In this document: positions 1 to 64,000 of the stretch, piece after piece | Position numbering within the stretch: position 1 is the first letter of the stretch | How the letters are laid out: every line of letters starts with the position of its first letter | Source: Piromyces finnis finn | Lineage: Eukaryota; Fungi; Neocallimastigomycota | Assembly (NCBI GenBank): GCA_002104945.1 | Contig: MCFH01000023.1 | Span: 186,001 to 250,000, forward strand | Direction: 5' to 3' | DNA length: 64,000 nt | The notes under the pieces: model-generated | The model's database searches: none | What the model was told of the DNA's origin: nothing | What the model saw: the letters and a program-made list of their open reading frames with translations, nothing else | Made by a program: the position numbers and the translations under genes

Positions 1-1138
1 CTTATTATTAGTTTATAATTATCTATTAAATATTAATAGTTGACTTTTTCATAGAATAAAAACTACTGAAAATGTAAATTATAAACTATTTAATAATGTA
101 TTAATTGGTATAAATGATTTGAATAATTAAAAAAAAAAAAAAAAAAAACATTTTCATTTCATTTATATAAATCATTAATATTATAAATATCATAAAAAAA
201 AAAAAAAAAAAAAACATAATTAATTATCATAATATATATAAATAAACATTATAAATATTATCTAAATATTGTAAATTCATCTTTCCTATTTAATAATAAC
301 AATAATTGTAAGATATTTGTTAAGCATATTGAAATGTATTGTAATGAATACAGTACTATTATATAAATCATGAATTTTAATATAATAATAAATTATATAT
401 CAATAAAGTTGACAATTATAAAACTTTACCATTATTCATCATAAAGTAAACTTTATCATTTTAAAGTTTATAATAAAACTTTATTGGTATTTTAAAAGGA
501 AAATATTAATAAACTTTTTATATAAAACATTTAAATCATATTCTTTTCTTTTTTTAAATCCATATATACCACTAATATTATTATTTAATCTAAAAATAAT
601 TTTTAAAAGTTTTAACAATACTTTTTATAGGTTTTTTTTTTTTTTATATTTACATAATATACTATTACTATTACATTTCCTTTTTACCAACCATACTTTA
701 AAATGACTGGTAAATTCCTTATTTAAATATAGTAAATGAAACGAAATTTTGCCAATTTTTAAAAAAAGGATTATAACCTTTTTTTTTCTTTTTTTACAAC
801 TCCAAAACTCATATCCCATTGAAATAATAATAATATTTTTTTTTTTCTTTATTAAAATTAAAAATATGCTTTTATTTTAAATGTGATTTTTTTTTTTTTA
901 TTATTATTAGAAATAGTTAACTGTTTATATCAATAATAATAGAAGTAAAGATATAATGCATTAAAAAAACAAAACTTATTAATTATAGTCTATGATTTTA
1001 AAAAGATACAATGGATAGTATTATAAAAAAAAAAAAATATTGTAAAGAAAATAAAATTTTTTTTTTGTTTGTTTTTAAATTTTTTTTTTTTTTTTAAAAA
1101 TTTACTTTATATTTTTCTTTCTTTTTTTTTTTTAATTT

Positions 1139-2098
1139 TTATTTTTTTTCTTCATTATTTTCGTTTTCATTATTTTCCAGCCTCTTATTTATTCTCTTCA
1201 GTAAAACACCCTTTTCACTAAAAGTGATATTTACAGTACTTTTATAGTGAATAAATAATTCAATAAATTCACCCGGAATCTTGGATACATTTCCTAAATC
1301 TTTTTCGGCTAGATTCAAAATTATTCTATGTTCTTTGGCATAGTTTATTAATAAATGGGATATTTTTAGATTCCTATGTTTTATAATGGCCAATAAAAGT
1401 GGATACCAACCATTTTTACCTTTTATATTTAATTGTAAAATATTTTCATTTTTTTCATAGTATTCAATTAATAAATTAATCATATCAATGTTATTATTGT
1501 AACATGCCCATGCTATTGGGTAATAACCATCTTCATTTTTTACATTTAAATTCAATATCACCTTTGATTTTGTAGCATAATCTATCAATACATTAACCAT
1601 TTCCATATTATTGTTACTACAAGCAAATATAATCGGATTATTTCCCCATACATTCTGTTTATTAAATTCTAAAAATATATGATGTTTTTCACAATAAGTA
1701 ATTAATAGCTTTACTATATCAATATTATCATTGATATAAGCCCATAAAATGGAACTTTCATTTTTTTTATTTGTATCATTTACTTTTAAAATAATATTAA
1801 TCTTATTGGCATATCCTATAATTGTAGTTAACATAGTAATGTCATTTTTATCACAAGCTGTTATCAATGGACTATTTCCATTTTTATCTTTTTCGTTTAT
1901 ATCTATTTCAATATTTTTCATGGATACATATTCTATGAATAGTTTTAGTTTATTTACTTCAGTTCCGTTTAAACATTCTCGAAATATTTTATTTATATCA
2001 TATGCCGTAACTCTGAAATCATATCCTTTATTTTTAAAATATTTATTGATTTTTCCTTTATTTTTTAGATTAATTAACTGTTTTAAAGAAAATTTCAT
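1139..2098 (-). CDS. Ankyrin-repeat protein (319 aa, intronless)
   Basis: About 6 tandem ~39-aa units of the form (I/L)NxKxxxG(N/Y/W)xP(L/I)xxACxxNNxxMxxLLIxYAxxxxIIL, e.g. INEKDKNGNSPLITAC, LNVKNEDGYYPIAWAC, LNIKGKNGWYPLLLAI. Confidence 0.85.
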   Translation of the reverse strand: MKFSLKQLINLKNKGKINKYFKNKGYDFRVTAYDINKIFRECLNGTEVNKLKLFIEYVSMKNIEIDINEKDKNGNSPLITACDKNDITMLTTIIGYANKINIILKVNDTNKKNESSILWAYINDNIDIVKLLITYCEKHHIFLEFNKQNVWGNNPIIFACSNNNMEMVNVLIDYATKSKVILNLNVKNEDGYYPIAWACYNNNIDMINLLIEYYEKNENILQLNIKGKNGWYPLLLAIIKHRNLKISHLLINYAKEHRIILNLAEKDLGNVSKIPGEFIELFIHYKSTVNITFSEKGVLLKRINKRLENNENENNEEKK

Positions 2099-3317
2099 TT
2101 TTCATTTTTTTCTTTCATGTAGGTTAACTTAAAATAAATAATAATAATAAGAATAAAAAAAGTTTTAATTGAAGTTCATATTATTATTATTATTATTGCT
2201 ATTATTGCTTAAATAAATAAATATTTTTTATTTTTTAATTCAATAAATATATAAAAAACATAATAAATAAAAAATAAATATATGAAGAAAAGGAAAACTT
2301 TTTAAGAAGAAGAAGAAGAATACAATAACAACAACAGCAACAACAACAACAACGATAATTATAATAATAATAAAAGGATTATCTATAAATAATTGTTTTG
2401 AACTTTTTTGTAAATACTAAATAATTATTTATAAAATATATAATTATTTAAATAGATATAAAATTTATTATTTATTTTATTTCTAATTTTATTTTTATTT
2501 CATAAATTTTTTTAGTTTTTAAGGTATATTGAATTTTTCAATTTTATCATTAGTATTTTTTTTTTTTTTTTTTTTTTTTTCTTTGAGAGGAAGAGTCAGT
2601 ATTAGAAAAAATTATTAAGTAACATTACAATTTTATCATAATACCTTTTTTTTTTTTTTTTTTTAAAAAAAAATTATAATTTCTTCTAATCCTACTGAAA
2701 TAGAAATTATAATAAAATAATCATATGGAATAATAATTGTAACAACAACAACAATAATATAGTAATAATAGTGTAGTAATAATAATAATATAATAATAAT
2801 TACAACAACAACAACAACAATAATAATAATAATAAAAGAATAACAGAATAATAACTTTGAAAAAAAAAAAAATAATGTTATCGTTGAAAGACAAAAACTA
2901 TAAAGTTATTTAAATTAACTCTATATATATAAATATATTAAGAGATTTTACAATAAAAATTATTCAAAGTTTACAATAATTTAACTTTATCTTATATACT
3001 TTATATATATTTATATTTTTATATTAGAAATGCCAATGTAGAAGTGTATTTATGGTTATCTTTTTTTTTTTTTATTTGTTAATTATTATATTTAAGTAAC
3101 TTTTCAAAATAGGATAACGATAACTATTGAAAATAATATTTTCTTTTTTTTTTTTATTTTAAATATTATATATATACATTAAATGAGTGTAAAAAATAAT
3201 AAAATAATAAAAATATAAATATTTATTTAATTAATAGTAATTTATTGTAAATATCAAAATTTTAATGATTTAATTGATATATATATTTGTAGATAGGTAG
3301 GTAGGTAGGGTTTCCCC

Positions 3318-5678
3318 TTAAATAACTGGTATACTATTACTATTAACAAAATAGTCGTAATCGGTGTCGTAGGATGCTGTAGAACTATCATGACGAGTAT
3401 ATTGTCTTAAAAGAGTACGAGAATGATATACTTCATCATTATAAATTTTTTGTTCGGCTAAAATTAATTCATATGGAAGATCCATGTCCAATTCAAAATA
3501 ATATGGACCAACACGAGGCTGAATATAATTATTTACTTCCTTATCGTCTACTTTTGAATCTTCTTCTTTCTCAAGAAATTGAAAATAAAAGTCTTTAACT
3601 TCTTCATTTTTGTTCTTAATTTTGGATGCCTTTTTTAAATGGTATTCTCTTTTGGGATTCCGTTGATTCGGAGTAATGTTTTCTTTATCATACTTTTTAT
3701 TCAATAAAGAACTATTAGTATCAAATTTTTGTGTTAATTTTGGATTGGTATTCAATGATGGAAAAGAATATAAAATGGAATTTCTATTCTTATTTAATAT
3801 GTCCAACATATAATGATAACCTAATGATTGGGCATAATCTAAAGGGGAAAGGCCATCCTTGTTTTTAATATTCATATTCGCATTGTGATCTCGTAAAATT
3901 TTGACAATATGGATATCATTGCTATTAATGGCATAGGAAAGAGCTGTATTACCTAAGGCATCTTGAAAATCAATAGGAATAGAGAGTTGAAGGAGAACGT
4001 TAACGGAATCTTGATGGTGTAACTTGGTAGCCAATATCAAGGCATTTTCTTTTCCGTGAGGATTGACACTATGAATAATTTCAGGATCCTTTCGGATGAT
4101 TTCTTGCATTAGCATAGGCTCTGTCATGGCACTTAACAAAAATAAATTATTACCGGTTGCTTGATCATAGTAGTTATAATCAAAGGTTGGATGATTTTTC
4201 ATTACATCTAAAATACCTCTTGGAAGTTTATACTTGAGCGCAAGAGTACAAGCATTTTCACCATATTTATTTTTTACGGATAAATCATAATTTTTACTAG
4301 TGTTCAATACATAGTGAAGCGTATGAATATCTTTTACAATGATTAAGATCATTAAAGGGGTATTACCGTCTTTATCCATCGGTAGATTAAAATTAAATCC
4401 CATATGAATAAATCGAGTAAGAATAAGAATATAGGGAAGATAGAATGCTGAGGAAACGGGTTTATTATAAAAAGAAACCATTGAATCACGGTGGTTTGAA
4501 TGGGATGAACTATAACGATAAAAGGATAAAGGTTCACTATAGATAGATGAGGCATAATCACCAAAAGAATCAAATGAAATATTTGATAATCTATAAAATT
4601 TATCATCTTCACCTTCTTCTTCTTCTTCTTTTTTTTTTATTTCCTCTTCTGGCCAATACATTTTTTTCATAATAATGGAAAGGGCTGATTCATACTTTGT
4701 ATTTTGATATTCATAATTACATTCATGATTATGTTGATTTAAATTCATTAATTCCTCTTTTCGTCCTTTTTCAGCAAGATACATAGCAGCTGTCCATTCC
4801 CTTTTATCTGTTAAATTCACATCTAAATCAGAATGCTGAGTTAAATATTGTATTGGCTCAAAAATATTGTTTTTACAACAATAGAGCAATACTGTTTCGT
4901 GTTTTTTATTAAGATGATTGACATTAATTTCGGTTTTTAATAATTCTTTTAATGTTGTTATATTACGTATAGCATAGAATAAAGCATTACGTCCTTGGTC
5001 ATCTTCATCCTTCAAACTATTACTGTCCTTTTCATCCGTATCAATAATTTCTTTATTAGTATTTTCATCAATGATATTACTATTATTATTATTATTATTA
5101 TTATTATTGGTATTTCCAATAGTTAAATTACTATTATAATTTTTATTATTAATTTTATTATTATAGATAGAGGGATTGTTTTTATAATTAAAAGTAGTAT
5201 GAATAGCAGGTTCATGGCTATTATAAGTATTATAATTTATAATATTTTGACGACCTGAATATGATAATTTCTTCACTACATATAATAAATCCGGATTTTT
5301 AGAAGCGTGCATTAATGCCGTTCTTCCTTTTGAATCACGAACATGATGATTGATGTTGAGAGTTAAAAGCCAATCCAAAATTTCTTTTTTTCCCAACTTA
5401 CATGCTTCAATCAGAATATTACTTTGAAGAAATACTGAATATACCCTACTAAAATAGGGTAGATTTAACATTTCTTCAATGAAATCTAATGGTGGACTGG
5501 TATTAAGTATTACATAATTAAGTTTCTTAACGTAGCTTCGAACAATTTCAGGATTGGCATTTTCGCCCAAATATTTTTTAATAATTTCTTTATTATTTTT
5601 AATTATATAAAAACATTCTTTGGTATTATTGTTTTTTAAATCAATTAATATTCTTAAATCTAATTGTTCAAAACCCAT
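3318..5678 (-). CDS. Ankyrin-repeat protein with low-complexity inserts (786 aa)
   Basis: Ankyrin motifs DSKGRTALMHA, DDQGRNALFYA, DKDGNTPLMIL, DALGNTALSYA and NKDGLSPLDYA, interrupted by poly-N, poly-E and Ser/Tyr-rich segments; single long ORF. Confidence 0.85.
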   Translation of the reverse strand: MGFEQLDLRILIDLKNNNTKECFYIIKNNKEIIKKYLGENANPEIVRSYVKKLNYVILNTSPPLDFIEEMLNLPYFSRVYSVFLQSNILIEACKLGKKEILDWLLTLNINHHVRDSKGRTALMHASKNPDLLYVVKKLSYSGRQNIINYNTYNSHEPAIHTTFNYKNNPSIYNNKINNKNYNSNLTIGNTNNNNNNNNNSNIIDENTNKEIIDTDEKDSNSLKDEDDQGRNALFYAIRNITTLKELLKTEINVNHLNKKHETVLLYCCKNNIFEPIQYLTQHSDLDVNLTDKREWTAAMYLAEKGRKEELMNLNQHNHECNYEYQNTKYESALSIIMKKMYWPEEEIKKKEEEEEGEDDKFYRLSNISFDSFGDYASSIYSEPLSFYRYSSSHSNHRDSMVSFYNKPVSSAFYLPYILILTRFIHMGFNFNLPMDKDGNTPLMILIIVKDIHTLHYVLNTSKNYDLSVKNKYGENACTLALKYKLPRGILDVMKNHPTFDYNYYDQATGNNLFLLSAMTEPMLMQEIIRKDPEIIHSVNPHGKENALILATKLHHQDSVNVLLQLSIPIDFQDALGNTALSYAINSNDIHIVKILRDHNANMNIKNKDGLSPLDYAQSLGYHYMLDILNKNRNSILYSFPSLNTNPKLTQKFDTNSSLLNKKYDKENITPNQRNPKREYHLKKASKIKNKNEEVKDFYFQFLEKEEDSKVDDKEVNNYIQPRVGPYYFELDMDLPYELILAEQKIYNDEVYHSRTLLRQYTRHDSSTASYDTDYDYFVNSNSIPVI

Positions 5679-8565
5679 GTCTTTTTTTTTTTTTTTTTTT
5701 TCTTTCTTTCTTTCTTATTTTGTATATAAATAATATATCAAATAAAATAAATATGAATAAGTAAATACTAATTGACCTGATTATAACAAGTTTTTAAATC
5801 GTGATATTACAGATAATTATATTACAAAATTATTTAATAAAATTTATTTATAAATATTTATAATACAAATGTATTAAAAGTTCATTATTATTGTAATTTT
5901 TCTCGTGTGAATTATGTGTTTTTCACTGATATATATTACTTTAATATTTTTAAATAATGAATTACTTTATACAATTATTATTTATTTATTTATTTACTTA
6001 TTTTTAAATAAAAGTTGTATTTAAAATAGAAATAAAAAGAATATATATATTCAATTTTGTTTAATTTTTGTTATTTTTCAAATTTTAATTTTAATTTTGC
6101 TTTTATTTTATTTTCTTATAAAAGTTTTATAAATTTTAATTATGAAACAGTATAAGTTTTATATTAATATAAATATTGTTTTTTTTTTCTTCTTTGTCTA
6201 TAAAACTTTTTATAATATCCTATAATAAATACGCTTTTTCGCCTTTTTCTTTCAACCTTTTAAACACGAAAATAATTTTAAAAAGTTGTTCTTTTATCCA
6301 CATTTTTAACTATTTTTTATTGGTTGAAAAATTAATTAAAAAAAATATTAACATAGGTTGGATGAATAATAAACAATTAAATAATAATAAAAATAATATT
6401 ATGAATTAAATAAAAAGGTGTATTTAAACCATTTCACTTATTGTTTATTTTCTTTTTTAAAATAAGAAATAAATAAATGAATAGATCTAATAAAAGACAA
6501 GATAAAAAAAAAAAAAAAAGATATAATAATAATAAAAATTTTGTTTATTAAATTTGTTTATAGAAATAATTTTTTATTATTAAATTTTTAAATATTAGTA
6601 TAATTAAGATTAACAATCAAAAATAATAAAAGTAGGTTAAAAAGATTTAGTAGTTTTAAAAAAGAAAAGGAATCTTTTTTTTTAAAAAAAATTTTTTAAT
6701 AAATATGAATTAATGTTTTAAGAAAGTGAAATTTAACATTAAATTGAAGAAGTTTTTATTAATTATGAATTGTTATTATTGAAAAACAGGCTCTAATATA
6801 AAAAAAAAAAAACCTAAATAATTAGGGTTTTTTGAAAATTTTCATAAAAAAAGATAGAGTGAGATGATTTAAACTTAATAAATGGTTATTTAAATAAATG
6901 TTTTTTTTTGTAACTATGCTTATATTTTGGCAATATACCACCAAGTAGAAAAAAAAAAAAGAAAATGATATATATTCCTTATTAAAAATTTGAATAATAT
7001 TAAAATAGGTTAATATTTTTTATATTATTGATATTAAATCCAAAAAATAGATGTAAATTTTATAGTAAATAAAATTACCAAATAATACATTGATGTTTTC
7101 TCTTTTCTATATCTATTTAAATTTATAATGAAATTTTAATAAATGTAAAATGCCCAAACAAAATTAAACCATAATAACAAGATAACAAGATATTTATAAT
7201 AATATTTATAATAATATTTATAATAATGTTTATTTAATAAAATTTAAATAAATATAAAAAAACAATTATTTTAATTTTTACAAATTAAAATGCATATGAT
7301 TGAGCATGGAATGACAAATAAAATAATCTAGATAAATGTGAATAAGAAATTTTTCAAAATGTGTATAGTTATAATGATATAGTATTGAAATAATAATAAT
7401 TAGATATTTATAAACTACATATGATGATATTAACATCTATTTTTTTTATATATCAATACTATTAAAATGTTTTTTGAATAAACTATTTATTAGTAAAAAA
7501 AAAAAATTGACAGTCTAGTCTAATTTGCATTTTAAATAGTAAATTATTAATAAAATAAATTATTAAGTAATAATAAAAATTAAAATTAATCATTTAATAT
7601 AAAAATAGTTGACAACTTTAATGAAATAGTTTGTTTGTTTCCAAAGATGAATAAAACTATTCATAATTAAATTTCTAAAAAAAAGAAAAGTAAAAAAAAA
7701 AAGGGCAACAACAATAATAGGATGTTTTCTATATATTTGAATATAATTCTATTTTAATACTAATTCTTCATTTAGAATTAAATTTATGATCATTCAAAAA
7801 TAAAAAAATTTTGATCCTTCATCCTCCACAAATTTAAAACTCATGTGAATAATATATAAGATATATGTATATATAGTATATATATAAAAATAGTTATTAT
7901 GGGATAAATAATGATAATATATAGAGATAGAATAATACTAATAATTAAAATAATAATAATAAAATATCAAAGAAATATTTTCTTTTTTTTAAGGATAGTT
8001 GACATTCAACAACTGACCTAGAGGTCATTTGAAAATGTTTTATTAAAAATTTAGCCTTCAATCAAAAATTCTTCATAATTATTGGTTAAGAAATATTAAA
8101 TGATAAAGGGAAAGCTGTCATTCTTTAAACTTTAATTGATATCTTTTTTTACATTGAAATTTATATTAAAATTATAAATATAAAAAATATAAAAAATTAA
8201 TAGGTAAACTTTATTTAATAAAATTAAAAAAAAAAAAAAAAGTTTATGATATTTCAAAAAGTTACAATTATAATATAATTCATTATTTCTTTATTTTTTT
8301 TTATGAATATTATATATTATATATTATAGTATTATTTAATCAATATATTATTTAATTCAATTGTAAAACAATAATGAAATAAAAACAAATAATATTTTAA
8401 AAAAATATATAGGATTAAAGTTATTATTATTATTATTATTGTAAGAAAAACTATATAAGCAATAAAAAGGTAAAGTTTTCAAACAAGTTAAAAAAAAAAA
8501 AAGTATTATTATACATAATTATTAATAATTATTAATAAGAATAAATATTATTCAAGAAAAAAAAA

Positions 8566-8841
8566 ATGCAAACTAAATATTCAGGAGGAATATTTCTTTT
8601 CTTTATTTGGGCTTTAGCTACCATAGCTTCTCCAATTCCAAAAAATAACTATATTAATATTCAAAATAAGGAAGCGGAATCCCTTTATGTTATTGATGAT
8701 ATATTTCAAACTATTATAGAAGATAAAATAGAATCCTTATTTGATAATTTATCAGAATCAGAAAATCATGATGATGATGATATTTATATTCCAGATTATG
8801 ATGAAGAAGATTATGATTTATTTTATTATATTAATGAATAA
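8566..8841 (+). CDS. Small secreted acidic protein (91 aa)
   Basis: ATG in A-rich context, hydrophobic signal peptide (GGIFLFFIWALATIA) followed by SPIP, Asp/Glu/Tyr-rich C-terminus; coding-like composition against very AT-rich flanks. Confidence 0.65.
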   Translation: MQTKYSGGIFLFFIWALATIASPIPKNNYINIQNKEAESLYVIDDIFQTIIEDKIESLFDNLSESENHDDDDIYIPDYDEEDYDLFYYINE

Positions 8842-9757
8842 TAATAACAAAAAAAAAAAAGTCATAAATGCAAAAATTGGTTCTAAACTCGAAAAATTCA
8901 TGAAACTTTTCTTAATTTAAAAAAAAGAAACAAAGAATTGAGAAAGTGTAAATAATTTAGAAGAATTCTAAAAGGTACCTTTGGACAAAAAAAAAAGATA
9001 ATTATTTAATGGTATTTTAAGTAAAAAAAAAAAAAAAAAAGATATTTAATATTCATTCCTAATACAACTAATAACACATTAATCGAAAATTTAATAAGAA
9101 ATTTTATATATAAAAAATTTCAATAGATATGAATATAGAATAGAAATAATAATACAAGTAATATTCTTATATCATTATACAATAATTATTAATAATATAA
9201 GAAGAATTAGAAAGATATATATCTTGTAAATCTTTTATAAAAAAAAAATAGAATAAACTAAATTAAAAATGTATATATTAATTTTGATATTTCAAATTCT
9301 ATTTTTATAAAAGATAAAAAAAATGAAGATAAAAAAAATATATTTATAATATTTATAATATATTTATTACATTCATTGTTTAATTTTAAATATATAATAA
9401 AAATAAAGTAAAAAAATACAAAAATTCAATATTTTAAAATGTGTTTTAAAATTTTTATATTGAAGAGTTTACTTTTTCGAATATCTATAGTTTTATATAA
9501 TATATATACAATTTAATTTTTTTTTTTTTTTAATTGTTGTATTATTATTGTATATTTTTGAAAAAATCAAAATCTTGTCATGGGACAAAATTATAATAGA
9601 TTACTTCTTTTCTTACGGAATATGACAGTCCATATGATATTAATGATATTAATAAAAAAGTGAGTGCTATTACTGAAAATAATCCTGTGGTGATGTATAA
9701 TAATATAAATAAAATTATCGAGACTCATTATAATATTATGTATTTTTCTTATGATGC

Positions 9758-11330
9758 TTATATTAATTCTAATAATATAAGCATCATAATATTACTATCA
9801 GAAGAAATATTATGATCTTTAATTGTATCATTAGCATTGTTATCTTCTAAGAATTCAAGGTCGTTATTTTTTTTGTGAATTATTAATATCTGTGTTTTTA
9901 CAAATTCATTTTCACCAAGTACTATGGCAACACTATTATGTAATTTATATATAATACCACCATTGTCACTTATAATTCCATTATAATATTCTGCATTAAC
10001 AAATAAAATCATACCATGTAACTTATCATATATATTGTATAATTCATTCGCATGAGCATCATTTAAAGAATCTATATCTAAATCTTCAATTAATTTACAC
10101 AAACTATTAACTGACTCAATTAAATCATTTCCCTTTCCAATTGTCCTATAATCTATTTCAGAAGATATTTTTCCATCTTTAAACACTACTCCTAAACCAT
10201 ATATTAAATTACCATTGTTGATATTTACTATACTTTAGAGTTTTCTTTATATTTTTCTTTTATTCTATTACCTTATTACATTAAATTTTATGTAAGCTAT
10301 TTCTTTTTTATCACCTATAATTTTACCTTTATATTCATCATATTCATTTTTAATGTTATCTTGATTTAAGAAATCATTACATAAATTATTATAGTCATCC
10401 TTCCTTATATTCATTCTTAAATTTGTTTATATCAAACGTATTAAGTTTATTAAATTTTTTTAATATATCATCATTATCTATTTTACTCAATTCATTTATA
10501 TTATTTTTACTTTTATAATATTCTATATAATCTTCTTTTTTAATGTCTTCAATAACTATTTTATTTAACTCTTTTGATGATAATATTTCAAATTCATTTT
10601 CTAAAACCTTTAATTTATTTTTTAAATTAGTTTTTTCCTTTTTTTTAAGTTTATTATTTTTATCATTTAGCTTATTATTTATTTCATTTTTTTCATTTTC
10701 TAAATTTTGAAGATACGTATTAAAATAATATTCAAATTTAGATATAGTAAAATCCATTTCAAGTGTATTGTCTTCGATAGTATTTTTAATTTTTTTCATA
10801 CAATTATCTCCTACCTCTCGATAATTTAAAAACAAATTAGAATCGATATTTAATCTGTTATTATTATCATCATAGAGAAGTAAGGCAGCTTTATCATTAC
10901 CATTCTTAATATATTTCTTAAAATTAGCATAATTAGAAGCTTTATTTTCATTACTTAAATTTGAATTTTTATCAAAAATACATATTATATTTAAATGTTT
11001 ATCACTATCAATTAACTCAACTTCAGTTAATTTTTTAACTATATCTAAATTTTCCATATGCATTTCAAATTGTTTATCCATACTTATTTTTATTTCAGGG
11101 TTATTAGAATCAACAGGATTATTACTATAATTAGGATCTTTATATCTTTCAAATAATTCGGATGTATACATATTTGAATTAGGATTATATTTTGTGACAT
11201 ATTCATGACCTAATCTATCACATGCTATTATTTCTGCTAAATTATATAAATATCTAAACTTTGCTTCAACTGCCTTCTTCCTATCTTTAGTATTAGGATA
11301 AGATTTAATATCATTATTAATAAGTTTTAA
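9758..11330 (-). pseudogene. Decayed, unidentified coding region (foreign or mobile-element-derived?)
   Basis: The non-LINE part of ORF 10395-11474 continues after a frameshift near 10400 (KDDYNNLCNDFLNQDNIKNEYDEYKGKIIGDKKEIAYIKF), then through stops and another shift (VNINNGNLIYGLGSV) into ORF 9758-10186. No introns, lacks the long homopolymers of host intergenic DNA, no recognisable domain. Confidence 0.5.
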
Positions 11331-11968
11331 TTTTTTATCAAGTGTCCTATTTGATTTGCACCATGTATATTTTCTAAATTTAGGAATATAATTGACAAGG
11401 TGTGAGATGATACAATTTGAGTTTTTCCACTTGTTAAAACATCTAACCTGAGCTAATGCGCATTTTGCAAACAATGGATATTCAAACCTTTTGAAATAAA
11501 GTATAAAGATATAAACGATACAGCTTTATGAACTCAGGCAATCCATCGTATTCCTTTGTTAACATGCTTCTGAGCAGTCCTAGATCTAGCTTTGTTGGAT
11601 CTAAGTAATGGTGCAAAGTATGAAACTCTGCTAATCACTTGTAAGTTAAGTACTAGCTTTTTGAAAGGGATAGGAATATTAGGATTTCTTAAAAATTTAC
11701 TGATTGAGAAAAGTTCTTTCAAAACCTTTTTATTAAGAGCTTTAATCACTGGTTTGAGGGACAGATTCTTATCAAATGGAACATCAAGATAAGTGAAATA
11801 ATCAGTAGTTGGATCTTTCTTGTTCTGATTTTCTATTGATTCAGGACGAATCACCATCGTTGAACATTTCTGGATATCAAATTTCATTTCATTATACAAG
11901 ACCCATTCATTAACTCTTTTTAAGCATCCTCTTGATGGAGCACAAATAACTATATCATCTGCAAAAAG
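11330..11968 (-). mobile_element. Degenerate internal fragment of a non-LTR retrotransposon (LINE) reverse transcriptase
   Basis: Extending ORF 11534-11899 upstream in frame to 11968 gives LFADDIVICAPSRGCLKRVNEWVLYNEMKFDIQKCSTMV (catalytic FADD motif plus W..NEMKF...KC), then YFTYLDVPFDKNLSL (YLG motif mutated to YLD) and thumb sequence. It has a stop at 11534-11536 and a frameshift near 11480 into AKCALAQVRCFNKWKNSNCIISHLV. Confidence 0.85.
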
Positions 11969-12992
11969 TCATTATCTGAAATGATGTTACCAGAAGAATC
12001 ATTATCTTTACTAAATCCAACCTACTTTTTATATTTAACACTACATCATTTTCAAATTTAATTGAAAAATGCATATTATCTATGATTTAATTTTTTGGTC
12101 TTTAAAATTTATATAATTACATAAATTCATTATTATATAAATGACACATAATAATAATAATAATAATAATAATATAATGAAATTAATTATATTTTAATTA
12201 CTTTTTGGTTATTTTACATTTATTTTACTTTTTTTTTTTTTATGTTTTGATTATAAAAGTTCAAAACATATCTTTTAAATAATTATAAATTATAATTATT
12301 TTCTATTCTTGTCTTATTCCAATATTTATATTTTTTTTTTTTTTTTTTTTTTACATTTTTGTATATATATATTATTGGTATTTTTTTTTTTATAATAAAT
12401 ATGATATATTATATTAAATTAATTGAATATTATAAATAATTTAGAATAAATAATATGAAATAAAATAATGGATAACTTTGAAAAAAAATATATAATTAAA
12501 CATTTTTTAGTAATAAATAAGAATAATAAGTTTTAAATATTTATAATTTATAATATACAAAAAGAGGAATGTTATTTTCATTTTTATAAATAAATATTTA
12601 AATCTAATTTTTTATAATTTAATAAATATTATCCTAATTAATAAATATTAAATTATTTTTTTTTTAATTTCTAATTTTAAAATACAATATTTAATTTTCA
12701 TTTAAATATTTTTTTTCTTTTACTTCAATCTCTTTACTATTAAATATAATCAATAATCCTTATATATATTATTCTCTTTTTTTTTTTAAAAAAAAAGGAT
12801 AATATTTTTATTTAAAACTATATAATCTATAGTATTAAATAATCTAATTTATGTTTATCATTATTGAAAAATTATAAAGATTTAAAGTAAAAAAAAATAT
12901 TATTAAATGATAACTAAATATATAAATAATTTATATTATTTTTTTAATTTTGATTTTGTATTCCCTTTTTCTTTTTCTACTTTATTTTTCAT

Positions 12993-14684
12993 TTAATTTT
13001 CAAAATCACTTTCATCATCAGCATTACCAATTTCTTCATCATCTAATTGAATATCTTGAATTTCTTCAATATCACTGTCTTGAATATCATTGTTATCAGT
13101 AACAGTTTGTTGAATTTCGGAAATGATAGATTCTTCTTCACTTTCAGATTCAATTTCTTGAACTTCGTTATTGTTTGAATCATCTTCAATAACTTCATCA
13201 ATGTTTTCTTCGTCAGACATAACATCGGTTTCAACTTCATTACTATTAGTTTTGCTGTCAGGAATATCAGAAATGGTAGTTTCAGATGGAGTTTCAGTGT
13301 TTACACATTCTGGAGCATATTGGTTTTCTGGTAAACTGCAATCAATTTCAGAAGTAGTAGTTTCAGATGGAGTTTCATTTTGAACACATTCTGGAACATA
13401 TTGGTTTTCTGGTAAGCTACAGTCAACTTCAGTAGTTTCAGATGGTGTTTCAGTGTTTACACATTCTGGAACATATTGGTTTTCTGGTAAACTGCAATCA
13501 ATTTCAGAAGTAGTAGTTTCAGATGGAGTTTCATTTTGAACACATTCTGGAACGTATTGGTTTTCTGGTAAACTACAATCAATTTCAGAAGTAGTAGTTT
13601 CAGATGGAGTTTCAGTGTTTACACATTCTGGAACATATTGGTTTTCTGGTAAACTGCAATCAATTTCAGAAGTAGTAGTTTCAGATGGAGTTTCATTTTG
13701 AACACATTCTGGAACATATTGGTTTTCTGGTAAACTGCAATCAATTTCAGAAGTAGTAGTTTCAGATGGAGTTTCATTTTGAACACATTCTGGAACGTAT
13801 TGGTTTTCTGGTAAGCTACAGTCAACTTCAGTAGTTTCAGATGGTGTTTCAGTGTTTACACATTCTGGAACATATTGGTTTTCTGGTAAACTGCAATCAA
13901 TTTCAGTAGTTTCAGATGGAGTTTCAGTGTTTACACATTCTGGAATATATTGGTTTTCTGGTAAACTGCAATCAATTTCAGAAGTAGTAGTTTCAGATGG
14001 AGTTTCATTTTGAACACATTCTGGAACATATTGGTTTTCTGGTAAACTGCAATCAATTTCAGTAGTTTCAGATGGAGTTTCATTTTGAACACATTCTGGA
14101 ACGTATTGGTTTTCTGGTAAGCTACAGTCAACTTCAGTAGTTTCAGATGGTGTTTCAGTGTTTACACATTCTGGAACATATTGGTTTTCTGGTAAACTGC
14201 AATCAATTTCAGTTGTTTCAGATGGAGTTTCATTTTGAACACATTCTGGAATGTATTGGTTTTCTGGTAAGCTACAGTCAACTTCAGTAGTTTCAGATGG
14301 TGTTTCAGTGTTTACACATTCTGGAACATATTGGTTTTCTGGTAAACTGCAATCAACATTATGTGAAACATTAACACATTTTGGAGAATTCCTATTTTCT
14401 GGTAAACTACAATCAATAGAATGGCTACATGGAGTTGGAGTGGACACTAATGTAGTTGTAGTAGTTGGATAAGAAATACTGGTGGTAGTGGTAGTAGTGG
14501 TAGAAGTTGGGTTATTCCATCCCCAGTTCCAATTACCCCATGGATTCCAGTTATTCCAATCGAAACTCCAGTTATTCCAGTTATTCCATCCCCAGCCACC
14601 ATTATCAAATCCACTACATGGTCTTCCAAAAGTTTGTGAAAATAATACGATGGTAACACAAAGACAAAAGAATTTATTAAACAT
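12993..14684 (-). CDS. Secreted Cys-loop/Thr-rich tandem-repeat protein (563 aa)
   Basis: Signal peptide, W/N/G-rich segment, Thr tract, 15 DCSLPEN..PxC units, acidic C-terminus; intronless ORF with normal codon usage. Confidence 0.85.
   Translation of the reverse strand: MFNKFFCLCVTIVLFSQTFGRPCSGFDNGGWGWNNWNNWSFDWNNWNPWGNWNWGWNNPTSTTTTTTTSISYPTTTTTLVSTPTPCSHSIDCSLPENRNSPKCVNVSHNVDCSLPENQYVPECVNTETPSETTEVDCSLPENQYIPECVQNETPSETTEIDCSLPENQYVPECVNTETPSETTEVDCSLPENQYVPECVQNETPSETTEIDCSLPENQYVPECVQNETPSETTTSEIDCSLPENQYIPECVNTETPSETTEIDCSLPENQYVPECVNTETPSETTEVDCSLPENQYVPECVQNETPSETTTSEIDCSLPENQYVPECVQNETPSETTTSEIDCSLPENQYVPECVNTETPSETTTSEIDCSLPENQYVPECVQNETPSETTTSEIDCSLPENQYVPECVNTETPSETTEVDCSLPENQYVPECVQNETPSETTTSEIDCSLPENQYAPECVNTETPSETTISDIPDSKTNSNEVETDVMSDEENIDEVIEDDSNNNEVQEIESESEEESIISEIQQTVTDNNDIQDSDIEEIQDIQLDDEEIGNADDESDFEN
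13270..14415 (-). repeat. Coding minisatellite, 75/81-bp units (14 near-identical plus 1 diverged)
   Basis: Repeated core ACACATTCTGGAAC(A/G)TATTGGTTTTCTGGTAA on the + strand; encodes DCSLPENQY(V/I)PECV(NT/QN)ETPSETT(TS)E(V/I). Confidence 0.95.
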
Positions 14685-15247
14685 TTTGAATAGTTGTTAA
14701 TTTTTCTTTTTTTAAATTTCTAATTTTTTATAAAGTTTTTAATTTTGATTTTTAATAATAAATTAATATTTTTGTTTTGTTTTAGTTTTTTTATAAAATA
14801 AATAATATATACAGTAGTTGCTATTTTAACAATTAAAAAAGTTTTTTTTTTATAAATAAATAATATTATACAGCTATTTTATAATATAAAAATTAAAAGT
14901 TTTTTTTTTTTTTTGAAAACTATATTACAATAAAAAGGGAATTTTTAATTAATAAGAAATTTTTTTTTTTGTTTTTCTTATTAATTTTTATATTTTTTTT
15001 ATTCTTTTTTTTTTAAAAAAATTTTAATATTATTTTTTAGAGAATTAAAAAATATCGAAGGAATTTTTATCCTTTTATATTTTTTCAAAAGTTTAAGCTA
15101 TTTCCTATTTATAAAAAGATAATACTAAGTTTTTTTTTTTTTTTTTATTTTATTTTTCATATAATTAATTAATTATATTATTTAATAAATAAAATAAAAT
15201 TTTTCTTTTTATTTAATAAAGATGGATGATCCTTTTTTTAAATATTG

Positions 15248-15927
15248 AAACGGTCATTTTCTAATCTTTTTTTTTATTTTTTTGTGTAACAAAAACTTTT
15301 TTTTTCCATTTAATTTAGAAAATTATAAAATAAAATAAGGTAAAATCTTTTCATTTTCCATAATAAAAAAATATTAATTTAATTTTATATTAAATCAATC
15401 TTTTCTCTTTAAAAAAAAGAATTGTTGATAAATTATAAAAAGAGCCGTTTTTAATTATAATTTAAAAAAAAACTTTTTATTTATAATGAAAAATAAATGA
15501 AAGAAAAAATGGAATAATTTTTAATTAATAAAAATATTTTTAAATCTTTTATTAATTTCTGTAAAAAAAAAAAAAGATTGAAAAGATTATTTTTCAATTA
15601 ATAGTTTTTGAACCGTTTTTTTTTTCTAATTTATTTTATTATAATCGATTTAAAGTATAAACTAAAATTTTTTATATTTAGTCATTAATGAATAATTATT
15701 ATTAGTAAGTTGCGACATAAAGGGTATTTTATCAATAACATTTATTATAAATACCTAAAGAGATGCCTTCTGTTATTTTAACACTATAAGTAATAAAAAT
15801 TATATTTCAAATAAAAATTACAGAAAAAAAAATATAAAAATTAAAAATTATTTTTCGAAACATAATAATAATAAATAAAATGTACCGTTTAATTTTAATA
15901 TTCTATAATTAAAAGGAAAACGGTACA
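15248..15927. promoter_or_regulatory. Cluster of five AAACGG/CCGTTT sites upstream of the Cys-repeat gene
   Basis: Sites at 15248, 15445, 15613, 15885 and 15918 in otherwise G/C-poor DNA. The last two lie within a perfect 10-bp inverted repeat (TGTACCGTTT 15881-15890 / AAACGGTACA 15918-15927). Confidence 0.35.
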
Positions 15928-16757
15928 CTTTAACATTTTTCTATAATAAAATAAAACATTTTTTAAAAAATAAAAAGTCTATTATATAAGCATTTTTATT
16001 TTTTTTTTCAAAAAAAATAATATTAATATTAATAGTTTTAAATTTATTTCTATTTTATTAGTATTATTATTTTATTATGAATTACTATACTTTACATAAA
16101 GGAAAAAAAAAAAAGTTGTTAATCACTAATTCCTCTTTTTTAATTTTAATATTTATTTTTACTTTTTATAGTTTAATTAAATCTTTGAGTGATGAATTTT
16201 ATTAAATAATATTTTTTATTAAATTTTCTTTTATTACTGCGGCAAGTTTTGCGGTCAAAAATAAATTAAATTTTTAAATTTTATATATTTTATATTTGTC
16301 ACAATTATTTTTTTTTTAATTAATTTCTTTTTTTTTTTTTTTTTTTTTCTTTTGATGTGTCAAGATCCATCACAATATTTATTGTTATATTGTTAATTTA
16401 TATGTCAACTTTTAATTATTAGAAACAAAAAATGTTCAAAAATAGTAATAATTAAGGAAAGGTTTAAAAAATAATAAAACTAATTTTTTTTTTTCCAATA
16501 TTATTAATCTTTTCAATAATTTATAAAAAAAAAAAAGAGGTATTATTATTATAATGTATTATAATATTATGTATAAATGAAATAATTATTTTAATACTTT
16601 TTTTATCATAAAGATTAAAACTATACCAATCAATAATATTTTTTTTTTTTTTTTTTTTTACAACTAATATATATAAAATAATGATAATCATAATCATAAC
16701 TTGATACTTGATGGTACGAGGTAAAATAACTTTTTATATATAATTAAAATTATAGTG

Positions 16758-16760
<3 letters not shown>

Positions 16761-16838
<78 letters not shown>
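16761..16838. repeat. (TAT)n microsatellite
   Basis: Uninterrupted trinucleotide run. Confidence 0.95.
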
Positions 16839-16843
<5 letters not shown>

Positions 16844-17438
16844 GAGTTTAATTATTTAAAATGATGATTAGTCATTTTAAATAAATAAATACAAGTATAA
16901 ACATGTATTTTTTTTTTTTTTTTTTAATATATTGATAATGTATGATGTTTATTTTTAAATTTTAAAAAAAATTATATATAGATTTTAAAAGTTTTAATTG
17001 TTATATCAAAATAGTTTTATATAAATGGTTTTAATTATTTTTTTTTATATTGTAATACTTTTTAATTGTAATAGTAATATATACAAAAAATTGTATATTT
17101 TTTAAGGTTAATATACTTTTGTAGATAAAACAATAATAATACCATACAATTAATAGCTTTTCGAGTGAAGCATGCTCTAAATACAAAATGATAAATTATG
17201 AAATTTTGTTAATATATTCCAACTATGAGATATTAATTTGCTAATAATTAATGATTTGAAATATAATAAACTCATATCTCTTTAATTTTATATTAAAATC
17301 AAATGGATATGAATCTCTTATATTGATAAAAGAAAATAAAGATAATTTTGTTTTTTAATATTATGAAAGTCTCTAGAGTTTTATAAAACTTATAGTGGAC
17401 TTGAATTTTGTGAAACAATGGTAATGTCTTATAAAATA

Positions 17439-17842
17439 TTAATGTTTATGTGTGATATCAATAGTAAAGAAATCAGGTTTAGATCTTTCAGCAGGAAGAG
17501 CATCATATGGAATAGTAGGAGCTTTTGTAGTATTACTAGCATAGGATGTCGTTCCTCGAGCAGGAGAAGGTCCGCGTGAACCTTCTTCATGTGAAGTAGA
17601 AGCTGGCGTAGAACTAACATCAGCAGTACTATAAGAAGTATCAATTCTTTCATATGGAGGAGGTGAAGATTCATATGGTTGATTAGGAGCATGACCTGCA
17701 ACTATATAAGGTTGATACGGTGGATACATTGGTTGTTGATAATAAATGCCTACTGGTAAACCTGTACTAGGATCATAATTAAATCCAATAGGTGTTGCCA
17801 TTGGTGTTGATGTTGTAGTTGGTATTGTCTGATTGCTGCTGC

Positions 17843-17926
<84 letters not shown>

Positions 17927-20039
17927 CATTATTATGATCATTATGGTATCTGTTGTTGTTACTATTATGACTATTACTATTATTACTGTTACTATTATGA
18001 CTGTTACTATTATTGCTGTTACTATTATTACTGTTATTATAACTATTGTTATTACTATTAGTATTACTATTAATATTACTATTATTATTGTTGTTATTAT
18101 TAGTATTATTACTATTATTGTTATTATTAGTATTAGTGTTATTACTATTGTTATTGCTATTATTACCATTATTGTTGTTGTTGTTGTTGTTATTATTATT
18201 ATTATTATTATTACTATTATAATTATTATTATTACCATTATAATTATTAACAACAAAAACAACTGGTTTATCTTTATAATTCTTTTCTGTATCAATATTT
18301 CCTATATCATCTAAACGCGAAGATTTAGTAGTAGTAGTAGTAGTTAAAGGATAATCTGGTTCAGTATCATTATAACAACAACAACAACAAATGCTAGCAC
18401 ATTCAGAAAGACCTATACTAACATAGGTAAAGCATTTCCAAAATAATGTACAAATTATAAATAAAGCTGCGATAATGACTACTAAGGTTATTATTACATT
18501 TAATACTACGCTAAAATTAATACCAGTATTTCTTTCCCTCTTAGAATTGGCTTCATTTTTAAGTTCTTTACTATTTGGGTTTGGATTGCCATTTCCTAAA
18601 TTAGTACTTTTAATATCATCTTCCACACAATTATAAAGACCAGATTTGCATTTTGAACTCTTTAAATTACATAAATTAGTATTTCCATATTCACATGTTC
18701 TAATATTCGATAATAATGGAACATATCCTGTTAAATTATTACTATCTAAATAGCTTTTTTAATTGAATTAATAATAAGAAAATAAAATAAACCTTTAATA
18801 TTACTCTTATATACTTTTTATAAAACTTTTTTTTTTAATTTTTTTATAAAAAAAAAACATACAGTGTTTCAAGGTTTTCTAAATTCTTATATTCATACGG
18901 AATATAACCTTCAAAATGGTTATCTTTTAAATTTCTTCAATTATTATTTAATTAATATTATTTCAATGATATACATATATGTTAATCATATTTTCCTTTT
19001 CTAAAAGCTTTATATCTTGAAATATATACAATATATCTTAATTTAAAAAAATATTTTATTTTTACTTACAAAAATTTTAAATTTTTTAATTTACCAATAC
19101 TACTTGGTAGTTCCCCATTCATAGAATTATAAGAAAGATTTCTATTTTTTAAAATATAAAATATATTTTTTTAATTATTCATTATTTATGATTTGTAACA
19201 ATATAAATAATTTATTAAATAATTGTTTTTTTGATTAAATATTTCTTTTTTTAAAAAATATATATATTAATATACATACAATTTTTCTAAATTTAACAAA
19301 TTTCCAATTTCACTTGGAATTCCTTTATTACCTAAAACTGAATAACTATCTGTAAATTCTCTATTATTTTTAAAGGAAAAAAAAATATTTAATAACATAA
19401 ATTTTCATTTTGAAAATATATATATGTATATATTTTTTAAAAATATATTAAATTTATATTTATTTCTTACAATATTTTCAATGATTTTATATTTGCAATA
19501 GTTGCAGGTAATCCAGAACTGTATAAAGGACTAGATATTTTCTCTAATTGACTAATTTTTTTTAAAATATATATAGAATATTAATATCTGCTTCTATCTT
19601 TTTAATTTACAAATACTTTTTTAAAAATAATTCTTACAGTTTTGATAAATTTTCCAATTTGGACAAATCATTAAAAAAAGTTCCTAATTCCATATTATGA
19701 TAACTGACATCGGAAAAAGTCCTAATAACATAAAATAATATATATATAATTTTATATTATACATTATCAGTTGAAACAATAAACTTTTCAATGTTTGATT
19801 TTTTTTTTTTTTTTTTTTTTTTTTTATACTAACAAAGAAACAATTTGTTTTTCAGAGTTACAAGCAACGCCTTTTTGCCAACAACAATTTTTAGCTCCTC
19901 CTATTTGAGTCTTTAAATTACTACTAAAATTAGTTAGGGCATTGGTAAGAATCTCACAATCATTAGCTAATACATTTTGAATATTTAATCCAAAAAGGAA
20001 TATATTCGCTAATATAAAATAAAGATATTTTGAAGGCAT
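17439..20039 (-). CDS. LRR receptor-like single-pass membrane protein (7 exons, predicted 636 aa)
   Basis: Exons 20039-19834, 19721-19638, 19551-19471, 19360-19280, 19141-19070, 18934-18863 and 18753-17439, all with GT..AG introns, sum to 1911 nt in one frame. Encodes a signal peptide, Cys cap (DC..NCC..GVAC), plant-type LRRs (IPSEIGNLLNLEKL; NLSYNSMNGELPSSIGKLKNL; YLDSNNLTGYVP), C-cap Cys, TM, CCCCC, poly-Asn and a PPPY tail. Confidence 0.88.
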
Positions 20040-22595
20040 TTTTTTTTTTTTGATAAATATTATTTCTAATGAAAACTTTTAATTATTTATTTCTTTTCAC
20101 TATATTTATTATTTTTTTCTTTTATTCATCCATTTATGTAAATAGTAAAAATAAATTACTATTACTATTTTATATTTTAATAACAATAATTTTATTTATT
20201 TATTTATTTATTTACAATATTAAGATAAACAAAAACTAAACCACTTTTGTATTATTATACTATTATACTTTTAAATATTCTACTTTTATTTTTCTTTTTT
20301 GCTTATGTTTTGATACTAAAAAGTGGTTATAAATAAATATCATAATATTAGTTTTTTTTTTTTTTTTAATATGATTAAAAAATCTTTTTTAGAGTTTTAA
20401 TGTTGATGATGATGGTAACAATTCTATTTGTTACTTCATTTATATTACACAACAACCTTATTTAATAATAATCGAATAAATAAAAAAATAAAATTAATAT
20501 GTTTTATATTGTATTAAAACCTTAATAAATATAAATTTTAATTTAGAGTGTTACATATTTTTTTTTATTATTCTTATTAAATTAACAGAATAATAGTATG
20601 AACATTGGGAACATGACTGAAAATAAAATAGCTACTTTATATTTTTTAATAAAATATTTTAGGATCAAATAGAATATTCAAAATATCTATATGTATATAT
20701 ATATTTATATATGTTTATTCACAGGTAATTAAAGGTATCTTTATATATGATATATCTTAATTATTAAATACTCTTAGTTTGATTATATTTTAATAGAATT
20801 TTAATGTGTTTAATCTTTTAAATATAAAATTGCATATTTTAATATAATATAAATCAAGTATTAATTAAAAAAAGTTTATTTAAAAATCATTTAGAAACTT
20901 AAAAAGAATTAATTATTTAAAGGATTAGGATTAGGATAAATAATTCTTTTACTCTACTTTATTGTTAACTATCCTACGTTAAATAATGACATAATTCATA
21001 GATAGATTGAATACTTTTCTTTTTATACTATTTTTACATGCAATTGTTCTAATAATTTATATTTGTATTAAGCAACGAAAGAGTTTCAACATTAGATATT
21101 GCTTAATAGAAATTTCTATTTAATTATTTTTTTTTAATTAAAAATATATTGACATTTATTAAAAGTGCTAGAATATGTGAAACGTTATGACACACAAGTA
21201 TTGAAATGTATTTATATGTATTGTATTTGATTAGATGTCTAAGCCATAATGTAGATGTATAAATACATGTAGTTTGAATTAGATGTTTACAAAAAGTAGT
21301 TCTTTATCATAAAAATATATTAATAAAGTTGACATAATTTTAAAAACCTAAATTAACAACTCCTAATAAATAATTATAAAAGTAGTTATTACGTTTTAAC
21401 CTTTCTAATATGTCAATGTACAACAATGTACAATCATTCGTTAGTTAAGGATTATATGGAATGTCTATAACAAAGAATGTTAATTTTTATTTATATAAAT
21501 GGATATAAATAAAAATTAATAGAAAGCGTATAATACATCATACTTACTAAAAATTAAAATTTTCATTAATTAAATACTTTAATAATAAAATATAAAAACA
21601 TGTTATTATTTTCAAAAGGATTGTCAATTTTTTATTTATATTTATAAAACAATTTTTTTTTTTTTTTTTTGAATAAAATATTAAAATATTATTAATTACA
21701 ATACATTTTTTTTAATACCTTTTCCTATAGTTCATAAGTTACTTTTTTAAAAAGATTTTATTCCCATTTAATCTAATAACTTTAAACATATTTTTTATTG
21801 ATCTTTTTAATTTATCAGTTTAATTGTTTATGGTAGTATCTATTCTATTTATTAGATTAAATTTTTGAAATTAAATAGGGAAAAAAAAATTACATTATTA
21901 ACAAATAAATAACTTTAAAATATACCATAAATATTTAGAAAAATATCTTTTTTTAATAATTAAAATATGTAAATTGTATAAAGAGGAAGGCTAATTTAAT
22001 TATGTACCATAAATGAAATAATAACAATAATATATATTTTCAAAAAAATTACTCTAAAAGATTAAAATAAAAATTATTAATATAAATATATATTTATATT
22101 TTAGATTAATATATTATTTTTTTTTTCATTATGTAGCAAGGTGATTATTTTTAGATTATGATAGATTTGTTTTATAATTTAATAAAGTATATATAATGAC
22201 AATGTATAAAATAATTATTATTAAAATGTTATAATTATGAATTTATTTTTTTTTTAATTAAATAAAATGTTATATATTACTGTTTAATGTAGTATATATA
22301 TAATATATTATATTACATTAATAAGAATAGCAATTATTATTATAATAATAATTATTATTCTTACTAATCCATATTTAATTATACTACCCTATAAATTAAA
22401 TTATTATAGATTTAAAAAACATGCGTAGTTAAAATATATAATTTTTTATAATAAAATATATTTAATTCATAAAAACTTAATACTTATTATAATAATAATA
22501 AGGATAATTATAAAAATAAATATTTTATACAAGAAAATTATTTTTTTTTTTCATTAATTATATTTTGTATATTATTCTAAAAAATTAAAGATAAA

Positions 22596-23756
22596 TCAAA
22601 CATTATTTTTGTTGGTATTTAATTTCATATATATTTCTTTTATATTTTCAACTTCCTCTTTATCCTTTTTTTCTTTTATTTTATCCTTTTTTGATAGCTT
22701 CTTTTCCAATATTCTTGGAATACTGTTGACTTTTATATACTTGAAGAGATAATATCTAAATAAATCAATAATAGAGGAACACATATATATAGTAAGAGCA
22801 GTACCTAGACCTTTTAATATTACCATATGAATTGGGTCTTTAGCATAGCTTGCAAACTTGTTTGTTAAAAGTTTATGAATTATTGGATGTTCATGAATAA
22901 GATAAACACTAAATGAAATGGAGCTACATAAAACAATGAATTTTTGTATTGTCTTATTTGCAATAGTGATTTGAGAGAAAAACATAAAAATTCCAAAAGC
23001 GGATAATATAACAAAAATATTATCATATGAAAAAAAGTTTATTTCATCTGTGAATATTGTAGTCCATATACAAATAACTGAAAATATGTATAAAATAAAT
23101 GATTTAACTTTTGAAAATTTTACTGGATATAATTTAAGATAAGCACCAATGATGTATAAACAACCTAACCATAAAGGAGAATATCCTCTTTTTGTTTCAA
23201 ATACATCGACTTTAAATTTACTAATTATAGATGATAGCGAAAATAAAATAATTATAATTATAATAATATTTCTGTGATCTTTTTTACTTATTGCATGTAA
23301 CATTTTGTTTATATATGGAATAAAGAAATATAAACCAAAATAGGAAGTATAATACCAATATGCCTTACTAATTGCAGGAAAAAATATTAATTTTATTAAT
23401 AGTGAGAAAGATACTTGATAATATTCAGATAAGTAGGGAATAAATTTAAATAATATTCCTATTATTGAAGAGTAAAAAACTACTGTTAACCATAGTGGAA
23501 TCATCTTTAAAGCATTACATTTAGAGTTTACAATTAAATAACCAGAGACCATACCAAAAATATTTACAGCTGAGTATGCTGCAGCCTTAATGAAATAAGC
23601 AACAGCATATTTTGTAGTACCACTTTCAATATTTGCTATTATTCCACCATTTCCAAAAGTATGAAGTATAACCACCATAAACATAGAAAGAATTTTTAGA
23701 ATATCAATTCCATAGTTTCTTACTCTTTTTTGTGGTACCCGTATTGATTGTTCCAT
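22596..23756 (-). CDS. Acyltransferase family 3 (OafA/YrhL-like) integral membrane O-acyltransferase, bacterial type
   Basis: N-terminal RNYGIDILKILSMFMVVILH motif, AVNIFGMVSGY, AYWYYTSY and SFSVYLIHEH motifs, about 10 hydrophobic segments; intronless. Confidence 0.85.
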   Translation of the reverse strand: MEQSIRVPQKRVRNYGIDILKILSMFMVVILHTFGNGGIIANIESGTTKYAVAYFIKAAAYSAVNIFGMVSGYLIVNSKCNALKMIPLWLTVVFYSSIIGILFKFIPYLSEYYQVSFSLLIKLIFFPAISKAYWYYTSYFGLYFFIPYINKMLHAISKKDHRNIIIIIIILFSLSSIISKFKVDVFETKRGYSPLWLGCLYIIGAYLKLYPVKFSKVKSFILYIFSVICIWTTIFTDEINFFSYDNIFVILSAFGIFMFFSQITIANKTIQKFIVLCSSISFSVYLIHEHPIIHKLLTNKFASYAKDPIHMVILKGLGTALTIYMCSSIIDLFRYYLFKYIKVNSIPRILEKKLSKKDKIKEKKDKEEVENIKEIYMKLNTNKNNV

Positions 23757-25958
23757 AATTATTTTATTATCTTTAACTAATTCTTTCTTTACTTTCTTAT
23801 ATACTATGTTCTTTTAGAATTAACAGTAATTAAAAAATAATAAAGGAATTTTTTTTTCTTTTTTATATTTTAATTAATATATTAAATAATACATTAAATA
23901 GATAAATAACACATAAAAATTACTAAATAAAATTAAATTTTATGGGAAAGGAATTCAACTTTATTTGATAAGATTTTTAAAAAATTTAATTAAAACTTAT
24001 ACCAATCATTTTTTAGAAACCATGAAAAAAATTTTTTTTCTTTTACTATTTATAGGGAAATAATTATTTACATTTAATTAAACTGTAATATACATATACA
24101 TTCATCTAATATATTAGTTCAATAGAAACATGATAACTTCATTTAATATATCATTCATATTAATTTATACAAAAAATTATTAATAGTTGTCTTATTTTAT
24201 TATATATTATTAATTTATTATATAATATATAAGTTATATATAATATTTATATATTATTCTATTGATAAATTATAAATTAATATGAAAAGAATTTCTTTTC
24301 ATTTTATTTTGGGTATATTAAATTTCATTTCCAGGGTAAACCTTTCTTTTATTCCAACTATTTCAAAAAGAACAATTAAAAAGTTTGTTTTTTCTTTTAC
24401 ATTTTATATTAAGCAATTCATTATTTAATGTAGAAGTAATAGTATATAATATATAATATATATAGTATACTATGATAGTCATTCTACAACAACAATAATA
24501 ACAACAAACCTTTTTTTAAAATTCAAAGTTTATACAATTTTTAAAATCCTCTTTTTAAATTATTGCAAGATATATCTTTTATAAATACGTTATATTAAAA
24601 TGTATTTATTTTGATTGAATGACAATTGAATGGCTTATTTTATAGGAAGAAAACACACTATTTAATTTTTATAAAATACATAATATTCTGTAATAAAAAA
24701 GACAATTAAATAGATGCTAAAATATTATTAGTACAATGTTATTAAAATATATAAGAATAATAAAAAATAATAATAAAACTTTATTTTTTTATTAAATTAT
24801 ATGTTTCATTAAACTTGTATTTAATTAAATGTTTAATATGGGGTTTTAATTGGAAATATGAATAATATTTATATTTATATAATATATATTTGAAATTTAT
24901 TTAGTTTATCTCTTTTATATTTTATCTTTATTTTTTTATTATTATTAAAAAATACGTTCAAAAAAATTACACTACTTTCTTTATTATATAAATAGATAGA
25001 CAAATTGATTATGGAATATATTTTTAAAATTCAATTTTTATAATAGTCTTTTTTTATTATTTTTATTAAAGTATATTAAAATTTTATATTTTATATTCAA
25101 TATAAATCTAACTTTTTTTTTTTTTTTTTTCCTATTCACAATTATTAATTTTAAAGTTTATAAAGTTTTGTTTAGCCTTGTTTTAACTTTTATAATAAAT
25201 ACTTCTTTTTTTTATTTATTTAATTTAATGATGATAGGAATTACGCCATGTTTTTTTTTATACAATACTCTATAACGATTAAATATAAAATTATTATTAA
25301 TATTGCTTTTATATAATTGTGAAAATTTTAAACAATTGAATAAAAAATAAGTACAGAAGTAAAAAAAAAATAAGTACAAAAGTAAAAAAAAAAATACTAT
25401 TCTATTAAAGTATTGAAGGAGCATTCATTATAAATATATTTCAAAGTAGGTAATATTATGTATAAAGAGAAAAAGATATAAAAAATAATATCATTTTAAA
25501 AAGCAAAGTTTAATTAAACATTTTGATGATAATAAATTATATATTATTTATATTTGATTATTTATGATTATAAAAGAAGATTGATGTTAATTAAATTATT
25601 GGTTAATCAATTAATATAAAGTAATGTTTTGATCATTTACTAGTTTTTATGGTTATAATAACAATGTCATTTAAAAAAACATCTTAATTTTAATTTTTTT
25701 AAAAAATTATATTTTTTAATAATATTAGATTTTCTTTTTCTTTGTTTTATATTTTTTTAGTTTTATTGATTATTTATAAATAATAGTAGTATTATATAAA
25801 TGTTTAAAATTCTTAATGAAATTTACTCCCCCCCCCTTAACAACCATTTAAAAATTTTAAATAATAATATTATTTATAATGTTTTTTATATATACTGAAA
25901 AAAGTTACCAAATATTTTTTATTAATAAATACAGAATTATAATTAACACTTTTTTTTT

Positions 25959-26292
<334 letters not shown>

Positions 26293-27268
26293 TTAAAATA
26301 ATTATAAATATATTTTTTTAATATTTTAAAATCTTTTTTTTTTTTTTTTTTGGAAAAAAAAATAATGAAAATTTAATACGATTATGGTGATAGTTCATAA
26401 CATTGTTATTTTTTCATGAATGGAAAAAAAAAACATTCATATATATATATTATTTGAAATTTAATCCTGACATATTAAATAGGGGGAAAGTTAACTATAT
26501 AATAATATATATAAGATATAAAAAATAGAGTTAATACTTAAAGTATTTTTAATTCATTTAATTATATTTATATTTTAACTTTTTAAATATAAAGTAAAAT
26601 AAGGTAATATTGATAAACTATAAAAAATGAAAAATTATCATTGTAGCGGAATAATAATAATATATATTATATTTAGCATATGTTTTTATTAAATATTAAA
26701 CAAAACTACAATATATATTAAAGGTAATATAATAATATTTATTAATCTATATTTCCTTTTTTATATTTATAAATTAAAGACTTCTAGAGGTTATAAAAAG
26801 AATAGATCTCATAAAAGTATAATATACATAAATCCATAAATACTTTTTAAATGTTTTTTTTTTTTTTATTCAATGGATATAAGCAATTTTAAGGTGTTTT
26901 GATTTTAAAGCTTTAAGATTATTATAATTTGTTAATCAATAGTATTTAAGATATTGTAATTTTAAAAAAAAAGTAATATTTATATAATAAAAGTATATTT
27001 TTTAATATTCTTTAATTATTATTAAAGGGTGTTGTTATAATAAAAGGTATTATTTAATGATAAATTTTAAATATTATATAATAAAATTTAACCTTAAAAG
27101 AATACATTATTTTTCAAGGTTGATTTTTTTTTTAATATGTGAATAATAAATTAATTTATTATTTTTTATTATCCCTTTTTGAAAATATTTTTTGAACTTC
27201 AGTAATAGTATTAATTAAAATATTATCATAAAAAAAGAAAAAATTAATAAAAGAAATGCATTTTTAAA

Positions 27269-30029
27269 ATGAGGTTTTTATCACTTACAAATATAAAACT
27301 TATCCATTTATTACTATTTATTTTATTACTTTTATTTTCATTATCTAATGGTAATTATAAAATCAGAAAAAGATGTTTTATATTAACACTCAAGAAAGAT
27401 AGAATAAAATTAATTATTTATTAATAAATCATATTTCCTTTTTATAATAGGTGAACTATTAATTAGTGCCCTTGCTTATAGTTACACAGATGATGATCAA
27501 ATTATTACACCGCTTATAAAAAAATTTAATGAATATTCAAAAAACAATAATCTAAATATTAAAGTCAAGTTAAATATAATAACACCATCCAATTCTACAG
27601 TTTATATATCTGATTATGGAACGACAATTGAAACTCTTCTTTCTAAAAAATCAGATAAATATGATATCTATTTTTATGATAATGTTTATACAAAAAGATA
27701 TGGAAAATATTTTGTTAACTTTAAAAAAAAAATTCCTCAGGAACATTTAAATATGTATAAATCAGAGTTTTCATCTGATTTGTATATTTCAAATGATCGA
27801 TGGGTTGGCCTTGTAAATAATTTTTAACATTATTTTAGTATAATCCCCCCCCTTTTATATGTATTAATAGATTATTTTTTTTTATTTATTTAATTATTTT
27901 AATCTGCTAATTATTTATTTAGCCTGTTCAGGTAGACTATAGAGTTTTATATGTTAATATGGATCTATTAAATAAATATAATATGGAAATACCTAGAACA
28001 TGGGATGAATTGATAAAAACAGGAAGATATATATATGATGAAGAAGCAAAGAATAATCCTAACAATGATTTAAGTATTTATAATGGTTCATTAGATGGTA
28101 AAATGCATTTTTTTTTATAATTAATATACAAAATTAAAGGTATTTGACTAAATAATCATTTAACAATTTTATTATAAAAAATATATATTTAATAGCTGAT
28201 GAATCAGGAACAAGTACTACTATTGAATTTATATATTCTTTTAGAAAATCGAAGAAAGATCCTCCACCTGAATTCAATAGTCCAGAGGCAATTGAAGCAC
28301 TAGAAAAGTTGAAAGAACTTAAAAATAGAATTTCATCAGGTAATTTAATATTTTCATCATTAATAGTAGAAAAAAAATCTATTATTATTAGCTATAATTA
28401 ACATACAACAAACTATTTTTTTTTTATTTCTATTATAAAAAAATATTTACATTATATTTTATGAAAGATGAAGAATTTAGTCAATATGGTTCCTATGTAT
28501 TTTCTAAATTATTTAATGGAAAATCAATATTTTTAAAATATTGGTATACAAATTCACATCCTGTATATAAAAAAGTACCTTTACCAGGGAGAATTGAAGG
28601 AATATCAACTTCTTGTTTGGGAGGGAATAATATTGCAGTGAGTATATTTTCCTCAAAAGAAAAACAAGATGCAGCAGTCAAAGTAGTGGAATTTATTACT
28701 TCAAAGGATATTAAAAAAGAATTTTCTATAAAAAATGATTTATATTCAGGAATTGCTTCTTTATATGATGATGAAGAGGTTTGTAGTAGTAAAATAGATT
28801 GTGAATTATTTAAAAATTTGCAACCTGTTGTTAGACCAACAAGAGAAAATGAAGATTATGATGAATTTTCTTTGAATTTCAGAAATTATATCTATGAATA
28901 TATATTCGGAAATAAATCAGCAGAAGAAGTGCTAAATAATGTTGTAAATTTAAGAAAAGTTTATATGATATCACTTGATACAAAAGATTCACCAATTGGC
29001 TTAATATCTTTTATTCTATTGTGCCTTCTATCATGTATAATGATATTATCAATAATTTTTGTATTTATACCAACATTTAAATTACAGGACTTTTTACCTA
29101 GTGACTTTTGGATTTTATTAATGATGGGAATTATCATGGTGTTTTCTATGAGTTTTACAGAAATAGGGGAAATAACAAAACTTAACTGTCATTTAAGGCT
29201 ATTTTTATTTTCATTTGGGTTTTTACTTAATATGATCACAGTGTTATACAAGTTAATCATTTGTTTTCCTGAGGAAAATAAATTTTCTATATGGGTTGGA
29301 AAACATCGATATATTTTTATTTCATTATTTATTTTTATTAATATGATTATTAATTTCCTTTTTTTACTACATCCATATGATATTAAAGACGTTCAAGAAG
29401 ATAACGGAAAACATTTTAAAATATGTAAATTGAATCATATGTCCAGCATATCAATAAAATATATACTTATTTTTTTCATGTCGTTAATACTATTAAACAT
29501 TATAATATTAGTATTTTTAGAATGGAATATTAAAAGTACATTTTTAGATATAAGAATGTTTATATCTTCCATATATATTGACATTCTTTCGTTCATTTTG
29601 TTTATTATTATTGAATTGTATGAAATTCGAAATTATATTGGATATTTCATCATAAGAATAATTATTTACTCTGTATATGGTGTATCCAATTTTATTTTTA
29701 TGTTCTTTTATAAAATAATTTATTATTACATTAAAAAAAGTTCCGAAAATAAGGAAGAAGGAATTAATACAATCATCAATAATTTAAAAAATGAAATAGA
29801 TATTTCAAGTGAAAAAGCATCAACCTCTCGATTCATTAGTACAAAAAGATCGGAAATTGGTGAAACTTCTAATAGATCTAGTACATATCAATCATATCTG
29901 CAACATAGACGTTCATTAAGTTTTTATAATAAAATTTTAAATTATCATAGTCGTCAAGAAATAGGAAGAAGTAGTTGTTCCACTGTTACTAATAATGATC
30001 ATACTTCAAATGAAAGAAGTAACAATTAA
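27269..30029 (+). CDS. Solute-binding-protein / class C-like 7TM receptor fusion (5 exons, predicted 774 aa)
   Basis: Exons 27269-27350, 27451-27812, 27923-28097, 28196-28339 and 28468-30029 (GT..AG, 2325 nt, one frame). Encodes a signal peptide, an SBP family 1-like domain (KYDIYFYDN; PVQVDYRVLYVNMDLLNKYNMEIPRTWDEL; LPGRIEGISTSCLGG), seven hydrophobic helices (NCHLRLFLFSFGF; LEWN) and a Ser-rich tail. This architecture is known from anaerobic gut fungi. Confidence 0.88.
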
Positions 30030-30341
30030 CCAACAATTAATTTACAAAAGAAATCTTATCTTCTTTTCTTAGAAATATTTAAATTGATATTTTTATCATC
30101 CAAATACAACCATAAAGTTTGTATCAAATCTGAATATAAAATTTTCAAATAATATCAATAAAAAAAAAAAAAAAGCAAATAAAAAATAAAAATAAAATAA
30201 AAATGAAATATAATAAAATAGCAATTTAAAATATATTGAATTGAACATTACAATCCTATATAATAGATTAAATTTGAAATTTAATCTATTATATTTTCGT
30301 GTATTTAAATACATATTATTATTATTTAATTTTTATCAATA

Positions 30342-30378
<37 letters not shown>

Positions 30379-32189
30379 TTAAAAATTCTATGTATTATTT
30401 TTTTAATGCTTACATACGTTATTTTAATATTTAATACATTAATTATAAATTATGTATTAATTTAAAATGAAGGATAACTTTATTAACTTTATAATTTTAC
30501 AAAATCAAAAACTTAAAGCTTTATTTTTTTTTTATAATACTTTTAATTTTATTATATTACATGCTCTAGGTAATATTATTACTATATTCTATTATTCTAT
30601 TAAATAATATTGAAAATGTATACTTTTTATTATTTCATTTATCATTTATATTCAGGCTTATCCGTAACAATTTTTTTTTTTTTTTTTTACATAAGCCAAA
30701 AAGGTAAAATATTCTATTAATATACATTATATTTTCATCCTTGTAGGGTTTGTCTTTTAAAAATAAAAAAAAAAAAAGGGAAAGAAAATAAAATAAAAAA
30801 AAAGAAATGAAAGAAGTATGAAATTCTTTTAAATTTAAAGTATCTTTTGTTTTTATTTTTAATATTAATCAAAAAATGGAAAATTATTTATAAAATAATC
30901 AATGATAAAGAAGTAAAAAAGCATCTCATTTTCATAATTAATGAAATGTAACACTATTTTTATTTTATTTTATTTTATTATTATTATTATGAATATTGTT
31001 AATGTTTAATTATATTAATTATTTTAAAATTACAAACAATTATTTCGATAAAGATTAACTAATATCAACTACATACTTAAAAATTTATTTTAAATTTATT
31101 TTTAATTTTCTCCATTTACATATTTCTTTTTATTTTGGAATTCTTATCTCCATTTATGATTCTCTTCTATTTGATAATTTTAAAACTGGGTACCTTTATA
31201 CTAGTATTTAAAAGAAAAGATATAATAATTTTATTCTTTGATTATATAATATTATTTAAATATATTCTCTTTATAACATTATTCTTTAAAAATATTAAAT
31301 ATTATATTATATAATATTAATTTTATTATAATAATTATTATAGAGTATAGTTTTTATTATTTTATATTGATATTTATTATTTGTAGTTGATCTAAATTTA
31401 ATTTGGTATATAATAATTATAATATTTATTTTAGTTTTAGATTAGAACTTTATTAATTTTATGTTTATATTGGTATATAAAAATGGGGAGTTTATTAATA
31501 GGTATTTTAATTTTAAGTTATTAACCATATTTTTTTTTTTTTTTTTTTTTTTTTCAATGCTTTCAATTATTATCAGAAAGAAAGTAAATGAAATAATCTT
31601 AATAAATACAATTATTAAATTCTTATTAAAATATGTGAGAAAATCTTATACTGTATTACTAGGTCAAAAAATAGAATAAAACTGAAATTTTAATTATGAA
31701 TATGAAAAATTAGAAATAAATATTATTGCTATTAAGTTTGTATAGTATAATATTAAATAAATACTCGTTTATTTTATATAAATAAAGATTTAAAATAATA
31801 AAAAATATTATAAAATAATTAAAGTTATTTGATATTTATATTTAACCAATATATTGTCTATTAAAAAATTATTTACCTATTCATTTAATATTAGAATATT
31901 GTTATTCCAGTTATATCTAAAAAATAAGGAATAATATTAATAATAAAAACTTGTAATAAATAGTTTAATATTAAAAAAAAATTAATAAGAAGAAAAAATG
32001 TTAAATGTTCAATAAAGTTTAAATTATTATAAATCCTTATTTAAATAAATAATTACTCAATTACAAATATTAAATTATTTTTATATAAATATTGATATAT
32101 TTCTCTTAATCATATTTTTTCTCAAATTTATAGTTTATATTTTATATTTATCTTTATAAATAATACATTAAAAATTATAAAATATTAAA

Positions 32190-33008
32190 ATGAAAAGTGT
32201 TCCACTCTATGAAAATGCTGAAAAAAAAAGTTATTACAAGTATATGGATATACCACTAATTGAACCAGCACCAGAAGAAATTGAATGGGCTCGTACATTT
32301 AGAGGTGATCCAACTCAAGCTTTAAGATTTGAAGATAGAGCCTCATTACAAGAATTAGATCATACAATTGCTCCAGAAGGAGTATATTATATAAATGATG
32401 GTACAATTTTTATGTGTGCAGTAACAGAAACACCAAATATTACTGGTGAGATGTTTGAATGGTGGTTCCTTTGGCATCATTTAGATCAACTTCGTTTTGC
32501 AATCTGGGATCCAGAAGATCATTATGATGTTAAGATTCCAGAAGAAAGTAGAAAAAGAATTTTGAATCAAGATATTAGTATTCGTGAAAGAATATATGGT
32601 GTATCTTGTACTTGTTTAGAATCATTTAATGGTGAACAACCTCAATCACTAAGTTTTACTTTTTGTGATCCAGGAGAAGTTGGTTTTAAAAGAGAACTAA
32701 TAGGAACTGATGGATGTATGGCTATATTTTGTAGTAATGCTAATGTAAAGAAAGGACCAATAGATATTCCTGTATTTTTAGCATATGTATTAAAAAAAGG
32801 ACCTGATGGTAAAAATGTTGTTGTGATGCACTATTGGATGGGTAAAAATGTAAAAGATGGAGAAGATGTTACTAGAAGTCTTTGGTTTAGAGGATTTTTA
32901 GTTGAACTACCATCTATGCTAATTGTTCATACACATAAAGAAATGAAACGTCTTAATCAAATCCTTCCTCAATTATATGAAGAAAATAAAGATAATTGGG
33001 ATGAATAA
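32190..33008 (+). CDS. PhlG/phloretin-hydrolase-family C-C hydrolase (272 aa), bacterial type
   Basis: Motifs KSYYKY, PNITGEMFEWWFLWH, LRFAIWDPEDHY, HTHKEM and ILPQLYEE match the DAPG hydrolase PhlG / phloretin hydrolase Phy family as I recall it; intronless. Confidence 0.8.
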   Translation: MKSVPLYENAEKKSYYKYMDIPLIEPAPEEIEWARTFRGDPTQALRFEDRASLQELDHTIAPEGVYYINDGTIFMCAVTETPNITGEMFEWWFLWHHLDQLRFAIWDPEDHYDVKIPEESRKRILNQDISIRERIYGVSCTCLESFNGEQPQSLSFTFCDPGEVGFKRELIGTDGCMAIFCSNANVKKGPIDIPVFLAYVLKKGPDGKNVVVMHYWMGKNVKDGEDVTRSLWFRGFLVELPSMLIVHTHKEMKRLNQILPQLYEENKDNWDE

Positions 33009-34338
33009 AAATATTTAAAAAAAAAAAACAATTAAAAAGTAATATTAAATTTATAATTATTTTAATGATTATTTAAAAATTATATTAAAAAAAATATAAA
33101 ATAATAAAATGCATTTTATTAAAAGAGATATTATACATAATAGATGAATATATATACATTAATAATAAGTAATGTATTTTTTGTGGATTGTTTGTATATT
33201 TAATCATTTTTATTGGTATTGTATGATACCAATAAAAATATAATGCAATCTAAACAAAATTATTATTCCAAATAAAAAAATTTTAACTTTTTATATTTTT
33301 AACTTTTTTATTTTTCAATTTAGGTTTTAAGGTTTTATGATGCAAATTAAAATTATTATATAAATATAAATAATTGATAGGAAAATTGTTATTTTGAGAT
33401 AACTTAATATTTAACTGTACATAATTAAGAAAAAAAAAATAATTAAAGAATAAATTAAATTGGTATAATGATGGTAATAACAGAAAAATCAAAATATTTA
33501 TAAATTTTATTAGTTATTAAATAAAAAATAGGATATTATAAAAAAAAGGAAAATATATATAAAACTAATAATTTTTTATTATAAAAATGTGTTTATTTAT
33601 ATATATTTAAATAAAATTTTTAATAAAATATTAAAAAATGATAATTGTCTTTAAGGGTGTCATATAAATAGTTAACTCTTTTTCCAAAACAGAAATGTAT
33701 TTATTTTATTTTGTTATTTCCTAGCTAAGGAATTTAAAAGATTGTGCAACGTAAAATTTGACCATTTAGAAAGGTGTATATCATATATATGGATTATACA
33801 TTTTTAAAAATACTAAATGAAATTTTAGATAAATATTATAATCTGAAATTCAGAAATTCATTATAGCTTAAATTCTTTTTCTACTATAAAAATATAGTAT
33901 TAATTGTTAAAATCAAAATTTGGTAAAATACTGATTTATAAATATCAGTATTTATAAATCACAATTATAAATAACAATCTATATTTTTTTTATTAAAATA
34001 AACAAACATATTTTGCAATTTTTGTTTTGTATTTTTTTATATATTGTAAAACAATAAAACAAAATCTTATAAAGTTATGTATTTCAATTAAATAAAAATA
34101 TTTTTTATAAAAAGTTAGAATAAAAATAAAAATAAATAAATTAAAAAAAAATGATTAAAACAAAAATTAATAATAGTAATATTTAATGAAATAATATTGA
34201 AAACAAAAATATAATTATAATACTAAAAACTCCATAACACTTTTTTATTATATATATATAATAATAATTAATTTAATTATATAAAAATATATATTAATGT
34301 ATGATGTATGGATTATCATTTAAATCCTATTACTATAA

Positions 34339-36689
34339 TTAAATACTCTTTAATTTTCCTTTTTCCTTTTTATATTTCATTACAATAAATGCTATAGATA
34401 AGCCAATGTAAATATAATTAATATAAGGCTGGATATAATCACATATAATTAAAGAAAGAATTACTACACTCAATGCAATAATAATCATTCCAGTACAAAT
34501 TATTCCAATTAATATTTTTTCTTTTAAACTGAAATCCTTATCTTCAGATAAAGTTGATAAAGCTTCAATTTTTTCTTCTTCTTCTTCTATTTTTTCTTCT
34601 TTATCTTCCTCTTTTTCTTTTTGTTGTGAATTTATTTCATTTTCTAAATCAGGGATATCTTGACTCATATTACTGATCATAGTGTAAACTTTTTCAGATG
34701 GCAATCTTTTAACAACCTTTGGATTTGTACGAGAACTAGTAGTTTGATATTCTTTAAGAGAACTTGTTAATTGATTAAGAAGTTCAGTTTTTTCATCTAT
34801 ACTTTCACAGAAAATTATATTTAATGCATCGGGATTACTGAATGAAATTTCGATAGTATTTTCCATATCTTGGTCTTTATCTATTATAAATTTTATAAAT
34901 TATAATATTATATATTAGGTAACATTGCTATTATGGTTTTCTCTTATATTTCAACTATTAACACATATAATTTGTTAAAGTGTTTAGAAAATCTTATATA
35001 AATAATTTTTTTTTATTTTTAAAACCTTCTGTCTCTGAATTAGAATCAATTTTTACGTCAGAAAAATCTCTTTTTTCGATTAACTTCAATTTTCCCCTTT
35101 CTAGTTTATCAGGTTCTTGAGATAAAGATTTTGCAATAATTATCATATCATTAAATATATATAGTAATCTTTTCTTTTTTTCAATGCCATGGTTAGAATT
35201 TAATAAGTCTTGAGAAAAAAGTTGTTGAGTTGGAGATATCGTTTTCTTTGTGTAAATTGTAATTTCACATTTATATTTTATCTTTCGACTAGGAGAAACA
35301 ATACTAATTTTCTAAGTTAATTTAGCATTATGATAATTATAATTATTTTATATATAGATATTAATGTCTAAAATTTTAATTCTTAAAAATTTATGAATAG
35401 ATATAATTTAAACATTTACTGGATTAAATCTAGACTGAAAATCAATAAGATAATAAATTGCTTCAACTACTTTTGATGCACCATTAACAACATTAACAAC
35501 GGTTTGTAATTTTTCATAACCATTTTTTAAGTTATTATAATCCTTATTAGATTTGCTCGTATATTTTATAAGTTCCTTATTTGTAATTGAAATATTAATA
35601 TAACATATAATATTAAAACATTAAAAAAAAATAATTGTCAATATTTTAATTTATATACCATTATAACATATATTATTTGGTATTATTAATTGGAAAAAAA
35701 TCATTATTTATATTTCCTTCTACCTTTAAAAGTAATGGATATTTACAAATTCTTTGAACGGGCTTAATACTAAGTAAAAAATATTTTTTTAATTAAAATA
35801 ATATATATTAGTCAAATTATTCAAATTAATTAAATTAACAAGTTTCCGTCCCTCTCAACCATTATTATATATGATTTAAATTACAAATTTATTACAGGAA
35901 ACTATCTAATTGAAGAAATCTTGATTCAGGTCTTTGAAATTGGGTCTGTTATATATAATAATTTATATACAATTAAAATTAACACATTATATCAAAATAT
36001 TAAATAATTTCTAACATTTGCTAGAATATGATTTTATGATCAGAAAAATACATTTAAAAATTTGGAAAAACTCTTTGAGCTTTTTAAATTTTCTAATTTT
36101 GTGAGAGCATAAGCATAATTACTGCAATATAGTAAATAAATTTTTAAATATTCATTCTATTATTTAATGATATAAATATAATAAATTGATTCAATTTGAT
36201 TTTAAAAGAAATATATTTATTATATTAATATTAATATTTATATATTACATTATTACATTATATTTATTATACCATTGTAAGCCATATATCACCAATTTCA
36301 TCAACATATGCATTTTTTTGTTGACGTTCCTCAAAAAGTGAAAGTAATTCCTTTTAATTAATTATTAATCATTACCATCATTGTTATTAAATATGATATA
36401 ATACAAATTAGTAACATAGAATGTATATATAAATAAAATTAAAATTCTAAATAATAATTCAATATTTTATTATTAAAAAAAGTATTATCTTTAATTCTTT
36501 TATTACTTTGTTAACCCCATAAATTTGTTCTATATTTGAAAATAGAGTATTCAAATCTTTTTTTGTTAAAATATTGGAATTTTTCAATGGTTGAATATAT
36601 AACTGAATAGATATCAAATAAAACAAAAAAATTATTTTATAAATTTATAAAATATGTTACTATTAATTAGAAAATAATTTCCAAAATTT

Positions 36690-36720
<31 letters not shown>

Positions 36721-37074
36721 AAAAAGAAATTAGTTTATTTTTTATAATAATATATAAACCTCGATAATAATTGATAAATCGTTAACATAATCTCTCTCTG
36801 TATCAATCATTTCATATATAATTTCTTGTCTTTTAATGTCATTTTTTGAAAGTTCCATAGAATCCACTACATTTTGACCTCCTATAAAATCAACCCATTT
36901 CTTTTTTAATTTCGCTGGACCATTAATAAACTCAATCGATTCTAGTTTCTTGTTATTTTCTTGAGTTGGTTTCATCTGGTCCATATCTCCAATAAATTCA
37001 GAATCGTCTTTATTTAATTCACCTTTGAGAGAAATGTTTTCAATTGGTGATAATTCTTCAGATTGAACTTCCAT
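34339..37074 (-). CDS. DH-PH RhoGEF with C-terminal transmembrane hairpin (9 exons, predicted 557 aa)
   Basis: Exons 37074-36760, 36602-36507, 36350-36273, 36156-36052, 35945-35896, 35769-35724, 35575-35420, 35311-35026 and 34880-34339 (GT..AG, 1674 nt). DH motifs KRQEIIYEMIDTERDYVNDL, LFSNIEQI and LDSFLIKPVQRICKYPLLLKELIK; PH motif LLYIFNDMIIIAK. Confidence 0.9.
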
Positions 37075-37875
37075 TTTTCTTTCTATTTAAGTTTTTATTT
37101 ATTATTAATATATATATTGAAGTTTTTCTTGTAAATGAATAATAATGCTTTTATTTTTGATTATAAAAAGGATTGAGAATACTTTTTTATATTATTATTT
37201 TTTAACCTGAAATTATAGGTTATATAATCGTATATCAATAAAGTCCCACAAATAATTATATAAATATACATTACATTTTAATTATAAAGTTAATTATTAA
37301 TAAATTTTTTATTAATAAAATAATTAAAGATGTATCACAAAGAGACAAAACAATTACATATTACATAAAATTGATATTTAAAAGGAAAGATATTATAAAA
37401 TATACAGTAATAGAAAATAATTATTATATTCTGCTAATACAAAAGAAAATAATTATATTTATTTATTTATTAATTCATTTATTCATACATTTATTCATTT
37501 GTTTATTAATTTACACTTTTATTAATTTATTTACTTATTTATTTATTTACTTATTAATTTATTTATATACTTATTAATTTATTTGTTTATTTATGTATTC
37601 ATTTATTTACCTATTAATTTATTTGTTTAAAATTAAAAAAAGAAAAAATTATTTAATATAAATGTATAGATTTAAAAGCTACTATAGGAAATTCAAATTA
37701 TGAAGATTTTTAAATATTATAAGAATAAATAAAGTATAAAATTGTATATAGAGTTCTTTAAACCATAAATAAAAAATGTTTGTAATAAATTTGTATTAAA
37801 ACAAAGAAAAAAAGAAAAAAAAATAATTATAATTTATTCCATTTCTTATGAAAAAATTAATTCTACTGAAGTATT

Positions 37876-39003
37876 ATGATTAATCAGGAAAAATATAATA
37901 AATTATATGAATATATTAAAGAGGAAGGAATTCAACAAGTTATTTTAAATAAAATAGACTCTCCTAGAGGGATTCTGAATGAATATGATAAAAAAGATAT
38001 CATAATTTGCTTATATTTAGTTGCAATTGACAATGAAGATTTGGAATCATTGATGAAATTAAATTTTGAAATATCTAAAAATAAAATTATAGAAGAAACA
38101 GATATTGTGTATAATATTTATATTAAAAATTTACTTAGTGTAAATAGATTAAAGAAAATAATTTCATTAAATTTTGGAACGGAAATTCATTTTGAAATTA
38201 CTACAAAATTATTAATTTCATTAATTAAAAATGAAGAAATAAAATTAATAAAAATTCTTTTCAATAATATTTTATTTGATAATAATTTTGTATTATCATT
38301 ATTGTATTATTACAAGTATAAAAAATCATTGTCAAATTCAAAATTACAGAATTTCATTATAAATGAAAAGAAAAAAATTGATTTAAATCAATTATTTGAC
38401 TATGATGATTATACATTTTTAAGCTATTCCTGTGAAAAAGGGAATGAAGAAATCATAAAATGTTTAATAAAGCAAGGTGCTAACATAGAAAAAAGAAATC
38501 AACTTGGAGAAACGCCTCTATTTAATGCTTGCCGAAGTAAAAAAGTAAATATTGTCAAATATCTACTTGAATGTGGAGCAAAAATCAATAGAGAAAACAT
38601 ATTGGGTGAAACACCATTATTTATTGCTTGTGAAATTAAAAATGAAATGATAGCAAAAATTTTAATTGACTATGGGGCTGAAATTAATAAAGAAGATAAT
38701 GATGGTGAAACACCTTTATTTATTGCATGTGAGTATGGAAATCTAAATAAGAATTTAATAAAAATGTTGGTAGAACATGGTGCCCTAGTAAATAAAGAAA
38801 ATGAATATGGAAGAACTCCACTATTTTATGTTATTGAATATGGAAATGAAGATATAGTAAAATATTTAGTCCAGCATGGTGCTGATATTAACAAAAAAGA
38901 TGACAATGGAAATACGCCCATATTTTTTGCATATAAAAATAAGAAAGATAATATTATAAAATATTTAATTGATCAAGGAGCTGATAAAGTAAATAATATA
39001 TAA
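37876..39003 (+). CDS. Ankyrin-repeat protein with lineage-type N-terminal module (375 aa)
   Basis: Six canonical repeats (GETPLFNAC, GETPLFIAC twice, GRTPLFYVI, GNTPIFFAY and one more) after a FDNNFVLSLLYYYKYKKSLS..L..FIINEKKKI module. Confidence 0.9.
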   Translation: MINQEKYNKLYEYIKEEGIQQVILNKIDSPRGILNEYDKKDIIICLYLVAIDNEDLESLMKLNFEISKNKIIEETDIVYNIYIKNLLSVNRLKKIISLNFGTEIHFEITTKLLISLIKNEEIKLIKILFNNILFDNNFVLSLLYYYKYKKSLSNSKLQNFIINEKKKIDLNQLFDYDDYTFLSYSCEKGNEEIIKCLIKQGANIEKRNQLGETPLFNACRSKKVNIVKYLLECGAKINRENILGETPLFIACEIKNEMIAKILIDYGAEINKEDNDGETPLFIACEYGNLNKNLIKMLVEHGALVNKENEYGRTPLFYVIEYGNEDIVKYLVQHGADINKKDDNGNTPIFFAYKNKKDNIIKYLIDQGADKVNNI

Positions 39004-40015
39004 TAATTAAATGTTGTTTAGTATAACATATATTAAAAATTATAAAATTATCATAATGCATGTATAATTTTATTTCCAACAAAAATGAAAATAAAATTGA
39101 AATAATATATTTATAGGATAATAGTATTGAAATCAGTTTCAGTAATAGACGTATCAATCACAAAGAATTTTATAATAATTTTTATTGAGCAACCACTTTT
39201 ATATAAATATTTAATACGAAATGATATTAACAAAATTATTATCTATTAATATTAATAATTAAATAAAAAAACTATTATTGATATTATTAAAGAATAAACA
39301 TAATATTTATTAAATGATAGAAAAAATAAAATATATATATATATATATACTATTAAAAATATAAATAAATAATAAAAAATAGTATTAAAAGATATGTTAA
39401 AACTAAAAGGCATTAAAAATAATTTTCTTTAACCATTTTAATGTTTATATATTGTTTGTTTGTTTGTTATTATGAAGATAATTGAGTTTTAATTTCTATC
39501 AATATCATTATTAGTTTTATTATAATTATAATTATAATAATTATATGCGTTAATATACAATAGTATTATTATTAATTTAAGATAAAAAAAATGTTCATAA
39601 AAAAAAAAAAAAGATAAAACTATATCGTTCTATGAAAACTTAATTCTAACTATAACTATAAATAATTTTTATATAAAATATGGTCATTTAAATGAAAAAT
39701 ATAATACTTATTATTATATTCACTTAAAAAGGACATATTTATTTATAAAATAAAGAGTTTATTATATATTATTTATATTAAAATATAAAAAGGTCATATT
39801 TATTTGTTTAATTATTATATATAAAACTTTAATATTACTTTCAAAAGAAAGTATTTATACATACAATAATTAATACTTGTGTTAAATAAAAAAAAAATAA
39901 TAAAATATAAAGAATTAAAGAAATAAAAAAAAAAAAAAGAAAAAGAAAAAGAAAAAGGAAAAGAAAAAAAGAATAATACACTATAAAGTTTTATTAGAAA
40001 AATTAAAGAATTAAA

Positions 40016-41605
40016 ATGAATAACATCAGAAGACATAAAAATATGTTACCATACTTTATTTTAACTCCAAATAATTATGTTAATAGTACATCATGTAAAA
40101 AACTGAAAAGACTTCAATTTAATATAAATTTAATAAATCGTATTAAAAATGAAGTGAATCCGAATAAAAAATTTTTTTCGATTGATACAGAATCCTTTAT
40201 ACAAGAAATTTTAACAGAATTTGGTTGGAGTGTTTTTAATAATAATGGAACCGTCATTAAAGAACAACATTTTATTATAGATGAAACCTATGATTTACGA
40301 AATAACGATTATATTCCAGAAAATAAAAAAAAGTATTTATTTGGCAATTCTGAACGTAAACCTTTTCATGAAATTATAAAAATTTTACAAAATGAAATAG
40401 ATAATGTCGACTTTATAATTGGTCAGGGCATCCACAATGATATTAAATATTTACATGATAGTGGAATTGATTTCACTAACTTTACTTTTATAGATGGTGA
40501 TAGTTTCGATCCAAATGGAAAAGCAATTATTGAAATTAGTGATTTGTTTTCTGCTTATTCTCTTTCTTCACCAAAAAGTCTAGAATATGGATTAAATTAT
40601 TTTAAAATTAAATATAAAAATTTACATAATGCAGGTAATATATTAATTAATAAATAATAGATAACTATTTGATTTAATAACATATATTTAAAAAATAATA
40701 ATAATATCTTTGTATTTTTTAACTTATCATAATAATAATGGATTATTTATAAACAATATTTTATTCCTTTAGGTAACGATGCCCATTATACAATGATTTA
40801 TTTTTTAAATATAATTAATAATTATGATTTTGATTCTCCAAGATATCAAAGGTTATTAGAATTAAATGTTCCAAGTCATGTCTCACCATGTAAATAACAT
40901 TAAATTTTATAATTGTTAAAAATTAATTCTATATTAACCAAAAAAAAAAATATCATATATATACATATATTATTTTAAACACATTTAGTTAAATATAATA
41001 GATATCAAATTTTTACAAATAAGAATAATTATATTGACGGAATTAATTCAGATAATACTTCTCTTAATCAATTAATTGATTTTAATATCAATGATAAAAA
41101 TAAAATTGATAATAGTAGTATTGAAAATAGAAATTTTATGAATAACAATGCTGTTTTAAAAACAAATAATATTGATCAAGAAACAAATACCAATATTGAT
41201 CAAAAGACAAATACTAATGCTGTTTTAAAAACAAATAATATTGATCAAAAAACAAATACTAATGCTGTTTTAAAAACAAATAATATTGATCAAGGAACAA
41301 ATACCAATGTTGATTTAAAAACAAATACCAATGTTGATTTAAAAACAAATACCAATGTTGATCAAAAGAGAAATATCAATGTTGATTTAAAAACAAATAA
41401 TAAATTTTACAATTACAATAATAACCAAATTAATGATAATATTTTAAAATCTAATTATAATAGTTTAAATAAAAGTCACTCAGAAATAAATTTGATTACA
41501 ATTAATTTAAAAATAAATTTTAATTATCCAATTTTCTTTTTCTTTTTAATAATATATTCTATGATATTAATGATATTAATGATAATTCTAAATAAACATA
41601 TATGA
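40016..41605 (+). CDS. Gfd2/YDR514C-like DEDDh exonuclease with repeat linker and hydrophobic C-terminus (3 exons, predicted 450 aa)
   Basis: Exons 40016-40634, 40773-40889 and 40989-41605 (1353 nt, one frame). Motifs SIDTES..LTEFGW, EQHFII, LFGNSE, IIGQGIHNDIKYL; LHNAG|NDAHYT is restored only by splicing intron 1. The end of exon 3 is less certain. Confidence 0.75.
41140..41400 (+). repeat. Coding minisatellite (~24-bp units; TNTNVDLK / AVLKTNNIDQ)
   Basis: Repeated AAAACAAATA(C/A)(C/T)AAT...GAT units within exon 3 of the DEDDh gene. Confidence 0.8.
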
Positions 41606-43058
41606 ATTATCACTAATGCAAATAACTACTACTATTTTTTCTTTATATTTATTCAATAATGTTTTGAAAGAAAAAAAAAATATTTAATAATCAATAAAAG
41701 AAATTGAACATCTTAAGAATTATTAATAAATAAATTCAATCTTTTATTCAATTATAAAAATTTTAAAAAAAATATATATTCTAACTAAAATAAAAATTAA
41801 ATGCACATATTATAATGCTACTATCAACAAAAAAATAAAAAGTTAAAATAAAATCATAACCCAACTATCAATTAAAAAAAAAAAAAAAAAAACTAATACA
41901 TATGAAGACAAAAGGAATTTTTATAATATTTAAAATCATAATATACAACTCGAATGTAAAAACAAAATTGTTAAAATTTTTGATATACCATTTTTAGTCT
42001 TTTTATTTGTATCCATAAAAATATAACTTTAATAAATGAAAAACGTCTCACTTTATTATACTGTTAATTATGTAAATATAAATAAAGAAAAAATATTTAT
42101 AATATTTTTATATAATGAAAATGTAATGAATATTACATAAAAATTATTTTATATATACTTTTAAAAAGAAAGGTTTTTTTTTTTTTTTTAATAATAATTA
42201 AAGAATATAATAATTATTTAATTAAATCTTAAAAAACAAATAAGTTTTATTTTCAAACCATAACTATTTCAAATAAAAAAAATTCATAATTTTATTTATA
42301 GTTCAGAGGGTTTTTTTTCTTTTTATTATTATTTTTCATTATTATTATTATTATACTCTTTACCCTTTCATTCTTTTATAAAAAAAAAGCACGTTTAATG
42401 GGTAATAGAGGGTTATATTAAAATAAAAAGAGTAAATTAAAAAATAATAAATTTTCACAAATTTTTTTAATATATTAAAAAATTAATTAATTATTTTTAA
42501 AATTTAATTTATTGGTCAAAATATTAAAATAATTGAAACTGCCCAATAGATTTTTAATTTTATCTCTGCTTAATTGATTTATACAAAGATTAAATATTTA
42601 ATTATTCCAACATTTATTTTACCTTGTTTATATACATGTAATATTAGAAGAAAGAAATACAAACAAACAAACAAAAAAAAAAGGTAATAATAATAAAAGT
42701 AATTAATTTCATTAAAGGTTTTAATACTTTATTTTAATAAATACTATATAAAAGTATAACATTATATTAAAATAATAAAGTATATAGAAAAGGAATACAC
42801 ACACAATACAAAAAAAAAAAAAAAAAAGAAACTTTTATAAAAAAAGGTCTTTTTTCCTAAAAAAAAAAAAAAAAAAAAAAAGAAAACCTTTTACTTTAAA
42901 TATAATAATAATAATAATATATATATATATGAATAAATATTTATATTATATATTATATTTTAATGCCATATATACACAAATTTAATAATTAAAATAATTA
43001 ATAAAAAAAAAAATAAACAATTATAAAAAAGAAATAAAACATTGATAATATCAACAAA

Positions 43059-44036
43059 ATGGACACTTCTTCAAATAATGAAAGTAATGAAGAAATTAAT
43101 AACATAAACAACGTTAGTATTTATACGAGTCAACTCTCAATGGAATCAAAAACAGATGACAGTACAGATAAAAGTATTCGTAAAAGAATATTTGAAATTA
43201 TTGAGCCTTCGGTTAATAGTGACGTAGTAAGTTTAATCTATGATGTATCAATGATAATAGCTATTGTAATTAGTATAATACCACTTGCATTTAAAGAAGA
43301 GCATAAGTTATTTGACATTATAGATAAAGTAACAGTATCTATTTTTATTATTGATTATATTTTGAGATATATGACAGCAGATTATAAATTAAAAAATAAA
43401 TCATTCGTGTCTTTTATTAAATATCCATTTACATTGTGGGCAATAATTGATTTATTATCTATATTACCTTCATTCTTGTCAATGTTAAATGATGGATTCA
43501 AAGTTGTAAGAATTGTTAGAGTCATTAAACCTTTGAAGATTATTAGAATATTTAAAACATTTAGATATTCAAACAGTATATTAATTATTGCCGAAGTTAT
43601 TAAGCATTCAAAATATCCATTAATGGCTGTTGGCACTCTTTCCCTTTTGTATATATTAGTTTCATCATTGATAATATTTAATGTAGAAGGTGATTCATTT
43701 GAAACCTTCTTCGATGCAGTATATTGGGCTACAGTATCTCTAACTACTGTAGGTTATGGTGATATTTATCCTCATACACATGAAGGAAGAATAGTGGCAA
43801 TGTTTTCATCTCTTTTTGGAATTGCTTTAATTGCCTTACCATCTGGTATTATTACTGCAGGATATATGGATTCAATTAATGAAAGGAATGAAAAAAGAAA
43901 ATTAAAAAGAGAGAAAAAAAAACAAGTTATAAGAGCAGCAAGTGAAGAAATGCTTATTAATGATTCAATTTATTCAGAAACAATTGTTGCTGATAAAGAT
44001 ATTACCAGTAGTTATAATATAAATACACTTCAATAA
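43059..44036 (+). CDS. 6TM voltage-gated K+ channel, prokaryotic type (325 aa)
   Basis: Selectivity filter AVYWATVSLTTVGYGDIYP; S4 with eight basic residues at every third position (KVVRIVRVIKPLKIIRIFKTFR); S6 IALPSGII; intronless. Confidence 0.92.
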   Translation: MDTSSNNESNEEINNINNVSIYTSQLSMESKTDDSTDKSIRKRIFEIIEPSVNSDVVSLIYDVSMIIAIVISIIPLAFKEEHKLFDIIDKVTVSIFIIDYILRYMTADYKLKNKSFVSFIKYPFTLWAIIDLLSILPSFLSMLNDGFKVVRIVRVIKPLKIIRIFKTFRYSNSILIIAEVIKHSKYPLMAVGTLSLLYILVSSLIIFNVEGDSFETFFDAVYWATVSLTTVGYGDIYPHTHEGRIVAMFSSLFGIALIALPSGIITAGYMDSINERNEKRKLKREKKKQVIRAASEEMLINDSIYSETIVADKDITSSYNINTLQ

Positions 44037-45359
44037 AACAAACAAACAAACAAAAAAACACTAATTAAATATATTATAAAAAAAAGAAGAAATTTATTAA
44101 ATTATTTTTTATTTAACGCAATCATAAATTATTCATAATTATCTCAAGACTTGATTGGAATATATAATCTTTATTTAAGCCTACATTGTAATAGCATTAA
44201 TATTATAAAAAAAAAAAAACAGTGATAATATTCGTCGTCGTTCACAGTATGATATATAAAGTATCTAAATGATTTAATAGTATATCATAATGAAAAATAA
44301 ATATAAATATATAGAAAAAAAAAATCTATTATATCAAGAAAAGAAAAAGAAATAGATTCTTAATTAGAAATGAATTTAATGGAGGGAAAGCATTCCAGTT
44401 TTTTTTTTTTTTTTTTACCCAACATGTACTTTTTTTTTTTTTAAAAAAAAAAAATTAAAAATATATATAATTTATAGTGTATATATCATCCAGGAATACA
44501 AATATATTAAAATATTTTTTAAAAAAAAATTAATAAAACAACTGCATATTATATAAAAGTTTTATTGTTTTTTGTTCTATTAGAGTAATATGAAATTGTA
44601 TTTATTTATTATTTTATTTTTGTTAAGTAAAAAAATGTGTTTTTATTTTTAAAAATGATATTCATAATGAAAAGAAACAACAAATAATTATCAATCAAAT
44701 TATTATTATTTTTTTAGTATTAAAAGATTCTATTAAAAAGAATCATATCAATGTTAAGTTGATACAAATAAAAAAATAATAATTATTATCTATTTTATTA
44801 ACCATTATCATAAATTCACGTGATAAAATACTGACACGGCTTAGTTTTATTTTTTTTTATAAACTTTATTGTGTTTCCATATTTATTTCTTTTCTTATAT
44901 TTTACCTAGCTTTACTAAAACAAGAAAACCTTTTTAATACTAAATAAGCCAACTTTAGATTATTTATATGAATGAAGTTTATTCAATAATTCATTGTTCA
45001 TTTATAATATTAGGATTCTATGGATCATACATTTTCTTTTTTTTTTTTTTACATTATATAGTGTTATAATTAACATTATCCTTCATTTATTTATTCATTA
45101 TTTACATTGTAGAAATGTAAATTTAACGTACTAAAGTTGTCAATTATTTTATTTTTAATGGCAGAAAAGTATGTATTTTTTTAATATACTAAATTAAACT
45201 ATTAACTTTTTATATAATTTTAGAATTAGAAAATATTGTACCTGACAAAAGCGTAGAAAATCATTGTTGTTTTCAATAATAATAATTGCTATTATTTTCT
45301 TTCTTTTTTGAAAAAAAAAACAATTATTTTAAAGAGTTTATTTAAAAAAACAGAAAAAC

Positions 45360-45544
<185 letters not shown>

Positions 45545-46007
45545 AAAATGTATTAATAATAATAATAAATTATATAGAATAATAATTAAAATAATAATTA
45601 AATATTAAAAATTTATTAATTGTTATTGACCGTCAATTTAATTAAATTTTTTTTTTTTTATAATTACAAATTAAAAGCCTGCCGTTAATTGAAATTAATT
45701 ATTAATTAAAGTTTAAGAAAAAATTAAGAGCTACTTCTTAAAAAGGAAATTTTAAAAGTTTATTATATTAATAATTTATACATTTTTTCTCTGTATTATT
45801 ATTCTATTATTATTATTATATATAATGCTTTTTTTTCCAGTTAAAAATGATCAATGACAAAAAAAATAAAAAAAAAAAAAAGAATATTAAACTAATTAAA
45901 TTTTAATATATATTTTTTAATGAATATTAAAAATATTTATATTAAATGATTATTTTAAAAATTATATCATATATTACTATATAACTTTATATTATTACAA
46001 GTAAAAA

Positions 46008-46046
<39 letters not shown>

Positions 46047-46183
46047 CCTTTTAGCTTCAAATATCAATGAAGAATATAAAAAAAAAAAAAAAGTATTAAA
46101 AATAAATAATAAATAAAAATATAAATATATATTCCATTGTAAAGTCAAAATTAAATACATAAATAGTATATAATCCTTTGAAA

Positions 46184-47056
46184 ATGAAATTTCAAAATAT
46201 CTTAACCTTGTTTTTTTTAACTAAAGTTTTTGCTAATAACATTCCTGGTCATTTAGAAAGAAGAGATGAACTTAATGAATCGGATATTGGTATGGTTACA
46301 GTATGTGACCAAGATGATAACTGTCAATATCTTTATGAAGATCCTACAAATATAAATAATAAAGAATGTTCAATAGCAGTATATACTGAATGTAATGTCA
46401 CAACTTTCTTTAATATCAATACGATCGATGATATTTGTATGAATTATGATCCAGTGAGATGTCAAAATTTATTAAATAATGAATTTTCAAGTATACCTGC
46501 TTGTACAAATAAAAATCAAATCTATCTTCAAAAATTAAGAGCTCAAATTGAAGAATCTCACACTGATTTACAAATATTTTGTTCAAAAGATGCTGGAGGT
46601 AATTTATGTCCATATACACTCATGACTCTTACTGAATTCCCAGATTATCTTATTGATATAAATGTTATAACTAGTGAAAACTTGGTTATGGAATCATGTA
46701 AGGCAAAAGGATGCTCGGAAACTCTTCCAAAGATAATTGAATGGGTTTCAAAAAAAAATATTGATAATACATTAAATTATAATAATCTTTACAAACAAAT
46801 GACAAACTATATAAATTCAGATAAATGTACTTCCATTGCTCAAGTTAAACCTTTCACTGGTAGTGCTACAGCCAATAGTAATACTCAAGGTAGAAAAAAG
46901 TCTAATACTATTATTAGTAATAATAATGAAAATTCAGATTCTACCCTTAATAATTCTAATATTCAAGATGAAAGTGGTGCTATTACCACTACTAATTCTA
47001 TATATAGCATAATACTCCTAAACTTTTTATTTTTATTATTCACTTTAATGAACTAA
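46184..47056 (+). CDS. Secreted Cys-rich, probably GPI-anchored protein (290 aa)
   Basis: The first ATG is at 46184 (the ORF track start is a TTG). Signal peptide, LERRD dibasic site, about 12 Cys (..FCSKDAGGNLCP..SCKAKGC..), S/N/T-rich stalk, ESGA and a hydrophobic C-terminus. Confidence 0.8.
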   Translation: MKFQNILTLFFLTKVFANNIPGHLERRDELNESDIGMVTVCDQDDNCQYLYEDPTNINNKECSIAVYTECNVTTFFNINTIDDICMNYDPVRCQNLLNNEFSSIPACTNKNQIYLQKLRAQIEESHTDLQIFCSKDAGGNLCPYTLMTLTEFPDYLIDINVITSENLVMESCKAKGCSETLPKIIEWVSKKNIDNTLNYNNLYKQMTNYINSDKCTSIAQVKPFTGSATANSNTQGRKKSNTIISNNNENSDSTLNNSNIQDESGAITTTNSIYSIILLNFLFLLFTLMN

Positions 47057-48039
47057 AAATGTTATGTAAATATAAAATATGTATATAAAAAAAATTATCA
47101 AAAAAAAAAACTTTTTATATATAATAAAATTTTCTTTGTTACAATAATTATTATGAATTTAATGATACTATTATTATTATTATTACACTATTTATATAAA
47201 CATTTTATTATTATCAGCCATAATCAACTCCTCCTAAACATATATACCAATTTCTTTATCAAAGTTTTTAAATTTCCATAGTATTTTATAATGACTATAC
47301 ATATAGATTTAGACTTTAAAAGTTGGGATGTAGCATATTGCGATAAAAGATCTAACACTTCTTTAAAAAACCCAAAAGCTAACTTAAAAATTCTTATATT
47401 CTATTTATTTTACTTGTATTAATAAAATAAATGGTATATATAATCATTTTTTTCCTAAACACTTAATACTTGATATACTTTTTAAATTTAAATATTGGTT
47501 TTAATTTTTATTTATTACTTTATTTTTAAATTTTTTATTATATTACAATTTTTTTTTAATAATAAAATACTTTTTTTTTTTTATTTTATTTAGGGTTTTT
47601 TTTATGTTTTATTATATTTTTAATTAAGTAGTAAATGTAGTTGATTTTGGTTTTTTTTTTCTGTTTATAAATACTTTATTTTTAAAAATAATAAAGTTTT
47701 TAATTAAATATTAGGGTGTTTTATTGTGTGTTAATAATTTAGTTAGGAGAATCTATAAATAATTTTCTTTAATAATTATTTAATTATTCATTTTTTTAAA
47801 ATTACAACGGAATAATAAATAAAAATATTAAAGAAATAAAAGAATAAATATTTTATTCCTTTTTAGAATAAATAAATATTTATATATATATATAATTATA
47901 TATATTTATATTATAATAACTTTATAATATTTTTATTATTATAATTTATACTTATTTACTCATCTCTATTTTTTCTATACATTTTTCTTATATACAATAA
48001 AAATAGGGAATTTTTTTATTTTCCTTGAAAAAAAATAAT

Positions 48040-49398
48040 TTAGTTTTCATCAGAACTATCAACTTCGTCTTCAAGAGGAACATCACCAACATTGATAACA
48101 TCTTCATCATCAGAAATAGTTAATTCATTGTCATCAGTGGAATTTGGAGCTTCAGTATCATCTTCAGCAGGTAAAGTTTCATTTTCATCAATAGTAGATG
48201 GAACTTCATCTTCAATATCAACAACATCAGCACCAAGAGATGGAGCTTCAACTTCAGTTTCAGATCCAGCAGTGTTGTCATCATCGATTTCTGGAACATT
48301 GTCACCAGTAGATGGAGCTTCAGCTTCAGTTTCAGATCCAGCAGTGTTGTCATCCTTGTTTTCTGGAACATTGTCACTAGTAGAAGAAACTTCATCATCA
48401 ATTTCTGGAACATTGTCACCAGTAGATGGAGCTTCAGCTTCAGTTTCAGATCCAGCAGTGTTGTCATCCTTGTTTTCTGGAACATTGTCACCAGTAGATG
48501 AAACTTCATCATCGATTTCTGGAACACTGTCACCAGCAGATGGAACTTCTGGAACTTCATCATCAGATCCAGCAGTGTTGTCATCATTGTTTTCTGAAAC
48601 ATCATCACCAGCAGATGGAACTTCTGGAACTTCATCATCAGAACCAGCAGTGTTGTCATCATTGTTTTCTGAAGTAATATCATCAGCAGATGGAACTTCT
48701 GGAGCTTCAGTTTCTTCAGCTTCAACTTCAGATTCAACACTTTCATTAGCTGGAGCTTCATTGCTGTCTTCAGTTGATGGAATCTTTGGAGCTCTAACTA
48801 CACAAACTCTCTTCTTCTTTGGAACTTCAACTTCATCGTTAGATGGAGTAGATGAAACATCTTCACTTTCATTTGGAGTTTCACCAAAAACTTCATCAGA
48901 TGGTTCAACTTCAGCATCAGATTCAACATTACCTTCTTGAGATGGAACATTTGAAACATCATCAGTAGTTGGTTCATTTGGAGCTTCATTATCAGATGGA
49001 ACTTCATCACTAGTTGGTTCAACTGGAGCTTCATTTTCTGGAGTGTTGTTTTCATCATCCTTTATTTCATCATCAATTTCATCCTTAATTTCATCACCTT
49101 CATCAGATGGTTCTTTGTCTTCATCATCTTCTTCACCAGATTGGTTTTCAGTAACATCATCATTAGCTGGAACTTCTAGTTCAGTTTCAGTTTCTGGTTC
49201 AACTGGAGCTACAGATGGAAGTTGTTCAATATCAGAATCAATATCATTATCAAGCTTTGGAAGATCAGCAATTGAAACATCAGCAGTTTCATCTGAAGAT
49301 AAAGCATCAACTTCGTTGCCATTTGGGATTGGAGAAGCCATAGTAGTCATGGCACAAGCAATAAAAGCAAGAACAATACTTAAATTTTTAATTTGCAT
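48040..49398 (-). CDS. Secreted highly acidic D/E/P/S/T-rich repeat protein (452 aa)
   Basis: Signal peptide plus ASPIP, internal repeats (DDNTAGS..E..PS.GD.VPE) and one basic island KKKRVCVVR. Confidence 0.8.
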   Translation of the reverse strand: MQIKNLSIVLAFIACAMTTMASPIPNGNEVDALSSDETADVSIADLPKLDNDIDSDIEQLPSVAPVEPETETELEVPANDDVTENQSGEEDDEDKEPSDEGDEIKDEIDDEIKDDENNTPENEAPVEPTSDEVPSDNEAPNEPTTDDVSNVPSQEGNVESDAEVEPSDEVFGETPNESEDVSSTPSNDEVEVPKKKRVCVVRAPKIPSTEDSNEAPANESVESEVEAEETEAPEVPSADDITSENNDDNTAGSDDEVPEVPSAGDDVSENNDDNTAGSDDEVPEVPSAGDSVPEIDDEVSSTGDNVPENKDDNTAGSETEAEAPSTGDNVPEIDDEVSSTSDNVPENKDDNTAGSETEAEAPSTGDNVPEIDDDNTAGSETEVEAPSLGADVVDIEDEVPSTIDENETLPAEDDTEAPNSTDDNELTISDDEDVINVGDVPLEDEVDSSDEN

Positions 49399-50545
49399 TT
49401 TGAATTATATATATGTGTTTTATTTTACAATTTAAGGTGTTAAAAGTATTTTATTATTTTATTTTACAAGTTATTTTTTATTTATTTTTTTCTTTCACAA
49501 TTTAATTTATATAATTGTACTAGAAATTAATTATAATATTATTAAAATAAATAAATGAAGAATTTTACTCTTTATATATTTTTTTTCAAAATTTTTACAG
49601 AATAATAAAAAAAATGTGTTGATATTTTTATTATTAATTAAAATTTAAATTTTTAATTTTAATATTTATTAAATTAAAATGATTAAATAAATTATCAAAT
49701 ATTAAAAATAATTAATGATAAATATCCTTTAAAATTTTTATTTTATTTTAAATATTAAAAACTTTTATTAATGTTCTATCATTCATTTTTACAAATACTA
49801 TTTAATAAAGTTTAGGTTCTAGATGTCTTAAAAAAATTTTTTTAGTTTTCTTTTTCCTATATAAAATGAATGTATTACAACAAATATAATAAATATAATA
49901 AATATATAGAATCATAAATTAAAATGAATATAAAAGTTACACTAAACTATAATGTAATTTATTGTATTTAGCACATACAAAAATGTATAAAAATATATAT
50001 TAGATAAAATGATTATATATTATATATAATAAATTAAATTTTATGATTTAATATATTACATTACATTATATTATATAGTAGAATGACATTTTAAATTATT
50101 TTTTTTTTTAAAAATCTAATAAAAAAATTGAACAAATAAAATTAATTATAAATAACAAAAAAGGCCATAAGAAAAAAAAGGCTTCAAATACAAATTCTTC
50201 CTTCCTATTATTCTTTATTTTACAATTATATTTATAATTATTGAGGAAAAAGAATATCAACGGCCATGTTTCATTTATTATTCTAAAAGAATGGCTATTG
50301 AAATATTTTTTATTTAATTCTTAATTGTTATTTAAAAGATGATACAAATTAATATTTTATTTTTTAATGCTATCTATTTTCAAGCGTAAATTTGTCTTGT
50401 ATTCAAAACAATGTTAGTTACGCTAAATAAAAAGATTTTCAAACTAAACTTCTTTATTATACCATAATTTAATTAATAATACTTTTTTCTTATTTTACTC
50501 AGGATAACTTATTTTTTGTTATCTTGAGTAAAATATGTAGATTTA

Positions 50546-50554
50546 TATAATAAG

Positions 50555-50629
<75 letters not shown>

Positions 50630-51115
50630 TTCCGAGTGCATTTCTCCCATCGATCAGAGTTAGCTCCAATGGTGGTTCTTAGAGAAACGTTGGCTCATTC
50701 CTATTGCTAGGTGGTTGTGACCCTCCTGGTCTGTCATACTGTTTCTTCAGCTTCGACGCTCACTTAATCCATGTACATTAGATGCATGTCGTTGTACGAT
50801 ATTTCACAACTACAATGCTAAGCCTCTTATAGTCAATTTGATCACGTGTCAACCGCCCCCTAATGTTTACACTTAAATTGATTAAGGAATATTATGTGTT
50901 TTTGGCATAGCCTAAGTCACCACTTATTAAGTTCTAATTTGGAATGTACCATGTACACTAGACCCTCTCAGGCCGGCTAGACGAGTGTTATTATCATAGT
51001 AGTAAATTAGAAAGTTCATTTATACTTACCTGAATATCATAACCCAACCCATGGCAAACCCAGTGGGAAAATCCACAGGCACTGACATCTGCGGGGTCGA
51101 ACTATAATAAGAAAA
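50546..51115 (-). mobile_element. Non-coding poly(A) retroposon (SINE-like or 5'-truncated LINE 3' end) with 13-bp TSD
   Basis: TATAATAAGAAAA at both 50546-50558 and 51103-51115; 68 T at 50559-50626 (poly-A on the - strand); 476-bp body 50627-51102 of roughly 40% GC with no ORF. Confidence 0.9.
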
Positions 51116-51997
51116 GTAATTCAACCATTTCTTAATACAAATGTTCTTTTTTTTTAACTTTTAAAATTTCCTTTACTTTTAAAAGTAAGCCATTGGACAA
51201 TTAATAAATTAAATTAATTTATTTAATCATTTAGTTATAAAATTACAATGAATAAACAAAAAAAAAATCATGTACCTTAATCATTATCTACTTGCATGCC
51301 TAAAAATTAATTTTAATCCTTACTCATAATATAGTATGATTACTTTATTTTTTATAACATAATCATCATTAATATTTTTTAAATATCTTTTTCCATACTC
51401 TTTTTTTAAAGGTATATTCTTAAAATTATGTTTTATTTTCTTATTTTTTTTTATCTTATAATCGGTGTAACATTTAAAAGTATGTCTAGATTAATAAAAA
51501 AAAATTAATTATATTGAACTATTAATTTAAAATTAATTAATTTCAATATTAATCTATTATTAAGGAATTTTTATTAGTAAATGTTAAAAAATCTTTTTTT
51601 TTTTTGGTAAAGAAATTCAAAGATTAATATAAAATATGATGAATAAACTAAATTAATTAAATAAAGTTTAAAATTTATTAAATACTAAAACACATAAATT
51701 ATAGTATAATGTAATATATAATATTTTAATTAATAAATGAATGCCTCATCATTTTACAAAATACAAGATATTATAAATTAAAATTATTTAACAATTATTA
51801 TTTATATTATTTATATTATTTCATATTATTTCATATTGTATAAAAATAAATATTATTACAAGTCACTTACATTTAACCAATAATTTGTATTACATTATTA
51901 TACATTTATGAATTAATTTTTTTACAACTTAATTAGGATAAATTGAATATAAGAAGTAAAAATCAATAAACTTGATTATTATTAATACATTTTTAAG

Positions 51998-52197
<200 letters not shown>

Positions 52198-53664
52198 GAA
52201 TTTAAAAATTATTGCGGTTAGTTAAAATAACTTGGAATATGCCGCACTAAAATTTAATATTAAAAAATGGCGCATTTAAAATTTTGTATTTCAAAATACA
52301 CAGAATATTCATAAATTTTGTATTAAAAATAAATAATTATAAGTTTTATCAAAAAGAATATTTTAAATTTATATTCTTTTTTTAAAACTATATTTATAAA
52401 TTTTATAAATATTTTTAATGTTTATAATTAAAAGACTTTTTTTCTTGTATTTACTCACTAAATAAAAGAATTACTATTTATTATTAAATTAATATTTATA
52501 TTTTTTTTTTTAGATTGAATTATAAATCATTGTTAAAAAAACTAAATAAATAGAAAATATTATTAAAATAAATAATATCCATTTTTAGTAGGAAATATGG
52601 TCGAAATGAGTTAAAACTATTTTAATTATAAATGATGAAACATTGTTAACTATTATTAATTTATTTTATTTATTCTATATATTATCCTATAAAATGTTAT
52701 AGTCCCTAAAATATTTAACCCAAGTCTATATTTCTACATTCTATAACTATGATAACTTTTAGATTCTGAAAGTAAAATAATGTATATCGCAAAGAGAAAT
52801 TTATTTATTTAATATTAAATAAAAGATGTTATTAAACGTATTTTAAATGAAAATTTTAAACATTATCGATGTTCCCTTTTTTTTAAATAAATAAATAAAT
52901 ATGAAGTTGTTTTGAAATGTTTCATTCAACTTAAATTTTATTTCCTCTAAAATAAGAATATTTAACTATTAAGTAATATGTTAACTTATTATAAAATGGA
53001 TTTAATATATAAATAAAAAAAACATGTTATTTTAATGAATGAATTATATAAAATTAAGTGAAAATAAAAAACATTTTAAATTATATTACTTGTAAAGATT
53101 TTATCAAACTTAAAAAAAAACTTATAAATATAAAAATGAATATGGAAAGTACTTAAATAACCAATTATTCATTTTAATAGCTTAAATAATGTCTTTCCTT
53201 TTTTTTATTAAACAATAAATAATAAATTCATATAAAAAAAACAATCTTTTGTTTGTTAGTAGGAGAGTTTTTATTTTTTATGATTAAGGCTATAATAAAT
53301 TAGTGAAGGGTTAAGTATAAAATAAGAATGATTTGTAATAATATATTATTTATATCATTACTAATAAATTATTCTTAAAAAAGTTTGTTATCTTTTTTAA
53401 TTGTATTATTTTTATAAATAAATATGCCTTTATTGAGTTTAATATGTTAAAATATCTTAATCTAGTTAAAGAAAAAAACATCATATATAAATGAATAATT
53501 GGAAGTTAGTTTTTATATTCAACTATGATGAAATCCAATGAAACCTATGTCTTAATTTATTATTTTGAAATTTAACTATTGTAATTAATATGGAAACAAA
53601 TATACTAAGATTAAATCTACAATAATACTAAATAATAATTTATATTATATAATTTGTAATATAT

Positions 53665-53695
<31 letters not shown>

Positions 53696-53960
53696 CAGAA
53701 CAAAACAATAAATCATAACTATTATATAAAAATAAAATATTATCAAAAAGTAAAATTATTTATATTTTACTTTGATTTTATTATATATATATTTATTACA
53801 TTAAAAAAAATATTGAAATAATTAATATTATAATGAATTATATTTTATACGATAGTGTTAAACCTTAATTATTATATATTGTTTTAAAATTCTATGTTTA
53901 TATTTAATTTAATACTTTTAATATATATTTAATCGTTTGAAATACTATATATTATGTTAT

Positions 53961-54541
53961 TTATCTATATTCTTGTTCTTGACTATATTTTTTGATAATT
54001 TTTTCAATGGCACTATATAGATTTTTATTGTAGTAATGGCAAGGTTTATTAATATTACTATATGATCCTTCCCACAATTCTAATTTTAGACACTACATTA
54101 AATATTCTATGACGTCTAGTTTGCCTTCATGAATGGCTAATGATAATAAAGTGTTTCCTAAAGAATCTTGTTTATTTATATTAATACCATGGACTATCAC
54201 GCATTTCAATATATTTAAATCACCATCATGGATTAAAAAGATATACGAAAGTGGATCATTAAGTATTGGTTGAGGATTTACTCTATGTTTCACTAAATAA
54301 AATGCAATAGGTATAACCATCTAAAACATATTCAACTATTGATTTTCTATATTTGCTTATAAAGTTAATATTAAGTTCATCTTCAAAAAAGGTTTTCATT
54401 AAGTTTAAATTATTTGAATCAATTAAAAATTTAATAACAGTAAATGAAATAGAAATGTCATTATTATCAGAACTCCTCATTGAAACTATTTTTATTTATA
54501 AAAAATATTTATGGGAAAAAGATAATATTTTAGGGGGTTAG
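53961..54541 (-). pseudogene. Ankyrin-repeat pseudogene
   Basis: Overlapping frames 54283-54480 and 54093-54320 (GININKQDSLGNTLLSLAIHEGKLDVIEYL) are joined by a frameshift. After an in-frame TAG at 54093-54095 the same frame continues CLKLELWEGSYSNINKPCHYY..EYR to a stop at 53961. Confidence 0.65.
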
Positions 54542-55057
54542 ATTGGGAAAAATGAAATATTCATTATAACAGAAATAATAAATATTAGTAATAATATTTT
54601 AACTTATCTAAAATATAAGAATAAATAGTATATACTTTTAAATAATTTAACATAGGTAGCATTCATCATCCAACAAAGCATCTATTATTATTATAACAAC
54701 AACAACAACAACAACAACAACAATAATAATAATAATTACAGCAACAACAATTATCATTATATCAGAATTTCTTTCAACATTTAAATTATAATAGAGAATA
54801 ATATTATAAAAATAAAAATAAGATATTCTATATATAGATAGATAAAGAACAAATAAGTGGTCAATAATATATAAATATAAATATAAATATAAATGGAAAA
54901 ATAATAATAAAAAAAAAAATAGTGATTAAATATAAGTAGTATAAATTAGATAGAGAATAGAATGGAAAAAATTCTTTTTTTTTTTTTTTTTTAAAATTAA
55001 TAAATTAATATAATAATTGTTTCTTTTATTAATAATTGTTTTTTTTATTAATAATTG

Positions 55058-55092
<35 letters not shown>

Positions 55093-55093
55093 A

Positions 55094-58000
55094 TTAATTC
55101 TTATTTATTGGTGGGGTTGCTCCAAGATCTAATAAATATTTTACAAAAATATCATGATGATTTTTCATGGCTAATGAAAGGGCATTGTTTCCTTGTTTAT
55201 CAACTTTATTAATATCTACTCCATTGTTTACTAAATAATCAATAATTTTTATATTGTTATCATTTTTGGCATGAATACAATGAATTAATGAATGTTGACC
55301 AAAATAATCTTCACTGTTCACTTCAGCTCCATGTTCTACCAAATATTTTACAATCCTTTCTTTTTTTTCTATATTTTTTTGTTGTTCCTCTTCATATTCT
55401 TGATCATTAAAATACGAAAATTGATAATAATCTTTATTGGAATTAGTTGGATTTTTTATGGTATAGATTAATGGGGTTTCATCATACCTCATTCTTTGAT
55501 TCACATTGGCTCCACATGAAATTAAAAATTTAACTATTTTTTCGTTATTTCCTTGAATCGCTCGAATTAATGGATAACTCGTATCATCATCACTTTTATA
55601 ATTTTTTTTATTGATGTCTACCCCATGCTTTATCAAATAGCTTATGATTTCTATATTTCCATTATCAATGGCTTTTATTATTGGTGCTACAGCTCCATTG
55701 TCTTGATGAACATCTGCACCATGGTCAATTAAATATTTAACTATTCTTTCTTTTTTCCGTTCAAAACTAATAGCACTTTCATCATCATCTTTGCTTCTAT
55801 CATCAAATCCGTAATAACGATTGTAATGATCTGTTAAACCAATGGCACAAGATAACGGTGTAAGATCATTGATATCACATTGATTAACATTAGCACCGTG
55901 ATCAATCAAATATTTAATCATTCTTTCATTTTTTGTTTTAATGGCTGTTAAGAGGTGCGTCTGCCCTCCTTTTAATATATTAATATTGGCACCGCAATCT
56001 AGTAATAGGGCAATACTATTTAGATTTTGGTGTTGAATGGCATAATAAAGCGGTGTAAATCTACATCTTTCTCCGTTAATATGAGATCCTTTATCAATTA
56101 AATACCTTATTATATTTTCATCCCCATGGATGGCTGCAAAAGATATTGCTGTCTTCTCACCGTCCCTTGTTACTTGATTAATATCTGCCTGGTTCTCTAT
56201 TAAATATTTAACAAGTTTCATTTGTCCATTTTGAACAGCATGACATAAAGGTGTACCATTATTATTATCGTTTATATTTATATTAGCTCCTTGATGAATA
56301 AGATATCTAGCTATAGTGTCATTGCCATTGTCTATTGCGCATATTAAAGCATCACTCTTATCTATGTTAGCCCCATGCTCTATTAAAAATCGTACAATAG
56401 TTTCATTATTTTTTTGAACTGCCTTTTTTAATGGACGACCATTTATTCCTTCTTTCTCTATATTGGCTCCCGAATCAACCAAAAATCTAATTAAATTTTC
56501 ATTTTCATTTTGAATTGCGTAGATTAATGGTGTTTCATACATTTGTCTGCATCTATTTATATCGGCACCACATTGAATTAAATATCTTGAAAGATTTTCA
56601 TTATTGTTCTTTACAGCGCAAACGAGTGGGATATTAACAAAATACCCTCCACCATCCATATTAATATCAGCACCGCATTGAATTAATAGTTTTACAAATC
56701 TTTCGTCATTATTATTTATTGCAATAACTAATGGTAATAAATTTTCTGATTTGTTAACATCAGCACCACAATATATTAAGTATTTAACCATAGCTTCATT
56801 TCTGTTTTGGATTGCTAAATTCAATGGAGTGTTACTGGTTTTTATGTCTGCACCATTATCAATTAAATATTTAACGATATTTAAATTATTGGTTCTTGAA
56901 GCTTCAATTAATGCGTTAGGATCAATTTTGGCTTTATGATAAATTAAATAATTTATGATCCCTTCCATATTATTTTTTATTGCTAAATCTAAAGGTGACT
57001 CTCCATCCTTATTTGTTACATTTACATCAGCACCAACATCAATAAGATACTTAATAATATTTTCATTGCTACTTACTATTGATTCTAATAACGGTGAATT
57101 AAAACATAATTTATAATTGACATCAGCTCCTGATTCAACTAAATACTGAATAATATTCATATTTTGATTTCGTACAGCATAAATTAATGCTGATTCACCT
57201 TGATTTATTTCTGTGTTCATTTCTACTCCATATTCAATCAAATATTTTACGAGATTTTCATTATTATTTTTTATTGCAACTGTTAAAGAAGTATCACTAC
57301 CAACATTATGGCTTCTTTCATTAATGTCAATTCCACATTCTATTAAATATTTAATTATATTCTCATTGTTTGTTTTAATTGCTTCTACTAATGGTGGATT
57401 TTCCTTGTAATTGTTTAATTTAGCACCATTTCTTATTAAACATTTAACAATATTCTCTTTTGCGGTTTGAATGGCTAGAATTAGTGGACATTTATAACTT
57501 CTAGAATATGAATTTACATCGGCACCTTGATCAATTAAATATTGAACTAACGATTCCTTACCATGAATAATTGAAAAACAAATAATTGGATCATAATTAT
57601 TATCATTTTGATTACCTTTTATAGAATTATGGTATATGATATTTAATAAATGGAATGATTGCAAATTTTCTGATTTATCCATTTTTAATATACTTTTAAA
57701 TAATTCAGACTCAATATTTATATGGTTAATTGATGTTAAATTCGATCCATTTGTTATTAAGTATTTTATAATCATTTCGTTTTCTTCCATAATAGCATAT
57801 ATTAACGGAGTAAAACCTTGACTGTCTTTAGCATTAACATTCAAATGATGTTCAACAAGGCATTTTATCATTTCTATACTATTTTTCTTTACAAGTATTT
57901 TAAAAATTTCTATATTTTTATTAATGCTTTCAATATTTGCTGGATCTTTTTCTAATAATTCTTTTACTACTATTATATTATTTGAAATTATTGCTAATTT

Positions 58001-61000
58001 TATTGAAGAATAGTTATTATCGTTTTTTATGCTATGATTTAAAATACTATTGATCTGAATATATACTTTCTGATATTCAGTATTATTATATTTTTTATTT
58101 ATATCATAGAGAGATTCATTTGAATTATTTGTGAAACTTTTATCTGCCCCATTATCTATTAAAAGTTTAAAACTATCAACTTTTCTCTTTTTTATTGCAA
58201 TACTAAGTGGTACATCACCTGATCCATTTTGTTCATTAATATCTGCTCCTTTATCAATTAAGTATTTTACCACTTTTTCACAGCCATGTTGTATTGAATA
58301 AATTAACATAGAATCCTTATTTTCATCCTTTTGATGAATTTTTAATATATTATTATTGAAAATGGTCAAGATATTTGGCAGTTGAAGATGAATAAAGCTT
58401 TTAAATAATTCAATATTTATATCAATACTCTTCAATTCCTCCCAGCTTGCACCACATTTTATTAAATAATCGATAATTTCTTTATTTTTTGACTCCACTG
58501 CATAAACTAATGGCGTATACTTGTTAATATCTTTAACGTGTATATCAATAATTTTTGGAATAATTTGTTTTAACATATTTACATTGTCTTTCTCTACTAT
58601 GAAATCTTTAATTTCTATTTTATCATTAACTACACTGATATCATCTAACTTTTTTAGTATAGTTAATACACTATTTTCAATATTATTTGAAATTGTATAT
58701 ATCAGATTTAAATATTTATATTTATATTGGATTTTTATATTGTTACTTAATAAAAATTTCAAAATATCAACTTTTTTATCTATAATTATTTCCTTAATAA
58801 AATTACATTTAAGTGAGTTAATATTCACATTATTTTCAATTAAATATTCAATTAATTTTATATATCGTTTTTCAATGGCATATATTAATAATGTTTTACC
58901 ATCTCTATATTGTTTATTGATATCTAATCCGTAATCAATTAAAATTTCTAACAAATCCATTCTTTCCTTTTCAATAATTTCTATTAATATTTCGTTTAGG
59001 CTTGAATTTTTAATAATAAAAGGATATATTTCAGAAGATTTTGGATTATTATTAAAATAATTATCTAATAAGCTAGTTTTATTTGGAACATCTTGGAAAT
59101 CCGCATTACAACGAATTAAATAATGAATTAAAGGCTCATTAGATATATCAATTGCACATTTTAATAGACTTTGAGGATAATCTTCATTTGAACTATTAAA
59201 TTTACTATTTACATCAATATAATCCGGAATTAATAATTTTAGCATAGGAAGATTAGTCTTATAAATGATTTGCTCTATAATTTTATTTATAGAATTATGA
59301 ATATTAATACCATTATCAATGAAATATTTTGCTATTCTAATGTTATCAGAAAATACAGCACGACATAAAAGTGAAAAACCATATTCATCTTTTCTATTTA
59401 TATTAATATATTGAGGTATAAGTTTTTGTATTATATCTAATCTATCATTATTTATTATAGTTTCTATATCTTCATCTAATAAACTGTCCTTTTTATTATG
59501 TTTAATTAAACATTCTATTTTTGAAATATCTTCATTTTCAATAGCATATCTTATGATCGACATTTTCTTATTATTTTTATTTATTGAGTTATTTATATTT
59601 GCACCATTTTCAACAAGAAGTTTAATTATTGGTAAGGCATTTTCTTTAAAAGCTATCATAAATATTGATAATCCATTTTTATCATATGAGTTTACATCAG
59701 CACCATTTTTAATAAGATCACCCATCCATTCTAATTTTTCCTTCAATGAATAATTTCTCATCATTGTAATTGCTACTAATAATGGATTTTTGTCTATATA
59801 AGTTTTATTTATTGATACATTTTTATTCTTAAGTAATAATAATAGTAATTCACGATTTTTTAAGTGTATTGAAATTTCTATTGAGGAGTGACCTTTAAAA
59901 CAACTATTATTTTTTATTGAATTAATTTCTATATTTCTCAAAATTAAATTTTTTATCAATTCTTTGTCTTCTTTGAAAAGTGCAAAATGTAGTATATTAT
60001 ACCCATAACAATCCAACGAGTGAATATATGAAGAGTTTATTAAAACTTCAAATATTTCTTGACGACGTAATAAATAAGAAAGTGTTAGAGGAGTTAACCA
60101 ACTATCATTGTTAACATTGTTATTCTCATTTTTTATATTATAATTTTCATTATTTATAAGAGACTTTACATTATCAATATTGTTTTGTTCGATAGCAGTT
60201 AGTAATAATGATGATTTTTTATTTTTTGAATTTATGTTTATTGATACGCTTTTTCTAAATAAATGTTGCAAAATTATGTATTTTCTATTTTTTAAAGCTA
60301 ATATTATAAGTGGTATATTATTAATATTTTTTATATTGACATTGGCACCTTTATCTAGTAAATAATCAAATATTTCAATTATTTTACTTTCATTGTCTTC
60401 GTTTAATGAATAAAATGCTGTAATTAAAGGATAATCGCCATTTTTGTCCCTACTATTAATATTTATTTGATTATTTTCTATTATATATTGAATTGGTTTT
60501 TTAGAACATAATTTAATATAAATATTTAATAACAATATTAAATAGGCATTATCTAGTCCTTTTAATTCAAGGTTATTAATTTCTGTTATTGATTCGAAAT
60601 CTTCAATATTAAAGAGTTTTTCAATAAGAGATTTTGCTACTAAAGTATTATCAATTTTATTTGAAAACAATAATAAATTTTCAATCAAATCTTTTTTAAT
60701 ATCATTATTATTTAATAAATATTCATTAAAATAATTTATTAAATGAACATTATTATTCTTAATTGAAAATTTTAAAATTTTATTTATATCAATTGATTTA
60801 TTATCGATGTATTTTTTTAAATCAAAAATTTCATGATGGAATAAATAATTAATCAAAAAATCAATAAAAATAGAATTATTAATTTTACCAATTATCATAA
60901 ATATTTTTTCTATATTGTTTGAATCCAGTTGTATAGGATAAAATTGCTTAAAATATTTCTCTATTATATATTTAAAAATTTGGAAATCTTTAATTTTAAT

Positions 61001-64000
61001 TACTACTTGTAAAAATTCTTGAATACAAATATTTTCTTCATTAAATGTAGGATGATGTGTTATATTGTTCATCATGAATTCTATTAATTCAATATTTTCT
61101 ATTTTGCTTATAGTAAGAATCATATCTTTATTTATATTTTTATTTTTTAATGTAAATGACGGACAGTTGAATAATTCTTTTAATAAAAACTTTATATTTG
61201 TAATATGGTTCTTTTGATATATTAAGAGAAATATTATTTTTTTTATGTTAAGACTATTAAAATCAAATGATTTATGTTGAATTATCATTTTTATTGTAAA
61301 TTTTATTAACTTTGAAAATATATCCTCATTAAAACCTGGCTGTGTATTTTGTAACTGATTTAATATAAAAAGAATTTCATCAAGATCTATTAATTTAAAA
61401 CCAAATGTTTTATGATTAATAAATTGTTCTATCACCATTTTAATTAATACTATATGCTCTATTCTATTTCCATATTCCATTTGATAACAATAAATTTGAT
61501 TAACTAAAATACTTAAAAGATTTTCAAAAGATATAACATTAAAATCGAATGTTTCATTATTCAAAGCAGTATCAATAAAAAATTTTGTTAAATATATTGC
61601 CTTATTTTTAAATGTAATTTCAATTGAGGTATTTAATGATTCTAATATTTTTTCTAAATCAAAATCTATAAAATTGAAGTTTTTGTGATTTATCCATTTA
61701 TGAATATAGAATTTAAAGAATTTAAATATACTTAAATTATTCAAATCTAAAATGCCCATTTTTTCGTAAAATTTAACATTTTTAATGTTGTATTGTTCTT
61801 TATCAAATACTTTTGTTAATAAAAAAGTTAAAATATTGTAATGATTACATATATATTGATAATTTATTAATATATTTTCAATATCGATATTCTTAAAGTC
61901 AAGAGATTGACTTTTAAATACTTTTTCTATTAAAATATAATCATCGTTTTCAATAGCATGATTTAATATACATTCAATTTCATTTTTATCTAAAACGAAA
62001 TTTAATTCTTTTTTTAGTAGACGATAATGATATAATATTTCCAGAAAACCCGAATCTTTATTTATGATTATATTTTTATACCAATCTTTTCCAATATCAA
62101 TTTTTGATTCTTCATTTACCATAATATTTAATAATTGATTATTTGATAATGGTGTTTTATGTGTTGATAAAGTAAGTAAATTTAATATAAAAGTATTATC
62201 AAAAACATTATATTTAAAAATAGTAAATAATAGATCATATTTTCTGTTTTTAATAAGAATGTCTAGGAATTCCGATGATATAGTTATATTATTCTTTATT
62301 AATAATTTTAAAGCTTTCTTGTTTAATAACCTTTCTTCATAAAGTTTGACAATTATTTCTTTTTCATGAATTTTAAAATTTATATTTGCTCCATTTTTTA
62401 AAAATAGACTAGCTATATTATATCTCTTATTGGCAATGGCACAATATAATGGTGATTTATATTTTCGAGAATCCTTGGAATCCACAACAACATAGTCTAA
62501 AGATAAATAATGACTCATTAAAAATGAAATAGTATTGAAAGAAATATCTTTTTCAATTGTATATATTAATAAATCAAATAGCTTATTATTAAAATATGAT
62601 AAAATAATATTATATTTAATAATATATTTTTTTAATTCTAGAATGTCTTCTGTTTCGATTAATTTTATTATAGTTTTAAATCTACCCTCACTATTATTTA
62701 GATTGTCTATGAAAAAACTGTCTAATGGAATTAAATCCATTTTTTTAATATTTTGTATAAATGATTTCTTTCTTTCATTACAATATATGTATTTATCTTT
62801 ATCTAATAATTGAAAAATATCTTTAAATATTTGTTCTTTATTCCTATTATCATTGATATATAAAAATGTGATTGCTTCGAAATTATTGCTCTCAAGAGCT
62901 TTTTCATACATTAAATCATTAATATTAATTTTTGTTTTTTCTTCATACAGAATTCTATGTAATTGTTTACTTGATAATGTTGTATGATTTTTATATATAG
63001 ATAGTAGTTTCAATATAAACAAATTATTATATATATACTTTTCAAAAATACATTTTAACAAATCCAATTTATTATCAACAATTAATTGATTAATGGTATT
63101 AGGCAAAATTTGAAATTGACAATTTAATATATATTTCAATTTTTTATTATCTAATATTCTATCTTCATAAAGCCATGTTAATATATCTATCTTATTTATA
63201 TTTAAACCAATTTTTATTAAGAAATCAAAAAATTTAAATTTGTTCTTTGATAAAACTAAGTAAAAAAGGGTTGTATCGTCTTTATAATTTTTATCTGAAG
63301 AGAAATCTAAATTTTCATAATGACAAGTTTTATAAATAAAATTTAGCATTTCAATTGAATAACTACTTTTTATTGTAAATTTCAGTATATCATCTTTTTG
63401 GTTAAAATCTTCTCGATAATCAGCGAGTTTAATATTATTTTCTTTTATATATGATTTTAAATGGTAGACATTATTATTTTTAATTAATTGACTTATTTTA
63501 TATTTTATTTCTTGCTTTGTTTTATTACTTTCTAATATATTTATTAATTTTTCTTTTGTTGAAATTTTGAATGGGCTATTTTTTATCTTATTTAAAAAAG
63601 GTCCTTTTAATTTATTATTTTGATTTAATATTGAAATGATATTCTTTGCAATTACATTTGTTTCTCTAGTATCGTACAAATATAATAGCATTATTGTCTC
63701 AATACAATTATTCATTATTGCTACTTCGTACATAGTTTTATTAAATTTTATTTTTTCTTTTTCCTTTTTAGTCATGTCAAATAATTCGGTATAAGATAAT
63801 TTTGTTTTATTCTTTTGAAACGATAGTAATGAAAGAATGAAACTATTATCATAGATATAATTATTAAAAATTTGATTTAAGAATACATGATTATTTATTT
63901 TAATTAATTCCATTAATAATTCTGAATTAATATTAAGACCATTTCTTATTAAATATTGAGTACCTCTTTTTGTTTTCTTTAATATTATATTACCATATGA
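55094..64000 (-). CDS. Giant intronless ankyrin-repeat protein (>2,968 aa; 5'-partial)
   Basis: The frame stays open for 29 more codons upstream of the 63913 ATG to the window edge (SYGNIILKKTKRGTQYLIRNGLNINSELL). Architecture: N-terminal ~275-aa super-repeats, a central FDF-type helical repeat region, and dozens of ankyrin repeats (LI.YLI..GA.IN) from ~60470 to the stop. Confidence 0.9.
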   Translation of the reverse strand, partial: SYGNIILKKTKRGTQYLIRNGLNINSELLMELIKINNHVFLNQIFNNYIYDNSFILSLLSFQKNKTKLSYTELFDMTKKEKEKIKFNKTMYEVAIMNNCIETIMLLYLYDTRETNVIAKNIISILNQNNKLKGPFLNKIKNSPFKISTKEKLINILESNKTKQEIKYKISQLIKNNNVYHLKSYIKENNIKLADYREDFNQKDDILKFTIKSSYSIEMLNFIYKTCHYENLDFSSDKNYKDDTTLFYLVLSKNKFKFFDFLIKIGLNINKIDILTWLYEDRILDNKKLKYILNCQFQILPNTINQLIVDNKLDLLKCIFEKYIYNNLFILKLLSIYKNHTTLSSKQLHRILYEEKTKININDLMYEKALESNNFEAITFLYINDNRNKEQIFKDIFQLLDKDKYIYCNERKKSFIQNIKKMDLIPLDSFFIDNLNNSEGRFKTIIKLIETEDILELKKYIIKYNIILSYFNNKLFDLLIYTIEKDISFNTISFLMSHYLSLDYVVVDSKDSRKYKSPLYCAIANKRYNIASLFLKNGANINFKIHEKEIIVKLYEERLLNKKALKLLIKNNITISSEFLDILIKNRKYDLLFTIFKYNVFDNTFILNLLTLSTHKTPLSNNQLLNIMVNEESKIDIGKDWYKNIIINKDSGFLEILYHYRLLKKELNFVLDKNEIECILNHAIENDDYILIEKVFKSQSLDFKNIDIENILINYQYICNHYNILTFLLTKVFDKEQYNIKNVKFYEKMGILDLNNLSIFKFFKFYIHKWINHKNFNFIDFDLEKILESLNTSIEITFKNKAIYLTKFFIDTALNNETFDFNVISFENLLSILVNQIYCYQMEYGNRIEHIVLIKMVIEQFINHKTFGFKLIDLDEILFILNQLQNTQPGFNEDIFSKLIKFTIKMIIQHKSFDFNSLNIKKIIFLLIYQKNHITNIKFLLKELFNCPSFTLKNKNINKDMILTISKIENIELIEFMMNNITHHPTFNEENICIQEFLQVVIKIKDFQIFKYIIEKYFKQFYPIQLDSNNIEKIFMIIGKINNSIFIDFLINYLFHHEIFDLKKYIDNKSIDINKILKFSIKNNNVHLINYFNEYLLNNNDIKKDLIENLLLFSNKIDNTLVAKSLIEKLFNIEDFESITEINNLELKGLDNAYLILLLNIYIKLCSKKPIQYIIENNQININSRDKNGDYPLITAFYSLNEDNESKIIEIFDYLLDKGANVNIKNINNIPLIILALKNRKYIILQHLFRKSVSININSKNKKSSLLLTAIEQNNIDNVKSLINNENYNIKNENNNVNNDSWLTPLTLSYLLRRQEIFEVLINSSYIHSLDCYGYNILHFALFKEDKELIKNLILRNIEINSIKNNSCFKGHSSIEISIHLKNRELLLLLLKNKNVSINKTYIDKNPLLVAITMMRNYSLKEKLEWMGDLIKNGADVNSYDKNGLSIFMIAFKENALPIIKLLVENGANINNSINKNNKKMSIIRYAIENEDISKIECLIKHNKKDSLLDEDIETIINNDRLDIIQKLIPQYININRKDEYGFSLLCRAVFSDNIRIAKYFIDNGINIHNSINKIIEQIIYKTNLPMLKLLIPDYIDVNSKFNSSNEDYPQSLLKCAIDISNEPLIHYLIRCNADFQDVPNKTSLLDNYFNNNPKSSEIYPFIIKNSSLNEILIEIIEKERMDLLEILIDYGLDINKQYRDGKTLLIYAIEKRYIKLIEYLIENNVNINSLKCNFIKEIIIDKKVDILKFLLSNNIKIQYKYKYLNLIYTISNNIENSVLTILKKLDDISVVNDKIEIKDFIVEKDNVNMLKQIIPKIIDIHVKDINKYTPLVYAVESKNKEIIDYLIKCGASWEELKSIDINIELFKSFIHLQLPNILTIFNNNILKIHQKDENKDSMLIYSIQHGCEKVVKYLIDKGADINEQNGSGDVPLSIAIKKRKVDSFKLLIDNGADKSFTNNSNESLYDINKKYNNTEYQKVYIQINSILNHSIKNDNNYSSIKLAIISNNIIVVKELLEKDPANIESINKNIEIFKILVKKNSIEMIKCLVEHHLNVNAKDSQGFTPLIYAIMEENEMIIKYLITNGSNLTSINHINIESELFKSILKMDKSENLQSFHLLNIIYHNSIKGNQNDNNYDPIICFSIIHGKESLVQYLIDQGADVNSYSRSYKCPLILAIQTAKENIVKCLIRNGAKLNNYKENPPLVEAIKTNNENIIKYLIECGIDINERSHNVGSDTSLTVAIKNNNENLVKYLIEYGVEMNTEINQGESALIYAVRNQNMNIIQYLVESGADVNYKLCFNSPLLESIVSSNENIIKYLIDVGADVNVTNKDGESPLDLAIKNNMEGIINYLIYHKAKIDPNALIEASRTNNLNIVKYLIDNGADIKTSNTPLNLAIQNRNEAMVKYLIYCGADVNKSENLLPLVIAINNNDERFVKLLIQCGADINMDGGGYFVNIPLVCAVKNNNENLSRYLIQCGADINRCRQMYETPLIYAIQNENENLIRFLVDSGANIEKEGINGRPLKKAVQKNNETIVRFLIEHGANIDKSDALICAIDNGNDTIARYLIHQGANININDNNNGTPLCHAVQNGQMKLVKYLIENQADINQVTRDGEKTAISFAAIHGDENIIRYLIDKGSHINGERCRFTPLYYAIQHQNLNSIALLLDCGANINILKGGQTHLLTAIKTKNERMIKYLIDHGANVNQCDINDLTPLSCAIGLTDHYNRYYGFDDRSKDDDESAISFERKKERIVKYLIDHGADVHQDNGAVAPIIKAIDNGNIEIISYLIKHGVDINKKNYKSDDDTSYPLIRAIQGNNEKIVKFLISCGANVNQRMRYDETPLIYTIKNPTNSNKDYYQFSYFNDQEYEEEQQKNIEKKERIVKYLVEHGAEVNSEDYFGQHSLIHCIHAKNDNNIKIIDYLVNNGVDINKVDKQGNNALSLAMKNHHDIFVKYLLDLGATPPINKN

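Follow-up and report, generated by a model that had tools for sequence, protein, structure and literature searches.

A recent, 5'-truncated insertion of an apparently undescribed SINE family in the anaerobic gut fungus Piromyces finnis, and its likely LINE driver

In a genome of ~18% GC, what is a non-coding block of more than twice that GC content, bordered on one side by a long homopolymer run, and how did it arrive there? The question is raised by a locus in a 64,000-nucleotide stretch of the Piromyces finnis assembly GCA_002104945.1 (contig MCFH01000023.1, positions 186,001 to 250,000 of the forward strand), which we call the window and to which all coordinates refer unless stated otherwise. 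A preliminary description, made from the letters alone, had noted a perfect 13-bp TSD, a pure 68-nt poly(A) and a non-coding 476-bp body of about 40% GC in a genome richer in AT, and each of these observations held on re-analysis. The sequence TATAATAAGAAAA is present twice with no mismatch, the A run is uninterrupted, and the body has a GC content of 41.6% versus 13.4% in the 1-kb flanks, the window itself ranging from ~10 to 38% per kilobase. Read in element orientation from 5' to 3', the features are as follows.

51103-51115, no strand assigned: TSD on the 5' side of the element (TTTTCTTATTATA in element orientation), identical to 50546-50558
51093-51102, minus strand: remnant of a B-box-like motif, 10 of the 11 nt of GGTTCGACCCC, the break falling after the motif's first G
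50627-51102, minus strand: SINE body, 476 bp, 5'-truncated and non-coding, equal to positions 60-535 of a 535-bp form
50712-50761, minus strand: two-hairpin segment, element positions 401-450, common to the last codons of LINE-B, a resident LINE
50559-50626, minus strand: poly(A) tail of 68 uninterrupted A, which reads as 68 T on the plus strand
50546-50558, no strand assigned: TSD on the 3' side of the element, directly after the tail, identical to 51103-51115

Given the local base composition, a 13-mer would be repeated perfectly at two fixed junctions with a probability of ~4e-6, and the same TSD was recovered automatically when the window's own copy was processed together with other copies of the genome. 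What the preliminary description had missed is the 5' truncation. The full-length element begins 59 nt further upstream than the window copy, in which the cut lies inside an otherwise perfect B-box-like motif; with these 59 nt the putative promoter has been lost. A copy without its head is therefore no source of further copies, and because it is 100% identical to other copies it must be equally young. We consider it highly probable that the window copy was inserted recently, was dead on arrival and belongs to a non-autonomous poly(A) retroposon, a SINE in the broad sense.

The insertion is intergenic. An unannotated frame of 452 aa (48040-49398, minus strand) lies on one side, with the insertion ~1.15 kb upstream of it, and a frame of 2939 aa with ankyrin repeats (55094-63913, minus strand) lies on the other, with the insertion ~4 kb downstream of it. 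The window copy is inert and promoter-less, with no evident functional consequence. Two observations on the neighbours may be recorded in their own right. The interval 48040-49398 is the GC-richest kilobase of the window (38%) and carries, in addition to the 452-aa frame on the minus strand, an open frame of 282 aa on the plus strand; searches of these frames against Pfam gave no match. The 2939-aa reading frame is a single open frame consisting nearly entirely of ankyrin repeats (Ank_2, E 7e-184).

The preliminary description had made its case depend on the existence of further copies, and these are plentiful. DNA searches were run against the window's own assembly (56.46 Mb, 232 contigs). 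In a search with the body, the best 40 of 848 first-look candidates were all 100% identical over 475 bp. A 29-mer from the 3' end followed by A6 had 222 exact matches, and a 33-mer from the 3' end had 265 with up to three mismatches, which gives ~265 copies with a 3' end; at the other extremity, the B-box junction had 213 matches and a 37-mer from the 5' end of the full-length form had 179 (up to two mismatches). All 75 of the B-box junctions that were listed lead on into the body described here, and no second SINE with this head but a different body was seen among them. We also encountered older, diverged copies, one of them 86% identical and 5'-truncated (L065) and one a terminal fragment at 81% (L001). 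The presence of such older copies beside near-identical young ones indicates a repeat family with a history and a very recent burst from a single source. The copies are dispersed, and 30 of the 32 that were examined at the junctions have a perfect TSD of their own. One locus departs from this pattern: at G000:C150:542348-542602 (minus strand), three matches to the B-box junction lie 110 nt apart, two of them with the 5' head, and these coordinates suggest that the element's first ~110 nt are repeated there in a short tandem array.

The full-length element is 535 bp long, short in the sense of less than ~700 bp, with a GC content of 41.7%. The preliminary description had named common 5' ends and tails as features to look for, and both were found: 27 of 30 copies extend 57-60 nt (mostly 58-59) upstream of the first base of the window copy to a uniform start, and A tails are present across the copies. 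The start reads GTCGTTCC, or (G)TCGTTCCAG, the first bases being GTCGTTCCAG, and the element ends in GGAAGTT followed by A(n). The longest ORF in any frame of the full-length element is 52 aa, and the element is non-coding. A processed pseudogene of a host mRNA, a possibility that the preliminary description had raised against its own reading, is ruled out by the lack of any longer ORF and by the uniformity of a 535-bp unit in hundreds of copies.

The head of the full-length element bears features that would be expected of a Pol III promoter. A B box at positions 59-69 matches the Pol III consensus GGTTCGAnnCC perfectly, and in 724 kb of two-strand sequence the motif has a single occurrence outside SINE heads. 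An A-box-like motif, TATCCTGGTTG, begins at position 15 and agrees with its consensus at 8 of 11 positions. The spacing of 44 nt between the two is canonical, the element starts 14 nt upstream of box A, and a 5-bp hairpin with a 7-nt loop can be read from the sequence between the boxes. Two runs of T on the sense strand, T5 at 11-15 and T4 at 91-94, could serve as Pol III terminators. With default settings ARAGORN found no tRNA in the window or in three full-length copies, and with thresholds lowered to 80% it made no tRNA call on the SINE head. At thresholds of 75% or less it proposed a 'tRNA-Leu' at 11-81, which we discarded as 11-22% of shuffled sequences score likewise. Searches of Rfam with E values up to 10 gave no match for the element, the tRNA model included, nor for a full-length copy, and the whole window gave none at the gathering threshold. 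No acceptor stem can be drawn for the head, and the genomic sequence examined contained no host tRNA gene with which the head might be compared. A tRNA-derived SINE (SINE2 type) has a head that can be aligned to a tRNA, and this head cannot be so aligned. By its boxes the head would be Pol III-like; its descent from a tRNA is not demonstrated. It should be added that LINE-B has an AATAAA close to its 3' end and the SINE has none, which would fit an A tail that is encoded in the genome and carried on a putative Pol III transcript.

These features of the head bear on a different origin of the family, in which the copies would be retrocopies of one host ncRNA gene, transcribed by Pol II or otherwise, made as by-products of a LINE and without a Pol III promoter of their own. 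Such an origin would suit the identity of the best 40 copies, as from a single source, and it would sit well with the failure to find similarity to tRNA, 7SL, 5S or snRNA, with the T5 run at 11-15, and with the extra 5' G or 19 nt seen in some copies, as from a capped or upstream-initiated transcript. There is also a fungal precedent in WEIRD of Magnaporthe, a highly expressed ncRNA that has been retro-copied by a fungal LINE (PMC2104539). We nevertheless judge it quite improbable. A perfect B box placed 44 nt from an A-box-like motif, with one other occurrence in 724 kb, speaks against it, as does the lack of an AATAAA that the LINE possesses; the older copies at ~81-86% identity record the history of a repeat family; ~265 copies would be high for a family of pseudogenes; and the element includes a segment derived from a LINE, to which we return below.

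Two further properties of the element were recorded. At positions 129-139 (window 51023-51033, minus strand) the sense strand contains CAGGTAAGTAT, a strong 5' splice-site consensus, and sense insertions in genes could thereby supply a cryptic donor site. We also considered whether the element is a generally structured RNA. Compared with shuffled sequences, the whole SINE has a z of +0.26 and its last 154 nt a z of -0.10; since neither folds better than the shuffles, this reading was rejected.

The manner of integration was examined in 32 copies, comprising 30 from the body search and two more. Perfect TSDs were found in 30 of the 32, with lengths of 10-16 bp and a mode of 12-13, and the tails, mostly pure A, ranged from 3 to 132 nt with a median of ~38. 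Three of the 32 copies are 5'-truncated (the window copy, L016 and L028); the flank upstream of L016 yielded no usable 5' sequence of a LINE. One copy carries an extra G at its 5' end and another, L030, carries 19 extra nucleotides. A variable TSD (of the ~7-20 bp class), an A tail and 5' truncation are hallmarks of L1-type target-primed reverse transcription (TPRT), and all of them are present here. Taken together, the TSDs, the tails of up to 132 nt and the occasional 5' truncation fit TPRT by a LINE that is active now or was so until very recently.

Two of these copies merit separate description. The TSD was unclear in two of the 32, and one of them (L027:1474-2034) is a full-length SINE without a TSD, in antisense orientation, situated between two LINE fragments, one from the RT of LINE-B and one from its 5'-truncated endonuclease region. 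These two fragments are not collinear, and the arrangement is therefore a nested or rearranged insertion. The other copy of note, L030:1409-2030, is a SINE that interrupts a LINE-B frame near the end of that frame. Its TSD is TTTAACAATATCA, and its 19 extra nucleotides, GGGGCGTAAAAGAAAGAAG, lie between the TSD and the first base of the SINE. These could have come from upstream initiation, 5' transduction or template switching.

Target sites were compared in element orientation over the 30 copies with a clear TSD. A T is found at position -1 in 24 of 30 versus a background of 40% (p = 1.1e-5), an A at +1 in 19 of 30 (p = 0.02), and A or C at -2; across the 30 copies there is no enrichment of A at +2 to +4. 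The T at -1 implies that the primed strand is nicked just 5' of an A and that no oligo-T primer is needed. Human L1 has the target consensus TT/AAAA (TTTT/AA on the bottom strand), and the sites of the SINE family do not conform to it. The preliminary description had suspected an endonuclease preference unlike that of L1, and this stands, as there is no oligo-A at the start of the TSDs and the T at -1 prevails. The observation on which it relied, that the window TSD starts with TTTT, does not carry over to the family. At the window site, position -1 is a C and positions +1 to +4 read TTTT, which is atypical of its own family; this start is incidental, an A being the first base in 19 of the 30 TSDs.

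Which LINE, then, would have supplied the machinery? A search of the genome with the Pfam model Exo_endo_phos identified two LINE families. LINE-A has frames of ~1478 aa in ~40 copies, and LINE-B gave more than 100 hits at the same score, with open frames of 1512-1522 aa that encode an APE endonuclease and an RT. The RT region of LINE-B (L027:24-1583) matches RVT_1 with an E value of 1e-34, and its closest solved structure is human L1 ORF2p (E 3e-23, versus 2e-14 for R2 proteins). The C-terminal 494 aa of LINE-B gave a weak zf-RVT signal and no sign of an RNase H domain. LINE-B may be called L1-like. The one relative of the LINE-B RT that a protein scan of metagenomes returned is encoded, at 55% identity, on a 2.7-kb contig that is too short to reach the 3' region (L087, JAEEGK010193184.1).

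The 3' end of LINE-B was obtained from the repeat that hosts the SINE in L030. Its 504-nt 3' region is itself abundant, the best 40 of 1132 candidates being 98-100% identical, and at a dozen loci a copy of this region follows a LINE-B endonuclease start, in the same orientation and at a distance of ~4040 nt, which identifies it as the 3' end of LINE-B. With the SINE removed, the LINE frame of L030 ends in TGA and is followed by a 244-nt 3' UTR, in which an AATAAA lies ~25 nt before a terminus of GATGCCGTT and an A23 tail. An old fragment of the same 3' end, ~92% identical, 5'-truncated and with an A11 tail, was seen at L015:600-1010 (minus strand); it is followed directly by GGATTATGCCATTGGTTCGAATCCGAC, a piece resembling a tRNA T arm that contains the sole other B-box match in the 724 kb. 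On many contigs we also noted matches to RVT_1 with scores of 137-146 bits, at least 150 in all, in open frames of 1300-1570 aa. The length of the match suggests retrotransposons of the LTR type, many of them seemingly intact, and several retroelement classes look to have been recently active in this genome.

LINE-B shares one short segment with the SINE. Positions 401-450 of the SINE align with the last ~25 codons of LINE-B at 45 of 53 positions (85%, E 2e-10). In LINE-B the segment lies 23-75 nt before the stop and ~270-320 nt before the tail, and in the SINE it lies 85 nt before the tail. When the two regions are folded alone, the same two small hairpins are obtained in both. The first has an interrupted stem with an inner GCUG/CAGU helix, an AAGAAA cap and a short outer helix; the second has the stem GACC/GGUC in the SINE and GGCC/GGCC in the LINE, with the cap AGGAG. 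Across five variants (a young SINE, an old SINE and three LINE-B copies) 90.8% of the cells pair, with one pair changed on both sides (A:U to G:C) and three others changed to G:U wobbles. The covariation statistics are weak with five sequences, 49 of 500 shuffles doing as well. The old, 86%-identical SINE copy in L065, ~195 nt long, keeps both hairpins by means of G:U wobbles. At L065:2100-2626 it adjoins the 5' region of LINE-A (~35 copies at 84-93%, antisense). We had considered L065 as a second family with the same tail, and this was rejected, the locus being LINE-A 5' sequence next to an old copy of this SINE. A pattern scan of public metagenomes for the module common to SINE and LINE gave no match.

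Outside this segment the two elements have little in common. The head, the body and the last 85 nt of the SINE had no similarity beyond chance to the parts of LINE-B with which they were compared, a terminal GTT being common to both, and the alignment of the last 85 nt of the SINE with the last 85 nt of LINE-B scored below the mean of the shuffles. The preliminary description had proposed a comparison with LINE 3' UTRs, a match to which would have spoken against it; there is no match to the LINE-B 3' UTR, and the only similarity to the LINE is the internal one of 53 nt. Stringent mimicry of the 3' end, of the type of Mg-SINE/MGL, is accordingly not what this pair displays, and what ties the 3' part of the SINE to a resident LINE is its poly(A) together with the 53-nt segment. 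The presence of an internal LINE-derived segment might suggest that the element is no independent SINE at all and is instead an internally deleted LINE, with a 5' UTR joined to a 3' piece. We hold this to be extremely improbable. No match to the SINE head (up to two mismatches) lies upstream of any of the listed LINE-B endonuclease coordinates, the terminal 85 nt differ entirely from the 244-nt 3' UTR of the LINE, and, outside the shared segment, the lack of similarity to the compared parts of LINE-B means that the SINE is not a deleted LINE.

A SINE driven by a separate LINE is thus the reading that we pursue, and LINE-B is the likely driver, to judge from comparison of the sequences. The SINE RNA would probably be captured by the LINE-B protein via its poly(A) tail together with the two-hairpin segment. 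In the mechanism that we propose, RNA of a master copy would be captured by the endonuclease/RT protein of LINE-B (ORF ~1512 aa), which would nick the bottom strand just 5' of an A, the top strand having T at -1. Synthesis of cDNA would be primed on the A tail of the SINE, and a second nick 12-13 bp away would give rise to the TSD. In the case of the window copy, reverse transcription or 5' joining would have halted 59 nt short. We go further only tentatively, in suggesting that the two elements form a currently active pair and that the LINE protein would find its templates by the two-hairpin module, which sits in the last codons of the LINE and away from its 3' terminus, in combination with a long poly(A). 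The SINE would have captured that module alone; this is a possibility that we hold to be less probable than not. If true, it would be a hybrid of 'relaxed' template recognition, based on poly(A), and 'stringent' recognition, based on structure.

It is also conceivable that the SINE is mobilised by LINE-A, or by both LINEs, and that its likeness to LINE-B reflects shared ancestry of a conserved 3' module. LINE-A has frames of intact length in ~40 copies, and the segment is only 85% identical to LINE-B, whereas LINE-B copies are 98-100% identical among themselves. Even so, we regard this as unlikely: LINE-B is several-fold commoner and more homogeneous, matching the very recent burst of the SINE, and among the LINE sequences compared it is the sole one shown to have anything in common with the SINE. 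The claim of the preliminary description that this is a very young insertion by an active LINE system is supported by at least 40 identical copies, perfect TSDs, tails of up to 132 A and intact LINE-B.

How does the gut-fungal family compare with SINEs known elsewhere? The best known poly(A)-tailed SINEs driven by L1-type LINEs are primate Alu and rodent B1/B2. The family resembles these in being short, non-coding and A-tailed, with TSDs that vary between 10 and 16 bp and occasional 5' truncation, in having one dominant, near-identical young subfamily as in a master-copy pattern, and in its probable driver, an L1-like LINE with APE and RT. Unlike them, it has a head that is not recognisably 7SL or tRNA, targets that show only a T at -1 and no TT/AAAA, an internal hairpin segment derived from a LINE, and a host that is an early-diverging anaerobic fungus.

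Further parallels may be named. In Magnaporthe, Mg-SINE and MGL are reported to be similar at the 3' end that is used for priming (Kachroo 1995, cited in PMC2104539), and retro-insertions are accompanied by direct repeats of 12-14 bp and include 5'-truncated copies (PMC2104539). Mg-SINE is likewise a fungal SINE, comparable in size class, and is reported to be a mimic of its LINE (PMC2104539). In contrast to that account of Mg-SINE/MGL, the last 85 nt of the gut-fungal SINE are unrelated to the 3' end of the LINE, and the common piece is internal. SINEs with a middle body taken from internal regions of LINEs are also on record (Kojima 2018, PMC5786205). Like those SINEs, the present family is modular, with a head that has a Pol III-like box and a body containing a LINE piece that is not the extreme 3' end. 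Unlike them, it has only 53 nt in common with its LINE, in the form of a putative recognition handle.

The preliminary description had ventured that this might be an undescribed SINE family of gut fungi. This agrees with our search of the literature, in which we found no paper on it and no description of a SINE for Neocallimastigomycota or Piromyces, a result that extends to the literature searched and is no proof of absence. Apparently, then, the family is undescribed and its mechanism ordinary. To our knowledge no SINE has been described in the phylum, Neocallimastigomycota, and no genetic tools exist for it.

At least 40 identical copies together with A tails of up to 132 nt imply that retrotransposition is ongoing or has only very recently stopped. 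This gives the finding a practical side in an anaerobic gut fungus for which both genetics and genome biology are still little developed. If active, the LINE/SINE pair would provide ready-made insertion-polymorphism markers for strains and would be a source of ongoing mutation near genes. It is also potentially a natural vehicle for DNA insertion where transformation tools are absent.
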